DNA from: a virus
Virus record (IMG/VR): IMGVR_UViG_3300045988_136221
Coordinates: 89,223 to 153,222 of that record
Reading direction: 5' to 3' (one strand)
Length of the DNA stretch: 64,000 bases
Each line of letters starts with the position of its first letter. The stretch's first letter is position 1. This document shows, piece by piece, positions 1 to 64,000 of this stretch. A model generated the notes under the pieces. It searched no databases, had not been told where the DNA came from, and saw only the letters and a list, made by a program, of their open reading frames with translations. Both the position numbers and the translations under genes were made by a program.

Positions 1-145
1 GAGGAGTTTGATACTCCTCCTGTCTGTAAACCTCCTTTATTTACTTTGAAGGTTCGTATTAAAAAAGATCAATATCATGAAGGATATAGCGATATTATAA
101 AAATAGATAAAGGGGATAATAATATTACATTTACAAGCTTATACC

Positions 146-1105
146 ATGAAAGTAAAGAAAGCAGCGATAATTTATCATAAATCGGATTTAGATGGCGTTG
201 TATCGGCAGCCATCGCAACTATGTACGAAAACAGTAAAAACAAGGATGTTGTTTATATCCCGTATTCGTATGAAGATGATGTTAAGAAAGTTGTTGATAA
301 AGTAGATGAATGTGGGGTTGTTTATGTTCTTGACGTGTCTTTCGGATCCGATTCTAAAACGGTTTTCAAGAAATGGCTTGATGAAGGAAAGAGCCTGATG
401 TGGATAGACCATCATAAAGGAATTATTGAAGATAGTAAGACATGGGGGTTCGTAGTTCCAGGGTTGAGGAGAGTCGGTACGGCGGCTTGCGCGCTGGCCT
501 CGGACCTGCTGATGGGAAAGGTGCCGGCGATCGTCCGGTGCTTATCAGACTACGATGTATGGAATAAAGAATCTGAATTAGGCTGGGATACGGTAGTAGC
601 TGTCCAGTATGCCATGAGATCAAAAATAAGACTCAATGTGTTAATAGCATTGTCGTATTTGTATGACCATTTTAAAGAAAATATGAAGGACAATGAGGTG
701 GATTTAATTTTCTATGATCTCGCTAAAGAAGGACGTGCTATAATTAACTACATGGCCGGCAAAAACGAACAAGATGTAAGTAGGTATTCGTTCGAAGCTT
801 ACGTTGATGAGGTGAAGGTCGTGGCGATGAATACCGTAGAATCAGGCTCTAAAGTATTTGATTCTCTTACACCTGACTGGTTAGACGGTAGAAAAATTAA
901 AGCCCTGATGCCATTTTGTATCACGCCAGGTGGTAAAGTCCGGTTCTCTCTTTATGAATGCGTGGAAGACGGCGTAGATTGCTGTGAGGTAAGTAAGAGA
1001 TTCGGTGGTGGAGGACATGCTGGTGCTGCTGGGTTTGTTATAGACGTATCAAGTGACCAGTTTAAGGACTTCCTTGAAAACCGAAAACTTACTTCAATAC
1101 AATAA
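146..1105 (+). CDS. DHH/DHHA1-family phosphoesterase (RecJ/NrnA-like)
   Basis: Translated ORF carries DHH-family motifs in order: 'HKSDLDGVVSAA' (motif I DxD), 'MWIDHHKG' (DHH motif III), and the DHHA1 'FGGGGHAGAAGF' (GGGH) motif near the C-terminus. Confidence 0.75.
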   Translation: MKVKKAAIIYHKSDLDGVVSAAIATMYENSKNKDVVYIPYSYEDDVKKVVDKVDECGVVYVLDVSFGSDSKTVFKKWLDEGKSLMWIDHHKGIIEDSKTWGFVVPGLRRVGTAACALASDLLMGKVPAIVRCLSDYDVWNKESELGWDTVVAVQYAMRSKIRLNVLIALSYLYDHFKENMKDNEVDLIFYDLAKEGRAIINYMAGKNEQDVSRYSFEAYVDEVKVVAMNTVESGSKVFDSLTPDWLDGRKIKALMPFCITPGGKVRFSLYECVEDGVDCCEVSKRFGGGGHAGAAGFVIDVSSDQFKDFLENRKLTSIQ

Positions 1106-1122
1106 ATAAGGTCATGTTTTAA

Positions 1123-1154
1123 ATAGGATTGGTTTATATCAATCCTATTTTTTT
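1123..1154 (+). terminator. Rho-independent terminator after DHH gene
   Basis: Stem ataggatt/aatcctat with 10-nt loop, followed by T7 run. Confidence 0.5.
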
Positions 1155-1759
1155 GTGGTGTGTGGAGAGGTGGATGTAATGGATGAGATAAAATGTTTAT
1201 ATTATGAAGGTTAGGCAAAAAGGTTTATGTGATGAGGGAGAGGTAAAAAAATGGTTTGTGTAATGGGAGAGAGGGGATACCTACCACGAACCTCCCGCCC
1301 CCGAAACGCGTTTTCTCCCCCACGCCCCCTTCGCTGGAAAACCGGAAACGCGTTTTTACCTCAATCCTACAAACTCTCTGATTATCAACCATTTATTTAA
1401 ATTATTGATAATCAATGTATTGTTATAATATATTGATTATAAGCCACTTAAATAAACATATATCCCACATATTAATGTACGCGTATAATACCGTTCTTGT
1501 GTATTTTGTAACTTTCTGATAATCAGATAATAGAATCGAAATTAATACAAGTTAACAAAAAAAAGATAGCATATATATATGTAATACTGAAAAAGGTTGT
1601 ATATTTGCACAGTATTCAAGCGAGAATATTGGTGTTACATAATGAAGCTATATATATACTCCCGTTGGGTGTATTGTATGGTGATACCTTTTGCCTCTTT
1701 GCGTTGTAAAGTGGTAATATATTAGGGTGATATTGTTTAACAAATAAATACATAATGTT

Positions 1760-2299
1760 ATGATTACAAAGAAAAACGTTAACAAACTGCAAAATTCCGT
1801 TATTAAAGAAAATGCATCAAATTTGGTAGGTGCGGTAAAGTTGTATAATGCTTTATTTGCAAATGGTTCTGATCTTAAAGCAATTTGTAAGAAGTTGGAA
1901 ATACCAGCCGAATATGCTGTAAAGGTTGCAGCACTCGCAAAGGACAAAAAACGGCTGGTTGCCGTGTGTAGCCAAATGCTGCCTAAAGTAGATAATACCT
2001 TTGTTAAGTTTTCCCTATATTCTAAAGTATATAAGGATAACAAGGTGGACAAGGAAAAAGGAATTGAGGCAAAAACGGCTGACTGGTGCGCTGATAATGT
2101 GGTTTATGGCGGGGAATATAAATCTTTCGGTTTTTCAACCGCTGAGACATTGGAAGCTAAAAAAAGCGCAAAGTGGCTTGTTAAAGAAACGGACGAGTAT
2201 AAAGCTACTTATGTAGCCGTTAAGGTCAAATCTTATTCAATTCGTACCGTTGCAAAGTGTGTGAGTGAATATTTGGCGCACGAAAGCAACCAGCAGTAA
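1760..2299 (+). CDS. hypothetical protein (179 aa)
   Basis: ORF track; first gene after 650-bp non-coding region; no motif recognised. Confidence 0.5.
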   Translation: MITKKNVNKLQNSVIKENASNLVGAVKLYNALFANGSDLKAICKKLEIPAEYAVKVAALAKDKKRLVAVCSQMLPKVDNTFVKFSLYSKVYKDNKVDKEKGIEAKTADWCADNVVYGGEYKSFGFSTAETLEAKKSAKWLVKETDEYKATYVAVKVKSYSIRTVAKCVSEYLAHESNQQ

Positions 2300-2774
2300 A
2301 AAAGGTTAGGCGCGTACCGTTAAACGCGTCTGTACGCCGTTGTCAGTGGGTGAACGTCCCGCGTATGCTTTAGACTAAAGCTGACAAAACAGAGAGTTAT
2401 TTTACATATTGGGGATAAATATACCGTTATCGAAGCCGTTGGTATTTTAAAGAATCGGTATTACTGCATGTACTGCATTGAATAAATGTAGTTATGTTAG
2501 GTATGTTGGTACAGTTTGGAAAACATACCGTTGTACGTGGTTTGTCTCCATATCGAAACGTGTCTTACTTGTCCACACGCAAAATAGGATAGGGCTACGG
2601 AGAATCGTAGGGCGCAAACATGTAGCCTACCATGTAGGAACATGGAGCGTCAAAACGCAAGGACACAATCGCCTTTATTTGTGGCTAAGTTGTGTAGCAG
2701 ACGGAAAATATAATAACAACATAGTACGGGCCCACACTCAAGAACTACGTACTAATTGCGGGCTGTTGGTTGTA

Positions 2775-2802
2775 GCATAAAATTCGTATAGGATAGGAAT
2801 GC
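2775..2802 (+). other. hairpin with conserved loop (..TTCGTATAGGATAGG..), member of intergenic hairpin family
   Basis: Stem gcat/atgc around loop aaaattcgtataggatagga; loop resembles the other family members (GTGARGATAGG core); sits directly 5' of the GGTTCGATTCCGG box. Confidence 0.35.
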
Positions 2803-2808
2803 GCGTTC

Positions 2809-2853
2809 GGTTCGATTCCGGAACAACCACTGAATCAAAAATAATATAACAAC
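2809..2853 (+). promoter_or_regulatory. GGTTCGATTCCGG box + A-rich leader, 45 nt upstream of ATG 2854 (copy a)
   Basis: 13-nt GGTTCGATTCCGG (identical to tRNA T-arm consensus) followed by ..CAC.. and AATAATATAACAAC; same element at the same spacing upstream of genes at 4823 and 6070. Confidence 0.45.
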
Positions 2854-3060
2854 ATGGAAAGGAAATTTAAAAATCACTTGGTAGATGTACGCGGATTGTC
2901 CAGGAAAGAAGCCGCAAAGAAACGGAATGCAGCGTATCGTGAATTTATGTTGTATCGTGATATTCACGAAGCATATCATTCCGAAATAGGAAAAGATAAA
3001 TGCAAGCGTAAAACACATACATCACGAACATACGTGAAAGAAAACATAAACAGTATTTAA
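2854..3060 (+). CDS. hypothetical small basic protein (68 aa)
   Basis: ORF track; preceded by conserved box; followed by terminator. Confidence 0.5.
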   Translation: MERKFKNHLVDVRGLSRKEAAKKRNAAYREFMLYRDIHEAYHSEIGKDKCKRKTHTSRTYVKENINSI

Positions 3061-3067
3061 ATAGGAA

Positions 3068-3104
3068 TAGGGTTGTTCTGAATATCGGAACAGCCCTATT
3101 TTCG
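3068..3104 (+). terminator. Rho-independent terminator
   Basis: Stem tagggttgttc/gaacagcccta (one G-U) with loop tgaatatcg, then TTTT. Confidence 0.55.
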
Positions 3105-3261
3105 TATCCTACTCTTTCTATTTACGGGTAGGATATTCTGAGAGTGAACGGAGGATGCGGACAATATTGGTCTAAAACGAAACAAAAATAGTGACATTCG
3201 GATATAACGCCGGTATTTTGTCTATATATAATCGCTCTAATTGGTCTAAAACGAAACTAAA

Positions 3262-3307
3262 GGCGGTTTTCGGACCCAAAATAGGGTGTCGGATGCCGCC
3301 TTTTTCG
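3262..3307 (+). terminator. Rho-independent terminator-like hairpin
   Basis: ggcgg...ccgcc stem with structured interior, followed by TTTTT. Confidence 0.4.
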
Positions 3308-3413
3308 TCTCTATGGAATTGAAATTAGGCTTATTGTATTTTTCTTAAAAATAAGGTATTCTTGATTATCAATTAGTTAGGTTTTATAATATCCGTATTT
3401 TCGGACATACTTA

Positions 3414-3599
3414 TTGTATAATTTTTGTTTTATGTGGTGGTTTTTATTAGTCGCTGACCTATATTTTTTATCGGTTGGTATCCGTTCTATGTTAGAGTAC
3501 GGACCGGATCAGTATAATGTTGTAATGGTCTTTTGTTTTTTGTTATTGGCTATTGTTATAGGTTTGAATATCTATCTTGACAGGAGTAGGAGGCGGTAG
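3414..3599 (+). CDS. small hydrophobic membrane peptide (61 aa), putative
   Basis: ORF track; almost entirely hydrophobic (two predicted TM segments) with basic RRR tail; isolated ORF in otherwise non-coding 1.1-kb region. Confidence 0.35.
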   Translation: MYNFCFMWWFLLVADLYFLSVGIRSMLEYGPDQYNVVMVFCFLLLAIVIGLNIYLDRSRRR

Positions 3600-3786
3600 G
3601 GCGTGGGCTGAAGGTTCTCTATTCTCTCTATGGAATGATATTCTATCCAAACAACCCACACTCCATGCCATAGTATAAGCCTGTAGCGTCCTACTTAAGC
3701 CGGTAGTAGGTGTTAGAGCGTAGGTCCTATGCGGAAAGCGAGAAAGATGGACGGGAGTTGGAGAGGGGGAGAGGGAGGGCACTTCC

Positions 3787-4190
3787 TTCCCACAAAATTC
3801 AACAGATCAGAGTTTTAAAACAGTATTCTGTAGGTTTTCCCACAAAATTCAACAGATCAGAGTTTTAAAACAGTATTCTGTAGGTTTTCCCACAAAATTC
3901 AACAGATCAGAGTTTTAAAACAGTATTCTGTAGGTTTTCCCACAAAATTCAACAGATCAGAGTTTTAAAACAGTATTCTGTAGGTTTTCCCACAAAATTC
4001 AACAGATCAGAGTTTTAAAACAGTATTCTGTAGGTTTTCCCACAAAATTCAACAGATCAGAGTTTTAAAACAGTATTCTGTAGGTTTTCCCACAAAATTC
4101 AACAGATCAGAGTTTTAAAACCGCATAATGTGAGTTCCTTCCCACAAAATTCAACAGATTAGTAGTTTAAAACAGCATTCTATAGGTTAG
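3787..4190 (+). repeat. 50-bp direct tandem repeat array, ~8 units (6 perfect + 2 degenerate)
   Basis: Unit ttcccacaaaattcaacagatcagagttttaaaacagtattctgtaggtt repeats head-to-tail with exact 50-bp period from 3787; units 7-8 diverge (4121 onward). Each unit contains the 10-bp palindrome GTTTTAAAAC. Confidence 0.9.
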
Positions 4191-4219
4191 TAGTAAGTGA
4201 AATGTTTAACAATTAAAAT

Positions 4220-4489
4220 ATGGACAATATGAACGTATATGATTTTGCACCTGATTTAGATTTAAGTAAAGAAGTAGAAGGTTCCATTTTTGGGGTAAGA
4301 GGAATGGAAGGCAGTGATGGTATAGTATATGCTAAGGTAGTTAGCTGTATAGACGTCAAGGATTACAGTTGTGAGAGATGTATTTTTTATGATTGTTATA
4401 AGGATACATGTTCGTTATGGGGTAGTGATAGTTGTATAGATGGGGATTGGTTTTGTAGGTACGAACAGGCTGCCATAGAGGGGGAGTAG
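4220..4489 (+). CDS. Cys-rich small protein (89 aa)
   Basis: ORF track; 10 Cys in C-terminal half; immediately downstream of tandem array. Confidence 0.5.
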   Translation: MDNMNVYDFAPDLDLSKEVEGSIFGVRGMEGSDGIVYAKVVSCIDVKDYSCERCIFYDCYKDTCSLWGSDSCIDGDWFCRYEQAAIEGE

Positions 4490-4500
4490 GCGGCGTCTTG

Positions 4501-4540
4501 GGCTAAGGCCTGCGGTTGTAGGTAGGACGTAGGCCTTAGC
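4501..4540 (+). other. hairpin (10-bp stem ggctaaggcc/ggccttagc), conserved-loop family
   Basis: Loop tgcggttgtaggtaggacgta resembles the family loop; directly after stop of 4220..4489. Confidence 0.45.
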
Positions 4541-4594
4541 AGAACAAGAACAGTTTATTGTGGAACGTAAAAATAAAAAGGAGGAGATAGTGAT

Positions 4595-4675
4595 ATGAAA
4601 AAGGCATTTAAGATATTTTCTATTATGTTCGTCATAGAAATAGTGCTGATAGCTATTTTAGATGCTATGGCGTAA
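4595..4675 (+). CDS. 26-aa hydrophobic micropeptide (MKKAFKIFSIMFVIEIVLIAILDAMA), putative
   Basis: Not in ORF track (too short). Strong SD aaaaaGGAGGagatagtgat 7 nt before ATG 4595; TAA at 4673. Confidence 0.3.
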   Translation: MKKAFKIFSIMFVIEIVLIAILDAMA

Positions 4676-4717
4676 GTAATAAAAATTTCTTCATTAATTT
4701 TCTTATGCTTTAGACAG

Positions 4718-4747
4718 AGTGCCCCCGTCTGCGAAGATCGGAGCACT
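4718..4747 (+). other. hairpin with conserved loop (ccCGTCTGCGAAGATCGG)
   Basis: Stem agtgc/gcact; loop matches family core GTSYGYGARGAT. Confidence 0.4.
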
Positions 4748-4777
4748 TGCTTTATGGGATTCATGGTGAAATAGGTC

Positions 4778-4822
4778 GGTTCGATTCCGGCGATCTCACA
4801 CAATATTAAAAACAAATGAGGT
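4778..4822 (+). promoter_or_regulatory. GGTTCGATTCCGG box + leader, 45 nt upstream of ATG 4823 (copy b)
   Basis: GGTTCGATTCCGGCGATCTCACACAATATTAAAAACAAATGAGGT-ATG; aligns with copies at 2809 and 6027. Confidence 0.45.
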
Positions 4823-5227
4823 ATGTTAAAAGAAGAATTTGAAGACTTTATTAAGAGAGAGGTAAGTGATGAACTTTACAAAGATATAGAGGTAGTGTAT
4901 AATGCTCTGCCTGAATATATGGATAAGTTGTATTTTGCAGACGCTATATTAAAAGATACAGGGAAGACTGTAAATGTTTTGTCGGCTTTAGGAGTACACA
5001 TACGTGAATTGAATAACGCACGCATAATCGAAAAAGAAAAGATTAGATCGTGTGCGTATGATTTGATACATAAGGCTCATGACGAAGATGATTTAACAGC
5101 AAGGGAGATTGCTGTTAAATTGATCGGAGAAAGGGAAACGGTAGCGTATTCTGTAAGGGAGGGTCTGCCATTATGGGAGCATGATAAAAAGTTTATAATA
5201 GAGTTAATGAAGGAGGAAAGAAAATGA
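4823..5227 (+). CDS. hypothetical protein (134 aa)
   Basis: ORF track; ATGA stop/start overlap with next gene. Confidence 0.55.
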   Translation: MLKEEFEDFIKREVSDELYKDIEVVYNALPEYMDKLYFADAILKDTGKTVNVLSALGVHIRELNNARIIEKEKIRSCAYDLIHKAHDEDDLTAREIAVKLIGERETVAYSVREGLPLWEHDKKFIIELMKEERK

Positions 5228-5571
5228 AAGATGGCATTACATTACATCCGGAATATGGATTGAATCCGTCTATAGAAGTCTGCATGATATGTGGCGAAGA
5301 GATGGGGATTGCTTTATTAGGGAATAACATCAAAGGGCAGGCACCGCATCATATATGCACGGGCGGAGTATGTGACAATTGCAAAAAGATAATAGATGAT
5401 GGTGGTTGTTTTATTATCGAGGTTGAAGATGGTTCAGATCAAAAGAATCCGTATCGTACAGGAAGATATTGCGCGATAAAGAAAGGGGTGGCAAAGAAAA
5501 TGTTTGGAAAGGAACATAGCATTGTGTACATGGAAAAGTCTGCATTCAGTCAAATGATACCACAAAAATGA
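5224..5571 (+). CDS. zinc-ribbon-containing protein (115 aa)
   Basis: ORF track; CxxC..C..C..CxxC pattern (CMICGEE...HHICTGGVCDNCKK); AGGAGG SD upstream. Confidence 0.55.
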   Translation: MKDGITLHPEYGLNPSIEVCMICGEEMGIALLGNNIKGQAPHHICTGGVCDNCKKIIDDGGCFIIEVEDGSDQKNPYRTGRYCAIKKGVAKKMFGKEHSIVYMEKSAFSQMIPQK

Positions 5572-5894
5572 AGAAGGATATGTTTACAAAAGAAGAGCGA
5601 TTATTCATATGGAAACAAGTATGTGATATAATCGATAGGTCAGAGGATGGGGAATACATATGCATTGCATTAAGAAATGTAGTATTTTATTTTTTCAAAA
5701 CACATAAAGAAATAAAAATTATGAGTTTAGACGAAATGGTGAGAATATATTTCCCGGAATTGAGGGCAAGGAGAAGTATGGCTACAGAACCAGAGGAAAT
5801 ATGGAGGATATATGGATGGTTTGGTTGTATTAGTCCAGAAACGAAGGAGGTAAGACTGAATATTGTAAAAGATATCATAAAAGAATTAGAATAG
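5568..5894 (+). CDS. hypothetical protein (108 aa)
   Basis: ORF track; overlaps previous stop. Confidence 0.5.
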   Translation: MKKDMFTKEERLFIWKQVCDIIDRSEDGEYICIALRNVVFYFFKTHKEIKIMSLDEMVRIYFPELRARRSMATEPEEIWRIYGWFGCISPETKEVRLNIVKDIIKELE

Positions 5895-5941
5895 TATTTT
5901 TGTTAACCTATTTTATTCATCAAATTAAGTTTTTGGGTTTT

Positions 5942-5980
5942 GGCATGTCGGTTCGTGAGGATAGGCATGCCTATTTTTAT
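5942..5980 (+). terminator. terminator-like hairpin with conserved loop (TCGGTTCGTGAGGATAGG)
   Basis: Stem ggcatg/catgcc, followed by tatttttat. Confidence 0.5.
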
Positions 5981-6026
5981 GTCATAGAGGGATGACGCGG
6001 CGTGCCGGCATGTATGTACCGGTTCT

Positions 6027-6069
6027 GGTTCGATTCTGGGCATCTCACAAACAATAAAACAAAAGAGTT
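6027..6069 (+). promoter_or_regulatory. GGTTCGATTCTGG box + leader, 43 nt upstream of ATG 6070 (copy c)
   Basis: GGTTCGATTCTGGGCATCTCACAAACAATAAAACAAAAGAGTT-ATG. Confidence 0.45.
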
Positions 6070-6303
6070 ATGAGAATATACAAGAATGATATTATAAAGG
6101 CGTCAGCGATAAGCACCAGCGACGACAGGGGATTATTACTGTGTTCAATAACAGATTCGGGATTCACGTCTATAGCTGGTGTAATATCGGCTATTAAAGA
6201 CAAGTTGCCAAACAAAGATCATAAGAAGATGGTTTTTGAAATTTTGAACGATACGAAAAAAGAATACGGAAGATATAATAATTGCGGAGGAAAAGTGTTA
6301 TGA
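6070..6303 (+). CDS. hypothetical protein (77 aa)
   Basis: ORF track. Confidence 0.5.
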   Translation: MRIYKNDIIKASAISTSDDRGLLLCSITDSGFTSIAGVISAIKDKLPNKDHKKMVFEILNDTKKEYGRYNNCGGKVL

Positions 6304-6515
6304 AAAAAAATATAAAGAGCTTTTTATTGCCTTTAATATTGGCGAGCATGGTTGATGATCCTTATAGAGTAAGACGTATTCATAGTAACAATCATCCTAA
6401 ACCAGTAAAAAGGGATGAAAAGAACAGGATAGAGAGGGAGTTCGATATCAATGGAAAGAAAATAATGGCTTATTCAAGAAAGGATGCCATTAAAAGATTA
6501 AAACATAAGAAGTAG
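6282..6515 (+). CDS. hypothetical basic protein with N-terminal hydrophobic segment (77 aa)
   Basis: ORF track; possible signal/TM segment FLLPLILASMV. Confidence 0.45.
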   Translation: MRRKSVMKKNIKSFLLPLILASMVDDPYRVRRIHSNNHPKPVKRDEKNRIEREFDINGKKIMAYSRKDAIKRLKHKK

Positions 6516-6562
6516 AAAACGGATTTTTATGTTAATGTTAGTTTTTTCATTTTTATTGAAAG

Positions 6563-6600
6563 GAGCGCCGGCCTGTGAAGGTATGCGCTCTTTGTATTTG
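6563..6600 (+). terminator. terminator-like hairpin with conserved loop (CGGCCTGTGAAGGTAT)
   Basis: Stem gagcgc/gcgctc followed by tttgtatttg. Confidence 0.5.
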
Positions 6601-6624
6601 TATAATGCATAAAACAATAATAAT

Positions 6625-6879
6625 ATGACAGAGAATAGTATAGACGTAAATATCGTACCTGTAAAGAATGGTATGAAACGTGTTGTGGTATCATATTACC
6701 ATTATTCACGCAAGGAGAAAGATCGCATGAGTTCTCAAACGGATTACGTGTGGGAAACAGGGAATGAAGAGATGTTTAAATACTTTGAGGCCAGGAGGAC
6801 AAAAGTGTTTTATAGTCAGATTCGTGCCATGTGTAGATTCTATGGCAAGAAAAATGTACGTAAATACAAAAAGCTATGA
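6625..6879 (+). CDS. hypothetical protein (84 aa)
   Basis: ORF track; ATGA overlap with next gene. Confidence 0.5.
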   Translation: MTENSIDVNIVPVKNGMKRVVVSYYHYSRKEKDRMSSQTDYVWETGNEEMFKYFEARRTKVFYSQIRAMCRFYGKKNVRKYKKL

Positions 6880-7685
6880 TATTAAAAACGACAACCAACG
6901 AGTTTTGTTTCATTAACGTAAGTTTCTATGAAACAATAGCAGATCCTCGCTATTTCTTTGAACAGGATTATGAAGAGATGCCGGAATATGAGGAAGAATC
7001 GGATTTTGATTTTGATTCTTATTGCAATAAGTTTATTCCTTTTGTACAGGAATGGGCGAATGAGGTAAGTGAACGCCTTTACGGATATGGCGTGAATAAC
7101 ATAAAGGTAACATCGGTCGGACATCCGAGAGAATACAATTATTATACTGATTGGATGAATGTGGAGGTAGAATTTTGTGATGAATGGAGGCAAAAGATGT
7201 TATCTAACATTGGTAAGATTGTCAATGATGATAAATGCAAGAAGTATGCGGAAGCCAATAATCGGTCAGTATCAGGATACATCTTTTTAGGACCTGATGA
7301 TTTAAAGGAATTTGAAAAGGAAATAATAGAAAAGAAGTCGGATTCGAAATATGATATAACAATATTATTAAATATGTATCTAACTTTGGCTTTTGTAAAA
7401 GAATTTGGATTTGAAGCCGAAAAAGCGTGGAATGATATAACAGGACATGCTTACGAATGTTTGTCGTATTCTGATTTTGCAACAATAGAAACACTTATAC
7501 CAGAAGGTTCGGAATATTTATTCAAAGACGTTTACACAGCGAAGGCCGACGAATTGTATCATCATGTCCTGGATAAATTCGGATGGGCGTGGCGTGATCC
7601 GAAATATAAATCGGAAACAGAATTATGCGCGATGTTAAAGTGGGCAAAAGAGAAAGGCTTGACCATTGAAGAGTTAAGTATTTAA
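6876..7685 (+). CDS. hypothetical protein (269 aa)
   Basis: ORF track. Confidence 0.55.
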   Translation: MILKTTTNEFCFINVSFYETIADPRYFFEQDYEEMPEYEEESDFDFDSYCNKFIPFVQEWANEVSERLYGYGVNNIKVTSVGHPREYNYYTDWMNVEVEFCDEWRQKMLSNIGKIVNDDKCKKYAEANNRSVSGYIFLGPDDLKEFEKEIIEKKSDSKYDITILLNMYLTLAFVKEFGFEAEKAWNDITGHAYECLSYSDFATIETLIPEGSEYLFKDVYTAKADELYHHVLDKFGWAWRDPKYKSETELCAMLKWAKEKGLTIEELSI

Positions 7686-7698
7686 TTGTTAAACATAA

Positions 7699-7730
7699 GG
7701 CAGTAGTGGTGCGTGAGTATAGGTGCTGCC
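7699..7730 (+). other. hairpin with conserved loop (..GGTGCGTGAGTATAGG..)
   Basis: Stem ggcag/ctgcc directly after stop of 6876..7685. Confidence 0.4.
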
Positions 7731-7997
7731 GTTAAATTATTTTATAATATGAAAAAGGAAGAGATTCAAACTATTTTATACACAATCAAAGAAGGAGACA
7801 GTATTAAGATCAAAGTACAAGACAAAAGTGAAGAAATAAGATTGCGGGATCATGTAAGAAGAACGCAGAAATACGGATACCGGTTTTGCTTATCTCATTT
7901 GCATGATGGGATTTTCTATCTGGAGAAGTTAGAAGAGGGGGATAAAGATAAATACTATAGAGTAATCAACAGAGGAAATGGAAAGACCGGAGTATAA
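7713..7997 (+). CDS. hypothetical protein (94 aa)
   Basis: ORF track. Confidence 0.45.
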   Translation: MSIGAAVKLFYNMKKEEIQTILYTIKEGDSIKIKVQDKSEEIRLRDHVRRTQKYGYRFCLSHLHDGIFYLEKLEEGDKDKYYRVINRGNGKTGV

Positions 7998-8271
7998 TAA
8001 GCTACGTAAAATGGCTAAGACTACTCCAGGTCTGATAGTGGACGAGGCGCAAAACATGATGCGTGTATCGCTGTATGATAATGGGGAACTTAAGAAGATC
8101 GTAGTAGTAATGAAATGCGATTCTTTTTTACAGTCAAAAAGTAACATAGAAAAGATAATGTTATTATCATCTTCTATAGAAGATAGAAAAAACAAAGAAA
8201 AAAATAAAACAAAATCAGAAAATGAACAGAATAACAAAAATAAGAGAAGAAATAGGAGGAAAACAGGTTGA
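7978..8271 (+). CDS. hypothetical protein with K/N-rich tail (97 aa)
   Basis: ORF track. Confidence 0.45.
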   Translation: MERPEYNKLRKMAKTTPGLIVDEAQNMMRVSLYDNGELKKIVVVMKCDSFLQSKSNIEKIMLLSSSIEDRKNKEKNKTKSENEQNNKNKRRNRRKTG

Positions 8272-8605
8272 TTTGACCTTTTATGGGCGTTTTTGCAGCC
8301 TTATTGAAGGTGATAGAAAGATAATACTAAAGGCAATAAAAAACGGTCGTAAGAAAGGCGTAATCGGAGCCATTCAGCCTGGAAGACATGATAGAATTTG
8401 GACCACATGGGCTATTGCTTTTGAGGATCTGAAGGTAGGGGATACGGTAGAGTTTAGTACATCCGGGAAATACAATCCAGGTTTTCATTCTACAGAAAAG
8501 TATGTAGGATGTGTAGAATGGATAAAAGGATCGGAATGTGCGATAAAAACCGGCAAAGGGATGGCAGTAGTATTAATTAAACACGTGGAAAGGGTAGTAA
8601 GATGA
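8222..8605 (+). CDS. hypothetical protein (127 aa)
   Basis: ORF track; 50-nt overlap with previous ORF so true start may be internal. Confidence 0.45.
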   Translation: MNRITKIREEIGGKQVDLTFYGRFCSLIEGDRKIILKAIKNGRKKGVIGAIQPGRHDRIWTTWAIAFEDLKVGDTVEFSTSGKYNPGFHSTEKYVGCVEWIKGSECAIKTGKGMAVVLIKHVERVVR

Positions 8606-8883
8606 AATTGAGAGAATTTGTAGAACTCTTTGATAAGAATGATGTAAAGGATTTGTTTAAGTCATTATCTTTATGTATGGAATACGTAAGGATAGATTTA
8701 CATGTATTTAATGTAGGTGCTTATGTTACGTGCCTGTACAGTAATGATCTTGAACAGCTTTCAACGATGAAAGGGTGCGCTATATACGCGATAGTAGAAG
8801 TACCATGTTTATTTGAGGCATTTATGGAATATGCTTCACCGGAATTGAAAGCATATTATGATAAACTAACGAAAGAAGTGTGA
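8602..8883 (+). CDS. hypothetical protein (93 aa)
   Basis: ORF track; ATGA overlap. Confidence 0.5.
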   Translation: MKLREFVELFDKNDVKDLFKSLSLCMEYVRIDLHVFNVGAYVTCLYSNDLEQLSTMKGCAIYAIVEVPCLFEAFMEYASPELKAYYDKLTKEV

Positions 8884-8884
8884 C

Positions 8885-9367
8885 ATGAAAGAGGAAGTAG
8901 AACGGATAAAGAAGTTGGTTGGCATAGATCATGATAGATGGGAGCAACCTTGTACATGTGATAAATGTAAGAATATGTGTAAGGTTCCTTGTATTGGTAC
9001 GCCAAAAGACATAGAGGCTATCATAGATGCCGGATACGCTGATAGGTTAAAAGAAACAATGTGGATGGTAGGGTATCTTGCAGTGAAGGAAAAACCAATA
9101 GCGATGATCCAGCCGACAGAGAAAGACGGGTGGTGCGCATTCCGCCGGCCAGACGGTCTCTGCGAGCTGCATGACCGTGGACTAAAGCCGACCGAAGGAG
9201 TTCTGGCTTCCTGTAAGATGATTGAAGAAGACAATGTTCCAACATACGAAACGTCTGTACTTAGAGCAGTGGCTAATGAGTGGGTTAAGGTGGAGAACTT
9301 TGGAGATATAATGAGGGTCGTTTTTAAATTTTTGCATGAAAATGAACGTAGAAAACAAATTAGATAA
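8885..9367 (+). CDS. Cys-rich protein (160 aa)
   Basis: ORF track; CTCDKCKNMCKVPC cluster. Confidence 0.5.
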   Translation: MKEEVERIKKLVGIDHDRWEQPCTCDKCKNMCKVPCIGTPKDIEAIIDAGYADRLKETMWMVGYLAVKEKPIAMIQPTEKDGWCAFRRPDGLCELHDRGLKPTEGVLASCKMIEEDNVPTYETSVLRAVANEWVKVENFGDIMRVVFKFLHENERRKQIR

Positions 9368-9746
9368 AGTAGTTAAGATCCTAAAAGAAAAAGGATTTGT
9401 GGTATATAGAAAGGGCGGAAAGGAGCCGGGTGTATTTTACGCCAAAGAAGGTGACAGCCGGATAGGATTCGTTTATCCCAACAACGGATATATATATGAT
9501 AGAATAAAAATGTGGTCTTTTTCAAGGATATATAAACCACATAAGAAAACCGGGTCTTCGTGTTTAATGAGCGTCAGCGACGAATTTACGATAGAGAATG
9601 CGATTAAGAACATAGAGGATAGACTGTGGGTAAATTATGTAAAAGACGGTAACAGAAAACGACCAGAAGAATACAATAATATAAGAGAATTTGTTGGTAG
9701 CTTCACTAAATTCTACAACTCTGTAGAATTAGTTGAGGTTAAGTAG
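9336..9746 (+). CDS. hypothetical protein (136 aa)
   Basis: ORF track. Confidence 0.5.
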   Translation: MKMNVENKLDKVVKILKEKGFVVYRKGGKEPGVFYAKEGDSRIGFVYPNNGYIYDRIKMWSFSRIYKPHKKTGSSCLMSVSDEFTIENAIKNIEDRLWVNYVKDGNRKRPEEYNNIREFVGSFTKFYNSVELVEVK

Positions 9747-9767
9747 TTTTCCATGTAAGTTAGTTAC

Positions 9768-9803
9768 CGGCACTGGTCTGTGAAGATAGGTGTCGTTTTT
9801 TTT
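9768..9803 (+). terminator. Rho-independent terminator with conserved loop (TGGTCTGTGAAGATAG)
   Basis: Stem cggcac/gtgtcg (one G-U) followed by T8 (9796-9803). Confidence 0.65.
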
Positions 9804-9820
9804 AAGAAAGGAGGATAAAG

Positions 9821-10072
9821 ATGGAGAAAAGAGACAAGGAAATGCCTTACGAGGTAATCATACAGGAGAGAAACAAAGTGGATTTATACGGTAACGTAGT
9901 ATATTATATATATTGGTTTGATAAATATGGGAACGATATTACAAACGAATGGAAATTCTGGAGCAAGGGTCCGAAAAAGAAATATGATAGAGTCAATCGC
10001 TATTTAACGGATAGTTGGCTAAAGGAATACTGTAAGAACAACAATTTAAAAATAAGTAGAATAAAGGAATGA
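9821..10072 (+). CDS. hypothetical protein (83 aa)
   Basis: ORF track; AGGAGG SD upstream. Confidence 0.55.
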   Translation: MEKRDKEMPYEVIIQERNKVDLYGNVVYYIYWFDKYGNDITNEWKFWSKGPKKKYDRVNRYLTDSWLKEYCKNNNLKISRIKE

Positions 10073-10159
10073 AGCCGGGAAAGCATGCTATGATAACAAA
10101 CGAGTATGGTGTCTTGGATATTATAAAAGAAAAATTTGACAACATAAATATAATGGAAT

Positions 10160-10528
10160 ATGGATCTAAATAAATTGTATAAAGAAATAGAAGAAGCGGA
10201 GGTCAATCTGAATGCAAAAAGATTAAAGTACATCAAAGAAGCATTAACGGAGAACGGTGGAAGCGTAAAGCTAAAATTTAAAGAGTTTAAAGAATGGCAA
10301 GAAGCTAATAACGTGTTTGACTTTGATGATCAGTTTCCAGTGATAATAGAAATTGATGGAAATTCTATGTATTTAACGGAAGTGTATGTCAAAAAAAACG
10401 ATTTTCGTGTAGTCATGCTGGATTATACTGATATGACTTTTTATGATTATAGCAATCCAGGGGAAAATGAACAGGTTGCTTATTTTATTAACTATTGCTT
10501 AAATCAAGACAAAGATGGGAAAGAGTAG
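10160..10528 (+). CDS. hypothetical protein (122 aa)
   Basis: ORF track. Confidence 0.5.
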   Translation: MDLNKLYKEIEEAEVNLNAKRLKYIKEALTENGGSVKLKFKEFKEWQEANNVFDFDDQFPVIIEIDGNSMYLTEVYVKKNDFRVVMLDYTDMTFYDYSNPGENEQVAYFINYCLNQDKDGKE

Positions 10529-10703
10529 AAAAGATTATGAGAAGTATCTTAACTCAATATCTCCAGATAGAGACGATGAGGCATGGATCATTGGAGGAAA
10601 GAACAGGTATTGCGGTAGAGAGAATTATGGCACTATGATCAAAAGGTATGATCCTATTGGTTTTAACGTAGGGTACAGGGAGTGGGCAGAACAGCCAGAT
10701 TGA
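10515..10703 (+). CDS. hypothetical protein (62 aa); stop codon lies at the IS right-end boundary
   Basis: ORF track; TGA 10701-10703 coincides with start of sequence shared with second TnpB element. Confidence 0.4.
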   Translation: MGKSRKDYEKYLNSISPDRDDEAWIIGGKNRYCGRENYGTMIKRYDPIGFNVGYREWAEQPD

Positions 10704-10870
10704 CATACTCCCATAGCTAAAGCGAATGGGATTCTTGGATACAAACGTATGGAACCCCTGCATTTCTGCAACCGGAATTACCCATACTTTCCAATTCGGA
10801 AATGCCCTTCCGAAGTATATTACGGGCTGCAAGAACATCACGGTCGTTTACCGCTCCGCACGCTGGGCAT
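10700..10870 (-). ncRNA. putative TnpB omegaRNA (reRNA) overlapping tnpB 3' end
   Basis: By established TnpB biology the guide RNA scaffold is encoded at the 3' end of tnpB and the right end. Here the right end terminates ~17 nt past the stop. Extent not verifiable by eye. Confidence 0.3.
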
Positions 10871-11856
10871 ACCCACGTGCGGTCGCGTAACGACAATCCT
10901 TTATTAATGCAGCCACATTCGCAAGTTTTGGAAGAAGGATACCATTTGTCAATCTTGTGTATCGTTACTCCATACTTTGAAGCAACATACGTAAGTTTGT
11001 TAATAAAAGAAGAATGACTGAGGTCAGAAACTTTCTTTCCCCACAAACGTTTCATTCCTTCAATGTTTAGATCTTCAATGAAAATATAATCATACTGTTT
11101 GCATAACTGGTGTGCTAATCCCCATTGAAAATCCGATCGAAGATCGTTTATTTTACGATACGCTTGTTGTAGTTCAAACAGTCTCCTTCTTCTATTATTG
11201 GATCCTTTCTTTGCATTAGAAAACCGTTTGTTTAGTTTTCTAATCTTGTTTTGATATTGTTTGAAGAATAGTGGAGAATCAATTTTGTTCCCATCACTTT
11301 TAGTTAGATAAGTTTTCAGGCCAAAATCCAATCCGATAGATGCACCATCATGTGTCTTTCTATAAGAGTTTATAAGATTATGATCTGTAATAATTATCAG
11401 ACTATATCGATGACATGTTTCTCTAACTATTCTTATTTGTTTAACATTACCTTCGTAGACCCTACTGTATGAGAATTTAAATCGTTTCTTTCCTTTGTTG
11501 ATTGTTAAACAATTACCATTCAGGGTAAACCCTCCTTGTTTGAAAACAAAAGAGTTAAAACAATCAGCTCTTTTGAACTTAGGTGGTCGTTTAGCCAACT
11601 TCTTGAAGAAACGATTGTATGCTGAGTCTAACCTTTGAATAATTTCTTGTGTTGTTTGGGAATGAAGAAGATTTCTCTTAATTCTTTTAGAGAAATGCTT
11701 TTGCATCTTACCAACTGGTATGTATTTTCCAAACAGTTTGTAATATCTACGTTGTAGGGATAAAGCATGATTCCATACAAAACAGCATTCGCGAAGCATC
11801 TTATCAAGATACTTCGTTTTCTTGGAATGATAGATGTTGTATTTGTATGAAATCAT
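10717..11856 (-). CDS. tnpB: TnpB (IS605 OrfB-family RNA-guided nuclease)
   Basis: 379 aa; C-terminal zinc finger (CECGCINKG..CPACGAVNDRD) and RuvC-III-like motif (DVLAARNILRKG); D..E RuvC segments (GLDFGLK; IFIEDL); typical TnpB architecture. Confidence 0.85.
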   Translation of the reverse strand: MISYKYNIYHSKKTKYLDKMLRECCFVWNHALSLQRRYYKLFGKYIPVGKMQKHFSKRIKRNLLHSQTTQEIIQRLDSAYNRFFKKLAKRPPKFKRADCFNSFVFKQGGFTLNGNCLTINKGKKRFKFSYSRVYEGNVKQIRIVRETCHRYSLIIITDHNLINSYRKTHDGASIGLDFGLKTYLTKSDGNKIDSPLFFKQYQNKIRKLNKRFSNAKKGSNNRRRRLFELQQAYRKINDLRSDFQWGLAHQLCKQYDYIFIEDLNIEGMKRLWGKKVSDLSHSSFINKLTYVASKYGVTIHKIDKWYPSSKTCECGCINKGLSLRDRTWVCPACGAVNDRDVLAARNILRKGISELESMGNSGCRNAGVPYVCIQESHSL

Positions 11857-12016
11857 TTTTAATCACATTTATAATACAAATATAATAATAACTTTTTGGC
11901 ATATATCAGAATCAATTATTAAAAAAATACATATATGAATAAAAGAATCATTGATCCCCTGCTTAAAAGCAGGGGATTTGTTAAAGAACGTAAAAAGAAG
12001 ATTAAAATAATAGCTT

Positions 12017-12331
12017 ATGACATTTCGAGAATTTATGCAGGAGAACGGCTATGACCTGATAACTACCTTTTGGGAAGATTTCAGCATAGCCGACAAGTAT
12101 GGTATAGCAGGTGTCAAGGATACCTACAGACGTGCGTTCAATGAATGGAAAGACGATTATAAGTTTTTCACGGAATTAACGCTCGTACTGAATCATAAAA
12201 TATGGCAACATTACGAAAGCGATCGTGAACTGGCTGCATTGTATGACCGGTTGTGGCGGGAAGCCGACGAGTATGCCATGAACAATTTTAAGGGAGAAGA
12301 GCTTGATTATTATTACAGAGTAACAGATTAG
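12017..12331 (+). CDS. hypothetical protein (104 aa)
   Basis: ORF track. Confidence 0.5.
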   Translation: MTFREFMQENGYDLITTFWEDFSIADKYGIAGVKDTYRRAFNEWKDDYKFFTELTLVLNHKIWQHYESDRELAALYDRLWREADEYAMNNFKGEELDYYYRVTD

Positions 12332-12334
12332 AAA

Positions 12335-12793
12335 GTGATTATGAAAAATACGATAGTAACAGGTAGCCTAATTGTATTCAGTGACGGATTTGTTTGGAAA
12401 AGATTGTCCAACGAAAAAGCCTACAAGATATGGGTGTCAGCAGAAAATGAAGATTTTGAGTTATACAAGGTGAGGGTAGATGATGAGTCTGAGTCATTGA
12501 TAGAAAGTTTGGAAGATTTACAGGATGCCTTTAAACAAGGTCATCATGTATGCATAGAAGTAGGTAAGCTACCTTATAGAATAGATTTTAAATACTTGCG
12601 AAATCTGCAAGAGTTGTCGGTGGAAGCTGTGGAATATCTAACAAGACCAAAAAAATATAGCAGGGAACAGGCATTTAACATCATTCAAGAGTGGGCTAAA
12701 GAGTTTACAGAGGAATATGGGGATTGTGATTCTAATGGCTCATACTATGATGCAATAGATGCATTTATTGATGAGAAGTTAGGAACTATTTAA
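12335..12793 (+). CDS. hypothetical protein (152 aa)
   Basis: ORF track. Confidence 0.5.
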   Translation: MIMKNTIVTGSLIVFSDGFVWKRLSNEKAYKIWVSAENEDFELYKVRVDDESESLIESLEDLQDAFKQGHHVCIEVGKLPYRIDFKYLRNLQELSVEAVEYLTRPKKYSREQAFNIIQEWAKEFTEEYGDCDSNGSYYDAIDAFIDEKLGTI

Positions 12794-12804
12794 AATATAA
12801 AGAT

Positions 12805-13647
12805 ATGGAAGACGAACTTATTACAACAAAAGAAGTAGGGGATTATCGTATAAAAATATACTATGATCCTGATGGTACATGTCCTTGTAAATATTGGGAT
12901 ATGGCAGCATGTTTCTTATGGGAATATAGAGATTTGTCCCGACTGCAAGATGTGTGCGATTGGAGAGAAGTGTTTGGTAAATACGGAGATAGCCGACACT
13001 CACTTATAGATGCACTACATAAACTTATTAGTGAATATGTTGAATGGAAAGACTTGCTGAATTATTTTAAGAAAGGCAAGATTGACGGTTATCGAATGAG
13101 ATATGATAACCATGATAAAATGTGGTATTTAGAATGGTGTGACAATTACCAATACACTGAACATAAGGGATATAAAGAAATTTTTAGCATTTCTCCATCA
13201 GATCTTTACACGTATGATTATACGTATGAATTTATAGAAGACTTAGAATGTGAAGAATTGATTCAGATTCTTTCAGATTTGGGCAAAGATATATTTGTCA
13301 AAGAATGGTCCACGATAGGATACAGTCAAGGGGATTATGTTAAAGGTATAGCTTTCTGTACAAAGGAGAGGTACACAAAAATGGTCAGTAATAATACTTC
13401 CGATTGGAAAATCCAAATTGACAAATTGATTGATGGTGAAGTGAAAGTTATAGGCATATGGATGTGGGGAGATGTAAAAGGGTATGTGCTTGAAAAGAAA
13501 GTGAAATTCGTTAAGAAATACGAAGATGAATCCAGGGAGGATGAAGAGGAAGAAGAATGGGAAGAGATTGATTCTTGTTGGGGATATTATATGGAAACAG
13601 ACGAGTTGATAGAAGAAGTAATGAAAGAACATGGCTTAAAAGAATAA
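12805..13647 (+). CDS. hypothetical protein with acidic tail (280 aa)
   Basis: ORF track; poly-E stretch near C-terminus. Confidence 0.5.
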   Translation: MEDELITTKEVGDYRIKIYYDPDGTCPCKYWDMAACFLWEYRDLSRLQDVCDWREVFGKYGDSRHSLIDALHKLISEYVEWKDLLNYFKKGKIDGYRMRYDNHDKMWYLEWCDNYQYTEHKGYKEIFSISPSDLYTYDYTYEFIEDLECEELIQILSDLGKDIFVKEWSTIGYSQGDYVKGIAFCTKERYTKMVSNNTSDWKIQIDKLIDGEVKVIGIWMWGDVKGYVLEKKVKFVKKYEDESREDEEEEEWEEIDSCWGYYMETDELIEEVMKEHGLKE

Positions 13648-13651
13648 AAAG

Positions 13652-14044
13652 ATGAAGAAATCACAAGGGTGCATAATAAGAAAGAATACCAAAGAATTAA
13701 GAGAAAGCCTCATGTCATTAGGATATAGTTGGCTGGTGAGAGAAAAAGGGGCTAATTGTATAGTCACAAATCCAGAAATATTAAAATACATGGAATTGCA
13801 AGAAAAAGCAGTAAAAGCATGGAGGGATGAAGGATGGATAGATTGTGAAAATAATGATGATATGTTTCTGGCTATAGCAGCATTAATAAATAATACTGAC
13901 TTAGGTCAATGGCTGATAGTGACGGACGCCACGGGGGACAGGTGGGTAGAGTGTGAAGAGCGCAGGTTCAGGGGAGACGCGGCCTGTCTTACATGGCGTA
14001 AGGCTACGGTAGATGAAATTATTGAACATTTTAAAAGAAGATAA
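13652..14044 (+). CDS. hypothetical protein (130 aa)
   Basis: ORF track. Confidence 0.5.
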   Translation: MKKSQGCIIRKNTKELRESLMSLGYSWLVREKGANCIVTNPEILKYMELQEKAVKAWRDEGWIDCENNDDMFLAIAALINNTDLGQWLIVTDATGDRWVECEERRFRGDAACLTWRKATVDEIIEHFKRR

Positions 14045-14046
14045 TT

Positions 14047-14460
14047 ATGGGATATATATGTACAAGATGTGGTGGAACAAAGGTTGCTTGTGAAGCCATA
14101 GTAAATCCGAATACCAGAGAAATAATAGATTATTTTGATGGATCTTTCGCGCATGCTATTTGCGGGGATTGTAAAAACGAGGTAATAATATCTAACGTTG
14201 AAGAAGTCAAACATGAAATTGATTTAAGATTTCATGAATTTGTAGAAAGAACAGGTAAGGAGCCTGAATACGTAGAATGTCAGATTGTGTGGAAAGAGAC
14301 AGGAGACGATAAAAGAACGACAATCAAACTATCGCTGAGTATCAACGATGATGATAATGATGCTGTTTTTTATTATTGTAATGGGATAGAATCGTTTAAG
14401 CAGCTCGCTGAATACGGGATGGGAGAATTTATCGTAACAGGTTGTTGGAGTTTCTTTTAG
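14047..14460 (+). CDS. zinc-ribbon protein (137 aa)
   Basis: ORF track; CTRCGG...C ...CGDCKNE. Confidence 0.5.
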   Translation: MGYICTRCGGTKVACEAIVNPNTREIIDYFDGSFAHAICGDCKNEVIISNVEEVKHEIDLRFHEFVERTGKEPEYVECQIVWKETGDDKRTTIKLSLSINDDDNDAVFYYCNGIESFKQLAEYGMGEFIVTGCWSFF

Positions 14461-14473
14461 AATTTATGCAGAT

Positions 14474-14833
14474 ATGAAAATAGTAAAAATTCCTATCACA
14501 GAACAAAATAAAAAAGTATATTGGTCTAAAAATAAGAACAGTAATGCTTGGGAAAAGTTAGTGAGTGAATGCCCTTCTATGACATCAGAAGAGTTTTGGA
14601 ATAACGAACTGGAAGAATACAATAAGGGAGAAACATATTGGTATTTCATTATTGGTAAACCTGAGTCGATAATAGATGAGTTGATTAATTTGGAGATAGG
14701 AGACACTAATGTAGATTACCCATACATAAGGGAAAATAGACCCTGGGAAACTGATAAAATGGATTGGTATGACCTTAGAGAACATGCTGATGCCATGAGT
14801 GATTTTATTCAGAAATTATATAACTACATTTAA
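14474..14833 (+). CDS. hypothetical protein (119 aa)
   Basis: ORF track. Confidence 0.5.
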   Translation: MKIVKIPITEQNKKVYWSKNKNSNAWEKLVSECPSMTSEEFWNNELEEYNKGETYWYFIIGKPESIIDELINLEIGDTNVDYPYIRENRPWETDKMDWYDLREHADAMSDFIQKLYNYI

Positions 14834-14845
14834 AAAAAATGCTTT

Positions 14846-15316
14846 ATGAATGGAATAATATTTGAATTAGAAGAAAAGTCAAAATATACAGGGAGATACA
14901 TGGATGAGGAAATCTCCTATAATGACACATCTATAGATTACATGGAAGAAATACAAGAATGTTACAGAAATAGAGAGATTAAGGATTTACTAAATGACCC
15001 TTGTCTTGGTAAAATATTTGACAAGGGGGAGATTGATGATGAAATTGTCTACAATGGTAACGTAGAGGATATAAAAGTGGACTGGATACGTGCTATACAA
15101 AATGAGGTAGATAAAATGAATGCTGACAAAAGTATGACTAAACATAATATTATTAATGCAGTAAAATATGGGATTTGTGGATACCCATATCGTTTTTACA
15201 TTGATTCGTATTCGGGATATATTGTAGAATATCCAATAACACTAATAGAATGGGTTCAAGGTTTAAAGCCTGGAACAGTCATTAAAATAGGAAACGTATT
15301 CAGTTATCATTTTTAA
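14846..15316 (+). CDS. hypothetical protein (156 aa)
   Basis: ORF track. Confidence 0.5.
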   Translation: MNGIIFELEEKSKYTGRYMDEEISYNDTSIDYMEEIQECYRNREIKDLLNDPCLGKIFDKGEIDDEIVYNGNVEDIKVDWIRAIQNEVDKMNADKSMTKHNIINAVKYGICGYPYRFYIDSYSGYIVEYPITLIEWVQGLKPGTVIKIGNVFSYHF

Positions 15317-15327
15317 CAATATGCCTT

Positions 15328-15720
15328 ATGAAAACACAAGAAGAATATGCCCGTGAGATTGACGAGATTGTTCGCCGGGATGTAGAAAGTTGCCAGAGTG
15401 ACTGGTTTAAGATTGATAGGGAAATATTTATGCTTTCTGAAAACAAGAACAAGATATTTATTTTGGGAACCAGAAAGACCGGATGCGATTTAATTATACT
15501 GAATGGTACTAATTGTAATGAAATTACAATGGATAGAGTTTTTGGATGTCTTGGTAATGAGAAATTCTATATTTGCCAACCAATGGCTTTTCATCAAATA
15601 CTACAAAATATTCAAGAAAGATCTGCCTTGTACGCTTTTAAAATAGCGACCGCATATTTCAGAGAGCAGGGTTTGGTCCCTGTATTTGAAGATTGCCATT
15701 GTAAACTAATGAAGTTATGA
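15328..15720 (+). CDS. hypothetical protein (130 aa)
   Basis: ORF track. Confidence 0.5.
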   Translation: MKTQEEYAREIDEIVRRDVESCQSDWFKIDREIFMLSENKNKIFILGTRKTGCDLIILNGTNCNEITMDRVFGCLGNEKFYICQPMAFHQILQNIQERSALYAFKIATAYFREQGLVPVFEDCHCKLMKL

Positions 15721-15953
15721 GTATAGAGATAATAATATACAGGCTTCCGGCTTATTGGGCTTGTGCTCTGATAAATGGTGATTATACTGGTTTATCGGAT
15801 GAAGAAGAAAAGGAAATTAATAATTTCTTGAAACAAGCAGAAGGATATCCCGTAGATGTAGACTGGGAAACAGAAGGATTTTATCGGTGCAATGACGCTA
15901 ATAATATAGCGGGAAATTGTGCCGATTTTATTTTTCACAAGTATAATGATTAA
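15717..15953 (+). CDS. hypothetical protein (78 aa)
   Basis: ORF track; ATGA overlap. Confidence 0.45.
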   Translation: MSIEIIIYRLPAYWACALINGDYTGLSDEEEKEINNFLKQAEGYPVDVDWETEGFYRCNDANNIAGNCADFIFHKYND

Positions 15954-16051
15954 ACTAAAATAATACGGAAACTGCAAACAAACTAATTTATTCAAGTACA
16001 AAATTCTTTACAGGAAACGGAAACGAATATAGAATACGAACCACAGTATCG

Positions 16052-16861
16052 TTGAACGACGATTGTCATAACAATATATGCAACTGGAGTATAATAGCCG
16101 ATATTAGATGGAAAAACAAATATGGAATATACGAAGAATACTTGAGTGGTTGCTATCACGATGTGATTATAAAACACTGCCCAGAATTAGCTAAATTCAT
16201 ACCGTTGCATTGCTGTAATCATTATGGTGCTCCTATGTATCCGGTGGAAAATGGCATATATCACGTTAGAAGAAGTGGTATGTCTGTGGCAATGGAGTAT
16301 TTGCGTATATCAGAACAAGAATGCGTAGAATTATATAAAGCCTCTGAGGATAAGATGTATTTCAAGTATCTGCTTTTCAATCTGGGGATTGTGGATAGAT
16401 GGAAACGTGAATCAGACGAGCTTCTTGTTGAACTTGAAGACCTGTGTGGCAAGAAATGGGTAAATCCGTATACACCGGAAAAGGAAAGGTTTACTTTGAT
16501 ATTAACGGACGAGGAACGTTTGCTTGTTGAAGAGCGCATTAAAGCCGGGTATTATTCCGCAGAAAATATCGAAAAACGTAGGGAAGAGGTTCATAAGGCA
16601 AAGATGTTGAAAAAGCGTGCTGAAATTTGTGAGCGATACGATAAGAAAATCAGACAAGCAGAAGCAGAAAAGAAGATAATGCTCTGTGTGTTTGATTATG
16701 GGTTGTCTACCGATAATGTTATATATTATTCTCACACGAACACTTTGTCTTTCAACTGGAACGGTTATGGAGAAAAAATCACACAGGAAGAGTTTGATGA
16801 TTTTGTGAATAAGGTAGACCGCTCTCAGTTGCCGGAAGACATTAGGTTTGAACTTAAATAA
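16052..16861 (+). CDS. hypothetical protein (269 aa)
   Basis: ORF track. Confidence 0.5.
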   Translation: MNDDCHNNICNWSIIADIRWKNKYGIYEEYLSGCYHDVIIKHCPELAKFIPLHCCNHYGAPMYPVENGIYHVRRSGMSVAMEYLRISEQECVELYKASEDKMYFKYLLFNLGIVDRWKRESDELLVELEDLCGKKWVNPYTPEKERFTLILTDEERLLVEERIKAGYYSAENIEKRREEVHKAKMLKKRAEICERYDKKIRQAEAEKKIMLCVFDYGLSTDNVIYYSHTNTLSFNWNGYGEKITQEEFDDFVNKVDRSQLPEDIRFELK

Positions 16862-16871
16862 AACATAGGAT

Positions 16872-17162
16872 ATGGAAAGATTGAATTTTGAAACATTGTT
16901 TCGTATCGTAAGATGGGATTACAACCGCTGCTTTAAGGATGAATCACTGGACAAGGATTTGTTCATGGAAAAATACGGGAAAGTTATGGGGGAACATTAT
17001 TACAACAAGTTTGTCCATGAGTTTAACGGGAATATCCTGAAGATGATTGGTTACTTCAGAGGTTCCGAAAAAGAGGGGCAAATCTTCTGCGATATGATAA
17101 CCGAACGTATTGAAAAATACGAAAAGAGGGAGCAATACAACAGAAATGAGTTAAACAATTAA
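16872..17162 (+). CDS. hypothetical protein (96 aa)
   Basis: ORF track. Confidence 0.5.
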   Translation: MERLNFETLFRIVRWDYNRCFKDESLDKDLFMEKYGKVMGEHYYNKFVHEFNGNILKMIGYFRGSEKEGQIFCDMITERIEKYEKREQYNRNELNN

Positions 17163-17174
17163 AAAGATACTTAT

Positions 17175-18239
17175 ATGAACAATTCAATGGTCGCTCACTT
17201 GTGGGCAAATGAAAGTCAAGAATCAGCAAATGGTAGTGATTTCTATTTTGAAGGAGAAAGTATTTACTCATATGGAAGGCATTTTGAGATTGGAAGAATC
17301 GTACGGAACAAGCGTGGGAGAAAGGCGTATTTGATTAATGATACATATTATTCTTCTACTACAAGCAAACATCAATGTTGTGTTCGTGACGCAATACCAA
17401 CTGGCTCAAAGGTGTTCTCTGTTGGATATAATATGTCATATTATATTGGTAACATGGCCTTTGTTACCAATAGGTTGGAATCTATTAAAGATGCTATTGA
17501 AAAATACAAGAAAGCCAGAACCGAATTATCTTATCAGAATATTTGGGGAGAGTTTAAAAATCTGATGGATTATATTGAGTTCTTCGATATGGGGACTCCC
17601 AAGAGTCTTCTTAAAAAGAGCGCAAACGAGTGGTTTGGAAATAACCATGAATTATCATTGAAATCAGATAAGATTAAACGTGAACATGCCCGTGAATTGA
17701 AACGTATTTTCCAGATATTGTTGAATCATCAAGCACTGGAAGTCCTTGGAACCGTGAATGTGATTGTAGATGAAGTTTGTGGTGAAGGAACTTGGTTGAA
17801 ATATCGGGAAAGAGTTGAAAAACATAGAATAAGTAGAGAGGTACAAGAGGTTAAAAAGTTAAGGAAACTGGAAGAGCTGGAAGAAGAACGTAGTAGGGAT
17901 TTCTATGAAAAATTAGAAAAATGGAAGTCAGGAGAACTTGATTTCTTGCATGCGTGTAGTCTTACTTCTTATGATAAACCAAATGTTTGGATGCGTATAA
18001 AAGGAGAGATTATTGAAACAAGCAAGGGAATAAAAATCGGGATAGAGGAAGCCAGAAGAATGTGGCAGGTTGTGTCACTGTTGCACCAGGGAGGTCAGTT
18101 CCGGCATGGCCTGGTAGAGGACGTAGACGGCAACAGGTGGAGAATAAACCGGTATGAAAACGATATGCTGACTGCTGGATGTCATCGTATTGCATATAGC
18201 GAGATGGAAAGTATTGCGAAACAACTGGGATGGGTGTAA
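17175..18239 (+). CDS. hypothetical protein (354 aa)
   Basis: ORF track. Confidence 0.55.
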   Translation: MNNSMVAHLWANESQESANGSDFYFEGESIYSYGRHFEIGRIVRNKRGRKAYLINDTYYSSTTSKHQCCVRDAIPTGSKVFSVGYNMSYYIGNMAFVTNRLESIKDAIEKYKKARTELSYQNIWGEFKNLMDYIEFFDMGTPKSLLKKSANEWFGNNHELSLKSDKIKREHARELKRIFQILLNHQALEVLGTVNVIVDEVCGEGTWLKYRERVEKHRISREVQEVKKLRKLEELEEERSRDFYEKLEKWKSGELDFLHACSLTSYDKPNVWMRIKGEIIETSKGIKIGIEEARRMWQVVSLLHQGGQFRHGLVEDVDGNRWRINRYENDMLTAGCHRIAYSEMESIAKQLGWV

Positions 18240-18281
18240 GTAACCCATCCTATTTTATAATAACTAAAAACAAAAAAAAAT

Positions 18282-19019
18282 ATGGAAAATCCAATTATTG
18301 TTCCGTTTGATTTAAATATGGCGAGAGAAATTAAAAGCGGAGAAATAGAAGGTTCGGTATTAATAAACAATATTGAAATAGAATTTGTATATGAGTCGAA
18401 AGACTGTGCAGATTCTTATAATTTACTTTTTGTAAAAAAAGATGGACGTGGAATAAGTGCTGTATATGCTAACACAGAAGGTTGCACTCTTGGTAACTCC
18501 ACTCTGGAATTGAAAGTGGAGGCTGGAGCATATTTTAAGAAAGGAGATGTATTAACAAGTACTCAAGGATATCAATTTATATATGATGGAATTATTACCA
18601 AAGGGGTAATGGGATGTATATGCGGAATGACAGCATTTGGAGATATTGAATTTGGTTACAAATTATGGACTGATGTGTATAGCGAAGATAAAAATCGGAA
18701 TGTAAGAAAGGCTATAGAAGAAGAGAAGAAATTTTTAGCAGAAAAGATTATAAAAGTCGCAGACAGTAGAAAAATAGATACAATAAAACAATATTTAAGT
18801 GAATATGAGTATCTATTAGATGAGATGCCGAAACATGATTTCAAACCATTTGAACGAGTCTTGGTAAGAAGAACTAACCAAGAGAGGTGGAAATTGCATT
18901 TATTCTCCAGAGGATCAGGAACATATGACAAATATGAATGTTTGGGAGGCGTAACATTTAGTCAGTGTATCCCATACGAAGGAAACGAACATCTTTTAGG
19001 AACTAATAAAAACAAATAA
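18282..19019 (+). CDS. hypothetical protein, tandem paralog A (245 aa)
   Basis: Shares IPFDL..., FKKGDVL, FKPFERVLV...YECLGG..F..CIPYEGNEHLLG with next gene. Confidence 0.55.
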   Translation: MENPIIVPFDLNMAREIKSGEIEGSVLINNIEIEFVYESKDCADSYNLLFVKKDGRGISAVYANTEGCTLGNSTLELKVEAGAYFKKGDVLTSTQGYQFIYDGIITKGVMGCICGMTAFGDIEFGYKLWTDVYSEDKNRNVRKAIEEEKKFLAEKIIKVADSRKIDTIKQYLSEYEYLLDEMPKHDFKPFERVLVRRTNQERWKLHLFSRGSGTYDKYECLGGVTFSQCIPYEGNEHLLGTNKNK

Positions 19020-19023
19020 GATT

Positions 19024-19764
19024 ATGGAACATAAAATGGTAACAATCCCGTTTGATTTAGAAACGGAGAAGAGAATAAGAGAAGGGAAAATATCAGGTCG
19101 GATTGTGACAGAGAAAGGACGAAATAGAGCAGAAATAGTATATGAAGATGATTTGTGTAATGCATATCCTTTATTGGTTGTAATTCATTCGATTCCTGTA
19201 TTAGCGGATTGGTTTTCGTCCACGGGGAAAGCGTTTAACGACGCAAATCGTCTTCTTCTTGAAGTTCCAGAATATGTCGCATTCAAAGATGGAGATGTTT
19301 TAAGCAACGAAGAAGGAAATTATATTTTTATCTTAAATACTAATGGGAAATATTTAACATCTTTGTATGCGAGTCTTGCAGCGGGAACAAGTCTTAATAT
19401 ATCGGATGATATTGCTGCAAACGAAAACAATATAGAACGTTATAGACTTGCAACAGATTCGGAAAAACAGATGATGATTAACGCATTAAAGGCAAGCAAG
19501 AATCCAAAGGCTAAGGAATATCTGAAACGCTTCTTCGGGATTGAAGAAAAGCCGAAATATGAGTTTAAGCCGTTTGACAAAGTGTTAGTAAAATATTATG
19601 AAGATGACGATTGGGAGGCCAGTTTATTTATAAGAACAATTACAGACGATCAGGATGGGGAGACTAAATATGAATGTTTGAATGGGACGGTGTTTGTTTA
19701 TTGTATTCCTTTTGAGGGTAACGAGTATCTTTTGGGAATTACTGAAAATCCAGAAAAAAAATGA
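19024..19764 (+). CDS. hypothetical protein, tandem paralog B (246 aa)
   Basis: Homologous to 18282..19019 along whole length (IPFDL; FKDGDVL; FKPFDKVLV; YECLNGTVFVYCIPFEGNEYLLG). Confidence 0.55.
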   Translation: MEHKMVTIPFDLETEKRIREGKISGRIVTEKGRNRAEIVYEDDLCNAYPLLVVIHSIPVLADWFSSTGKAFNDANRLLLEVPEYVAFKDGDVLSNEEGNYIFILNTNGKYLTSLYASLAAGTSLNISDDIAANENNIERYRLATDSEKQMMINALKASKNPKAKEYLKRFFGIEEKPKYEFKPFDKVLVKYYEDDDWEASLFIRTITDDQDGETKYECLNGTVFVYCIPFEGNEYLLGITENPEKK

Positions 19765-19904
19765 AAACGGTAAAATTATCCTATTTTTCTTATTATGACA
19801 GAAACAAAGGAGGAATACAAAAATTTTCTGATTGGCATCACTCAGATATATAAGAGACGTTTGTGAAGCGAAGAAGTAAATGTTATAAATGATAAACAAT
19901 AAAT

Positions 19905-20180
19905 ATGAAAACAAGAACATACGAAGGAATACGGCATGGTGACTGGGTAAGATGTACTCAATGTGGAGCGCAAATGCTTCTTCCATGTGGAGCCGACAAG
20001 TGTCCCGAATGTTATGAATGTGGCACGTTGATGTGGGTAGACGAAGATAAGCAAGAAATGGACGATGAACATCTGGATTGTCTTGTCCCAATACGCAAAT
20101 TAGAGTTGCAAGAATATCTGTCCCCAGATATTTTGAAAATAGAATATACATATGAAAATCGAATACATACAAAAATGTAA
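19905..20180 (+). CDS. zinc-ribbon protein (91 aa)
   Basis: ORF track; CTQCG..CGADKCPECYECG. Confidence 0.5.
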   Translation: MKTRTYEGIRHGDWVRCTQCGAQMLLPCGADKCPECYECGTLMWVDEDKQEMDDEHLDCLVPIRKLELQEYLSPDILKIEYTYENRIHTKM

Positions 20181-20451
20181 ATGCGGAGCAGTCACTATCA
20201 GTTTTGATAATGGTGCTTCAAATAGCATGTTTTGGGAAACATTTGAAAAATTGAATTTGGATACTGGTGATGCCACATGGCTTCACCAGTCCTGCTGCTG
20301 TGACCACTGTGTCAATCACTGGGGGATAGATTTGTGTGAGTGTGGATCAGGACAGAAGGTGGGAGAATGTGAATGTGGATCCAAAAAGGCACATGATACA
20401 TTGGGAATTAAATATGATTCCTTTGGAGCAATTTTAAAAGCATTTAGATAG
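20152..20451 (+). CDS. Cys/His-rich protein (99 aa)
   Basis: ORF track; CKCG...CCCDHCVNH...CECGSG..CECGS. Confidence 0.5.
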   Translation: MKIEYIQKCKCGAVTISFDNGASNSMFWETFEKLNLDTGDATWLHQSCCCDHCVNHWGIDLCECGSGQKVGECECGSKKAHDTLGIKYDSFGAILKAFR

Positions 20452-20454
20452 ATT

Positions 20455-20937
20455 ATGTACATATTGAGTAAATATACAGCCCTTTTAGGGCAAAAAAAGT
20501 TAAAAGAAGATTTTGTAAAAGAGTTATCATTGATACTTTCAAAATCTGATGGATACCAAATAGTTCCAGGTAAATTAACTTTTGTGTATTTTTCGGAGTT
20601 AAAAGATTGGTCAGTTAGAGATATGGGTGATCAAGGGAAATTATCAGAAGAAGATGAGGCTTTGATAAACAAAGTAACCCATATGTTATTTGATATTAAT
20701 TGTGATTTTGAATCTGTTATAAGAATGTTATACAGCTTTAGAAATGGACCAAAATCGGGAATAAAAGTAGCGGATCCAGATGATAACTACGAATGGACTA
20801 ATAAGGATGGAAATCACAAATATTCTACTAAGAATCTTCCGAAAGCGCATTTTAGATGGAATTGGAGAAGATATACTTTATCAAAGGAATCTGTTGATAA
20901 AATAACAGAGTTTGTAGACATTATATTAAAATCATAG
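20455..20937 (+). CDS. hypothetical protein (160 aa)
   Basis: ORF track. Confidence 0.5.
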   Translation: MYILSKYTALLGQKKLKEDFVKELSLILSKSDGYQIVPGKLTFVYFSELKDWSVRDMGDQGKLSEEDEALINKVTHMLFDINCDFESVIRMLYSFRNGPKSGIKVADPDDNYEWTNKDGNHKYSTKNLPKAHFRWNWRRYTLSKESVDKITEFVDIILKS

Positions 20938-20940
20938 CTT

Positions 20941-21345
20941 ATGAGAAACGAATTTAGAGAAATAGAAAAGACATTGCAATTAATCAACGAACAGAGAAAA
21001 GCGGCTGAAGAGAAGTTAAAATATATCGTAAACATGGCAATAGTAGATGCTTCGAAGGATTATCCTGTAAAGAGATTGGGACCAAATATTATATCAGTAA
21101 GGTTTTCAGATCTTATAGGGAATCCCTGGAACCAGCAATATTATGACTGGGTGGAGGCTTCGAAAGTAGTAATGAAATATTTGAGCGAACAGGATGCCGA
21201 CAAATGGAAAGACAAATTGATTGAATTGTTGGGAGGAGACACAGAATCGAGAAAACCGGTTATGTTTAAAAACGGGAAAGGAGGATGCTTTTATCAAATA
21301 CCAGTAAACAGAAAATTCATTGTTAAAATCATAGAGAAATTATGA
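20941..21345 (+). CDS. hypothetical protein (134 aa)
   Basis: ORF track. Confidence 0.5.
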   Translation: MRNEFREIEKTLQLINEQRKAAEEKLKYIVNMAIVDASKDYPVKRLGPNIISVRFSDLIGNPWNQQYYDWVEASKVVMKYLSEQDADKWKDKLIELLGGDTESRKPVMFKNGKGGCFYQIPVNRKFIVKIIEKL

Positions 21346-21596
21346 ACGAAGTAATTTTAAGTAACATGTTAGGATGTCAGACATATTGTATATCAGACAA
21401 TCCTTCGAATAGATACTGTCTTATTGGACCTATTGAGTGTAATGAGAAGTTGATAGAAGTGTTTAAGAAGGGAATAATAGTAAAACTCAAACACGTGGAA
21501 AAACGGGTTCTGGATACATTTACGAATAATGGAATTGACCTGAGTAATTACACTCACTGTATTATTGTGAAGCGGGATTTTTATCTCGCCTGGTAA
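21342..21596 (+). CDS. hypothetical protein (84 aa)
   Basis: ORF track; ATGA overlap. Confidence 0.45.
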   Translation: MNEVILSNMLGCQTYCISDNPSNRYCLIGPIECNEKLIEVFKKGIIVKLKHVEKRVLDTFTNNGIDLSNYTHCIIVKRDFYLAW

Positions 21597-21614
21597 CAGC
21601 AAAATATAAATGAC

Positions 21615-22277
21615 ATGAACAATTTTGTAATAGATACTCCTGATAACTTCTGGCAAATAAGATGGCTTGACAAATACATGGAAGGTCATAAAGGATTTAT
21701 AGCTGGTGGATGTTTTAAGAATATTCTTTCTGGGGGAAAAGTGAAAGATATTGATGTATTCTTTGAAAGCGAAAGCGATTTCCAGGAAGCTGTCGATTTA
21801 TTCAATGATAAAAAACATCAAAAAGAAGGATGGAAATTTAAGTACAGGAATGAGAAGGTCTGTGCGTTCCAGAAAGAGGGAGAAAGGGTGTGGGTAGAGT
21901 TCATAGAGTCAGAGTTTGGAAAGCCAGAAGAGATTCTTAGAAGCTTCGACTTTACTGTGGCAAAAATGGCTTACTACAAGGAGTCTAAATACGAAGAAAA
22001 GGAAGATGATTATTTTCCATTCTCATCTACTGATGTAGTAGGATACGAGTATAAACTTCTCTACCATGAGAAATTCTTCGAACATCTTCATATGAAGAGG
22101 CTGGTTATTGATGAAAATGTTCCTTTCCCAGTGAGTACATGGGAAAGGTCATATAGGTATAAGGGATATGGTTACAATATGTGTAGGGAGACAAAGAAAA
22201 AGCTTCTGCAAGCTCTTAAGGGTGTGAATGTAGAAGAGGAAGACGTATCTTTGTATGCTGATGGAGGATGGGATTAA
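21615..22277 (+). CDS. Pol-beta-superfamily (minimal) nucleotidyltransferase
   Basis: hG[GS]...DhD signature: FIAGGCFKNILSGGKVKDIDVFFE, plus downstream acidic VEFIESE (third carboxylate). Confidence 0.55.
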   Translation: MNNFVIDTPDNFWQIRWLDKYMEGHKGFIAGGCFKNILSGGKVKDIDVFFESESDFQEAVDLFNDKKHQKEGWKFKYRNEKVCAFQKEGERVWVEFIESEFGKPEEILRSFDFTVAKMAYYKESKYEEKEDDYFPFSSTDVVGYEYKLLYHEKFFEHLHMKRLVIDENVPFPVSTWERSYRYKGYGYNMCRETKKKLLQALKGVNVEEEDVSLYADGGWD

Positions 22278-22297
22278 TTGAAAAAAAATAGAATATT

Positions 22298-23137
22298 ATG
22301 AGTACAAGTAAAGAATACAAAATAATAAGAAACTTCATATTAAATGAGCTTCACATTACAAAAGAAGACATAATCAAAAACATAGAACCATTATTGGAAA
22401 AACTTGTAAAACAGTGTATGAATAATACATATGGGAATAACAATCAAATAGAATATTGGATCAGATGTATGGTGAATGACGAACTTAAACAAAAAGGAGG
22501 TTATGGTTTTGTAAGAAAAATATGTGGGGAGGTTATAAAAGATCATGTGTTGGATAATCTGGATATAATTGTAAGACCTAAAAATGAAAGATGCACATGT
22601 GAAAATCGAGTACCATCAAGAGGAGATGGTTTGTATTTAATCTACAAAGACAGACGCTTAGAGTTGTTTACTGGAGAGAATAGCAAAGAGAATGTGCGGT
22701 ATATCGGGTTAAAGTACAAAGACGTATCGTTTGCTATTTCGCTAACAGAGCATGATAGAGTACAATTGCTTGACGATGATAGCCGTAAAGAATCCGGAAG
22801 TGAGACGTATTACGAACGTGAATGTGATGCGCTGTTTGACATTAATGGACGCGGCAATACGGAACGCCTTGTAGTCAGAAATCCAAAATTGAGAAATCTA
22901 CTGAAAGATGGCGAATACATCCCTTCGTTGAGACAGCTCAATCTAATGGCGCATTACAAAGACAGTATAAACGATGCGCTTAAATACATAGGCGCAGAAC
23001 CGTTAGCCTCGGAGTGGTTTTGGTCCAGTACTGAGAGCAGTCAGCACAACGCGTGGTACGTGTACTTCTTCATTGGCGACACGGGCAGCTACAGCAAGTA
23101 CGGCAGTGGCAGGGTTCGGGCGGTAATTGATTTTTAA
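22298..23137 (+). CDS. protein with C-terminal DUF1566/Lcl-like domain (279 aa)
   Basis: C-terminus EWFWSSTESSQHNAWYVYFFIGDTGSYSKYGSGRVRAV matches remembered DUF1566 pattern (WSST...aw.v.f..G......K....VR.V). Confidence 0.4.
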   Translation: MSTSKEYKIIRNFILNELHITKEDIIKNIEPLLEKLVKQCMNNTYGNNNQIEYWIRCMVNDELKQKGGYGFVRKICGEVIKDHVLDNLDIIVRPKNERCTCENRVPSRGDGLYLIYKDRRLELFTGENSKENVRYIGLKYKDVSFAISLTEHDRVQLLDDDSRKESGSETYYERECDALFDINGRGNTERLVVRNPKLRNLLKDGEYIPSLRQLNLMAHYKDSINDALKYIGAEPLASEWFWSSTESSQHNAWYVYFFIGDTGSYSKYGSGRVRAVIDF

Positions 23138-23149
23138 AAAGGATTACAT

Positions 23150-23947
23150 ATGATAACATCAGTAAAAATAAAAGACAACACAAAAACTCCATTTGAATAT
23201 GTTTCTGACATAGAGGCGTTTGAAAATGGCAGAGAATTTATTTTCAAGCCAGGAGTGAATGTGATTGTAGGTAAAAACGGTAGTGGAAAATCAACTTTGC
23301 TTAACATCATATCAATGTATGCGTTATGTGAGAAATCCATGTGCTCTGAAATACCGATCGAGGCACTGGATTTTCCACCTATATTTGATGATGATGACAA
23401 GGTTCTTGATGGGATTGACATATCATCCGATTATGCAGGGAAAGTATTCCGTTTATTACCATCTGCGGAGATGAATCGAGATAGTGTATTGAAAAACATC
23501 AGCAATTTAGATTTGTATGTGAATAATATTCGAAGATCTTATGGAGAGAAAGTGGTGTTATCATTGGAATCACTTTTCAATTTAATGTTCGGTCAAAAGG
23601 ATTATACGTTTCCAATACAAGATCTTGTAGAATACAAGAAAAAATCAAATGCGTTTTGGATTAAAAGGATTGATAGCCTGTTGAAGTATTATAAAAGAAA
23701 CCGCATAACATTAGCAGAAAGCAGTTTTGAATACACGGTTCTCATGGATGAGCCAGACAGGAATCTTGACATTGACAATATAATGCAAATTTATAATGTA
23801 TTATCATTCCATAAACCACAAACACAAATTATAGCCATAATACACAATCCGGCATTGATTTACAAATTAAGCAAATTAGATTGTGTGAATTTCATAGAGA
23901 TGACAGAAGGATATCTTAGTAAAACTTGTATATTTATGTCCAATTAA
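23150..23947 (+). CDS. ABC/RecF-SMC-like ATPase (AAA_21-type), 265 aa
   Basis: Walker A GKNGSGKSTLL; signature-like RRSYGEK; Walker B/D-loop VLMDEPDRNLD; H-loop AIIHNP. ATPase-only, no fused nuclease domain. Confidence 0.6.
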   Translation: MITSVKIKDNTKTPFEYVSDIEAFENGREFIFKPGVNVIVGKNGSGKSTLLNIISMYALCEKSMCSEIPIEALDFPPIFDDDDKVLDGIDISSDYAGKVFRLLPSAEMNRDSVLKNISNLDLYVNNIRRSYGEKVVLSLESLFNLMFGQKDYTFPIQDLVEYKKKSNAFWIKRIDSLLKYYKRNRITLAESSFEYTVLMDEPDRNLDIDNIMQIYNVLSFHKPQTQIIAIIHNPALIYKLSKLDCVNFIEMTEGYLSKTCIFMSN

Positions 23948-23959
23948 ATATTTTCAACA

Positions 23960-24343
23960 ATGAGCTATTTTGTATTAATGGGGAGAAGAATCCCAAAGCA
24001 GGCTATAACAGGCTTTAAGTTCCAAAATGAAACAGATAATATTTGTCCTTTCCTGTCAATCAGGATAAGAGGGAAGGAGGAAATTATACCCCTTAAAGAT
24101 AAAAGAGAAATACTGTCCGTGAAAGCACATCTGTGCTCTGTCTTCTCCGGGTTTGTGAAAATAGGCGACTGGTATCTCAAGATGTCGGAAGTTAAGGAAT
24201 ATAAGCCGGTGACTGCCGAAGACATGAACCCCTACATCTTGTTTAAGACATCTAAGTTCGGAAATATAAAAGTTCGTTTTCCGAAAGATGAAGATATGAA
24301 TGCGGAATTGTTGGTGCTAGATCAACTTTTTGACGTAGAATGA
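23960..24343 (+). CDS. hypothetical protein (127 aa), co-operonic with ATPase
   Basis: ORF track; 13-nt gap after ATPase gene. Confidence 0.5.
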   Translation: MSYFVLMGRRIPKQAITGFKFQNETDNICPFLSIRIRGKEEIIPLKDKREILSVKAHLCSVFSGFVKIGDWYLKMSEVKEYKPVTAEDMNPYILFKTSKFGNIKVRFPKDEDMNAELLVLDQLFDVE

Positions 24344-24384
24344 ATTAGTAAGGTAATTATATACCTAAAATAATATAAAGAGAT

Positions 24385-24648
24385 ATGAGCAAATACAGAA
24401 CAAAAGCCGGAATAGAATGCACGGAAGAAGAATGCAAGCTAATTGATTCATTTAAGAGGCTTGCCAAAAAATGGAAGAAAGATGGAAAACGATTGTGGAT
24501 ATATTCAGCAAGCGGAACATTACATGTAATGATGCATGGAGATACAAACTATAATCCTACACCGGAATTTACGCAATATGGAGGCAGTAACATTGAAAAT
24601 AGTATAACCATCATTGATGGAATACCAAATGATGGCGGAGATTGGTAA
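24385..24648 (+). CDS. hypothetical protein (87 aa)
   Basis: ORF track. Confidence 0.5.
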   Translation: MSKYRTKAGIECTEEECKLIDSFKRLAKKWKKDGKRLWIYSASGTLHVMMHGDTNYNPTPEFTQYGGSNIENSITIIDGIPNDGGDW

Positions 24649-24675
24649 TAATATTCATTTTTAAAAGTTAGAGTT

Positions 24676-24912
24676 ATGAAAAAAGATTTAACAGACAAAG
24701 AAAAAGAGGAAAGAATGAATTACCTTACCATCCATAAATGTAAAAACGAGGATGAACGTAAAGAGTTAAAAGAATTATGTGATTGGTATTTTAAGGATAC
24801 CCCTACGTTAACTATGTCTTTTTCTTTAACAGAAGAAGATCTTTCGGGTAACAATGGAAGGGGACGTGGAGTTGTCGGCGGTAGTCGGAGCTGTGAAGCG
24901 TCAACACCTTAA
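24676..24912 (+). CDS. hypothetical protein (78 aa)
   Basis: ORF track. Confidence 0.45.
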   Translation: MKKDLTDKEKEERMNYLTIHKCKNEDERKELKELCDWYFKDTPTLTMSFSLTEEDLSGNNGRGRGVVGGSRSCEASTP

Positions 24913-24931
24913 GAAGAAAATTTGAAAGGTT

Positions 24932-25135
24932 ATGACTGACAGAGAACTTCTTGAAGAAAACAATAAGATGTTAAAGGAAATTCTAAGTTTTGTGAGAAAA
25001 GTCGATTCTACTGAATACAGGGATCATCAAGACTTTATGGAATTTCTTAGAAATGTGGCGGCCGATATATGGGTGGAATATACGGAGCCTGAACAAAGAA
25101 GTAAGTTGTTTAATTTAATAAATAAAGAAAAATGA
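24932..25135 (+). CDS. hypothetical protein (67 aa)
   Basis: ORF track. Confidence 0.45.
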   Translation: MTDRELLEENNKMLKEILSFVRKVDSTEYRDHQDFMEFLRNVAADIWVEYTEPEQRSKLFNLINKEK

Positions 25136-25797
25136 AAACAGTTTTTGATTTAAGCAGAGATGAGATTACGGCATTGACAGACGAAGACATAAGTCTGTAT
25201 ATAGACAAAGAGCTTGCTAATAAAGGTATTCCAATTGAAGCTAAAAACTGGAATATAAAGAACAAAAAAGAAATCTCGTACCCCAAAACAGGAGTTCCAT
25301 TATTTGTATTAAAAGATATCGGCATCGGTTTTAGAACCATAGAAGGTGCAACTGAGGTGGCCAATTTGCTTGTCAAGTATAATGCATTTAAAACAGAATC
25401 GAGATATCTGGCAGGATCGTATGAACAGTTTTGGATCATGAAGGAGGGTGTTTGCCCGGCTGTTAAAGGAGAAACAGGATATAGCGAGGAAGAGTTTAAT
25501 AAGATAGATGAGAAAAATAAAAACCCTGAATTGACAAGTATAAATACCTTCAATGACACCGTGAAAAAAGCCAATGAAATCAAAGATAGGGTATTGAAAT
25601 ACGTGTACAATATAAAACAAGAGCGTTCATATAACAACGACATGGTTGACATCTTTGAGAGGTATAAGGATATAGCAGATGGCGACATGGAGGTGGCTAT
25701 GAATTTCATTAAGGAGGCTTATCCGTTTAATGAAGAAACAGAGGTATTTATCAGGAAAAAGTTCAACATGTCCATACCAGTTGAGCCAGAAGAGTAA
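25132..25797 (+). CDS. hypothetical protein (221 aa)
   Basis: ORF track. Confidence 0.5.
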   Translation: MKTVFDLSRDEITALTDEDISLYIDKELANKGIPIEAKNWNIKNKKEISYPKTGVPLFVLKDIGIGFRTIEGATEVANLLVKYNAFKTESRYLAGSYEQFWIMKEGVCPAVKGETGYSEEEFNKIDEKNKNPELTSINTFNDTVKKANEIKDRVLKYVYNIKQERSYNNDMVDIFERYKDIADGDMEVAMNFIKEAYPFNEETEVFIRKKFNMSIPVEPEE

Positions 25798-25876
25798 AAA
25801 AAATAAGCTAAATTAAGTTATTTAAAATCTTTTTTATTATCAAAAGACATATCTTTGTCCAAAAAAAACAAACAGG

Positions 25877-26128
25877 ATGGAAGAAAAAGAGATTAAAGAA
25901 GCCATGATTGAAGCCCTGACACATTTGGAGGGGTGTAAGTATTTCGTGGCTACGATAGTAAATGAAGAGGAAAGAAGATTTGATATGAGCCAACGAATGT
26001 CACAGCATCAATTGGCCTTAGTTATAAAAGGTATCTTATCTAATAATGAGATGATGATGATGGATGTTTTGCAGTGGTGCTCTGCCAGACTTAAAAATAA
26101 TATAGATAAAAAGAAGTCAACTAATTAA
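25877..26128 (+). CDS. hypothetical protein (83 aa)
   Basis: ORF track. Confidence 0.5.
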   Translation: MEEKEIKEAMIEALTHLEGCKYFVATIVNEEERRFDMSQRMSQHQLALVIKGILSNNEMMMMDVLQWCSARLKNNIDKKKSTN

Positions 26129-26139
26129 ATATTAATACA

Positions 26140-26610
26140 ATGAATCGCTGGTTTGAAATTACGGTAAAAGCCGAGATTGACAATATCGAGAACGGCAAAA
26201 AAAAGAAAGTAAATGAAAAGTATTTGGTAGATGCCTTATCTTACACAGAGGCAGAGTCAAGATCTTATGAAATCCTAAAGGGGTTGTATAAGGTGTTTGA
26301 TGTTGTCAAGATCAATCCTATTAAAGTGTCGGAAATCTTCTTCAACGGAGAAGCTGAGTACTGGTATAAGTGTAAGGTGAATTACATTACACTGGATGAA
26401 AAGAAAGGTAAAGAAAAGAAAACACCATGCTATATGTATGTCCAGGCCGGCAATCCAAAAGATGCTGAGGCTGTGTTAACTAAGGGGATGCAAGGTACGT
26501 TAGGCGACTGGAATTGCGAAGCTATTGCAGAAACGAAAATCATTGAAGTATTTAAATACGATCTGCAAAAAGGTGTAGAAAAATTGGGAGAAAAGAAAAC
26601 TGATGAGTGA
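26140..26610 (+). CDS. hypothetical protein (156 aa)
   Basis: ORF track. Confidence 0.5.
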   Translation: MNRWFEITVKAEIDNIENGKKKKVNEKYLVDALSYTEAESRSYEILKGLYKVFDVVKINPIKVSEIFFNGEAEYWYKCKVNYITLDEKKGKEKKTPCYMYVQAGNPKDAEAVLTKGMQGTLGDWNCEAIAETKIIEVFKYDLQKGVEKLGEKKTDE

Positions 26611-26833
26611 TGTTGTTTCCCGTGTAGCACTTGCGATGGCAATTGTATTATTGGTAGTAGCAGGTGCTACTTTGCTGATAGTGATCAAGACAGAAGAAGT
26701 GCCAAGATGGTTAATGAACGTACCATATACGTTATCTTTAACGGCAGTATCCTTTTCGATTATATCACTTGTATTGAAGTATAAAAAGTGGAAAAGAAAT
26801 TGTACGTCTGCAAAAGATGTGGACGAAAAGTGA
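26603..26833 (+). CDS. small two-TM membrane protein with charged C-tail (holin-like topology)
   Basis: 76 aa; two hydrophobic segments (VALAMAIVLLVVAGATLLIVI; YTLSLTAVSFSIISLVL) and KYKKWKRN...DVDEK tail. No endolysin seen nearby. Confidence 0.3.
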   Translation: MSDVVSRVALAMAIVLLVVAGATLLIVIKTEEVPRWLMNVPYTLSLTAVSFSIISLVLKYKKWKRNCTSAKDVDEK

Positions 26834-36971: not shown

Positions 36972-37280
36972 ATGACTGACGAGGAATTTGCATTAGATAA
37001 TAAAAATGATAAGATAATTATCAAGAAAAAGATATCTTACTTAAGTAAGGGTGATAAGGTGTGGATCGTGTCTTCGGATGGGTATCTGTTGCACACAGAC
37101 ATTGTGCGTAGGGATCGTGGCAGATCTTATGTGGACATAGACGGAATACTGTATTGGAAACGAGGATTGGATGGCAAACATCGTAATCGTAGCAACTATA
37201 TGCAGTTTGCTATGACACCAGAAGATGGAAAAAAATATGTTACTTGTTATCCTGAAGGATTTAAAGATGATAGTTTATGA
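36972..37280 (+). CDS. hypothetical protein (102 aa)
   Basis: ORF track. Confidence 0.5.
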   Translation: MTDEEFALDNKNDKIIIKKKISYLSKGDKVWIVSSDGYLLHTDIVRRDRGRSYVDIDGILYWKRGLDGKHRNRSNYMQFAMTPEDGKKYVTCYPEGFKDDSL

Positions 37281-38296
37281 TAGTACCTAATACACATCTG
37301 CTATATAAGGAATTTAATGGCGTAAAACGTCTTGCTATATCTTATTCTCAGATAGATACGTTTTTAACATGCCCAATGAAATGGTATAAAACTTATATAG
37401 AAGGAAAGAGATCTACAGAAAAGCAGGAGGCTACATCTTATGGTACGGTCATTCACAAGACATTGGAATACTTTTTTAAAAACGGGAAACAGCCTTCTGG
37501 TAAAGATCTTGGGGAAGCTATAAGTTACTATGCTTACCAAGAAGACATACCTTGGCAATCACCAGAGAATATGATGATAGCCATGAAGCAATCTGGAGAG
37601 CTTCTTGCTTGGATTGTGGATCTTTTTAAAAAAGACGGGAATAGATTTATGATAGCTGATAGTGATCTTAATCCTTGTGAGAAACTTATAAGACATGGTG
37701 CTATAGTTGGAGTCGAAGAAGATTTTGTGCTGCCGTACCGTCTTCCTAAGCCAGTTGATATAAATGGGACCGTTCATACTCATGTGTATATAGTGGGGTC
37801 GGTAGACCTTCATCTGGCTATAAAGAGCAAAGGAGTGATCCATCATTATGTCATAGATTGGAAATCGGGGAATAAGGTTTTTGATTCTAAGAAGCTGGAA
37901 ACAAATTTACAGCATCCTATATATTCGTTTTACATCTATAGAAGATATGGTGGGGTTCTACCAGATATGAACATATATTTCTTTACCAGGACCAGGCAGT
38001 ACCAAAAGGTTAAGGTAGATGAGGAACGTAAAACAAAATCTATAGAGATGCTAAATGACACTTTATCTAAAATGTATGATTTTGAAGATAATAGTGTAAA
38101 ATCATTTCAAGCGTACATCCAGGGAGCAGAAGGAGCCAGGTATAGCAAGCGGCGTGCCACCCTAAGCCAGCCTGTTCCGCAAAACAAGCTACCCTGCCCG
38201 TCGGCGCTGTGTTATTATTGCGATTTTGGATTACATAACAAAAATGAATGCCCTTTCTCTTCAGATTGGGATCCGTCTAAAAAGATAAAGCAATGA
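37277..38296 (+). CDS. Cas4/RecB-family PD-(D/E)xK exonuclease with Fe-S cysteine cluster
   Basis: N-terminal ISYSQIDTFLTCPMKWY (SxS...CPxxY), VIDWKSG (D-x-K), and C-terminal CPSALCYYCDF..ECP cysteines consistent with the 4-Cys cluster of Cas4-like nucleases. Confidence 0.55.
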   Translation: MIVPNTHLLYKEFNGVKRLAISYSQIDTFLTCPMKWYKTYIEGKRSTEKQEATSYGTVIHKTLEYFFKNGKQPSGKDLGEAISYYAYQEDIPWQSPENMMIAMKQSGELLAWIVDLFKKDGNRFMIADSDLNPCEKLIRHGAIVGVEEDFVLPYRLPKPVDINGTVHTHVYIVGSVDLHLAIKSKGVIHHYVIDWKSGNKVFDSKKLETNLQHPIYSFYIYRRYGGVLPDMNIYFFTRTRQYQKVKVDEERKTKSIEMLNDTLSKMYDFEDNSVKSFQAYIQGAEGARYSKRRATLSQPVPQNKLPCPSALCYYCDFGLHNKNECPFSSDWDPSKKIKQ

Positions 38297-38466
38297 AATA
38301 CGAAGACATTCAAAAGTTAAGAACAAAATACCGGCAAGATCCGGAAGTTATAAACATAGAAGACATGCGAAACGTTGCTGTAAGATGCGGGAATTTCAAG
38401 AAAGCATTTGAGCTTCAAGAAAAGCTGGAGGATATATGGTTTAACTACTTAAAAGGAATACAATGA
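38293..38466 (+). CDS. hypothetical small protein (57 aa)
   Basis: Not in track (<60 aa). ATG overlaps stop of upstream gene (ATGA) and its stop overlaps ATG of downstream gene (ATGA): translational coupling on both sides. Confidence 0.4.
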   Translation: MKYEDIQKLRTKYRQDPEVINIEDMRNVAVRCGNFKKAFELQEKLEDIWFNYLKGIQ

Positions 38467-38783
38467 AAGAAGTTTTAATGGTTGGAGTAATAGCCTTTTT
38501 CTCATCATACTTGTTTATGACAGCTCTTATAAAAATAAGTAGGGCAGTAGATCGTTATAAGATGAAGAAGAAAACTGACAAAATCAAAGTTGGGCAACGA
38601 TATGAATCAAGAAACTTCTTTATGGATCCGTATGAAAGAGGGAAGCATATTGTTAGGATACTGGATATAAACAACGGATATGCGTTGTATAAGTACGAAT
38701 CTGGTTCTAATACGTTATATTCTACAGAACTTGAAGATATTGTTAAAAGATATGTTTTAATTACTGACGTTAAACACAAGTAA
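38463..38783 (+). CDS. hypothetical protein with N-terminal TM (106 aa)
   Basis: ORF track. Confidence 0.5.
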   Translation: MKEVLMVGVIAFFSSYLFMTALIKISRAVDRYKMKKKTDKIKVGQRYESRNFFMDPYERGKHIVRILDINNGYALYKYESGSNTLYSTELEDIVKRYVLITDVKHK

Positions 38784-38786
38784 GTC

Positions 38787-39164
38787 ATGAAAAAAGAAGT
38801 TACACTCAAGGAGGACATGGCTGCGTTTTATAGAAATGCAGGAAAGGAACTATGGATTTATAACGGACTTTTTAGAAACAAGGTATTGTCTATAAAAAAA
38901 GATAAAGCCATTATCATGTGTGAAACTGATGCTGAATATTCTGTGCTGATAGAAGATAATCAGTTTATTGCCGTAGCAAAAAACATGGATTATGATTACT
39001 GCCGTGCATTCACATTAGGCAATGCTGAGGCTTATGGCGATCGTATGGGCATATCGTGCAGTGTATGCCTGCTTGAAGATGACGAAGATAAGGCAAGGGA
39101 GATGTTAAAGGAGGCGATAATAGAACTTTCAGAAAACAGTAAAATAGATTGCGATGGGCTTTGA
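38787..39164 (+). CDS. hypothetical protein (125 aa)
   Basis: ORF track. Confidence 0.5.
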   Translation: MKKEVTLKEDMAAFYRNAGKELWIYNGLFRNKVLSIKKDKAIIMCETDAEYSVLIEDNQFIAVAKNMDYDYCRAFTLGNAEAYGDRMGISCSVCLLEDDEDKAREMLKEAIIELSENSKIDCDGL

Positions 39165-41523
39165 ACTTAGACCTTACCAAAAAGAAGCAGTAGATGCCGG
39201 GCTTAAGTTTCTCACGGGAAGATCTAAGAAGCCTGGCATAATCGTAGCCCCATGCGGATCAGGAAAGAGCCTTCTAATATCCAAGATAGCGCATGAGATA
39301 AATAGACCGACGTTAGTATTGCAGCCCTCGAAAGAGATTCTGGAACAGAATTATGCAAAGGCTACATCATTTGGATCTGAGCCGACCATATACTCTGCTT
39401 CATGTGGAAAAAAAGAGTTATCATCCATGACCTACGCCACACTTAAAAGCATAAAGAAAGACGTAGCAAGGCTGAAAGATATAGGGATAGACACGTTGTT
39501 AATAGACGAATGTTTTACTGGAGATGTGGAAATATTAACTGAAAAAGGATTTACTCAATTTAATAAATTGGAACAAAATGTAAGGGTAGCTCAATATGAT
39601 AAAGGATTTATTGATTTTGTGACACCTATCAGATATATCAATAAACCGCACGATGGTGATATTTGTTTACTTCATATTAAACATGGAATAGATCTTCCAG
39701 TAACAAAGAATCATGATTTCTTGTTTTATGATAAGAAATACGGAAAATGGTATAAACAGAAAATATCTGAAGCTTCTTTTAAATACGGAAAATGCATTCC
39801 AGTATCAGGGATATCGCGTGTAAATAATGGAGAAGACCTACTATCTGATATGGAACGATTATTTATAGCAACACAGGCAGACGGAAATATCCATGTCAAA
39901 AATGATAATGACACAATTGTATCTTTTTCGTTTTCAAAAGAAAGAAAAATAAAAAGGATTCATTATTTATGTAAGAATGCAAACGTTGAGATATGGGAAG
40001 TTAAGAGAAAAATAGGAAAGGGGGAGAATACAAATAATAAAAGAAGATTTATGGTAAGAATGCCAAAGTTTACAACAAAGGATATTCGAAATCATATATC
40101 ATTCCCGATGTCTTATGAAAAAGCAAGATCAGTAATAGAAGAATGCTCTTTGTGGGATGGGAGTATTATAGGCAATACGATGCTTTATTATTCATCAACA
40201 GATAAAACACAGGTGGATTTCTATAATTCTGTAGCTACAATAGCTGGTCACGGATGTTATGTTTCTATTGAGAAGGATGACAGAAAAGAAACATATTCTG
40301 ATGTTTATAGGCTTTTTATAACAAAAGACAAAAAACTAAGAGGCACTAACTCTATGTATAAACGATATGAAAAATACACCGGACAAGTTTATTGCGTAGA
40401 GGTTCCATCTGGATGTATAGTGCTAAGATATAAAGGATATACGTTTGTTTCCGGAAATTGTCATGCAGGGTATTCACCTGAAGAAGGTTCGGAATTTATG
40501 GAATTTATGAGCGAATTTCCACAGGCAAAAGTGCTGGGCTTCACCGCCACCCCCTGCCGCCTCAGAGCCTACAGTTCCATGCTGGAAGGAAACTATAGCA
40601 AACTTAATATGCTGACAAAAGACGAGCATAACTTCTTCAAGAAGTTAGTTCATGTAATACAAATACAAGAGCTAACTTCTCAAGGTTTTTGGTGTCCACT
40701 TAAGTACGAACGATGGTCATTTGACGAATCGGCTCTGATGTTAAACAGTACCGGAGCCGAATATACCAATGAATCCATTAAAGAAAGCATTGTACGAAAT
40801 GGCTTAAACAACTCTATCTACAAGCGCCTTCTTCAGCTTATGAACGAGCGTAAAGCCATTTTGGTCTGTATGGATTCTATCGAATCATGTAATAGAATAT
40901 CAGAGTTCATGAATGCCAAAATGGGAGCCATAACCGGTGTCGTAACATCATTAACAACCAAAAAGAAAAGAGAACAAATTATATCCGATTTCAAGGAAGG
41001 TAAGCTAAAGGTAGTTTTTAATTATTCAACGCTCGCTACAGGATTTGACTTTCCTGAACTTGATTGTGTGATGTTTGGGCGTCCAACATTCTCATATTCA
41101 ACATATTACCAGATATTAGGCCGTGCAGTACGCATCCATCCTGACAAGAAAGAGGCACTGATAGTTGATTGCTGCGACAACATGAGACGCTTTGGTCGGA
41201 TAGAAGACTTGACAATCGAACAATTCCCTTCTAAGGGCTGGTGTATGTTTGCCGGCGATCAACTTCTGTCCAATATAAGGATGGGTGATATTATTACCAA
41301 AGACGAGATCCTTCGTCGGGCAGCCTCGCTTAAATCTGTAAATGGAGATGATAGGAGAGAAGACGATCTTGACAGTATAATAATGTGGTTTGGTAAATAT
41401 GAAGGGATTAGATTCAAGGACATACCGGTGTCGTATTTTAGGTTCTTGGCTGAGAATATGGCAGTAAAACCAGGAGATAGAAAAGAAAAGATTATCGAAT
41501 ATTATAATAGAATAAAAGCATGA
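39154..41523 (+). CDS. SF2 DExH-box DNA helicase precursor carrying an intein
   Basis: RPYQ (Q-motif), Walker A VAPCGSGKS, motif II LLIDE|C...N|CH interrupted by intein, motif III GFTATP after the intein. Mature helicase ~473 aa. Confidence 0.75.
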   Translation: MGFELRPYQKEAVDAGLKFLTGRSKKPGIIVAPCGSGKSLLISKIAHEINRPTLVLQPSKEILEQNYAKATSFGSEPTIYSASCGKKELSSMTYATLKSIKKDVARLKDIGIDTLLIDECFTGDVEILTEKGFTQFNKLEQNVRVAQYDKGFIDFVTPIRYINKPHDGDICLLHIKHGIDLPVTKNHDFLFYDKKYGKWYKQKISEASFKYGKCIPVSGISRVNNGEDLLSDMERLFIATQADGNIHVKNDNDTIVSFSFSKERKIKRIHYLCKNANVEIWEVKRKIGKGENTNNKRRFMVRMPKFTTKDIRNHISFPMSYEKARSVIEECSLWDGSIIGNTMLYYSSTDKTQVDFYNSVATIAGHGCYVSIEKDDRKETYSDVYRLFITKDKKLRGTNSMYKRYEKYTGQVYCVEVPSGCIVLRYKGYTFVSGNCHAGYSPEEGSEFMEFMSEFPQAKVLGFTATPCRLRAYSSMLEGNYSKLNMLTKDEHNFFKKLVHVIQIQELTSQGFWCPLKYERWSFDESALMLNSTGAEYTNESIKESIVRNGLNNSIYKRLLQLMNERKAILVCMDSIESCNRISEFMNAKMGAITGVVTSLTTKKKREQIISDFKEGKLKVVFNYSTLATGFDFPELDCVMFGRPTFSYSTYYQILGRAVRIHPDKKEALIVDCCDNMRRFGRIEDLTIEQFPSKGWCMFAGDQLLSNIRMGDIITKDEILRRAASLKSVNGDDRREDDLDSIIMWFGKYEGIRFKDIPVSYFRFLAENMAVKPGDRKEKIIEYYNRIKA
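39511..40458 (+). other. intein (316 aa) with LAGLIDADG homing-endonuclease domain, inserted inside helicase motif II (DE^CH)
   Basis: Begins with Cys (CFTGDVEILTEKG, block A), block B VTKNHDFLF (TxxH), LAGLIDADG-like LFIATQADGNI and LWDGSIIGN, ends ...FVSGN followed by Cys (CHAGY). Penultimate residue is G rather than the usual H. Confidence 0.7.
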
Positions 41524-41876
41524 ACGACAAGAGAAGAAAAAAAATATTGGGTGTTATTAAAAACGTAGATAAGTATAAAACAGATTTTGAATACATCAAA
41601 TCAAAGTTATCGGAGTTGAAGTATAACATAAATTTAGTCAAGGATGATGTTGATATGATTTTAGATGAAGAGACTGAGGCGAGAGATAATATACCGGAAT
41701 CGCTACAAGACTCAGAAAGATATTGGGAATCAGATCGAGCTGTAACTGATATGGAAGAGGTGGTTGATGACATGGAAGGTATTATAAATGATTTAGATGA
41801 TGTGATTTCAACCATAGATGGGAGTATTAAAACCATAAATGGTTCTATTAAAGTGAATTTGGAAGGAGTAATATGA
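41520..41876 (+). CDS. hypothetical acidic protein (118 aa)
   Basis: ORF track; ATGA overlap. Confidence 0.5.
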   Translation: MNDKRRKKILGVIKNVDKYKTDFEYIKSKLSELKYNINLVKDDVDMILDEETEARDNIPESLQDSERYWESDRAVTDMEEVVDDMEGIINDLDDVISTIDGSIKTINGSIKVNLEGVI

Positions 41877-42164
41877 ATGGAAACAAATGAATTAAGAGAG
41901 ATACTTAAATTGTATGATCTTCAACATGATGTTGTTATCAATAAAAGTTCAAGAAGATATTCTATTATCTTAGATAATAACATAATAGGAACCAATCACG
42001 CTGAAGAGAGGGTGGTTGTATTCCGTCCTATACCAGAAGGGAAGAACACGTTCTGCATGGAACGAGATAGGTTCTATACGGAGTTTGAAGAGGCTTTTGA
42101 TGATGATAAGGCTATAGAAGCTGTAAGGCAATATTTTGAAAACAACAAAAACAGAAAGTTATGA
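41877..42164 (+). CDS. hypothetical protein (95 aa)
   Basis: ORF track. Confidence 0.5.
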   Translation: METNELREILKLYDLQHDVVINKSSRRYSIILDNNIIGTNHAEERVVVFRPIPEGKNTFCMERDRFYTEFEEAFDDDKAIEAVRQYFENNKNRKL

Positions 42165-42502
42165 ACGAAAACGAAATATTTAGATTGAAGGGCAGAATCG
42201 CTATATCCAATCTATCACGTGAGGACAAAGATATGATAAATAGCATCCTTGATGGTGTCAATAAAAAGGATGAAGAGGAAAAAGGATATGTCTATACCGT
42301 GAGAGTAAAACTAAACAACGGAAAGGATTCATATGCTACTTTATTTTTTAAAAGAAAGACAGGTCCCACATTTGAAGATTTAAAGAAGGTTCTTAATGAT
42401 ATGGGGGTTAAAAGTGATGATTATAACAATAACGGCATAATTATCATTAACCGCATTGTTATGAGCGGAGAAGAATTTGATCTCTTTATAAAAGAAAAAT
42501 GA
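42161..42502 (+). CDS. hypothetical protein (113 aa)
   Basis: ORF track. Confidence 0.5.
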   Translation: MNENEIFRLKGRIAISNLSREDKDMINSILDGVNKKDEEEKGYVYTVRVKLNNGKDSYATLFFKRKTGPTFEDLKKVLNDMGVKSDDYNNNGIIIINRIVMSGEEFDLFIKEK

Positions 42503-42546
42503 TGGACTATATTATTATATCAAATAATTAAAACGACGATAAAACA

Positions 42547-44028
42547 ATGGAAAAGATGGATGATATTATTATACCAAAGGGGGAAAGCGTGGTTATTAAC
42601 AAAGATGTTCATGCTTATAAAACATTAGTAGCCCAAAAAGGACTTAAGGTAGTGTGTGAAAAAGATATCAAAAAGGGAGATAAGGAGGCTACGCTGTCGT
42701 ATGAAGGTCGTATGGAAATCGATATACCAATTGAATATATACTGAAGAGTAATAATATCCTTTTCAAAGAGGGAGAATTGCTTTTTGTTAAAAAGGATTA
42801 TTCTTTTAAAGATAACATTGTTCCTGGAGGAGCTATAGTTGAGTTGGCGGAAGATGTCTACAATGTAGATGTTATGGCTGTCATATATTATGAAGGGGGA
42901 AAGACTTGTATGCCCTTAGAATTATTAGAACCTGTTAGTTCAGAAAAAGGCAATAGTGAAAAAGAAGGGAAATCAGTGAAAAATGACATCATTGATGATA
43001 AACTACGATGGGATTTGCTTCCGATGGAAGAAATTGAGGACATTGTAAAAGTCTATCATGCCGGAGCTAAGAAATATGGGCCTAATAATTGGCAGAATCT
43101 TGACAATGGCATAAATAGGTATAGAGCTGCAAGTCAAAGGCATATGATGGAGTATTTAAGAGGAAATAAGATAGATGAAGAAACGGGGTGTTATCATCTT
43201 GCGCAATGCGCATGGAATATTATTGCTATGTTATATCTTGATAAACATGGTCACGGTATAAATGTAGATAAAGCTAAAACTAATAGATTTATAGAAAAAG
43301 CAACACTGGTCCATAATGGACGATATGATTACTCGAACGTTGTTTATATAAAAAACGATGAGAAGGTAGAAATAATATGTAAGACTCATGGATCGTTTAT
43401 GCAAACACCTCATAATCATTTAAACGGAGCAGGATGCCCAAAATGTCATATAGATGGAAATAAAAGACTTATATGCGGAGTAGGAATAAATGATTTTTAT
43501 GGGAAAAAGACAGATAGAAGTTATAATGTATGGATGCATTTAATAAAAAGATGTTATTCTAAAAATAAAAAAGGAGCATATAAAGATTGCACCGTGTGCG
43601 ATGAGTGGAAATTATACAGCAACTTTAAGAAATTTTATGATGATAATTGCAAAAATGACACATTCCACTTAGACAAAGATATACTTGTTCAGGGGAATAA
43701 AATATATTCTCCAAATACATGCTTATTCGTGCCAGAGGAAGTAAATGAGACTATAACGTCAGAATGGAGTGATAATAAATCATTACCTGTAGGTGTAACA
43801 ATGACAAAACTTGGTAAATTTAGAGCAAGATGTTGTGATGGATCCAAAAATGGCAAACAGAAACATCTTGGAGTATTCGACACACCTGAAGAAGCATTTG
43901 AGGCGTACAAAGAGGCGAAATTAAATAGACTGAAAAAGTTAGCGGAAAAATATGTAAAAAGTGGAGATATAGACAAAAGAGTGTACGATGCCATATTAAA
44001 CTATAAAATATTACCATTTAAAGCTTAG
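42547..44028 (+). CDS. multi-domain protein: N-terminal region with RWDLLP-containing domain + HNH-type endonuclease + AP2 DNA-binding domain
   Basis: C-terminal LPVGVTMTKLGKFRARCCDGSKNGKQKHLGVFDTPEEAFEAYKEAK is a textbook AP2 domain; preceding Cys/His cluster (CKTHGSF..HNHLNGAGCPKC; CTVCDEW) is HNH-like. Middle LRWDLLPMEEIEDIVKVYHAGAKKYGPNNW resembles the phage dATP/dGTP-pyrophosphohydrolase N-terminal domain as I remember it (unverified). Confidence 0.45.
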   Translation: MEKMDDIIIPKGESVVINKDVHAYKTLVAQKGLKVVCEKDIKKGDKEATLSYEGRMEIDIPIEYILKSNNILFKEGELLFVKKDYSFKDNIVPGGAIVELAEDVYNVDVMAVIYYEGGKTCMPLELLEPVSSEKGNSEKEGKSVKNDIIDDKLRWDLLPMEEIEDIVKVYHAGAKKYGPNNWQNLDNGINRYRAASQRHMMEYLRGNKIDEETGCYHLAQCAWNIIAMLYLDKHGHGINVDKAKTNRFIEKATLVHNGRYDYSNVVYIKNDEKVEIICKTHGSFMQTPHNHLNGAGCPKCHIDGNKRLICGVGINDFYGKKTDRSYNVWMHLIKRCYSKNKKGAYKDCTVCDEWKLYSNFKKFYDDNCKNDTFHLDKDILVQGNKIYSPNTCLFVPEEVNETITSEWSDNKSLPVGVTMTKLGKFRARCCDGSKNGKQKHLGVFDTPEEAFEAYKEAKLNRLKKLAEKYVKSGDIDKRVYDAILNYKILPFKA

Positions 44029-44044
44029 ATAAGGAGGAAAAGAA

Positions 44045-44356
44045 ATGACAAGAGAGCAACTAAATTATTTATGGGAAAAAGAGCTTCGTGCTATAAAAAA
44101 TCATAAAGACAATATTGATAGAATCAAAAAAGAATATTTTGATTCCAATTATGGGTTAAAGGAAGGAGATAAGATCCGTATTTTACACGAAGCAGGAGAT
44201 GAAATGACAGGTTTCTTTAAAAAAGCTAAAGTCTACGAAGACGGAGATCTGTACTTGATAATCCAAAATCAGAACGAAAAAGGTGGCAAAGGTAGAGGAA
44301 CATGGGACATCTATCTATCATCAAAATCAATTAAAATAGAAAAATTATCAGATTAA
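44045..44356 (+). CDS. hypothetical protein (103 aa)
   Basis: ORF track; AGGAGG SD. Confidence 0.55.
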   Translation: MTREQLNYLWEKELRAIKNHKDNIDRIKKEYFDSNYGLKEGDKIRILHEAGDEMTGFFKKAKVYEDGDLYLIIQNQNEKGGKGRGTWDIYLSSKSIKIEKLSD

Positions 44357-44363
44357 TAACGAT

Positions 44364-44894
44364 ATGATTATAGCAAGATTTTATATTAAAAAATCCGACT
44401 GTGGTAACGACTACCGTCCAGTCAAATGGCCTATAAAATATCCATATTGGTGTAGTGGTGAATCCGATGATTCATTCATACTTGTAGCGTATGCCGAAGA
44501 CGAAGACAGCATAAAAGAGCTGTGGCCGGAAGCATACGATATTAATGTTTTAGAAAAAGATACTGAGGTTAAATTCACATCAAGATTTCCTAAGCCGGGA
44601 TGGTATGAATTGTATGAAAAGGAATTAGAAGAATATGGTACATTTGTGTGGGTTACAGACACATGTCTGCAAGATGGTAAAATAAAAAAAGTAAAAGCTA
44701 AAATAGAAGATTATGATGGTACTTTATTAGCCGATACCCCTAACCGGTACACTCCTTATACGATAGGATATCAAGCTTTTAAAAGCAAAGAAGAAGCTTT
44801 GAAATGTGCAGAGGAACAGAGAACGGATTCAATTGAATATTTTAAAAAACAATTGAATGAACTTGAAAATCTAAAATTTGAGTGCGATGATTAA
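44364..44894 (+). CDS. hypothetical protein (176 aa)
   Basis: ORF track. Confidence 0.5.
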   Translation: MIIARFYIKKSDCGNDYRPVKWPIKYPYWCSGESDDSFILVAYAEDEDSIKELWPEAYDINVLEKDTEVKFTSRFPKPGWYELYEKELEEYGTFVWVTDTCLQDGKIKKVKAKIEDYDGTLLADTPNRYTPYTIGYQAFKSKEEALKCAEEQRTDSIEYFKKQLNELENLKFECDD

Positions 44895-45600
44895 CTATGC
44901 AGCAAAAGCTAAAAGAGCTTATTTGATAAACAATTTCGATAAGATTCTTAACAGTCTTAACACACTTCATTCAACGGTTGAGACCATGACGTTGTTCGTA
45001 AATGACCAGGCTTATAATTACATTATTAAACTGAAGGAGGTAATTAAAGGCAGTCCTATGTATAAGCATAACATCAAGCGCTTTTTAAATGATATGGATA
45101 AGGAGATAAAGAGGTATAATGCTTCTATCTATTACATAAATAAAGAGCGTAGTGAGGTTATAGCTGATATAACACAAGTTATGGAAGACTGCCTCATGCC
45201 ATACATAGACAACCTGGCTGGCGCTATAAGGGCAGCCGTGTGGTCGAAGGGTGTGTCTGAGGAGCGGACGGAAGCGGCGGTCCTGGCCCTTATCGTATCC
45301 TCCTTGGCCACGACATCAGGCAGACTTATCTCAGGTGGATATCAGATCATGAAAGAAATGGGTGGAGGTCAAGGTGGTAATCCATTTACGTTTATGAACA
45401 TTGATAAGATAAGACACTTATCTACATCATTATCTGATGCTATTACCGGTGGAGAAATAGCTCTTGAAGAAAAAGAAGCCAATGACATAACTAAGGCGAT
45501 GGATGTTTTTATTGAGAAAATGTCCGATTCAGATATTGTTGACAAAGTAATTAGCATACTCGAAGAAGCAGAATCTAAAAATAAGGAGGAACGATCATGA
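44878..45600 (+). CDS. hypothetical protein (240 aa)
   Basis: ORF track. Confidence 0.5.
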   Translation: MSAMINYAAKAKRAYLINNFDKILNSLNTLHSTVETMTLFVNDQAYNYIIKLKEVIKGSPMYKHNIKRFLNDMDKEIKRYNASIYYINKERSEVIADITQVMEDCLMPYIDNLAGAIRAAVWSKGVSEERTEAAVLALIVSSLATTSGRLISGGYQIMKEMGGGQGGNPFTFMNIDKIRHLSTSLSDAITGGEIALEEKEANDITKAMDVFIEKMSDSDIVDKVISILEEAESKNKEERS

Positions 45601-45788
45601 ATTACTTAGATGGGTACGTAGAAGAGGTTCTTTCCGAGCCGTATTATGATGATTACGGATCGGGAATTTTCAGGTGGTGGGTGAAAGTGTCTTACGATTG
45701 TTATGGCATGGGAGCCGTTACTACCTTAATGTTTGATACAAAAGAAGAAGCGGAAGCGGTAAAACCAGGTTATAAATTTTTATGTTGA
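45597..45788 (+). CDS. hypothetical protein (63 aa)
   Basis: ORF track; AGGAGG SD. Confidence 0.5.
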   Translation: MNYLDGYVEEVLSEPYYDDYGSGIFRWWVKVSYDCYGMGAVTTLMFDTKEEAEAVKPGYKFLC

Positions 45789-45795
45789 AAATAAT

Positions 45796-46029
45796 ATGAA
45801 ATATTTTGTTTTATTGATGACACTTGTATTATCATCATGCAAATATGATAATCAAGTTAATGACGGATGGGTTATATACGATTTAAAACCTTTACGTGGT
45901 GGATGTATAATGTATTATGGTGAAGACGAAAGAGTTTCAATAGCTCACAGTAATAGGTTAATAAAATTCGTTGGGCACCAAGGGGAATACAATATAGGAG
46001 ATTCCATTAAGATCGTAAAAATTAAATAA
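45796..46029 (+). CDS. small lipoprotein (77 aa)
   Basis: Signal peptide with lipobox LSS|C (MKYFVLLMTLVLSSCK). Confidence 0.5.
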   Translation: MKYFVLLMTLVLSSCKYDNQVNDGWVIYDLKPLRGGCIMYYGEDERVSIAHSNRLIKFVGHQGEYNIGDSIKIVKIK

Positions 46030-46030
46030 T

Positions 46031-46510
46031 ATGGAAAAGAATTTAAAACTCGTATGTCCGAAATGTGGCACCCCTCACCAGCCTCATTCTCCGCACACGA
46101 TGGATGCAGATGGATTTGAAAGGTGTGAGATAAGAACTATCATGGAAGACAAGGGATGGTGCTACGAATGCTCTTTTTGGCAAAATATGTACGACAAACA
46201 CAAAGACGATCCGGGATGGGTTAGGATAGACGGTGAAAGCTGGGTGCTTAAGCCTATGGTGGAAAACGTGCCAAGAGGATGGAATGGCCTTGGATGTGGT
46301 GGAAGAAAAATGTATGTCAATATCGAAGGGAAAGGCGTTGTTGTATCAAATAACTGCTGGTGCCAAGGTGATGTTTCGGACGCATTTAAGGAACTGATGC
46401 CTGATAATGCTACTTGGGCTACGAAGGAGGAATTTGACAAAGCTCCTGTAGTAGGATATATTATAGAAGGTATTGGTTTAGTTTTCACAGATAGGGTACA
46501 TTTTTTATAA
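46031..46510 (+). CDS. Cys-rich protein (159 aa)
   Basis: ORF track; CPKCG...C; multiple Cys/Trp. Confidence 0.5.
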   Translation: MEKNLKLVCPKCGTPHQPHSPHTMDADGFERCEIRTIMEDKGWCYECSFWQNMYDKHKDDPGWVRIDGESWVLKPMVENVPRGWNGLGCGGRKMYVNIEGKGVVVSNNCWCQGDVSDAFKELMPDNATWATKEEFDKAPVVGYIIEGIGLVFTDRVHFL

Positions 46511-46566
46511 ATCAATTAAGATAATTATATATCTCAATTAATTATTCACTTTTAAAAATTATAGTT

Positions 46567-46731
46567 ATGAAAACAAAAGAAGAAAAACAAAAGAAATTTT
46601 TGACAGAATTTGAAATCAACGGGCGAAAATACGCTGGTGAAATATGGGCTACTTCTTGGGATGAGGCAGAAGATTTTGTTAAACAAAAAGCTGCAACAGA
46701 AGAAGTAGTGGGAGTTATTCCAAATGATTAA
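46567..46731 (+). CDS. hypothetical small protein (54 aa)
   Basis: Not in track; last + strand ORF before bidirectional terminator. Confidence 0.35.
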   Translation: MKTKEEKQKKFLTEFEINGRKYAGEIWATSWDEAEDFVKQKAATEEVVGVIPND

Positions 46732-46742
46732 GGCAGTTATAT

Positions 46743-46789
46743 ATACAATTCTGCATATAGATGATAGTATAGATTCTATATGCAGAATT
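46743..46789. terminator. bidirectional terminator at convergence of + and - gene blocks
   Basis: Perfect 17-bp stem acaattctgcatataga/tctatatgcagaattgt with 13-nt loop; T/A-rich flanks on both sides. Confidence 0.7.
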
Positions 46790-46792
46790 GTT

Positions 46793-47527
46793 TTAATTGT
46801 CGAACGTAACTGTCTCCGATGTTACCACATATTCACCTATACTTCCATACGCTTTAGAATATAATTCAAGTTTTATATGAGCGGAATAGGTGGCATATAA
46901 AGTGCCTTGACCCAACCTGGTTATAATAGGTCTGACTATTGATGTTAGGGTCAAATTTTGAAAAGATGTAGGAGAAGGCTCTGGTTCAATATTAGTTTCA
47001 ACAAGTTCGCAACTCCATGATGTATCTGAGCCGGTTTCGTAGATCTTATCTACAGGATCTCCTATTATCGTATCTGGGTACTCATGTTGCTCACTGGTGT
47101 AATTCATTACAATAGGATTATCATTGTTTACATTGTATTTTTTACCAGGAGCAGTATATAGTATTTCACGATATGTTACATATTTCTTTTCTTGTTCTCT
47201 CACTGTAAACTGGTCAGGCAAATAAAGACGTATCAAAAAACCTAAAGAAGGAGATTCTACTCTACCTATAATAAGTTTAATGTCATCCTTCTCTACAAGC
47301 TCTTTCGTAGATTCTGTTTGTTCGCTGATAGTCTCTTTTGTATTAGATGGGACTCCTCCTTGGATACTTATAGAACCCAGACGTTGTTTTATAGAAAGAA
47401 AGGTAAATACACCACTTTGTGGAACGGTACCGACTATTTCATCATCAATGATTACCCCCCCCCCTATACAGTTGCTAACTATTTGATATTCATATATTTT
47501 TAATGATGTTTCAAATCTTCTTCTCAT
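46793..47527 (-). CDS. hypothetical protein (244 aa), virion-block
   Basis: ORF track; first gene of - strand block. Confidence 0.5.
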   Translation of the reverse strand: MRRRFETSLKIYEYQIVSNCIGGGVIIDDEIVGTVPQSGVFTFLSIKQRLGSISIQGGVPSNTKETISEQTESTKELVEKDDIKLIIGRVESPSLGFLIRLYLPDQFTVREQEKKYVTYREILYTAPGKKYNVNNDNPIVMNYTSEQHEYPDTIIGDPVDKIYETGSDTSWSCELVETNIEPEPSPTSFQNLTLTSIVRPIITRLGQGTLYATYSAHIKLELYSKAYGSIGEYVVTSETVTFDN

Positions 47528-48075
47528 ATTCCTTTTAAGTAAGTATCAGGTGCAACAAAATCACTTATTGTCTTTATTATATGTATAGTATCTATAAAAT
47601 ATTTATCAACATCCATAGAAAGTTGAGGACGAAGATCTGAATCGTTTGTCTTATCTGTTATATAGAAATAGTACAGAACATCCTCCAGATAAAATGTAAG
47701 ATAAATATCCTCTGTGACATTTCCATTATTGAAATAGCAATTGATGCCGGACCCAGATGGAGTCATATGGCAATCTATACTTTGGGTATCTCCCATAGTA
47801 CACACGTAATTGGAACTGGCAATATCAACCGCATATTTTCCAACATTTATACCACCACTTTCCCTCGATCTCGTGGTAAGTATATGAACGGCATTTTTCC
47901 AAGTGGAAAGAGGTGCAGATATACTAACGGCGAAAACGGGAATTATCGTCTGAAATAAATCATATGACAAAAACCTTCTTCTCATTATTTTATTTTTTTT
48001 GCAAGATAGCATTTTTTTCATAACAAAAGAAACCAGTTCTCTATCATCGCTGACTGAGAACTGGTAAGAAAACAA
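47524..48075 (-). CDS. hypothetical protein (183 aa)
   Basis: ORF track. Confidence 0.5.
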   Translation of the reverse strand: MFSYQFSVSDDRELVSFVMKKMLSCKKNKIMRRRFLSYDLFQTIIPVFAVSISAPLSTWKNAVHILTTRSRESGGINVGKYAVDIASSNYVCTMGDTQSIDCHMTPSGSGINCYFNNGNVTEDIYLTFYLEDVLYYFYITDKTNDSDLRPQLSMDVDKYFIDTIHIIKTISDFVAPDTYLKGI

Positions 48076-48201
48076 TTTCAGAAAAAATTAAACCTACATA
48101 ACCTTTAAAGTAAGAACAAAAAACGTATAGTCTACTCTTTGACAATGCTAAGATAGCATATTAGGGCCATATTGTAGTAATATAAGCCCAATATTCTTCG
48201 T

Positions 48202-51200
48202 CTACTTGTAGCTCACATCATCGTCTCCTTCCGAATCAGGAGTGGCGCCGATGAAGAACATCATTGACTTATTGTTCGTCTGCTGCCACCAGTTATAGGC
48301 GCGTGCTACGTCTTCCGGCGTCTTAATGTTATACCATTGTTTGATAAACGTCTGTTTAGCGAGTTGTCTAAATAACTTAGACTCACCTTTGTATGTACCA
48401 GATGTTACTTTATCAAGTGAGTAGTTCCTGAGATCGGTGAGATCCTTCAGTTTCCGTCCCATAACAAAAGGGTCATTAATGATATCCACCACATTAAGCT
48501 CCATAATAAACGGCATCTGAGATGCTATTTCATTTATGGTTCTGAATCCTACATAGGATCCGAATTGAGTAAGCCAGCTTTCCTCGTTTTCATCATCATC
48601 ACGCCATCCGGCAAGAAGCATAGACACGGCCTGCATGATGAGGAACGTGCCGGCATAAACACTGAGGCGTTTAAGATTAGTCTTTTCCACCTCACCCATC
48701 TTATCTTTATTTTCGTTCCAGGCATCTATGATATTTTTCATACCAGGCTCGGAAGCTAAGCTAAATGTTTTGGCTATCATATTCTTTAACGTAATTGACA
48801 GCCCTTCTTCTTCTTGCATTGTCTGGAAATTGAACCCCCTTCTTTTCCACAGACGTTGAGCCGCCAGCACCAGCCATCCTCGGTGGGCAGTCATGAACCT
48901 GGCTATCCAGTTACGTGATGCGGCGGTCCGGTTTTCTTCATTCAAAGATCCGTTACATATCTGAGACAGGCTACGAACCTGATTTCGGGTTATAGCCATC
49001 TGAGTCTCAACCTCCTCAACAGTAACACCCGATCCTGGTTTCACAACCACCTTGCCGTCTACGACATCTACCATACTCCATAAAGTACGATCTTTTAATG
49101 CATCCCATTCTCTTTTTATGGTGCTCTGTTCTTTATTGCGTTCTTTTTCCATCTTGAAATCCTGGAACGTGTAGAACCGACCTTTGTAATAACGAACGTT
49201 ATCCATAGTAGCGATCATAACCTGCGGATCAAGAGGGTAGTTCATGATTTCCATAAAAGCATACATCGGTGAACGCATTAAGGTCCTGGCCGCCCTATTA
49301 TATCCGGCACCATACATACGATTTCGGATATTGAATATCCCCATTCTCTCACCTATGACATATAATTTGCTTTTTCTATCTATGTCTCCGGTTTCTGCTA
49401 TACAAGATGGCGCAAGACGTGAAAACTCAGCCGATGCGTATTTAAGGGAATCTTTGCTTATATATTGTCCTACGGCAGATTCCATGATGAGGTTAATATG
49501 ACCTGTCAGAGCGCCGGTAGCTGCCACAAACGGGGACAGCGCTAAGTTCATGACCGACATAAATCTTTCAACGGCCATCATAATTCTTGTAAGATCTATC
49601 GTGTATCCACCGATGTTAACCGTAAGTTTCTTGGTGTTCATCCTAATGCCATAATAATGGTCATTAAAGAAGTCTCTAAACATCTGGTATGCTTGAGTTG
49701 CCTCAGCTTTCTTACCGCCTTCAAATTGCTTATTCAGTAACATCTGCTCCAGTCCTTGGGCAAGCTCTATAGACTTCTGCTTTTCGTTGTATAACGATGA
49801 TTGCATCATAAGCATCGAATAAGAATAACCAAAATCATGAGATACGTCATCTTGGTTCTCTAATTCATATATGTAGTATTTAGGTATAGACCTAATCCTA
49901 TCTTCTGGATCATATACTTCCCCTTGTCTGGTTTTACCGTATAGAGAATCGTCTACTCTGTCCAGACAGAGATCTGATACAAAATTACGAACCGTATTTT
50001 TGAAGTTGATACCCAATCCCTCCATACGTTCTATATCTTGTTTGGATATCTGTGGAATAGCATACAAATTGGGGCTCTGCTCTTTGTATAAGGAAAGGGA
50101 TTGTCTTTTTATTTCCTTAAGTTTTTGAATCATATTCCATTGCTCTACGTTTTTAGTAGCAATCTCATTACCATCAGCATCATATCTAATGCCGAAGTCA
50201 TTGAAATACGATTCATCACGATACAGGCTCTTCTTGGGCATACGATAACCATACCCATGATCTTTTACATAATCTGGGTTACGACCGCTATTTTCAGCTT
50301 CAGATTCAGCCACCCACGCTCTTGCAGGGTCGAAAGACAGGTACGATATATTCATACCATAATCTTGTGTGGATGTCCCGTTCTGTACGTCTTTAACCAT
50401 CTGTGCCACGTCTATCTCACCTCGACCTATTTTACCAAGCATAGCCGCATATCCGGTAGGAGTCATGCGTTTGTAATATGAAAAGACTTGACTTCTGGCA
50501 AATTCATTAACAATAGCATTAGCCTCTTCTATACCTGATTCTCTTGTGTTATTTAAAAACAAGCTGGCCATCTTAGTATTGACAGCATTCCTAAAATCTC
50601 TACCGTCTAATTCTTTGCTTATTCCAAGCTTTTCTGACAAGTAGTTGGTTTCAGATACAGTAAACAAATATCGGTTATCAGCAGCCTTAAATAGTTTATC
50701 CCTTAAGGCTTGAATCCTTTTTGCTTTCTTTGCCGTAGTATGACGTTGCACAAACTTCCATTCCACTTCCTTGGAGTCAGCAAGAGCATTTAAATAAGAT
50801 TGATTGACTTCGTTTTCAGCCTTACTGCTTTTAGTAAGGTATTTATCAATATCTTCAAGACCCACCATCTTAGCATAATCTATTAAAATAGCGTAATCGG
50901 TTTCAATAGCTTCAGATGCAGCCCTAAAAGCATCTCTTTCAGATGAGGTAAATGTCGCTTCATTGATTTCTCCGATGTCAGCCACATCGCGGTTATTCCC
51001 AATTATTTCCTTGATGATAGCTCTGTTTTTTTCTATATCTTTCACAATAGCTTCTACGTCTGTCGCATCTCTATCACTTGTCGTAGAATTAATGATATCA
51101 TGCGCCATTTTAAGATACGAAGCCTTGTTGTTTGATTCGGTGCGTGCCGACTGATCTGACTCTATATCATTCCAAAACTGATCATTAAAAGCCAGGTGTC

Positions 51201-54200
51201 CTCCTAACATAAGCGTTCTCAGTGCAGCCTCCCCTCCAGACTCACGCTGAATCGTTCTCAATCTTTCCAAAAATGATTCTGATACGGCATTAGTAACATT
51301 ATTTGATTCTTTTCTCCATACTTCATTTATAGCTTGTATTTCTTTAGCCATCTTGAGTTGATCACCGGTTTTATCGACTCTTCTGGTTCCTACATATATG
51401 TATTCTGAAGCTGCTTCCTTACGTTGTTTACGAAGCAGTCCTTCTTCTTCATAATTACTGCTCTTGAAGTAAGCAACTTCATCAAAATTACCATTGCTAT
51501 CAATAAAAGGTTGCCTCAATATCCGTTTTTGCCGGGAAAGAGCATTAAGATATTCTTTAGTTGTTTGAGAAACCGGATACCCCAATTCTTCTTCAGCCTT
51601 TTTGTATATGGATTCCATTCTTGTGGCATAACTTTCACTAAATTCCAGTTCTGAATTTTCAGCATCCCACTTCTCCATCTGTTCTGTATAAATCCTTTCC
51701 TGCTCGATGGTAAAGATGTCGGTATTAACCCTATCAGAAGAAGGTTTGAATTTAGCGTTCTCAGTAACCGTATTTCCGTCCTTGTCAACTACTTCTCTTT
51801 TAAACACATAATTACGGTTATTGTCAACCACATCATTGATTTCTTCTTCTGATATCTCTATGTTCATGGCAGTTGCAAACGCTCGCATCTGCGCCAGCTT
51901 CTTATTACGATCGTATTTAGCCATATCAAGAGCACTACGAAGATAATTAGAAGTCTTGCCGTCTACTTTCTGAAGCAGTTTTTCAAATTCAGATTTATTG
52001 AAACCATGTTTTTTCGCATATGCCAGGAAGTCGGATATGGCTGGCTGGGCATTCACCATCGCATTATAATTGTCTTTGGCAATCATAGCTCCAAGAGCGT
52101 TATTAAACGGGCTGGAAGAATGTTCTAATATACCAAACCACCTACTTATCCAGGACACATCGTGTTGGACTTTATCAAAGAACTCTTTTACTTTCTTTAC
52201 CTTATCTACCGGCACATGAAGTTCGTTCATTAACTTGTCAAGCAACGTACTTTCATCAAGATCTTGTACTGATTTAATATCAGACTGAATACCATTGATG
52301 TCGGCAATGACGGTATTGATCCTATTTGTATAATCTTGCTTTTCACGTTCGTCAAATTCGGTACTTCTATTACGGATATATCCTCGAAGATCGTTCATGA
52401 TCGGAAGAACCTGATTGTTGATAATATCTACGTTCTTTCGATCATTGGTATTGAAATGAAGTTTACCGTCTTTGGTATCACCATGAAGGATAGTATTTAC
52501 TACATTGCTTAAGTATCTGACCTGAGCTTCGGCTGTGGAGATCATGCTATTCATGGCAGCCGCCATCTCATTTTTGTCTATTTCGGTCTCTACCTTATTT
52601 ATCTTATCTTCTATGGTCTTAAGTTGAGCAAGGGTCATAGATGTAGTTACAGCCCTATCAGAGCTTATCTGACGTAAGTCTCTCAATGTTTTTCTCAATG
52701 CCCGGATCTTAGACTCAAGAAACTTGTTCTTGTTCATAGAGGAAAGAGAGTATAATGTAAAATCATTATCCTTTAAAAGAGAAGTATCAAATCCTTTATC
52801 TATGTCGGTAATAGCAAGATCACGAATGTTTTTAATAACGTTATTCAAATCTTGTCTTTGGGTAGATAAAGCTGATTTAAGCCAGTTTACGATTCCAGAG
52901 AGAAGCTGCCGGACGCGTCCCAGGAAGGAGGTGGGCTCTATGGGCGCCGTTCTGTCCTGCATCTCCCTGGCAAGGATCTTTCCAAGAATTTCTTTCCTAA
53001 CTACATTGTCAAGTTCAGTTCCTTCATATACCTTACCGTATGTATTATAATACTGATTTGCATACTGATTCCATTCTTCAGTGCCTTCTACGTCTTGCAA
53101 AACAGATTCAACAGCATTCTGATCTCTGTACGCCTCTACAAGGAAGTGGGCTGTTTCTTCTACTAAGTCAGACAAAGTAGCATCTTCACCGACTGCTATT
53201 ACGTTATTGGCAATATCCGCCAATGCTTTAGCAGAAGGTTCGTGTCCGTATTTAGTTTGGTACTTCTCTATATAATCGGTCATGCCAACGACACTAACGC
53301 CCAGCGTTTTCAGTATCTCAACAATAGAATTTCGTTGATTACGTTCCTCTTGGCTATAATCCGATACTATCTTAGCTTTAGTATCAGCATAAAGATCATT
53401 GTCTTCTAATATAAATGAAACTACAAGCGCATCAAAGTGATCGTATTTAGCATCCAATTCATTGTATCTTCCAGACTTAAGATCGCTCTTTATCTGCTCC
53501 TTGCTAACTCTTTCTGTTCCTCCGGTGGCGAGTCTCATAGTCACCTTACTATTATCCAATGAATTTATGGTTATCATGCCTTGATCATTCATGGAAACAT
53601 CAGAACTGAAATGATTACGAAGTTCGGTATAAGCTAAGGCTGAATTGAAAAGTCTAATTTGTCCTGCATGTCCTTCTCCTGTAAGATAATAGCTTCTTGT
53701 TTCCGGATCGAATATCTTGGATCCTGACAAAAGACCTTTCTTTATAAGGTAGTTTATTATCCCACCTTTTGTTGATAAAGAAGTGGAAGCAGAGGCGGTC
53801 ATAACAGGTATAAAAGATTTGGGGTTGTTAAGGACATACTTTCCAGCCTTGTAAGTAATGTCTGCCACGCCATCCCAGGCAGATTCTTGAACGGTGCCAG
53901 ATAAGAATCCTATTCTGATATCATTCCCGCCAGAGCGAAGAGCTTCTCCGTAATCTTCAAATAATTGATTACGATCATTCATAAAAAACAAACGAGGTTC
54001 TCCAGTCTGATACGTTACACCCACAGGATTAGAATCTGTTTCTGGTAGCTCTTCTGGACTAAATATCTTAAGACCGTCTTTTATAACCATATAATTAACA
54101 TCATTATCCTGTACCATAGATACGGGAGTGAAGTCCGAAGATATAGCATCTTGTAGATACTGCCCTGAGTCTATTCCTGGTTCTTCCGGCACGGAGATCC

Positions 54201-54618
54201 TTGACGGAACCATAGCATCCACCAACATAATATTATCACCCAGATCTTGGCTATAGAATCCAAAGCCTGATTCTTGAATCCCATAAGGTGCATCTGATTT
54301 CGACACAAGAATAGGGTTGCTCATCTTAGAAGCCTTATCCAGCACCCTTTCTCTATAGGTCTCTGGAATAAGGCCGATGTTAGATTTTACCTTATTGTAA
54401 GCCTGTTTGTTGATAGGCACATTCCTTCTCCAGTCACCAAAAGCCTTTAAGAACTTATTAGAAAATACGGTTTTAAAAACAGTAGTAGCCCGTTCCCTAT
54501 TTTCCATAAGAGGAATAGATGCTATCTTATCGAATAACATAGACCTGTCCCCTGATCTGGTAGAGACAGAAACAACTTTCTTTTTATTATCTCTTTTAAT
54601 AATACACGTTGATACCAT
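48202..54618 (-). CDS. giant protein (2138 aa), presumably virion-associated
   Basis: Single uninterrupted 6.4-kb ORF; no catalytic motif recognised with confidence (a weak YDADGNE stretch only). Size and location in late block suggest tail/ejection or polymerase-like virion protein. Confidence 0.7.
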   Translation of the reverse strand: MVSTCIIKRDNKKKVVSVSTRSGDRSMLFDKIASIPLMENRERATTVFKTVFSNKFLKAFGDWRRNVPINKQAYNKVKSNIGLIPETYRERVLDKASKMSNPILVSKSDAPYGIQESGFGFYSQDLGDNIMLVDAMVPSRISVPEEPGIDSGQYLQDAISSDFTPVSMVQDNDVNYMVIKDGLKIFSPEELPETDSNPVGVTYQTGEPRLFFMNDRNQLFEDYGEALRSGGNDIRIGFLSGTVQESAWDGVADITYKAGKYVLNNPKSFIPVMTASASTSLSTKGGIINYLIKKGLLSGSKIFDPETRSYYLTGEGHAGQIRLFNSALAYTELRNHFSSDVSMNDQGMITINSLDNSKVTMRLATGGTERVSKEQIKSDLKSGRYNELDAKYDHFDALVVSFILEDNDLYADTKAKIVSDYSQEERNQRNSIVEILKTLGVSVVGMTDYIEKYQTKYGHEPSAKALADIANNVIAVGEDATLSDLVEETAHFLVEAYRDQNAVESVLQDVEGTEEWNQYANQYYNTYGKVYEGTELDNVVRKEILGKILAREMQDRTAPIEPTSFLGRVRQLLSGIVNWLKSALSTQRQDLNNVIKNIRDLAITDIDKGFDTSLLKDNDFTLYSLSSMNKNKFLESKIRALRKTLRDLRQISSDRAVTTSMTLAQLKTIEDKINKVETEIDKNEMAAAMNSMISTAEAQVRYLSNVVNTILHGDTKDGKLHFNTNDRKNVDIINNQVLPIMNDLRGYIRNRSTEFDEREKQDYTNRINTVIADINGIQSDIKSVQDLDESTLLDKLMNELHVPVDKVKKVKEFFDKVQHDVSWISRWFGILEHSSSPFNNALGAMIAKDNYNAMVNAQPAISDFLAYAKKHGFNKSEFEKLLQKVDGKTSNYLRSALDMAKYDRNKKLAQMRAFATAMNIEISEEEINDVVDNNRNYVFKREVVDKDGNTVTENAKFKPSSDRVNTDIFTIEQERIYTEQMEKWDAENSELEFSESYATRMESIYKKAEEELGYPVSQTTKEYLNALSRQKRILRQPFIDSNGNFDEVAYFKSSNYEEEGLLRKQRKEAASEYIYVGTRRVDKTGDQLKMAKEIQAINEVWRKESNNVTNAVSESFLERLRTIQRESGGEAALRTLMLGGHLAFNDQFWNDIESDQSARTESNNKASYLKMAHDIINSTTSDRDATDVEAIVKDIEKNRAIIKEIIGNNRDVADIGEINEATFTSSERDAFRAASEAIETDYAILIDYAKMVGLEDIDKYLTKSSKAENEVNQSYLNALADSKEVEWKFVQRHTTAKKAKRIQALRDKLFKAADNRYLFTVSETNYLSEKLGISKELDGRDFRNAVNTKMASLFLNNTRESGIEEANAIVNEFARSQVFSYYKRMTPTGYAAMLGKIGRGEIDVAQMVKDVQNGTSTQDYGMNISYLSFDPARAWVAESEAENSGRNPDYVKDHGYGYRMPKKSLYRDESYFNDFGIRYDADGNEIATKNVEQWNMIQKLKEIKRQSLSLYKEQSPNLYAIPQISKQDIERMEGLGINFKNTVRNFVSDLCLDRVDDSLYGKTRQGEVYDPEDRIRSIPKYYIYELENQDDVSHDFGYSYSMLMMQSSLYNEKQKSIELAQGLEQMLLNKQFEGGKKAEATQAYQMFRDFFNDHYYGIRMNTKKLTVNIGGYTIDLTRIMMAVERFMSVMNLALSPFVAATGALTGHINLIMESAVGQYISKDSLKYASAEFSRLAPSCIAETGDIDRKSKLYVIGERMGIFNIRNRMYGAGYNRAARTLMRSPMYAFMEIMNYPLDPQVMIATMDNVRYYKGRFYTFQDFKMEKERNKEQSTIKREWDALKDRTLWSMVDVVDGKVVVKPGSGVTVEEVETQMAITRNQVRSLSQICNGSLNEENRTAASRNWIARFMTAHRGWLVLAAQRLWKRRGFNFQTMQEEEGLSITLKNMIAKTFSLASEPGMKNIIDAWNENKDKMGEVEKTNLKRLSVYAGTFLIMQAVSMLLAGWRDDDENEESWLTQFGSYVGFRTINEIASQMPFIMELNVVDIINDPFVMGRKLKDLTDLRNYSLDKVTSGTYKGESKLFRQLAKQTFIKQWYNIKTPEDVARAYNWWQQTNNKSMMFFIGATPDSEGDDDVSYK

Positions 54619-54759
54619 GATAAAACATTTTTGTTATGAGACAAAGGTAGCCAAAAATCAAGCATATCATAAAAAATTAAGCCATCTAACTTCTCAGTCT
54701 GATGGCTTAAAAATAATATGAAAAAAAATTATAATCTGACGCAAATCGTCAAGTTACGC

Positions 54760-55083
54760 TTATGCATTGTATTTGTACCCATTTCTATGAATAAACCTTC
54801 CCGATTCGAACCTTTCCACATCATCCGGTCCAATAGGTCCGCAGTCTTCCCTCCTTGCCTCATACCACAGCCCAGGCTTACGAAGTCGGCAAGTTATGAT
54901 ATAATTGAAGCAATTGTGCGTAAAATGAAAAACAGATCCTACAGGGAAATACCTATCAGCTTGAAATACGATTCTTTTTCGTTTAGTATCAAACGTGATA
55001 TCCCCTACTATCTTAGCCACGTAATAGCTTCTGCCATTTAACGTTTCATCTGTTTGTGGTATCCAATAATAACCTTTTGTCAT
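54760..55083 (-). CDS. hypothetical protein (107 aa; start revised to internal Met MTKGYYW)
   Basis: Track ORF 54760..55152, but codons 1-23 would be read through the terminator hairpin and A/T tracts at 55095-55135. ATG at 55081-55083 is the plausible start. Confidence 0.45.
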   Translation of the reverse strand: MTKGYYWIPQTDETLNGRSYYVAKIVGDITFDTKRKRIVFQADRYFPVGSVFHFTHNCFNYIITCRLRKPGLWYEARREDCGPIGPDDVERFESGRFIHRNGYKYNA

Positions 55084-55102
55084 GCCACAAATATATAAAA
55101 AA

Positions 55103-55135
55103 AGTCGGACAAGATACATGTCCGACTTTTTTTTA
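55103..55135. terminator. bidirectional terminator-like hairpin
   Basis: A8-agtcggac-loop-gtccgact-T9. Confidence 0.55.
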
Positions 55136-55315
55136 CTTTGATTCGTTTTCAAACCGCTTTATAAGAGAAGCAATATCATCACCACAAATAAACATCATTC
55201 TACGTTCTTCTTTTGGTTTATGAGACGTTGGGATGGTTTTGTTTATTTTAATCTGATTCGCCAGACCTCTGCCTAAACGAATATCAGCTTTTTTACCTTT
55301 AATGTTGAACTTCAT
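55133..55315 (-). CDS. hypothetical small protein (60 aa)
   Basis: ORF track; may be fused with or overlap 55299..55622. Confidence 0.35.
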   Translation of the reverse strand: MKFNIKGKKADIRLGRGLANQIKINKTIPTSHKPKEERRMMFICGDDIASLIKRFENESK

Positions 55316-55622
55316 AGATTATTTGTTTAAACAGACCAATTCCGTCTATTATAATATGACCGCTTCGCATACGACTATTATTAAGATTGTAAAGGAAATT
55401 AAAACCACTTTCTTTTTCTTGTCTTTCAAAAGAACTGATATCCTTTCCTCTACGAGCTCTTCCAAAAGCCTTCTTAAACAACTTTCCTCTGAAGGTCTTG
55501 ACAAGGTTCTTGGTAGCTTTATTACCGGCTCTTATCGTTACTTTCCTTGCCTGGTTTTCTGAGACAAAACTGCTTCGGAAAATATACGATGCTGCTGCTT
55601 GTATATCTTGTTTAGTAATCAT
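55299..55622 (-). CDS. hypothetical basic protein (107 aa)
   Basis: ORF track. Confidence 0.45.
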   Translation of the reverse strand: MITKQDIQAAASYIFRSSFVSENQARKVTIRAGNKATKNLVKTFRGKLFKKAFGRARRGKDISSFERQEKESGFNFLYNLNNSRMRSGHIIIDGIGLFKQIIYEVQH

Positions 55623-55969
55623 ATGACAAACATTTCTTTCAAGATACTATTTTGTATGCTATATATCAATTTCATCCCATCTCTATCATATACGTCAAAA
55701 AAGGATTCACTTAAGTTCTTTGGATTTACATTCAGTTGAATTATGCAATTACCGGTATAAACCTTAATTCCGTAATTATCAGAGTATATATCTTGCATAG
55801 TCTCAAATGTCTCAATTAAATTTTCAACAAGGACTCTGTTAAATGAAAAAGGTTCTTTACCATTACCTTTAAATGTGATATGATCTAAATTTATGTTGTC
55901 AAATTCATACTCTAACTGATTGCCGTCCATCATATTATAAATGATTGACTTTCTGATTATAAATCCCAT
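55619..55969 (-). CDS. hypothetical protein (116 aa)
   Basis: ORF track; ATGA-type overlap. Confidence 0.5.
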   Translation of the reverse strand: MGFIIRKSIIYNMMDGNQLEYEFDNINLDHITFKGNGKEPFSFNRVLVENLIETFETMQDIYSDNYGIKVYTGNCIIQLNVNPKNLSESFFDVYDRDGMKLIYSIQNSILKEMFVI

Positions 55970-55986
55970 ATTGTTTTATTTTTTAG

Positions 55987-56292
55987 TTAATACAAATCTT
56001 CTGAATACAACTGTTCTCTAATGGCATTCCTATCTACCACCATCTCCTGATTATTGTTTCTAACAAGTTCAGACGCTTCCTCTCTTGTTAAAAACCGATT
56101 CTTGCTTGTCAAAAATCCTTGAACACTGCGGTTTTTATGGGCTATACCGTATGCCGCAAGTTGAGATAGTATAGAGGGGTGTCTCAATCCACAGAACACG
56201 GTTCCGGATGGTATATTGGTGGGCTGATGGGGACGCTTCTTGCCGTCCTGCACCCAGATGGCGGCGCATATTACTATTTCTTTATTATACAT
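55987..56292 (-). CDS. hypothetical protein (101 aa)
   Basis: ORF track. Confidence 0.5.
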   Translation of the reverse strand: MYNKEIVICAAIWVQDGKKRPHQPTNIPSGTVFCGLRHPSILSQLAAYGIAHKNRSVQGFLTSKNRFLTREEASELVRNNNQEMVVDRNAIREQLYSEDLY

Positions 56293-56329
56293 GATACGTT
56301 TTTCTATTAAATTTATTAAATCTATTCAT

Positions 56330-57562
56330 TTACTTTAATATAATCGGATGCCTCTTCCCTCTAATGAGTTTAAACTTTTTGCGTGAAACATCTTTTGAAT
56401 TTTCTCCGTTGAAATCCCTGATATTGAAACTCCCTGATTTTCTCCTTCCATAAACAAAACATATTTTATTATTATACAACACTTTATCAAACAACCTAAA
56501 ACCAAAAACCTCAAAAGGAGCTTGATTGTTTTTCTTCTTTCCTCCTTTTAAAATTTTCATTTTATGTATTTGCCTATTATGCCTACGAATTAAACGTTTT
56601 AAATATTGACATCCGATTCGTTTCGCATTAATGTTCTTAGAAATGACAAACGCGTCGGATGTATGGGATTTTTCAATCCCGTATTTAATCCGATTATGTT
56701 TCGTAATGTAACCAAACGTCATAGAAACTCTGTCGTATCTGGATCTCAGTTCTTCATACAACTTCCATTTCATGATCCCCATTACGGCCGCGTCGCGAAG
56801 CGACTTGCCTCTTCTGATTTTTAAATCTATATTACCTTTATGGTATTCTTTGTGACAAGTTTCACATAAGGTAATAAGATTAGAAGGGGAATCACCTCCC
56901 GTTTTTCGGGATTCAAGATGATGGACATTAAGGATCTTATCTTTTGACTTCCCTTTACAATACTGACATTTATGCCCATCCCTTGCTAAAACATACTCCC
57001 TTGTGTTCCAAAACTCAAGTTGATCACCTTCCTGGTATTCTTTACCTAATATTTCAGGATTCTTAATCTTTTGAGTATCAAATTGAGCTACTTCAATAAC
57101 AATACGAGATATTGGTAGTATAGAGCAAATATTTTCAATAACACGAATATGAGCGTCTACTTTGTATTTCACCGAAGGTGCTATCCATCCTGAACGCTTG
57201 CTTTTTATTCTATTATTAAAACGAGGTTTTCTATATCTTAACCTGTTCCGTCTTGTTTTCCGTAGCTCTCTTCTGGTAGACAAAAGATCTACGATATCAT
57301 TTCTAAGAATTACTTCACTGCTGTAAAGTTCTTTGCTTTTCGTTGTAGCTGATAGACCAACGTGTTTGGTCCCAGCATCAACGCCTAACACAATTTCTTG
57401 TTTGTAATCAGATGTGACGTACGTTAATTTGATGGTAAACGGACATAAGCTCACAACAACTGCCTTGTTTTCTTTAAGCAGTCGTCTTACCTTACCATGC
57501 CTTGTTGTAGGCATCATAGGTTTACCATCTATGTCTTGTACGTACACCATATCTACAAACAT
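56330..57562 (-). CDS. iscB: IscB (OMEGA RNA-guided RuvC+HNH nuclease, Cas9 ancestor family)
   Basis: N-terminal PLMP domain (DGKPMMPTTRHGKVRRLL); RuvC-I LGVDAGTKHVGLS; Arg-rich bridge helix TRRELRKTRRNRLRYRKPRFNNR; RuvC-II RIVIEVAQFD; HNH HKCQYC...LNVHHLESRKTGGDSPSNLITLCETCHKEYH; RuvC-III HTSDAFVI. Confidence 0.85.
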   Translation of the reverse strand: MFVDMVYVQDIDGKPMMPTTRHGKVRRLLKENKAVVVSLCPFTIKLTYVTSDYKQEIVLGVDAGTKHVGLSATTKSKELYSSEVILRNDIVDLLSTRRELRKTRRNRLRYRKPRFNNRIKSKRSGWIAPSVKYKVDAHIRVIENICSILPISRIVIEVAQFDTQKIKNPEILGKEYQEGDQLEFWNTREYVLARDGHKCQYCKGKSKDKILNVHHLESRKTGGDSPSNLITLCETCHKEYHKGNIDLKIRRGKSLRDAAVMGIMKWKLYEELRSRYDRVSMTFGYITKHNRIKYGIEKSHTSDAFVISKNINAKRIGCQYLKRLIRRHNRQIHKMKILKGGKKKNNQAPFEVFGFRLFDKVLYNNKICFVYGRRKSGSFNIRDFNGENSKDVSRKKFKLIRGKRHPIILK

Positions 57563-57852
57563 TTTTAATGTTTATTCAACATAAGTCAGGAATATTTCAT
57601 CCTGTTAGTACCCATCGCCAATGTTATAAGAGGTTTTGATGCAAGCAACACTGTTTCGCAAATACACTACTCCTGTTTAATCGCTTGCCTTAGAGCTACG
57701 GACTTGGGCAAACATCCGTAGGTAACTATCTATTCTCAAATAACGTAGCCTTCGTTTCAAGGCTTAGGCTAATATCCGGACCATTTATGGTACATTAAAA
57801 CCTTATAATGAAATTATATTGTTTTAATGTTATTTCGGATATACAAACAAAC
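57563..57852 (-). ncRNA. putative IscB omegaRNA region (5' of iscB)
   Basis: 290-bp ORF-free region immediately upstream of iscB with several stem-loops (e.g. ctacgga..tccgtag; agcctt..aaggct). By established IscB biology the omegaRNA is encoded directly upstream of the ORF. Ends not determinable by eye. Confidence 0.45.
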
Positions 57853-58620
57853 TCATCCCGCAATCTCCCAGTCATTAGACATAATATCATGTTCGGTTGG
57901 ATTCCAATTTGATGCTACTTTTTGACCTGTATCTACCATCAATATATTTACGTCAGATTCTGCAATAAACATACAGATATACTTTTTACCCCAATCGATT
58001 CTTTTTATCTTACGACCTAATTTAAGCTGTTCTAAAGCCTTTTCGAATGTCATGCCATGACGAGGCAGTTTGAGATACTTTTCAAGTCTGTCGGCGGCTT
58101 CATTTGGTGTATGGCCATCATATTCGAAAGCGGTTTCTCTTTCAGGAACATCAAACAAATCCCAGTATTTGCTTTTATAGTGATTAGATACCTGACCGGT
58201 AGGCAGGATCGCCATCACAATAAACCAGTCATCAGAACCGAAGCATTTTTCTCCGTCGCTGTGTCTCCTTGATTTGCAAACTTCAACCTGTCCGTTTCTG
58301 GCTAATAGATTAAAGAAGGCAGCGTTATACAACATGCGGTACCGATACAATTCATTGAAAGTATGGTATCCGTCAGAAACTTCTCCCATGTCTCCTGGTT
58401 CTGCTTCAGGTTTAGGATGATTAGGATAATAGTAGTCCACTGATGCTTCTAACACAGACTTGATGTGTTCTACTATCCTCGTAGCATCATCATGTCTTAA
58501 GAAATACTTGAATCCTTCAACGAATTTAATATCTTCATTGATTGTTGATTCGAACTCTTCTTTTGTCATCACTCCAATTACATCTTTTTTAAAATCGTCT
58601 AATCCCATAATTTGTTTCAA
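57853..58620 (-). CDS. two-domain protein with C-terminal DUF2829 (Tad2-like) domain
   Basis: C-terminal ~65 aa MTFEKALEQLKLGRKIKRIDWGKKY...HDIMSNDWEIAG matches my recollection of the DUF2829 pattern (M.FeeAl..lK.GkkvrR.gW ... DWEiv), the family of Thoeris anti-defence Tad2. N-terminal 190 aa unknown. Confidence 0.5.
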   Translation of the reverse strand: MKQIMGLDDFKKDVIGVMTKEEFESTINEDIKFVEGFKYFLRHDDATRIVEHIKSVLEASVDYYYPNHPKPEAEPGDMGEVSDGYHTFNELYRYRMLYNAAFFNLLARNGQVEVCKSRRHSDGEKCFGSDDWFIVMAILPTGQVSNHYKSKYWDLFDVPERETAFEYDGHTPNEAADRLEKYLKLPRHGMTFEKALEQLKLGRKIKRIDWGKKYICMFIAESDVNILMVDTGQKVASNWNPTEHDIMSNDWEIAG

Positions 58621-58631
58621 ATTAATTGTTA

Positions 58632-59264
58632 CTATACTTTCTTTATCCTACAATACAAATCCCATAAGAACTTAGCAGAAAAAACATCCCATACATTATT
58701 CTTCTGCAAAAGATCTACTTTGTTAGCAAACCAAGACCATATGGGACCATCATATGAAGAATCAGATGATTTCCCCAATCCAATTTTCTCCATTTCATTC
58801 GCCACATCAGAATAAGGATCGAGCTCGACTCCCCTAATCATGTTAATAACATCATCCTTATCTAACGTAAATTGAAACTGCTCCTTATTAGACAGATCTT
58901 GATTTATTTTGCCCGTTACAAACCACTCTTTATCATAATATAGCTTAATAAGCTTCTTTACTTTCTTTTCAAGAAAAGGAAACTCTTGTATGACTTCCAT
59001 AAAATTAGATTCGTCGGCTTTGCCTTCTATGAAGATAACAGTTTTGCTTCCAGGTCTATGATCGTCTAAGCTTGCCGGGATGCCAAATATCGTCCATCCT
59101 TTAAACTCAGCTATCTTAAAACGCATAACGTCAAACACATTATAGAAATCATCACAATCTATAGATTCTATTACCTTAACATCCTCTTCCGTAAATTTAC
59201 CTCGTATTGGAATAACGTGATGACCAGGGCAGCCATCGGTTCCGAAATATGCGATTCTAACCAT
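58632..59264 (-). CDS. hypothetical protein (210 aa)
   Basis: ORF track. Confidence 0.5.
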   Translation of the reverse strand: MVRIAYFGTDGCPGHHVIPIRGKFTEEDVKVIESIDCDDFYNVFDVMRFKIAEFKGWTIFGIPASLDDHRPGSKTVIFIEGKADESNFMEVIQEFPFLEKKVKKLIKLYYDKEWFVTGKINQDLSNKEQFQFTLDKDDVINMIRGVELDPYSDVANEMEKIGLGKSSDSSYDGPIWSWFANKVDLLQKNNVWDVFSAKFLWDLYCRIKKV

Positions 59265-59323
59265 ATTATCTATAATATTTTAGTTGTTATGAAATCCTAT
59301 ATTTACTTACATCATCGCATAAG

Positions 59324-59569
59324 TTACACCCTCCTGTACATCCACAAACCGAACAAAACAATTATCCAGAGCCACCAACCGTTAGCCCCACCGAAACCGT
59401 CCTGGTTGTTACGACCGTTCATCAAAGCCGCTACCAGATTCGGATCCATTTTATTACCACCTATTAAATTAGCAAACATGCCGGGAATCATTGAAAGAAG
59501 ACCGTTAGCAGCTGCACCACCACCGTTAGCCCCAGCTCCATCTAAAAGGACGATTTTATCACCACCCAT
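59324..59569 (-). CDS. Gly-rich small protein with C-terminal TM anchor (81 aa)
   Basis: ORF track; GAGANGGGAAANG low-complexity plus WWLWIIVLFGLWMY hydrophobic tail. Confidence 0.45.
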   Translation of the reverse strand: MGGDKIVLLDGAGANGGGAAANGLLSMIPGMFANLIGGNKMDPNLVAALMNGRNNQDGFGGANGWWLWIIVLFGLWMYRRV

Positions 59570-60313
59570 AATTTATAGTATTTAATTGTTAAACATACGT
59601 GCATGAAGCACGTAACAAAGATCATGATTGTAGGGTGGAATACGGGTGTGTTTATTTCCTATAGAAGAGAAATATTTTCAGCAAAAACAGAAGAATAATA
59701 CACAATGATCAATTTTCCCTCATTCAATTGGTAAAATTGATAATCAACAACTTACGCTTTTCCCATTTTGGGTAAAGCGCTATAAAACAAACCAGGACCC
59801 GCATCACTGCGAGCCCTGATCTAAACTAATACCATGAAAAAAACTTAAATCTAAAAACTAAAGAATACACAAATGTATGAAAATGTACGCTTTTCACAAA
59901 GAATCTGTATCCTGTTCTTTTGTGTGATTCAAGACATGGGATATAGTTCTGATACTTAATCCGGTTTGATTTCATATCAGATTATAAATATAGGATTTTG
60001 AAACTACAGTTCTTAATTGACCTAAATCATTCATAATGTCTTTATACATAAGATGAATGCTGTTGTTACGTTTGATGGTACTGATTCTCATTTCCTACCG
60101 TTATTAGTTACGTTCCGTTCTTACTTTTTCCCTTTTTCTATAATCCCTTCCTGAAACTAATATTGCAAACTTAATAAAAATAATCCAAAAACAACGAAAG
60201 TCTGACTTTTCTTGTATGTTGCTGATATATGTGTATATATAAGAAAAGTGAGACTTTCACAAGCCTCACTTCCCAAATTATAACTATGAAAAAACTATAT
60301 ATATGTACAAAAA

Positions 60314-62593
60314 TTATTTACATTCTAATTTGTTAAGATCATCCAATTCAGACTTGCTTACGGTCATGTCTTGCGTCAGGCCGGATCTGTTTTGGTATGG
60401 AGCGTAATCAGTTTCTACTGTCTTAGCCTTCTGGGTAGAATCGTATTTCACCTCCGATTCGGTTCCTGTCAGATTTTGGTAGATAGATCCGGAACTGCTT
60501 TCGCTTACTTTAGACCAGATATTGTTCCCTACTCTTATAAAATTATCATAAATACCTTCGGCTGTTATAACACCATTTTGCTCTACAATATTAGAGCCCG
60601 ATTTTTCTTTTAACAAATACGGGTGCCTGGTATAAAAATAGTGTTCAAAATCATTCCCAGCATACGAAGAGTCATACCTCTCCAAATAAAACAATTTTGA
60701 TAAAGAAAGGTCGGTGCTGGTCATGCTATAATCAAACAACATCGACCGATCTTTTCCAGATAAAGATAATTCTATTGATTTCAAAATATCAGGATCATCA
60801 GAAATAAGACCCAAAGATGGACCAGGTTTGAAGTCAAGATACTTATAAGCATTATCATATAATTTTGTTTTATGGAGTTTGTTGTCAAGGTAAGATTGGT
60901 ATAAATCGAATAAGGATAACGGGTTTTCGCTATCTTGTTTTTCGTTCATGTATCGACGATACTCCCGATCCACATCCACGTAAGAAATGTCAAGTACCGC
61001 CGGGTGCCCAAACGCCATCCTGGTCATTATCATGTCCTCCGTGTTCTGAGAATCCATGAACGATCTGACGTATTTTTTAATGGAAGCCATGAGCGTATTA
61101 TTATCTACGTTCCGTACTTTCTCTTTATCCAAAACGCCGTTCTTAAAACAAGATTCAGGATATATTTTAGTAGAAAAATGAGTTAGGTTGTGCTTGGCTA
61201 ACACTGTTGATATTTGATACATCTCGTTAAGATCATCTTTGCTGATCCTTTGATATAGATTATCTCCCACCTTAAGCAATGAGTGCTTCTCGAATGCTTC
61301 TACTGGATCTATATCAGATTCAGAATAAACGATATTCAAATTATCCATATTCTCTGGTAACGATCCAAAATAATAATCTGTACTATCACCAAGAACATCG
61401 TCTATAGAAGATGCCAGCGTAGGAGCATAATTCACATCATTGTGCCTGGCCACATAAATATCAAGATCCAGCATCAAATTATCTATCTTAGCCAAAGATT
61501 CTTCTGTACCATCATAAGTCTCTGACGCCCCTATTATATCTATGCCAAACCACGTACAAGCCTCTTCTATATCCCATATCATGCTTCTTAAATCAGATTC
61601 GGTGTCAGCGTTAGCCCTATTTAAATAAGCTGATATACGAGCTCTTAAAAATTCTATTTTACCGGGATTATAATAAGACAGGTCTTGTAGCTTAGATAAA
61701 GACCTTTTCTTTCCTTCTACCACATCATCGCCTTCTATGTTTATTACCGGCATCTTTTCCATAGATGAAAACTCATCAAACATAGATTCAGCAAATTTTT
61801 TATCAGAAACAAATTTCTCGACCAGCTCAGGATACAGGTTCCTCAACGATTCAAAAGCAGATGAAGATTCAGAAAAGTTTTTTATGCCGCCTACTGTTTT
61901 GCACATAGCCCAATAAAGCTCAGAAGGATTATATGGTACTTTTTTACCAAATTGGTTAAACACTCCCTCCTTGTAAACAATAGGACCATACTGATAGTCA
62001 ATAGACATAAAATAATTATCTTTTTCCCTATCATGTTCGTTATTGGAATAATCCAATAGCTTCCTCATGGATGTCGAAACTTCATTAAGAACAGAAGGAT
62101 CAGATAAGATTCTACTTATCTCTGTTTCATTATACAAGCCTGATCTTCTTAAATTCTGCTCATTCAGTATCAAACTACCATCTACATAAAAATAATGAAG
62201 AATGATGTTGGATAATGATGGTGCCGTATAAACACCATAGGTAGATAAAAGAAAATCTCTTACATCCTTAACATCCTGAGCCGTTAGAGGATCGGCAAAA
62301 TAAGTTTGACGCTTCATATACGACAGTACGTCATCCAAAAGAGGTTCGCCATTGGAGTCTGTATTAAACATCTCCCCAGGGGCAGGGTTATTCCAATAAC
62401 CGTAATACGATAAAAAATCAGGAGTGTAAACCTTCGCCCATACCTGAAGAGCCCGCTCGCTATCTCCCAATACTTTTAATGCACTTTCATATAGAACGGA
62501 AGGCTCCCCGTTAGGAGCCTCAACCCGTTCTATTTTATTTCCCTTCTTTTCTATCTGACATTTGACACCCATAATGATAAATATTTTAGACAA
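60314..62593 (-). CDS. large hypothetical protein (759 aa), virion-block
   Basis: ORF track; no motif recognised. Confidence 0.6.
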   Translation of the reverse strand: MSKIFIIMGVKCQIEKKGNKIERVEAPNGEPSVLYESALKVLGDSERALQVWAKVYTPDFLSYYGYWNNPAPGEMFNTDSNGEPLLDDVLSYMKRQTYFADPLTAQDVKDVRDFLLSTYGVYTAPSLSNIILHYFYVDGSLILNEQNLRRSGLYNETEISRILSDPSVLNEVSTSMRKLLDYSNNEHDREKDNYFMSIDYQYGPIVYKEGVFNQFGKKVPYNPSELYWAMCKTVGGIKNFSESSSAFESLRNLYPELVEKFVSDKKFAESMFDEFSSMEKMPVINIEGDDVVEGKKRSLSKLQDLSYYNPGKIEFLRARISAYLNRANADTESDLRSMIWDIEEACTWFGIDIIGASETYDGTEESLAKIDNLMLDLDIYVARHNDVNYAPTLASSIDDVLGDSTDYYFGSLPENMDNLNIVYSESDIDPVEAFEKHSLLKVGDNLYQRISKDDLNEMYQISTVLAKHNLTHFSTKIYPESCFKNGVLDKEKVRNVDNNTLMASIKKYVRSFMDSQNTEDMIMTRMAFGHPAVLDISYVDVDREYRRYMNEKQDSENPLSLFDLYQSYLDNKLHKTKLYDNAYKYLDFKPGPSLGLISDDPDILKSIELSLSGKDRSMLFDYSMTSTDLSLSKLFYLERYDSSYAGNDFEHYFYTRHPYLLKEKSGSNIVEQNGVITAEGIYDNFIRVGNNIWSKVSESSSGSIYQNLTGTESEVKYDSTQKAKTVETDYAPYQNRSGLTQDMTVSKSELDDLNKLECK

Positions 62594-62613
62594 AGATATT
62601 ATAAAAATAGAAA

Positions 62614-62985
62614 TTATGAAACTTCTATTTCATAATGCGAAGCCTCTGTTTCAACTATCAATCTTCCCTCTCCTTCGAACTCAACACTGTCATTTCCCGG
62701 ACCAGTAACAAAAGGGAAATCAGATACGGATGTTACATAATCTCCAGAACCACCGGAAAAAGACTGACTTTTACTTTGTTTGTAATTGATAGTCAATTGT
62801 GTTTTACCTGGCTGAAGAGTTCCAGATAAATTTTTAGTATAAGTGGTGGTAGTCGTAATATTCCCATTTTTATAGCAATACATTATAAAGGTAGTAACCG
62901 GACTCTTTTTAATATTACTATCTGGACCTTCATGTTGACATACTCCCATCGCTAAAGCAAATGGGATTCTTGGATACAAACGCAA
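62614..62985 (-). CDS. hypothetical protein (123 aa); annotated N-terminus runs into TnpB element right end
   Basis: ORF track; first ~20 codons lie inside the sequence shared with the other IS copy (from 62925), so true start may be an internal Met. Confidence 0.4.
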   Translation of the reverse strand: MRLYPRIPFALAMGVCQHEGPDSNIKKSPVTTFIMYCYKNGNITTTTTYTKNLSGTLQPGKTQLTINYKQSKSQSFSGGSGDYVTSVSDFPFVTGPGNDSVEFEGEGRLIVETEASHYEIEVS

Positions 62986-64000
62986 GAAACCCCGATGTTG
63001 CTATCGTTGGAATTACTCTTGCTTTCCAATTCGGAAATGCCCTTCCGAAGTATATTACAGGCTGCAAGAACATCACGGTCGTTAATTGCACCGCACGCCG
63101 GGCACACCCACGTGCGGTCGCGTAACGACAATCCTTTATTAATGCAGCCACATTCACAAGTTTTGGAAGAAGGATACCATTTGTCAATCTTGTGTATCGT
63201 TACTCCATACTTTGAAGCAACATACGTAAGTTTGTTAATAAAAGAAGAATGACTGAGGTCAGAAACTTTCTTTCCCCACAAACGTTTCATTCCTTCAATG
63301 TTTAGATCTTCAATGAAAATATAATCATACTGTTTGCATAACTGGTGTGCTAATCCCCATTGAAAATCCGATCGAAGATCGTTTATTTTACGATACGCTT
63401 GTTGTAGTTCAAACAGTCTCCTTCTTCTATTGTTGGATCCTTTAACAGATTTAGAAATCCTTTTATTGCATTTCTTGATCTTGTTTTGATATTGTTTGAA
63501 GAATAGAGGAGAATTAATTTTGCTACCATCACTTTTAGTTAGATAAGTTTTCAGACCAAAATCCAATCCGATAGATGCACCATCATGTGTCTTTCTATAA
63601 GAGTTTGAAGGATTATGGTCTGTAATTATAATCAAACTAAAACGTGAACAGGTTTCTCTAACTATTCTAATTTGCTTAACATTACCTTCATAAGGTCTAC
63701 TGTATGAGAATCTAAATCGTTTCTTTCCTTTGTTAATTGTTAGACAATTACCATTCAGGGTAAAACCTCCTTGTTTGAATACAAAAGAATTGAATTTCTC
63801 CGGTGATTTAAACTTAGGAGGTCGTTTAGCCAACTTCTTAAAGAAACGATTATAAGATTCATCAAGACGTTCAAGTATTTCTTGTGTTGTTTGGGAATGA
63901 AGAAGATTTCTTTTAATTCTTTTGGCAAAATACTTCTTCATTTTGCCAACTGGTATGTATTTTCCAAACAGTTTGTAATATCTACGTTGTAGGGATAAAG
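62925..64000 (-). mobile_element. IS200/IS605-family (tnpB-only) element, copy 2 (runs off window end)
   Basis: ~90% identical by eye to 10700-11780 including antisense frames. Diverged, not an exact duplicate. Confidence 0.55.
62952..64000 (-). CDS. tnpB: TnpB, second copy (5' end beyond window)
   Basis: Protein nearly identical to copy 1 through the RuvC and zinc-finger region (…WVCPACGAINDRDVLAACNILRKG…), divergent C-terminal tail. Reading frame still open at position 64000. Confidence 0.8.
   Translation of the reverse strand, partial: LSLQRRYYKLFGKYIPVGKMKKYFAKRIKRNLLHSQTTQEILERLDESYNRFFKKLAKRPPKFKSPEKFNSFVFKQGGFTLNGNCLTINKGKKRFRFSYSRPYEGNVKQIRIVRETCSRFSLIIITDHNPSNSYRKTHDGASIGLDFGLKTYLTKSDGSKINSPLFFKQYQNKIKKCNKRISKSVKGSNNRRRRLFELQQAYRKINDLRSDFQWGLAHQLCKQYDYIFIEDLNIEGMKRLWGKKVSDLSHSSFINKLTYVASKYGVTIHKIDKWYPSSKTCECGCINKGLSLRDRTWVCPACGAINDRDVLAACNILRKGISELESKSNSNDSNIGVSCVCIQESHLL

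Follow-up and report, generated by a model that had tools for sequence, protein, structure and literature searches.

A full-length, apparently functional intein with a nested LAGLIDADG endonuclease between the Glu and Cys of a helicase DECH box in an epsilon crAss-like gut phage

Introduction

In a 64-kb stretch of DNA from an epsilon crAss-like gut phage, a close relative of crAssE-Sib, a single 789-aa open reading frame encodes a helicase whose motif II (Walker B) is broken in two, with 316 residues standing between its Asp-Glu and its Cys-His. (We refer to the whole stretch analyzed as the window.) Is the segment that separates the two halves of this catalytic motif an intein, as a preliminary description of the DNA had proposed, and, if so, how would it splice, and is it still mobile?

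Inteins at the Walker A and B motifs of helicases, clamp loaders, and terminases are known (Novikova et al. 2016, PMC4760082; Kelley et al. 2016), and the Walker B precedents, PolIII gamma and mycobacteriophage TerL1-e, likewise occupy the hydrolysis motifs of replication or repair ATPases. Those two surveys did not cover crAss-like phage helicases. Among crAss-like phages, inteins have been reported for the Delta and Zeta groups, chiefly in TerL (PMC7886860), and the paper on the epsilon group that includes crAssE-Sib does not mention inteins.

Results

Empty alleles define the extent of the insert

The host protein is an SF2 helicase of the DExH-box type, with GSGKS at aa 35 to 39, a motif II, and a Helicase_C domain (Table 1). 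ResIII (aa 3 to 120) and Helicase_C (aa 557 to 661) both exceeded their Pfam cutoffs, and phrog_16 (DNA helicase) matched the ORF at 2e-68; a RadD model matched it at 5.5e-57 but fell well below the RadD equivalog cutoff. The DECH box becomes contiguous (...LLIDE-CHAGY...) only once the insert is taken out, and deletion of the insert, which leaves 473 aa, confirmed the earlier proposal that its removal would restore the motif.

A natural helicase of that length exists. The crAssE-Sib orthologue (WOZ57338.1; 473 aa, 96.8% identical) aligns with a gap exactly at aa 120 to 435, its N-extein residues being identical up to Glu119, so that the comparison with intein-free orthologues suggested in the preliminary description yielded a protein that lacks precisely the intein residues. 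The boundaries proposed there, from Cys120 (beginning at nt 39511) to Asn435 (ending at nt 40458), enclosing 316 aa of the 789-aa ORF, also proved exact. Because TGT is both the first codon of the intein and the +1 codon, the placement of the 948-nt indel is ambiguous by 0 to 3 nt. Twelve further clusters of 473-aa proteins, which represent the empty allele, are 96 to 98% identical to the exteins. The G+C content of the insert is 31.2%, compared with 40.8% for the exteins.

Table 1. Positions in the window of the helicase gene and of the parts of its intein
Feature	Position (nt)	Strand	Basis or remarks
Helicase precursor ORF (N-extein + intein + C-extein)	39154..41523	+	789 aa, 90.6 kDa; SF2/RadD-like DNA helicase
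N-extein, aa 1-119	39154..39510	+	Walker A APCGSGKS; last residues are Asp118-Glu119 of motif II
Intein, 316 aa, 36.8 kDa, Cys1...Gly315-Asn316 (precursor Cys120-Asn435)	39511..40458	+	Empty orthologue, homologous inserts, fold
Block A (CFTGDVEILTEKG) with nucleophile Cys1	39511..39549	+	Cys1 in 169/169 family instances
Block B TxxH (T65-K-N-H68)	39703..39714	+	T/S65 169/169, H68 169/169
LAGLIDADG homing-endonuclease domain, about aa 105-272, between two HINT lobes	39823..40326	+	DSSP, Foldseek
LAGLIDADG motif 1 helix (DMERLFIATQADG), ending in putative catalytic Asp124-Gly125	39847..39885	+	Helix 113-124
LAGLIDADG motif 2 helix (YEKARSVIEECSLWDG), ending in putative catalytic Asp216-Gly217	40114..40161	+	Helix 202-215
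Block F (QVYCVEVPSGCIVLR): Cys295 at F:4 (nt 40393-40395), Pro299, no block F His	40384..40428	+	
Block G (YTFVSGN) and +1 Cys	40438..40461	+	G315 167/169, N316 169/169
C-extein, aa 436-789	40459..41523	+	Starts with Cys-His of motif II; includes Helicase_C

The insert has splice-junction residues and a predicted HINT fold

The insert reads CFTGDVEI...TKNH...LFIATQADG...ECSLWDG...VYCVEVPSG...FVSGN and is followed by Cys (CHAGY). It carries the signature of a class 1 intein, namely, Cys1, T-x-x-H, a terminal Asn, and Cys+1, and all of the elements listed in the preliminary description (block A CFTGDVEI, block B TKNH, two LAGLIDADG-like motifs, and SGN followed by the +1 Cys) are present. In block G, Ser314 occupies G:5, Gly315 is penultimate, and Asn316 is terminal, and the +1 Cys is the C of DECH. 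Two histidines, common but not obligatory, are absent, namely, the penultimate His (G:6) and the block F His, whose candidate positions (303 to 305) are I/V/L. The missing block F His had been overlooked in the preliminary description, as had the near-invariant Cys295 of block F; these two traits relate the family to an intein of class 3, which is considered below.

The AF2 model of the intein (pLDDT 91.7, pTM 0.89) has a predicted HINT fold. Its top Foldseek matches in the PDB were endonuclease-bearing inteins, TliVMA (4e-14), PhoVMA, PI-SceI, PI-PfuI, and PI-TkoII, and the Foldseek probability was 1.00 for TliVMA, PhoVMA, PI-SceI, PI-PfuI, and AceL NrdHF. In the canonical inteins PI-SceI (Sce VMA), TliVMA/PhoVMA, and PI-PfuI (E values of 4e-14 to 3e-9), HINT is also interrupted by a pseudo-dimeric LAGLIDADG domain, but these proteins are about 10% identical to the window intein, are 360 to 540 aa long, have extra DNA-recognition regions, and, unlike the window intein, end in His-Asn and have Asp at F:4.

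DSSP resolved the middle domain of the model into two alpha-beta-beta-alpha-beta-beta units, an order of elements that fits the pseudo-dimeric LAGLIDADG fold, and this domain was matched by I-DmoI (Foldseek E of about 2e-5; TM on target, 0.54 to 0.58) and also by I-Tsp061I and I-SceI. The two helices, ending in ...LFIATQAD124G and ...ECSLWD216G, give the two-motif pattern of a single-chain LAGLIDADG protein. Across 169 instances of the intein family described below, motif 1 retains D124 in 163 and G125 in 162, and motif 2 retains W215 in 167, D216 in 161, and G217 in 157.

The insert belongs to a large phage intein family with a Gly-Asn end

The intein HMMs named as a check in the preliminary description returned only subthreshold scores: Pfam Intein_splicing (PF14890) gave 15.2 bits against a cutoff of 35.8, and NCBIfam TIGR01445, aligned over residues 1 to 71, gave 21.7 bits against 24.5. 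The family is too divergent for these two models, and membership was therefore based on PHROG inserts, the fold, and the empty allele. Both phrog_12229 (E = 1.5e-20) and phrog_32482 (E = 1.2e-10) cover the whole insert. Single-sequence searches of PDB sequences with the full intein and with an endonuclease-deleted mini-intein found nothing relevant, PDB 6ZGQ being detected only through family profiles.

The family profile retrieved 15,355 proteins at an E value of ≤1e-3 and 2,073 cluster representatives at ≤1e-30, and 214 phage genomes carry family members. Homologous inserts that align from end to end lie in RNR beta, NAMPT, DNA polymerase, AAA+ ATPases, and other helicases; in these unrelated hosts, they are always in catalytic motifs and always have the form C1...GN^C/S/T (the caret marks a splice junction or insertion point). 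DE^CH is the site of insertion in 112 of 168 inspected instances. At each of the 57 positions conserved at ≥75% in the 169 instances, the window intein matches the consensus. In block A, E7, L9, T10, and G13 are conserved along with Cys1; B:12 (residue 70), which is Phe in the window intein, is M, L, Q, I, F, or V in the family and never Trp; and block F retains C295 in 166 instances, R306 in 155, and P299 in 154. The G:5 residue varies (T in 70, S in 39, V in 30, and I in 18), and the +1 residue is C in 151, S in 14, and T in 4. The end-to-end profile match, together with C1, T65, H68, C295, P299, G315, and N316, places the insert in a phage family that can be summarized as "Cys1 ... VYCVxVP ... 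GN." The penultimate Gly, which had been called an uncommon variant, is in fact near-invariant in this family (167 of 169), and tested relatives splice with Gly, so the Gly-Asn terminus is a fixed family trait rather than a defect. In a six-frame search of the 64-kb window with the family HMM, the helicase intein was the sole copy; a weak 14.5-bit match at about nt 5520 lacked intein features.

The family includes the mycobacteriophage Bethlehem RDF (gp51) intein, MP-Be gp51, which matches the family profile from end to end (E = 1.8e-15). Like the window intein, it has a nested LAGLIDADG domain (317 versus 316 aa), a V-[YW]-C-[VL]-x-V-P motif, and an [ST]-G-N end (its own motifs are C1, TANH, VWCLRVP, and TGN^S), and in each case the intein lies next to an invariant catalytic motif, and the host is a phage protein of DNA metabolism. 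The two are distant (pairwise identity, 22%; E = 3e-6), and the Bethlehem intein differs in its metallophosphoesterase/RDF host, its +1 Ser, and its diverged LAGLIDADG motif 1. It splices completely with Gly and more slowly as a G316H mutant (Kelley 2016, mBio, PMC5050341). In Bethlehem 30 to 45 kb, the family HMM matched the RDF intein alone and did not find the class 3 MP-Be DnaB intein.

Among solved splicing domains, the AceL NrdHF split intein (PDB 6ZGQ), an atypical "MCT" class 3 intein that may be an Ala1 offshoot of the family, is the nearest by sequence profile. It aligns with the mini-intein profile from end to end (E = 7.5e-12), its Cys124 falling opposite Cys295, and it was the best mini-intein among the structural matches (TM on target, 0.79). 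It shares with the family S/T65, H68, a non-Trp, hydrophobic B:12 residue (Met70), Cys at F:4, Pro at F:9, and T/S at G:5, and it ends in G145-N146 with both assisting histidines absent, as in the window family. It differs in being naturally split, in having a free-standing GIY-YIG gene instead of a nested LAGLIDADG domain, in its +1 Ser, and in Arg69, which is Asp69 in the window intein. With Ala1, AceL is therefore without an N-terminal nucleophile, and it works by a proven class 3 mechanism; the window intein, with its Cys1, bears the class 1 signature. AceL NrdHF splices within minutes, and changing its Gly to His kills splicing (Hoffmann et al. 2020, PMC7891396).

Taken together, the empty orthologue, the inserts in unrelated hosts, the profile counts, and the G+C content put the intein assignment far beyond chance, and the original reading of the locus, a LAGLIDADG intein that splits motif II at DE^CH, is upheld by the empty allele, the HINT and LAGLIDADG folds, the splice residues, and the homologues in unrelated hosts. 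We conclude that the insert is very probably a full-length, apparently functional intein with a nested LAGLIDADG endonuclease, lying between Glu119 and the Cys of the helicase DE-CH box.

Three helicase alleles coexist, and homing is plausible

The exact 789-aa protein occurs on at least 24 contigs from independent samples, some of them near-complete genomes of about 150 kb, and its 90% cluster has 511 members. A megablast search against phage genomes found crAssE-Sib as the sole close relative and the exact intein allele in no annotated genome there. Sister phages (e.g., P0205) carry an 817-aa allele of the same helicase, with extein identity of 96 to 97% and an intein in the P-loop. The two inteins have in common the phage population, the LAGLIDADG type, and a site in an ATPase motif; the P-loop intein differs in its site (APCG^SGKS, Walker A), its lineage (Pfam Hom_end_hint), its ...HHN^S end, and its length (344 aa). 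Empty, motif II intein, and P-loop intein alleles coexist at 96 to 98% extein identity. Cluster-member counts were not used to estimate how frequent each allele is, since the 817-aa alleles look unevenly clustered (107 singleton clusters).

In such a population, co-infection would allow the free endonuclease, acting through Asp124 and Asp216, to cut empty alleles at or near ...ATAGACGAA^TGTCAT..., the candidate empty target site in crAssE-Sib being TTATTGATAGACGAA^TGTCATTCAGGATATTCT, and the element would then be copied when the break was repaired from the genome that carries the intein. Extein divergence from the empty alleles peaks around the insertion, between −180 and +120 nt (16% versus 6%; Fisher p = 1.4e-7), the pattern expected from co-conversion, but since the limits of this interval were set post hoc and recombination has made the whole region a mosaic, the peak is suggestive only and does not prove homing. 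The flank divergence and the low G+C content of the insert are counted as signs of a probable foreign origin.

Alternatively, the intein might splice while its endonuclease is inactive or lacks targets, in which case the element would pass down vertically or move through ordinary homologous recombination. In two backgrounds, a stretch of at least 2.2 kb is identical; it takes in about 850 nt upstream of the intein, the 948-nt intein itself, and about 460 nt downstream. Beyond it the extein sequence diverges, and general recombination could give the same arrangement. All six copies of the exact allele that were compared in full have the same DNA sequence (100% identity) and so hold no internal variation by which to judge selection on the endonuclease. 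Homing endonucleases are maintained where empty sites abound, and fixed elements decay. Here, the same phage population is rich in empty sites, and all of the family-conserved endonuclease positions (K143, R145, K146, W215, D256, and R258) and both LAGLIDADG acidic residues are intact. The endonuclease of a distant relative, the Bethlehem RDF intein, is active enough to be toxic in E. coli (PMC5050341). We consider loss of endonuclease function or targets unlikely. Continued homing, as envisaged in the preliminary description, is plausible, because the catalytic Asp residues are intact, conserved positions have not decayed, and empty and occupied alleles coexist.

A proposed splicing pathway and the place of Cys295

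From the conserved residues and the characterized relatives, we infer that splicing would proceed as follows. Once the 90.6-kDa precursor had folded, Cys1, helped by Thr65 and His68 of block B, would convert the Glu119-Cys1 peptide bond to a thioester. The N-extein would then be handed to Cys+1, and Cys295 of block F, lying between the junctions, may be involved. Asn316 would cyclize unaided by the usual penultimate or block F His, since the family carries Gly315 instead, and an S-to-N shift would give a 53.9-kDa helicase with an intact DECH box and the junction peptide ...LLIDECHAGYSPEEGSEF..., plus the free 36.8-kDa intein.

Class 3 membership was considered because of the Cys at F:4 and the phage-helicase host, and Cys295 does agree with the class 3 pattern. 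It was rejected: class 3 inteins have no Cys, Ser, or Thr at position 1, where the window intein and all 169 family instances have Cys, and the family has no Trp at B:12 and a variable G:5.

A subtler possibility is that the intein is not plainly class 1, in that Cys295 is obligatory and either attacks the N junction in a class 3-like manner or relays the thioester from Cys1 through Cys295 to Cys+1, so that Cys1 would be partly redundant or a redox/disulfide control point. At F:4, where this family retains Cys almost throughout, Asp is the usual residue of standard class 1 inteins (PMC2807308), and the Cys124 of AceL NrdHF that aligns with Cys295 is an essential branch point. The AceL site (SIRDE^...^SMH) is also the RNR beta site of Cys1-bearing members (SVRDE^C...GN^C[IL]H), and the Bethlehem G316H mutant forms disulfide-bonded precursors (PMC5050341). 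Against this, the invariance of Cys1 points to a class 1 first step, and three family members have Gly at F:4 with every other splice residue kept, so that the scaffold apparently works without a block F Cys; nor are the class 3 hallmark Trp at B:12 and a fixed Thr at G:5 found. An obligatory Cys295 is, in our judgment, improbable.

The coexistence of Cys1 and a block F Cys, the Gly-Asn end, and the absence of either assisting His also bring to mind a family that might link the class 1 and class 3 mechanisms. In it, Cys295 would be a required second thiol, acting either as a relay for the thioester or as an alternative first nucleophile, and the AceL "MCT" type would have arisen from the family by loss of Cys1 at the same insertion sites. 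We regard this scenario as more doubtful still.

The insert is neither a decayed relic nor a native domain by most indications

It is very improbable that the insert is a splicing-dead, degenerate remnant and the helicase gene a pseudogene. The subthreshold curated HMMs and the missing canonical penultimate His would fit such decay, but the ORF is uninterrupted, every family-conserved residue is kept, the exact allele recurs across independent samples, and Gly, the family norm, does not preclude fast splicing in tested relatives. An accessory domain native to the helicase and never excised, which nothing favors beyond the insert being in frame, is effectively refuted, as the insert splits the catalytic DE-CH box, is missing to the residue from orthologues 96 to 98% identical, and has a predicted HINT fold with all splice-junction residues in a module that recurs in unrelated enzymes.

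Discussion

The 789-aa ORF is better annotated as two parts, a 473-aa helicase and a 316-aa intein. For intein biology, the window copy is itself ordinary, being of a very common phage type, and it is the family that is worth attention, since it is large and poorly caught by curated intein HMMs, has Gly-Asn as its settled end, and joins the N-terminal Cys of class 1 to a block F Cys that serves as the catalytic nucleophile in its nearest solved relative, a class 3 intein. In a widespread human-gut epsilon crAss-like lineage, at least three alleles of this helicase coexist, and the element identifies one of them; it is thus useful as a strain marker and offers a natural setting in which to follow homing in gut phages. 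Whether Cys295 is catalytic bears on the evolution of class 3 splicing; if the family were a bridge between the two classes, the phage origin proposed for class 3 splicing would gain a concrete ancestor that could be tested.

An insertion that splits motif II of the helicase

The preliminary description had proposed that an intein splits the helicase DECH box between DE and CH, and the boundaries that it gave proved exact: deletion of the 316-aa insert (CFTGDVEI...VTKNH...LFIATQADG...ECSLWDG...VYCVEVPSG...FVSGN) rebuilt a 473-aa protein with a contiguous motif II (...LLIDECHAGY...), for which the predicted ligated junction peptide is ...DTLLIDE-CHAGYSPEEGSEF.... The insert was correctly identified and well delineated. 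The flanking helicase parts (exteins) contain ResIII (residues 3-120) and Helicase_C (residues 557-661) domains, both above Pfam thresholds, and also match a RadD-like SF2 helicase model and phrog_16 ("DNA helicase"); their G+C content is 40.8%, versus 31.2% for the insert.

Helicase gene, intein and neighbouring features in the window
Feature	Position	Strand	Content
Helicase precursor ORF	39154-41523	+	789 aa
Intein	39511-40458	+	residue 120 Cys (starts at nt 39511) to residue 435 Asn; then Cys-His
P-loop intein site (empty here)	39256-39261		helicase residues 35-36
Two small genes upstream of helicase	~38100-39000		-1057 to -457 from the insertion
dATP/dGTP diphosphohydrolase fusion	42547-44028	+	493 aa; PF18909, residues 150-238
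TnpB-type ORF	10717-11856	-	379 aa; OrfB_IS605 and Cas12f1-like TNB domains
TnpB-type ORF	62952-63941	-	329 aa; OrfB_IS605 and Cas12f1-like TNB domains
RRXRR/HNH ORF	56330-57562	-	410 aa; RRXRR domain (E 9e-60) and HNH endonuclease domain

A megablast search of 50,697 phage genomes with the surrounding 4.1 kb found one relative, the epsilon crAss-like human gut phage crAssE-Sib (OR575929), which matched at 87.6% DNA identity in two pieces that skipped the insert. Its helicase (WOZ57338.1) is exactly 473 aa long and 96.8% identical, with an alignment gap corresponding exactly to residues 120-435. The empty DNA site is GACGAA^TGTCAT (caret, insertion point), and the empty-allele sequence around it, in crAssE-Sib or locus L015, reads TTATTGATAGACGAA^TGTCATTCAGGATATTCT. 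Because the first intein codon and the codon of the first C-extein residue (+1) are both TGT, the position of the 948-nt indel is defined to within a shift of 0 to 3 nt.

A search with the spliced sequence distinguished three allele types at 96 to 98% extein identity: an empty allele (473 aa; twelve clusters), the motif II intein allele (789 aa; a single cluster, P0161, with 511 members), and an allele with a different, canonical intein in the P loop at APCG^SGKS (817/820 aa; 107 clusters). Intein-free orthologues, which the preliminary description had suggested seeking, are thus represented by both crAssE-Sib and the twelve empty-allele clusters. The window's exact 789-aa protein recurs on at least 24 contigs, which come from independent samples and include ~150-kb genomes, and the six gene copies that we compared in full were identical at every nucleotide.

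The P-loop intein of the sister phages (loci L018, 3001-5454, and L019; proteins P0172-P0278), which interrupts Walker A at 96 to 97% extein identity, is 344 aa long (C...HHN^S), with Pfam Hom_end_hint and LAGLIDADG motifs; no helicase with both inteins occurred among the top 120 matches. Helicase residue 36, the +1 position of the P-loop site, is polymorphic in alleles without that intein (Ser in the window, Cys in crAssE-Sib, Ala in database protein P0159), a variation that may be a trace left by the P-loop intein's endonuclease or a source of immunity to it.

Assignment to a large intein family

The preliminary description had proposed comparison with intein profiles as a check. The curated models scored below threshold (PF14890, 15.2 bits; TIGR01445, 21.7 against a cutoff of 24.5); the whole segment matched inserts of phrog_12229 (ribonucleotide reductase [RNR], E 1.5e-20) and phrog_32482 (PhoH-like, E 1.2e-10). 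Single-sequence searches of PDB sequences found nothing for the insert. Homologues 28 to 61% identical are inserted in helicase motif II, in Walker B of an AAA+ ATPase and at two RNR small-subunit sites. By tblastn, 214 phage genomes contain full-length matches, which lie in RNR beta and alpha, NAMPT and DNA polymerase; hosts of these phages include Staphylococcus, Vibrio, Escherichia, Mycobacterium and Prevotella. All five matches that we translated start with Cys and end in xGN^C/S. A profile of 11 inserts retrieved 15,355 representatives at E ≤ 1e-3 and 2,073 at E ≤ 1e-30 from 1.84 billion proteins, with ~9,500 family members at E ≤ 1e-10.

An AF2 model built on the alignment from this profile (pLDDT 91.7, pTM 0.89) has two beta-rich lobes around a double alpha-beta-beta-alpha-beta-beta unit. 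Its top Foldseek matches in the PDB were endonuclease-bearing inteins (TliVMA, 4e-14; PhoVMA, PI-SceI, PI-PfuI and PI-TkoII), with I-DmoI matching the middle domain and the AceL NrdHF intein the splicing domain. Evidence for intein identity beyond the curated HMMs is strong.

It is well established that inteins occur at Walker A and B motifs in helicases, clamp loaders and terminases (PMC4760082, PMC5050341), and among crAss-like phages the Delta and Zeta groups are known to carry inteins (PMC7886860), so the helicase intein is a further case of a known type. The crAssE-Sib paper, which deals with epsilon crAss-like phages, makes no reference to inteins; crAssE-Sib itself carries the empty allele.

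Recombination around the insertion and possible mobility

In the window intein, both putative catalytic Asp residues and the other conserved positions of the endonuclease are intact, and the phage lineage to which it belongs has many empty target sites. When the intein-bearing allele is compared with four alleles that are empty at DE^CH, extein divergence is highest between about -180 and +120 nt from the insertion; against crAssE-Sib there are 48 differences in 300 nt of the peak versus 68 in 1,140 elsewhere (Fisher p 1.4e-7, for an interval chosen post hoc). This is the pattern expected if the flanks were co-converted from a more divergent donor. Contig L008 (protein P0161) is identical to the window over a block that begins at least 850 nt upstream of the insertion and extends 460 nt past it, covering the N-extein, all of the intein and ~460 nt at the start of the C-extein; beyond this block identity falls to ~94%, and the 35 differences in the last 600 nt of the helicase gene mark a recombination breakpoint within the gene. 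Both the flank data and the shared block fit homing by the putative endonuclease, but ordinary recombination may also lie behind them.

The two small genes upstream of the helicase show 55 to 73% DNA identity to all compared relatives, against 92 to 100% for flanking genes, and form a hypervariable or replaced cassette. One kilobase downstream of the helicase, the diphosphohydrolase continues in frame into a ~255-aa C-terminal module with a weak AP2 match (DUF723 in the precomputed Pfam annotation of an identical gene); the crAssE-Sib orthologue is 185 aa, and the close relatives L010 and L012 have a 236- to 239-aa enzyme followed, in the module's place, by a separate NUMOD4/HNH_3 gene. The locus appears to be a second hot spot of homing-endonuclease-like genes. 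Judged by their domains, the 379- and 329-aa ORFs are TnpB-type transposon-associated nucleases within the phage genome, and the 410-aa ORF is putatively another mobile nuclease. An ARAGORN scan of the 64-kb window (1-64000) gave no tRNA or tmRNA genes.

Family hallmarks and the predicted splicing pathway

We aligned 169 full-length family members, drawn from the 150 best representatives plus the window. Cys1, Thr/Ser65, His68 and Asn316 (intein numbering) are invariant, and conservation is high at Cys295 in block F (166/169, the others Gly), Pro299 (154), Arg306 (155, plus 12 Lys), Gly315 (167) and LAGLIDADG residues Asp124 (163) and Asp216 (161); the +1 residue is Cys in 151, Ser in 14 and Thr in 4. 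At each of the 57 positions that are at least 75% conserved, the window copy carries the consensus residue. The DE^CH context is exact in 112 of the 168 database instances, the seed profile being biased toward helicase inserts. Two family inteins in one protein occur in 17 of the 150 best representatives (P0012-P0158); in P0014 they span residues 102-414 and 417-747, with a single extein residue between. The preliminary description had called the penultimate Gly an uncommon variant; its presence in 167 of 169 instances makes it the family rule.

Two characterised inteins fall within or next to this family. One, the RDF intein of mycobacteriophage Bethlehem (gp51 in Kelley et al. 2016, annotated as gp52 "phosphoesterase" in AY500153; 317 aa, with C1, TANH, VWCLRVP and TGN^S), gives an end-to-end match to the family profile (E 1.8e-15) and is 22% identical to the window intein in pairwise alignment (E 3e-6). 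In a reporter its splicing goes to completion, the G316H mutation strongly slows splicing, and the intein's endonuclease was toxic in E. coli (PMC5050341). The other is the AceL NrdHF split intein (PDB 6ZGQ); among PDB sequences it alone matched the family profile significantly (E 6.7e-8), and it matched an endonuclease-deleted version end to end (E 7.5e-12; next best, Mja KlbA at 1.5e-5 and class 1 DnaX/DnaE at ≥0.018). AceL NrdHF (Ala1, S65, H68, M70, C124, P128, T144, G145 and N146) lacks both assisting histidines, follows the class 3 pathway with a half-time of ~4 min, and is inactivated by C124A/S and likewise by G145H (PMC7891396). The family's block F Cys aligns with its Cys124 (replaced by Ala in the mutant that was crystallised), and the T-G that precedes the terminal Asn aligns with T144-G145. 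Its insertion site in RNR beta, SIRDE^...^SMH (PMC7891396), is that of Cys1-bearing family members (SVRDE^C...GN^C[IL]H). The Gly-Asn terminus is a family hallmark with experimental support in relatives and no anomaly; Cys295 is the more interesting residue.

The best-supported reading is that the window intein is probably splicing competent. Cys1, helped by Thr65 and His68, would form the first thioester, Cys+1 would accept the N-extein, and Asn316 would cyclise without histidine help, yielding a 53.9-kDa helicase with a restored DECH box and a free 36.8-kDa intein (computed masses). The residues present carry a class 1 signature. In standard class 1 inteins, position F:4 is usually Asp (PMC2807308), whereas in this family it is the nearly invariant Cys295, homologous to the proven class 3 nucleophile AceL Cys124; a catalytic or thioester-relay role for Cys295 is therefore a live alternative, although we consider it unlikely, and the three members with Gly at F:4 (P0008, the first intein of P0098, and one other) argue against an obligatory role. 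The class 3 definition itself does not fit: Cys1 is present, B:12 lacks Trp, and G:5 varies across the family. If Ala1 lineages are nested within clades carrying Cys1 and the F:4 Cys and share their insertion sites, they would support a bridge between class 1 and class 3 inteins.

Follow-up and report, generated by a model that had tools for sequence, protein, structure and literature searches.

A phage-borne IscB element as a candidate RNA-guided homing element between co-infecting phages

An iscB gene situated among phage genes raises the question of whether the phage uses an RNA-guided nuclease for its own benefit, or whether it merely carries an insertion sequence along. After excision, a transposon with IscB or TnpB is known to be restored through the action of its own nuclease. 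The DNA analysed here is a stretch of 64,000 nt (hereafter the window) covering positions 89,223-153,222 of the IMG/VR record IMGVR_UViG_3300045988_136221, one strand read 5' to 3'. Element boundaries were set by comparison with phage csAssE-Sib and 79 IMG/VR loci, and the resulting features are collected in Table 1. The evidence favours a selfish ISC-type element that is resident in a phage lineage and whose guide is directed at the allele found in sister phages without IscB.

Table 1. Features of the IscB element and its immediate flanks, in window coordinates
Feature	Positions	Strand	Size and basis
Whole IscB element	56293-57842	-	1550 nt; boundaries from relatives
Guide-encoding flank GGATGAGTTTGTTTGT (5' to 3')	57843-57858	-	16 nt; just outside the element
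omegaRNA scaffold (HEARO RNA)	57604-57842	-	Rfam RF02033
Linker, scaffold to iscB start	57563-57603	-	From sequence
iscB ORF	56330-57562	-	410 aa as listed; Pfam, solved-structure matches, dN/dS
TAM-side terminal segment (LE in IS convention)	56293-56329	-	37 nt past the iscB stop codon
Flanking ATG at the TAM position of the ancestral insertion (CAT on +)	56290-56292	-	

A sequence-only reading had assigned the complete IscB domain series to the 410-aa ORF, and profile and structure matches confirm it as a predicted IscB, a small Cas9 ancestor, with intact nuclease residues. The RRXRR family of Pfam (PF14239) was matched across the whole model (1-174 of 174, E = 8.5e-60) and HNH (PF01844) at residues 199-242 (E = 5.5e-10), while solved IscB structures were matched at 1e-43 to 6e-42 with residues 5-337 aligned. 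The order of the parts is a PLMP/RRXRR N-terminus, RuvC-I, an Arg-rich bridge helix, RuvC-II, HNH, RuvC-III and a C-terminal region of about 72 aa. Translation probably starts at Met5 (57550); the resulting 406 aa are the length found in most relatives. OgeuIscB (7XHT, 7UTN, 8CSZ) aligns from PLMP through RuvC-III at about 1e-42, with GKPMMPT as the counterpart of its GKPLMPT and the RRELRKTRRNRLRYRKPR stretch aligned to its bridge helix. The catalytic D/E/H/H/D set is conserved: D62, E157, H300 and D303 occupy the catalytic positions of OgeuIscB in the alignment, and the HNH domain retains H214/H215, N228 and a CxxC...CxxCH motif. All of these residues, together with the four zinc cysteines, are invariant in 74 of 74 full-length relatives.

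Compared with OgeuIscB, the phage protein is shorter by about 90 aa, does not have the insertion of about 30 aa after the bridge helix, and its C-terminal 72 aa or so fail to align to the TAM-interacting domain. The profile alignment to solved IscBs ends near residue 334 and does not cover the C-terminal region, of which residues 338-410 had no match at E <= 10 among PDB sequences. This region is conserved among copies. An AlphaFold model computed from 17 near-identical sequences reached a pLDDT of 38, too low for the model to be of use.

The ORF-free, hairpin-rich stretch upstream of iscB had been proposed as an omegaRNA. When it was searched with the IscB omegaRNA covariance model, HEARO (RF02033) was matched over its complete length (model 1-211) with 101.8 bits against a gathering score of 83 (E = 2.8e-21), and by this match the stretch is a structured RNA gene of the omegaRNA type. 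Its fold as RNA scores z = -3.36, and none of 200 shuffled sequences folds as well. The conserved scaffold sequence starts at model position 1, and in copies from many different sites it begins at exactly base 57842, whereas the 5' flank differs between all insertion sites. The guide was expected just beyond the element end on the minus strand, and this is where the flank in Table 1 lies. A terminator-like hairpin, CAGGATGAAATATTCCTG, is found in the linker at 57587-57604 and overlaps the final scaffold base. No intrinsic terminator was found between the upstream gene and the scaffold in a promoter/terminator scan that was otherwise uninformative, its sigma-70 consensus being one that may not suit the host.

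Comparison with IscB-less relatives, which the earlier reading had proposed as the means of fixing the element ends, resolved both of them. The first scaffold base (ATATCCG...) is one end, RE in the IS200/IS605 convention: homology with csAssE-Sib and other relatives reaches the guide flank and then gives way to the omegaRNA scaffold. The opposite end reads ...AAAAACGTATC, and an identical TAM-side terminal sequence adjoins differing downstream genes at other type-A sites. In alignment, window positions 56296-57840 stand in place of positions 5586-5845 of locus L001. The place of the element is taken by a 91-aa gene in csAssE-Sib and in many IMG/VR relatives, and simple insertions of 1549-1551 nt are seen in relatives at other sites.

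The guide flank of the element overlaps the stop codon (57853-57855) of the upstream gene, which is a WDGH and Tad2-like fusion on the same strand, and also covers the first five codons of the 91-aa CxxC gene that the element replaces. On the other side, the flanking ATG doubles as the start codon of a 101-aa downstream gene (55987-56292). The site had been described as lying between structural-looking genes and a Tad2-like gene. This is roughly right, the neighbours being a 2138-aa protein annotated as structural in csAssE-Sib and the WDGH/Tad2-like fusion. A literature search on csAssE-Sib returned no relevant papers. The two TnpB genes also reported for the window are both real (10717-11856 and 62952-63941, both on the minus strand).

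A tblastn search with IS608 TnpA, covering the 64-kb window and 1.95 Mb of related loci, detected no TnpA. The probe was validated against 2A6M, and it evidently works, since many other phages carry a TnpA that it matches. The element is therefore taken to be non-autonomous, and the best reading is a canonical ISC-type element (IS200/IS605 superfamily) with iscB and an omegaRNA and without tnpA. Most ISC elements are reported to be non-autonomous (PMC13565253, PMC9755519). The hairpin at the omegaRNA-side end folds strongly as DNA (z = -5.3), whereas the 110 nt of the TAM side have no significant hairpin (z = +1.5 and 0.0).

In the window, the element has not simply been inserted but takes the place of a gene body. 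The expected ancestral state, in which the end of the 91-aa gene is followed directly by the element, was absent from all 223 loci. Replacement could have come about by recombination between two direct copies, as supported by tandem copies in one relative (L040) and a chimeric element in another (L022), or by a one-ended deletion mediated by TnpA.

Phage-borne IscB is already known, and this locus is a further case: more than 16% of HEARO contigs are reported as viral or prophage-derived (PMC9755519). The present family was matched in 342 IMG/VR stretches, with one close match among 185,579 bacterial and archaeal species genomes. By these counts it is large and nearly confined to phages, and it resides in a lineage of human-gut phages of about 140-160 kb. 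A recent hitch-hiking from a host chromosome is not the case for this element. A contig labelled 'Vibrio olivae' (L199) was considered as a clue to the host and rejected; it repeats the phage sequence of site A3, probably through contamination.

Copies of the gene are under purifying selection, with a median dN/dS of 0.146 against 73 relatives. A possible pseudogene status in related genomes was also checked: 74 of 80 copies are intact, so that the gene is not a pseudogene. The 79 loci hold at least 11 distinct sites on the TAM side and about 25 junctions on the guide side. Several contigs have two copies, the direct copies of L040 lying 2.67 kb apart.

In relatives with an empty site, ATG follows directly after the guide-matching flank in 18 of 18 independent junctions, for which the chance probability is about 5e-31. 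The TAM-side end adjoins ATG in every copy, and four sites (A3, B4, L079 and a 364-nt solo element) have the plain order of flank, element and ATG; insertion is exactly next to the TAM and without target-site duplication. From these insertion sites we infer that the TAM is ATG (CAT on the transposon top strand). At 10 of the 11 distinct sites the ATG opens a co-oriented ORF of 83-657 codons. A start codon as TAM explains how the element is accommodated between phage genes and leaves them intact.

Targets of the guide were sought in other phages, as had been suggested, by requiring an exact 16-mer match in the same genomic context in IMG/VR; the guide length of 16 nt is an assumption taken from characterised IscBs. 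The scan returned 3 filled sites, about 46 empty sites with ATG, about 25 with TTG and 1 with ATA. The complete target with its ATG is thus intact in the allele that is without the element and absent from the filled allele, where ATA, from the start of the scaffold, comes after the guide sequence instead. No second target of the guide was found within the 64-kb window. Guides of relatives match intact targets with ATG in the window at 57988, 58371, 59168, 25946 and 25861. About one third of the empty sites have TTG for ATG and may be resistant to cutting. The change is synonymous and affects the first TAM base. Synonymous sites in the vicinity vary too, however, and only exact guide matches entered the scan; TTG alleles as an escape from cutting are a lead, not a result.

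We consider it probable that this non-autonomous IscB element acts as an RNA-guided homing element between co-infecting phages, for which we infer transcription, cleavage and homing as follows. Read-through from the co-oriented WDGH/Tad2-like gene would enter the element and yield an omegaRNA, of which the 5' 16 nt (GGAUGAGUUUGUUUGU) would come from the flank and the remainder would be the HEARO scaffold. IscB with this RNA would recognise double-stranded DNA carrying a guide match followed by a 3' TAM of ATG. The phage's own copy would be immune, because the guide sequence there precedes ATA. Element-less sister phages carry the exact target with ATG at the start of the 91-aa gene. In a mixed infection the HNH and RuvC sites would cut the sister DNA, and the IscB-bearing genome would serve as the template for repair. 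Repair would replace the cassette of the 91-aa gene with the element, which amounts to homing as in the free-standing homing endonucleases of T4-like phages. Fresh insertion sites would always be immediately 5' of an ATG; they would need TnpA in trans and are apparently rare.

The population offers an opportunity for such homing. Mosaicism among relatives is on a sub-kb scale, and whether a site is filled or empty is not linked to the haplotypes around it, which is indirect support. However, filled sites are few (3 of about 75 contigs retaining the guide sequence), and such a minority is not what would be expected from a strong drive near fixation. Filled/empty polymorphism and mosaicism would also arise by ordinary recombination without any nuclease bias, and a search for a co-conversion gradient around the element found a mosaic identity profile and no clean gradient.

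Several other explanations have to be weighed. IscB might act in restorative homing only, so that a TnpA in trans excises the element, IscB re-cuts the vacated site and a sister copy restores it, with no transfer between phages. This is the experimentally established role of IscB and TnpB (PMC10055086), and the exact insertion at the TAM without target duplication points to TnpA chemistry, but neither the missing TnpA in the DNA searched nor the TAM-side end without a hairpin agrees with it. Furthermore, excision here would not recreate the guide's target, because the body of the 91-aa gene, the source of the ATG, has been lost and no empty genome has the two flanks side by side. This last point is weak and not decisive, as the guide would match the donor joint followed by ATG-TAT, where the TAM is still ATG. 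On balance we regard restoration as the sole role as unlikely. The nuclease might instead be kept as a weapon that destroys the DNA of co-infecting relatives and not for copying itself. The target is present in many relatives, their guides in turn match window targets with ATG in what resembles mutual targeting, and an intron endonuclease is reported to mediate competition of co-infecting viruses (cited in PMC13565253). The guides are, however, set by the adjacent DNA, as in every ISC copy, with no sign of target selection, and the flanks are 90-100% identical, so that a cut would be expected to lead to repair from the donor and hence to homing. We find the weapon reading doubtful as the main explanation, and it is compatible with homing.

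Another alternative is an inert relic, in which an insertion sequence undergoing decay is passively carried along. This would fit the failure to find TnpA in the DNA searched and the few relatives with a truncated ORF or a lost omegaRNA (L018, L019 and L003). It is very improbable in view of the low dN/dS, the invariant catalytic residues, an omegaRNA of full length that scores above the gathering threshold, and the hundreds of copies at many sites. Even less credible, to the point of being nearly dismissed, is a domesticated regulator of the kind known from the TldR descendants of TnpB, binding DNA and leaving it uncut. Nothing specific speaks for it beyond the precedent of TnpB domestication (bioRxiv 10.1101/2023.11.30.569447); the nuclease residues are all intact and conserved, and the guide is derived from the flank and different at every site.

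Within the homing explanation, we tentatively suggest that these IscB elements are RNA-guided gene drives whose guides may be re-programmed by loss of DNA beside the omegaRNA end, an idea we hold to be possible and not the likelier outcome. At the window's site the TAM-side junction is constant, while at least 10 different guide-side junctions occur among relatives, nearly all of them where intact genomes read ATG. Guides of deeper junctions still find their target in genomes with shallower junctions, including the window (57988, 58371 and 59168), and not the reverse. If true, this would be a one-way dominance series in which the element progressively replaces the 91-aa, Tad2-like/WDGH and 210-aa genes, and start codons as TAM would permit clean swaps between successive gene starts.

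The closest characterised system is the ISGst5 IscB of Geobacillus stearothermophilus (Meers et al. 2023, PMC10055086). In both, the omegaRNA is upstream of iscB, the scaffold is derived from RE, the guide is taken from the RE flank and the TAM adjoins the opposite end. Also alike, the upstream gene is co-oriented, and self-cutting is prevented because the element's own end departs from the TAM by one or two bases. The experimentally defined TAM of ISGst5 is TTCAT, which in iscB orientation reads ATGAA 3' of the target, and the ATG rule of the present element agrees with it. The TAM here is apparently shorter, with the ATG alone invariant and usually the start codon of the next gene. The present elements further differ in residing in phage genomes, in having no cognate TnpA found nearby, and in their predicted nuclease of 406-410 aa. 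For OgeuIscB the TAM is given as NWRRNA (PMC12660989), as against the putative ATG here.

HEARO and IscB loci on viral contigs have been surveyed by Goltsman et al. 2022 (PMC9755519), where few are linked to TnpA, the present locus being one such case; the sections consulted report no guide-target relations between phages, insertion-site rule or population polymorphism. The intronless homing genes of T4-like phages (SegF, SegB, Mob) are alike in that a nuclease gene lies between conserved genes, is present or absent, and targets the allele lacking it; they are expected to spread by double-strand-break repair in mixed infections, with neighbouring DNA converted. They are unlike the present element in that here a guide RNA and a 3-nt motif recognise the target, not a protein, and transposon ends are present.

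In a 2026 review, the spread of such elements between co-infecting phages is still called theoretical (PMC13565253). This locus with its hundreds of relatives could be a natural test system for phage-to-phage OMEGA homing: nuclease and guide RNA genes are intact, guide, target and putative TAM are defined, and filled, empty and possibly resistant (TTG) alleles coexist in a heavily recombining phage population. If active, the protein would be a compact nuclease (about 406 aa) whose ATG TAM is easily aimed at gene starts. Additionally, the Tad2-like, anti-defence-like gene is eroded by the element in some relatives, and this links the dynamics of a selfish element to the accessory gene content of phages.

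The sequence-only reading took a 410-aa ORF for an IscB with the complete domain series and the 290 bp upstream for its omegaRNA, and both assignments were borne out. The ORF product was covered by the whole PF14239 (RRXRR) model of Pfam (8.5e-60) and also contains PF01844 (HNH, 5.5e-10). Its best matches among solved structures were IscBs (11HR, 9LIQ and OgeuIscB 7XHT/7UTN; 1e-43 to 8e-42), with alignments spanning the PLMP motif (GKPMMPT, versus GKPLMPT in OgeuIscB), RuvC-I, the arginine-rich bridge helix, RuvC-II, HNH and RuvC-III. For the last ~72 residues, where a putative TAM-interacting domain would lie, no alignment to the solved chains was obtained. The catalytic positions are occupied by D62, E157, H214/H215, N228, H300 and D303, and the catalytic residues and four zinc cysteines were unchanged in 74 of 74 full-length relatives. 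Since most relatives begin at the equivalent of Met5 (406-aa protein), 57550 is the likelier start of iscB. An AlphaFold model from a shallow alignment was unusable (pLDDT 38).

The HEARO family (RF02033), the RNA now named IscB omegaRNA (PMC13565253, PMC10055086), matched within the 290 nt upstream of iscB at 101.8 bits against a gathering score of 83 (E = 2.8e-21), and was the sole Rfam family detected anywhere in the window. The region folds with a z of -3.36, and 0 of 200 shuffles folded as well. HEARO matches over the gathering score were present in every sequence type, and the omegaRNA was lost in a few copies (loci L018 and L019 of relatives). Two 364-nt derivatives without iscB (L021 2003-2241, L069 7460-7826) consist of a full HEARO omegaRNA (L021 2003-2241, L069 7460-7704; 99-113 bits) and a terminal segment. 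They sit at an ATG as full elements do, and IscB is presumably provided to them in trans.

Element ends were taken from IscB-less relatives and IMG/VR copies. The nearest deposited phage, csAssE-Sib (OR575929, 151 kb, human gut), is 90-95% identical in both flanks but lacks the element and has no IscB homologue at all; where the window has 56296-57840, it carries 260 nt with most of the gene of a 91-aa CxxC protein. When copies were aligned at the omegaRNA side, the conserved part always began at the equivalent of 57842 (ATATCCG...), which is HEARO model position 1, and the DNA 5' of it was different at each site. The TAM-side end of every copy directly precedes an ATG. Because of this conserved start and the ATG at the other end, the element is delimited by sequence comparison to 56293-57842 (1550 nt), and simple insertions at other sites measure 1549-1551 nt, in agreement. 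A strong DNA hairpin (z = -5.3) is found at the omegaRNA-side end; folding gave none at the TAM-side end. Upstream of the element, 57853-58620 (-) encodes a fusion of WDGH (PF25311, 1.5e-36) and Tad2-like anti-Thoeris (PF11195, 2.5e-12) domains, of which some relatives with junction variants retain only the 5' part.

Features of the IscB locus, guide-side junctions at its TAM-side position, and the second hot spot (plus = top strand in the IS200/IS605 convention for TAM, LE, RE and RE flank)
Feature	Position	Strand	Remark
iscB ORF	56330-57562	minus	uninterrupted, 410 aa
omegaRNA scaffold, Rfam HEARO (RF02033)	57604-57842	minus	full-length match
TAM, CAT	56290-56292	plus	
LE	56293	plus	
RE	57842	plus	
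RE flank	57843-57858	plus	
Guide-side junction, 91-aa gene start			L006
Guide-side junction, inside 91-aa gene			window
Guide-side junctions, inside Tad2-like/WDGH gene			L012/L014, L007, L016/L020
Guide-side junctions, inside 210-aa gene			L013/L017
Guide-side junctions, further upstream			L002, L022, L010
Second hot spot	25861-26142	plus	83-aa gene 25877-26126 intact in window

IscB elements take their guide from the flank 5' of the scaffold (PMC10055086); by analogy, the predicted guide of the window element is 57858-57843, GGATGAGTTTGTTTGT. The WDGH/Tad2-like gene's stop codon overlaps with this flank, as do the first codons of the lost 91-aa gene. At all 18 independent junctions for which an empty site could be identified in another genome, the empty site has ATG immediately after the 16-nt flank, followed by a variable fourth base. 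Given ATG at ~2% of window positions, the chance of this is ~5e-31. The filled allele reads ATA or ATT at this position, which is the scaffold start. The same logic is described for ISGst5: its TAM is TTCAT on the transposon top strand, hence ATGAA 3' of the target when written in iscB orientation, and the end of the transposon itself is one or two bases off this TAM (PMC10055086). At 10 of 11 distinct sites a co-oriented ORF of 83-657 codons starts with the flanking ATG, and the element is therefore placed exactly before gene starts. Such placement leaves the downstream gene unbroken and allows transcription of the element from the upstream gene. At the one site without a long ORF at the ATG (L079 5275-5506), the IscB copy lies directly upstream of two tRNA genes.

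The sequence-only reading also proposed a search for guide matches in host and competing-phage genomes. We scanned the exact 16-mer across IMG/VR (at least 118 stretches) and counted alleles in the same genomic context. Among the matches listed were 3 filled sites, ~46 empty sites with the 16-mer followed by ATGTTCAAA, the exact match plus ATG, ~25 empty sites followed by TTGTTCAAA and 1 site with ATATTC in this place. In the TTG form, the first TAM position carries a synonymous change, GTA to GTT. A search of the window for another match to its guide with ATG behind it found none. Guides of relatives match intact targets plus ATG in the window at 57988 and 58371 without mismatch, and further targets plus ATG at 59168 and 25946 (1 mismatch) and 25861 (2 mismatches). 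The target (equivalent of 57843-57852, in L081-L198) lies inside a (TTTG)n tract, where ATG, TTG and alleles with 1 or 2 extra 4-nt units, which shift the reading frame of the 91-aa gene, occur side by side. These may be escape from cutting, or plain microsatellite variation.

About 20 loci have the window's exact TAM-side junction, combined with at least 10 different guide-side junctions. The latter fall at an ATG of intact genomes, a few small secondary deletions aside. Compared in L005-L020 with window 57843-59264 (-), the variants shorten or remove the 91-aa, WDGH/Tad2-like and 210-aa genes. The second hot spot shows similar behaviour: in relatives (L046, L048, L056, L057, L064 and others) the 83-aa gene is swapped for an IscB element that reaches exactly from the gene's own start codon, or from an ATG within it, to the next gene's ATG at 26140.

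The variants most likely arose when two direct copies, inserted at neighbouring ATGs, recombined. Tandem copies 2.67 kb apart occur in L040, with single-copy relatives for both sites, and L022, at the window's TAM-side junction, is chimeric, combining one omegaRNA type with the body of the other. The same products would be expected from a one-ended TnpA reaction in which RE is joined to DNA 3' of another CAT. Neither the window nor 1.95 Mb of related loci yielded a TnpA with a probe which was validated against PDB entry 2A6M and picks up TnpA in 122 other phage records. By recombination or by TnpA, each event would re-programme the guide, and deeper junctions are predicted to target genomes with shallower ones but not the reverse; that the series acts as a ratchet is speculation.

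A protein scan found IscB relatives (82-98% identical) in 342 IMG/VR stretches, nearly all of them from 76-160 kb contigs, several of which have two copies; thousands of further relatives are in the protein database. The gene is not a degenerate pseudogene in related genomes, as 74 of 80 copies are full-length and dN/dS against 73 relatives has a median of 0.146 (range 0.06-0.23). Among 185,579 bacterial and archaeal species, one genome each, a close relative (86%) is on 1 contig only, and the next best matches are at most 59% identical. This 20-kb contig, L199 (NZ_JBHMEP010000019.1, 'Vibrio olivae' CECT 8064), holds IscB, omegaRNA and the flanks of phage insertion site A3; it was for this reason rejected as a host signal and is probably phage contamination of the assembly. 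With one contaminant-like contig and the rest at or below 59%, the family is resident in the phage lineage. As to whether the locus is a hitch-hiking ISC element, it is of ISC type without linked TnpA, and it did not arrive recently from a host chromosome.

Both TnpB genes of the sequence-only reading are real, at 10717-11856 (-) and 62952-63941 (-), with Pfam OrfB_IS605 and Cas12f1-like TNB domains; neither adjoins a TnpA gene or an Rfam RNA family. csAssE-Sib has a 77% identical TnpB at two places. ORF 42547-44028 (+) contains PF18909, the N-terminal domain of dATP/dGTP diphosphohydrolase, and matches AP2 weakly (23.9 bits, under Pfam's 33.3-bit cut-off). The PF18909 domain could hint at modified DNA bases in this phage, which might affect nuclease targeting; no PurZ-like match was found among the ORFs scanned. 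A 566-aa SPFH/Band 7 and flotillin-domain protein is encoded at 35054-36754 (+).

We propose that the element homes between phages. Upstream gene and element share a strand, and no terminator was found between that gene and the scaffold; therefore read-through transcription would yield an omegaRNA whose guide comes from the flank. Once loaded with this RNA, IscB would cut DNA having a guide match plus ATG, namely the IscB-less allele of sister phages, sparing the phage's own copy. Repair from the IscB-bearing genome would then convert the cassette of the 91-aa gene into the element. Relatives are mosaic at sub-kb scale, and flanking haplotype and filled or empty state are unlinked, so recombination in mixed infections is frequent. 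Right beside the element, the empty locus L088 shows 100% identity to the window; L016 does so over 2.75 kb downstream, yet its junction differs. Cleavage, RNA production and biased inheritance are what we infer. Free-standing endonuclease genes of T4-like phages home likewise, and 'non-restorative homing' into co-infecting phages is listed as theoretical in a 2026 review (PMC13565253). The few filled sites among guide-keeping contigs and the common TTG variant argue against a strong drive.

The locus is a known kind of element: it agrees with published IscB/ISC elements (PMC10055086, PMC13565253) in its protein, its RNA, the place of the guide, the TAM logic and the absence of a linked TnpA. 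According to PMC9755519, IscB/HEARO has already been seen on viral contigs (>16% of HEARO fragments). New in detail is a family that resides in phages and occupies many sites in many copies. Also new are a start-codon TAM, read from insertion sites, that allows clean gene-start-to-gene-start swaps, and naturally occurring alleles, filled, empty and possibly resistant, with exact matches between guide and target. With these three, RNA-guided homing from phage to phage can be tested directly.

What the first reader, a model, noticed from the sequence alone, without database searches (positions are those of the whole stretch)
57853..58620. Tad2-like (DUF2829) domain fused to an unknown 190-aa N-terminal domain
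The C-terminal ~65 aa (MTFEKALEQLKLGRKIKRIDW....SNDWEIAG) match the DUF2829 fold family that includes Thoeris anti-defence protein Tad2, a sponge for the gcADPR signalling molecule. Here it is fused to a larger unrelated N-terminal domain and sits next to IscB in the late block. A fusion could widen ligand range or add an enzymatic activity.
Basis: partly seen in the sequence, partly recalled or inferred. Interest (0 to 1): 0.55.

Follow-up and report, generated by a model that had tools for sequence, protein, structure and literature searches.

The report
WDGH–Tad2-like fusion protein in gut phage
This phage gene encodes a stripped-down version of Tad2, a domain phages use to soak up bacterial alarm molecules. 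It is fused to WDGH, a very widespread and highly conserved phage domain of unknown function and with no known structural relative. The fusion is the first clue that WDGH may also act against bacterial immunity.

Summary

The "unknown 190-aa N-terminal domain" is not undefined. Residues 75-177 are a Pfam WDGH domain (PF25311, E=1.5e-36), preceded by a variable helical region.

The Tad2 module is a minimal variant. It keeps W206, W235 and D241, lacks the Asn of the WNGK motif and the adenine-contacting Thr, and lacks the whole alpha2 insertion.

The fusion recurs in hundreds of gut-phage contigs. Some relatives carry WDGH, Sequestin (PF21825, a validated 3'cADPR sponge) and Tad2 in one protein. 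All three regions are under purifying selection.

The best reading is a modular counter-defence protein in which the Tad2-like module acts as a signal sponge; the activity of WDGH is unknown. The IscB adjacency is an incidental, polymorphic insertion (6 of 80 related loci).

I class it as a new variant of a known kind, of moderate interest.

The parts
57853..58608 (-). Whole gene: 251 codons from the ATG at 58608, plus the stop at 57853..57855. An alternative TTG start lies at 58620.
   Evidence: ORF list. The 95%-identical csAssE-Sib homologue WOZ57315.1 is annotated as 251 aa. The upstream gene's stop lies 11 nt before the TTG and 23 nt before the ATG.
58411..58608 (-). Variable N-terminal helical region, aa 1-66. 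The model shows two long helices. No family match.
   Evidence: The model has helices at 16-36 and 42-60 with pLDDT ~60-79. The only Pfam or PHROG hits are insignificant. dN/dS is 0.17. Relatives carry other N-terminal modules in its place.
58387..58410 (-). Low-confidence linker, aa 67-74. Relatives carry a ~40-aa insertion here.
   Evidence: pLDDT is below 50 for residues 62-82. The insertion is seen in P0002, P0048 and P0069.
58078..58386 (-). WDGH domain (PF25311), aa 75-177. Motifs are SDGYHTF, KSRRHSDGE, GQVSNHY and YDGHTP.
57856..58053 (-). Minimal Tad2-like (DUF2829, PF11195) domain, aa 186-251.
57604..57842 (-). HEARO/omega RNA of the neighbouring IscB element. It is context only, not part of the protein. 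It starts 11 nt after the gene's stop codon.
   Evidence: Rfam RF02033, 101.8 bits against a gathering score of 83, E=7e-21. Homology with csAssE-Sib breaks at 57841.
56330..57562 (-). IscB (RRXRR plus HNH), a polymorphic mobile insertion downstream of the gene. Context only.
   Evidence: PF14239 E=8.5e-60 and PF01844 E=5.5e-10. It is present in only 6 of 80 related IMG/VR loci.
58632..59264 (-). Upstream 210-aa gene of unknown function, probably co-transcribed. Context only.
   Evidence: It is present immediately upstream in 55 of 80 related loci. It has no Pfam, PHROG, NCBIfam or PADLOC hit. Its family has only 84 clusters.

Best explanation
The gene encodes a modular phage counter-defence protein of three parts: a variable helical N-terminus, a WDGH domain, and a C-terminal minimal Tad2-like domain. 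Shown: the C-terminal domain has the Tad2 fold and keeps the two tryptophans and the aspartate that clamp gcADPR in SPO1 Tad2. Also shown: both domains are autonomous modules that are shuffled among phage proteins, and both are under purifying selection. Inferred: the Tad2-like domain assembles into a homo-oligomer, as every solved Tad2 does. At the protomer interfaces it would sequester an ADP-ribose-derived or other nucleotide immune signal made by host TIR-type (Thoeris-like) systems, which would keep the effector silent. The pocket lacks the phosphate-binding Asn and the adenine-binding Thr and has Lys-Lys and His in their neighbourhood. The preferred ligand may therefore differ from 3'cADPR. 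The cyclic-dinucleotide pocket of long Tad2 proteins cannot exist here, because the insertion that builds it is absent. WDGH is a second, independent module. Its size (about 110 aa when stand-alone), its phage-restricted and very broad distribution, its extreme conservation of polar and aromatic residues, and its recurrent fusion to validated sponges (Tad2 alone, or Sequestin plus Tad2) all point one way. It most likely also acts on a small-molecule immune signal or a related nucleotide, either as a new sponge or as a metal-dependent enzyme built on its invariant His and Asp residues.
For: Tad2 identity:
- PF11195 E=2.5e-12.
- Pocket residues W25, I63, T65, W73, S76 and D79 of SPO1 Tad2 (paper) map to W206, V225, T227, W235, T238 and D241.
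- W206, W235, P237, D241, D246 and W247 are at least 90% conserved across all module variants.

Purifying selection: dN/dS is 0.07 for WDGH and 0.17 for the Tad2-like domain, over 66 unique coding sequences.

Modularity:
- WDGH occurs alone as proteins of 110-128 aa and with more than 45 different flanking sequences.
- The Tad2 module is swapped between short and canonical WNGK variants on a constant WDGH.

Sponge-fusion logic:
- Published work shows that Tad2 is frequently fused to other sponges, that such fusions are bifunctional, and that PF21825/Sequestin was found that way.
- Relatives here are WDGH-PF21825-Tad2 triple fusions. P0117 represents 70 member sequences.

N-terminal extensions on a Tad2 core are compatible with tetramers, as in pdAcrIIA7. 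The gene sits in a mosaic accessory island between structural genes.
Against: - The Asn of the W-N-G-K motif contacts the diphosphate in SPO1 and HgmTad2 and is present in all four solved Tad2 proteins. It is missing here, where the sequence is W-G-K-K.
- The adenine-contacting T78 is His here.
- The beta2-beta3 insertion with helix alpha2, which forms the V-shaped dimer interface, is absent. The W-to-W spacing is 29 here against 48 in SPO1. Oligomerisation is therefore unproven.
- Truncated alleles that lack the Tad2 module are abundant. P0045 and P0053 have 77 members each. The module is therefore dispensable in some lineages.
- Only 3 of the 147 most similar WDGH representatives carry Tad2. 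The fusion is a minority architecture and a weak guide to WDGH function.
- No binding, oligomer or host Thoeris data could be obtained. The host is unknown.
Confidence: 0.4

Rival explanations
1. WDGH carries the real activity, and that activity has nothing to do with immune signalling. It could act in nucleotide metabolism, in host take-over, or on a conserved host protein. The Tad2-like domain would then serve only as an oligomerisation or ligand-sensing appendage.
For: - WDGH is far more conserved (dN/dS 0.07, 33 invariant columns) than its partners.
- 98% of the top WDGH representatives have no Tad2.
- WDGH genes occur in diverse contexts. In Salmonella phage ST64T one lies between coat and gp4. 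In Listeria phage A511 one lies in an early small-gene array. In gut phages one lies near dUTPase.
- Alleles without the Tad2 module are common.
Against: - The Tad2 module is itself under purifying selection and keeps the ligand-clamping W/W/D triad.
- Among the Pfam-annotated partners seen with WDGH, the two validated sponge families (Tad2-like, PF21825) recur together. Bro-N also recurs among close relatives, and the rest are singletons.
- WDGH lies beside a NADAR gene, which is linked to ADP-ribose, in two related Bacillus phages.
Confidence: 0.25
2. The Tad2-like domain works like AcrIIA7. A tetramer would use a basic groove to bind a structured guide RNA such as tracrRNA or an omega RNA. 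The N-terminal part would regulate that activity, as the AcrIIA7 head domain does.
For: - pdAcrIIA7 is a Tad2-fold tetramer with an N-terminal helical head. It binds tracrRNA through K58, K66 and K71 (PMC13133391).
- Here K58 aligns with K196 and K71 with K208/K209.
- The helix-beta1 stretch LKLGRKIKRIDWGKK holds 7 basic residues in 15.
- The gene lies beside an IscB/omega-RNA element.
Against: - K66 aligns with Ile.
- The 'extended domain' of AcrIIA7 is absent.
- Full-length AcrIIA7 with its head domain is inactive as an anti-CRISPR (section title).
- The IscB adjacency is a polymorphic insertion, present in 6 of 80 loci, so it is not a conserved functional linkage.
- The domain as a whole is about neutral in charge (sequence).
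Confidence: 0.1
3. The Tad2-like module is a decaying remnant of a domain shuffle and has no function of its own.
For: - It is the shortest variant seen. A further 4-aa deletion allele is the majority form, in 51 of 80 loci.
- Truncated, chimeric and frameshifted alleles are frequent.
- Two ligand-contact residues are lost.
Against: - dN/dS is 0.17 over the module.
- The fold is predicted with pLDDT 80-90 and superposes on solved Tad2 at 1.4 A.
- The hallmark W, W, P, D and DW residues are at least 90% conserved.
Confidence: 0.1

Closest known systems
Tad2 (SPO1 gp34.65; PF11195/DUF2829), Thoeris anti-defence sponge for 1''-3'/1''-2' gcADPR
   Same: It shares the same Pfam family and fold: an N-terminal helix followed by an antiparallel sheet. 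It keeps W25/W73/D79 as W206/W235/D241, the W-x-P-[ST]-x-x-D motif, and the C-terminal DW motif.
   Different: It is not a stand-alone ~90-aa protein. It lacks N26 (W-G-K-K instead of W-N-G-K). T78 is His. The alpha2 insertion is absent, with a W-to-W spacing of 29 against 48. The oligomeric state and the ligand are unknown.
ModTad2 (9eib/8v3e), sponge for His-ADPR of type II Thoeris and for cCMP/cUMP
   Different: ModTad2 keeps WNGK and W-T-P-S-V-S-D, and it has the extended insertion that creates its second pocket. The protein here has neither.
Sponge-sponge fusions: Acb4-Tad2 (Pasteurella phage Pm86) and Sequestin(PF21825)-Tad2 (bioRxiv 10.1101/2025.07.12.664507)
   Same: A Tad2 domain is fused in one polypeptide to another small, phage-restricted module. 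Close relatives of this protein carry WDGH, PF21825 and Tad2 together.
   Different: The partner here is WDGH. It has not been tested, is not mentioned in that work, and has no structural similarity to any solved sponge.
AcrIIA7 / HgmTad2 (8kbi, 9kzr)
   Different: AcrIIA7 has a 41-residue insertion that forms the cGG/cGAMP pocket and a 48-aa head domain. The protein here has no insertion and a 185-aa N-terminal part that contains a separate globular domain.
WDGH domain proteins (PF25311), e.g. Listeria phage A511 gp21, P100 gp128, Salmonella phage ST64T p56, Lactococcus phage P092
   Same: It shares the same domain with all invariant residues present. The eponymous motif reads YDGH, as it does in several family members.
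   Different: Most family members are stand-alone proteins or are fused to other, unannotated sequences. Only about 2% of the nearest representatives carry Tad2.

Membership tests
Tad2 / DUF2829 (PF11195) | Significant match to the family profile, above Pfam's gathering score | tested here: met
   47.6 bits against a cut-off of 25, E=2.5e-12, profile positions 1-72 of 73.
Tad2 / DUF2829 (PF11195) | Tad2 fold: N-terminal helix plus antiparallel beta-sheet that superposes on solved Tad2 structures | tested here: met
Tad2 / DUF2829 (PF11195) | Ligand-clamping residues W25, W73 and D79 (SPO1 numbering) | tested here: met
   These are W206, W235 and D241. They are at least 90% conserved among 52 relatives.
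Tad2 / DUF2829 (PF11195) | Phosphate- and adenine-contacting residues N26 (W-N-G motif) and T78 | tested here: not met
   The sequence is W-G-K-K with no Asn, and His240 replaces T78. All four solved Tad2 proteins have GWNGK and [ST] at the second position.
Tad2 / DUF2829 (PF11195) | beta2-beta3 insertion carrying helix alpha2, which forms the dimer interface and, in long forms, the cyclic-dinucleotide pocket | tested here: not met
   The spacing between the two Trp residues is 29, against 48 in SPO1 Tad2 and 66 in HgmTad2. The model shows consecutive strands with no helix between them.
Tad2 / DUF2829 (PF11195) | Homotetramer with ligand pockets at the protomer interfaces | not testable with these tools
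   Only monomer prediction was available.
Tad2 / DUF2829 (PF11195) | Binds gcADPR or another immune signal and relieves Thoeris defence | not testable with these tools
   This needs biochemistry and phage assays.
WDGH domain (PF25311) | Profile match and conserved motifs: SDGYHTF, KS..H, GQ.SNHY, [WY]DGH.P | tested here: met
   125 bits against a cut-off of 27, E=1.5e-36. All 33 invariant columns of a 26-sequence alignment are present.
Multi-sponge fusion proteins (Acb4-Tad2, Sequestin-Tad2) | The Tad2 domain is fused to a second domain that is itself a validated signal sponge | tested here: inconclusive
   WDGH has never been tested, and no literature on it was found. Relatives with WDGH-PF21825-Tad2 exist, but this protein lacks PF21825.
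AcrIIA7-type tracrRNA binders | Conserved basic groove residues K58, K66 and K71 on the Tad2 core | tested here: inconclusive
   K58 aligns with K196, K66 with I204, and K71 with K208/K209. The mapping goes through a shared alignment to 9kzr_A, and the residues come from the paper.
Functional association with IscB/omega RNA | Conserved linkage of the two genes across related genomes | tested here: not met
   IscB lies downstream in 6 of 80 related loci and is absent from csAssE-Sib. The homology break falls at the omega-RNA end.

The most novel reading that the evidence does not exclude
WDGH (PF25311) would be a new, very widespread family of phage proteins that neutralise nucleotide immune signals. 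It could be a sponge with a previously unseen fold, or a small metal-dependent enzyme that destroys the signal. WDGH-Tad2 and WDGH-Sequestin-Tad2 proteins would then be multi-valent 'capture, or capture-and-destroy' counter-defence proteins. The minimal, insertion-less Tad2 module with a W-G-K-K / W-N-P-T-E-H-D pocket would recognise a signal different from those known for Tad2.
Probability: 0.2. Interest if true: 0.75.

Novelty: new variant of a known kind. Interest (0 to 1): 0.45.

Why it matters
Tad2-family sponges are among the most widespread phage counter-defences. Their fusion partners have already led to one new sponge family, Sequestin.

WDGH is a much larger and much more conserved family. 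It has at least 7,930 clusters at 90% identity, and it occurs in model phages such as A511, P100, ST64T and epsilon34. It has no known function, no literature and no structural relative.

Its recurrent fusion to Tad2, alone or with Sequestin, makes a concrete hypothesis testable with existing assays: that WDGH acts on immune signalling. The minimal Tad2 variant also tests which parts of the fold are needed for oligomerisation and ligand capture.

If WDGH proves unrelated to defence, the finding reduces to an ordinary Tad2-family homologue in a gut phage.

Tried and rejected
1. WDGH function by homology.
- There were no NCBIfam or PADLOC hits.
- PHROG hits were all of unknown function.
- Relaxed Pfam scans of 26 WDGH sequences gave only scattered single-sequence noise.
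- The profile found nothing among PDB sequences up to E=10.
- BFVD returned only other WDGH proteins.
- The afdb50 library was unavailable.

2. Literature. Searches for 'WDGH domain', 'PF25311' and 'WDGH' found nothing relevant. A search for 'csAssE' returned only noise.

3. Gene neighbourhood of WDGH.
- In annotated phages and metagenome contigs the neighbours are mostly hypothetical genes.
- The NADAR adjacency is seen only in two related Bacillus phages, so it counts as one event.

4. Cross-phylum WDGH-Tad2 fusion. The Nocardia locus L097 looked like one, but it is WDGH embedded in a 571-aa coiled-coil protein with no Tad2.

5. The N-terminal 'MKKYIGTKQ' domain of relatives. I suspected it was Acb4 (PF13876). 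It has no Pfam hit and no PDB sequence match. It does co-occur with Tad2 in phrog_872.

6. Functional link to IscB. I rejected this as a polymorphic insertion.

7. Host inference. There are no tRNAs and the composition is unremarkable at about 35% GC. The host remains unknown.

Full report
**The observation**

The minus strand carries an uninterrupted ORF at 57853..58620, 255 aa from a TTG. An ATG four codons in, at 58608, gives 251 aa. That matches the 251-aa homologue annotated as "protein of unknown function (DUF2829)" in phage csAssE-Sib. The csAssE-Sib gene is 95% identical in DNA over this stretch. I use the 251-aa numbering below.

Pfam finds two significant domains. In the numbering of that scan (the 255-aa TTG ORF), WDGH (PF25311) covers residues 79-181 at E=1.5e-36 and 125 bits. 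Tad2-like (PF11195) covers residues 190-253 at E=2.5e-12, 47.6 bits against a cut-off of 25.

Its own refutation test, no DUF2829 hit, fails.

**What the N-terminal part is**

It is not one unknown domain. Residues 1-66 form two predicted helices with no family match. Residues 67-74 are a low-confidence linker, where relatives carry a ~40-aa insertion. Residues 75-177 are a WDGH domain.

Modelled alone, WDGH gives pLDDT 91.8 and pTM 0.81. Its order of elements is a long helix, a three-stranded antiparallel sheet, a short helix, a long loop carrying the [WY]DGH motif, and a final helix.

The family is very large. A search of 1.84 billion 50%-identity representatives found 3,739 representatives.

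Many members are stand-alone proteins of 110-128 aa. Others carry the domain between highly diverse flanks: 45 C-flank and 51 N-flank sequence clusters among 147 representatives.

The domain occurs in 196 of 50,697 GenBank phage records. Examples are Listeria phages A511 (gp21) and P100 (gp128), the Salmonella P22-like phages ST64T and epsilon34, and Bacillus, Streptococcus, Lactococcus and Klebsiella phages. In ST64T the gene lies between coat and gp4. It also occurs in prophage-like regions across bacterial phyla and in one Methanobrevibacter MAG.

Conservation is extreme. Across 26 sequences that are only 58-72% identical to the query, 33 of about 115 positions are invariant. These include four His, two Asp, one Glu, and Arg, Lys, Asn, Gln and Tyr residues. 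In this protein the key ones are D79, H82, E86, R91, K112, H116, Q139, N142, H143, D164, H166 and R174.

**How the Tad2 module compares with validated Tad2 proteins**

In SPO1 Tad2 the ligand is clamped by W25 and W73. Polar contacts come from N26 and D79. Adenine contacts come from T78, I63 and T65, and waters are held by D67, H71 and S76 (bioRxiv 10.1101/2023.05.01.538930). The HMMER alignments map these residues as follows.

| SPO1 Tad2 | This protein |
|---|---|
| W25 | W206 |
| N26 | G207 |
| I63 | V225 |
| T65 | T227 |
| D67 | Q229 |
| H71 | S233 |
| W73 | W235 |
| S76 | T238 |
| T78 | H240 |
| D79 | D241 |

The aromatic clamp and the aspartate are kept. They are at least 90% conserved among 52 relatives.

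The Asn of the W-N-G-K motif is missing; the sequence here is W-G-K-K. That Asn is present in all four solved Tad2 proteins, and together with the Gly it binds the diphosphate in HgmTad2. The adenine-contacting Thr/Ser is His here.

The whole beta2-beta3 insertion is also missing. In SPO1 that insertion carries helix alpha2 and forms the V-shaped dimer interface. In HgmTad2 and SptTad2 it builds the cGG/cGAMP pocket. The two Trp residues are 29 positions apart here, against 48 in SPO1 and 66 in HgmTad2.

Among relatives the Tad2 module is swapped on a nearly constant WDGH. Variants include WGKK/25 or 29/WNPTEHD, WKNE/36/WNPSIED, WNDK/31/WNPSLAD, and the canonical WNGK/60/WVPSISD.

The module is thus a bona fide member of the fold family. 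It is the most reduced variant seen, and it fails two residue-level features and one structural feature of the validated sponges.

**Population and context**

IMG/VR holds 321 stretches that encode relatives. The 80 best are all in 30-250 kb human-gut phage contigs. Over 66 unique coding sequences, dN/dS is 0.17 for the N-terminus, 0.07 for WDGH and 0.17 for the Tad2-like domain. All three parts are therefore maintained by selection.

The gene sits in a mosaic accessory island between large structural genes. Compared with csAssE-Sib, homology is kept for the gene itself (57841..58640) but breaks on both sides. The upstream 210-aa gene is present in 55 of 80 loci, and a 101-aa downstream gene in 78 of 80.

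The IscB gene and its HEARO/omega RNA at 57604..57842 form an insertion. It begins 11 nt after the stop codon and is present in only 6 of 80 related loci.

Alleles lacking the Tad2 module, alleles lacking most of WDGH, and in-frame chimeras with the upstream gene or with IscB all occur in metagenomes. The Tad2-less alleles include P0045 and P0053, with 77 member sequences each. The WDGH-less example is P0119, joined exactly between the two DG(Y)HT motifs. This supports the view that the domains work independently.

**What the literature adds**

Tad2-family proteins are homotetrameric sponges. Different members bind 3'cADPR and 2'cADPR, cGG/cGAMP, His-ADPR, cCMP/cUMP and N7-cADPR.

A 2025 preprint showed three relevant things (10.1101/2025.07.12.664507). 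Tad2 is frequently fused to another sponge, Acb4. Such a fusion blocks both Thoeris and CBASS. Asking which unknown Pfam families are fused to Tad2 led to PF21825, now called Sequestin, a 3'cADPR sponge.

In the present family, several relatives are WDGH-PF21825-Tad2 triple fusions: P0109, P0111, P0116-P0118 and P0120. P0117 has WDGH at 67-167, PF21825 at 177-238 and Tad2 at 250-345. By the same reasoning, WDGH is a candidate further anti-signalling module.

Separately, AcrIIA7 from Phocaeicola dorei is a Tad2 core with an N-terminal helical head domain. It is a tetramer that binds tracrRNA through a basic groove (PMC13133391). This shows that N-terminal extensions are compatible with the tetramer, and it supplies a rival function.

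**Most likely mechanism**

Shown:
- The C-terminal domain has the Tad2 fold and a conserved W/W/D pocket core.
- Both domains are autonomous and selected.
- The fusion to validated sponge families is recurrent.

Inferred:
- The C-terminal domain oligomerises and sequesters an ADP-ribose-derived or other nucleotide immune signal.
- Its specificity is probably altered, with Lys-Lys and His replacing Asn and Thr.
- It has no cyclic-dinucleotide pocket.

Speculative:
- WDGH binds or degrades an immune signal or a related nucleotide.
- Its invariant His, Asp and Glu residues would fit a metal site. Its size and distribution would fit a sponge.

I put 0.4 on the sponge-type counter-defence reading of the whole protein. 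I put 0.25 on a WDGH-centred function unrelated to signalling, 0.1 on an AcrIIA7-like RNA binder, and 0.1 on a decaying Tad2 remnant. The rest is unassigned.

**Novelty and verdict**

The Tad2-like call is confirmed and is ordinary in itself. The family is known, and the csAssE-Sib homologue is already labelled DUF2829. The WDGH plus Tad2-like architecture is already recorded in precomputed Pfam annotations of hundreds of database proteins.

Three things appear not to have been described. WDGH as a fusion partner of sponges is one. The insertion-less Tad2 variant with an altered pocket is another. The absence of any structural relative for so widespread and conserved a phage domain is the third. 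I found no description of these in the searchable literature.

I class the finding as a new variant of a known kind. Interest is moderate at 0.45, mainly as a lead to the function of WDGH.

Noticed in passing
window 56330..57842 (-): A complete IscB (RRXRR plus HNH, 410 aa) with its HEARO/omega RNA (57604..57842, 101.8 bits) is inserted 11 nt after the stop codon of the WDGH-Tad2 gene. It takes the place of a ~340-bp segment of csAssE-Sib that holds a 91-aa gene. IscB is present at this place in only 6 of 80 related IMG/VR loci, at 94-95% protein identity. It is therefore a recent, mobile insertion polymorphism.
   Followed up: partly
window 62952..63941 (-): A 329-aa TnpB (OrfB_IS605 E=9e-19, Cas12f1-like TNB E=1e-19) lies in the same minus-strand block. 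This phage segment therefore carries two different OMEGA-type RNA-guided nuclease elements within 7 kb. Related WDGH loci from other phages also have IscB or TnpB genes nearby (L129, L130).
   Followed up: no
window 58632..59264 (-) and database proteins P0006, P0107, P0115, P0384, P0387, P0393, P0098, P0091, P0051, P0059: The upstream 210-aa gene belongs to a tiny family of 84 clusters with no domain hit. About one fifth of those clusters are in-frame chimeras that join its N-terminal part to pieces of the WDGH or Tad2-like gene. Most are singletons. They could be real deletion variants in the phage population or assembly artefacts.
   Followed up: partly
database proteins P0119, P0071, P0045, P0053 (relatives of window 57853..58608): Natural deletion alleles exist. 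P0119 joins SDGYHT directly to PNEAADR, a deletion between the two DG(Y)HT motifs that removes WDGH. P0071 fuses WDGH to an internal IscB fragment and a fragment of the 116-aa downstream gene. P0045 and P0053 (77 member sequences each) stop right after 'HGMTF' and so lack the Tad2 module.
   Followed up: partly
L005 2848..4048 (Bacillus phage Nate gp134/gp135) and L007 2348..3554 (KoopaTroopa): In these two related Bacillus phages a stand-alone WDGH gene lies directly upstream of, or overlaps, a gene annotated as a NADAR family protein. NADAR is an ADP-ribose-related domain. This is a second, weak hint that links WDGH to ADP-ribose biology.
   Followed up: partly
L004 2821..3381 (Salmonella phage ST64T p56): In P22-like phages (ST64T, epsilon34 and others) the WDGH protein is encoded as an extra gene between the coat gene and gp4, inside the late structural operon. 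This mirrors the late-block position in this window.
   Followed up: no
database proteins P0108, P0110, P0114, P0117, P0121 (N-termini); phrog_872: A ~65-aa N-terminal module (MKKYIGTKQ(V/I)EAEPMT...GY.V.Y.DGYESWSPK..FE..Y) recurs in front of WDGH-Tad2 proteins. It also occurs fused directly to a Tad2-like domain in phrog_872. It has no Pfam or PDB sequence match, and it may be yet another sponge-associated module.
   Followed up: partly
window 58609..58631 (-): There is no Shine-Dalgarno-like sequence ahead of either candidate start codon. The spacer is AT-rich (TAACAATTAATTTGAAACAAATT). This would fit a Bacteroidota-type host, but the host was not determined.
   Followed up: no
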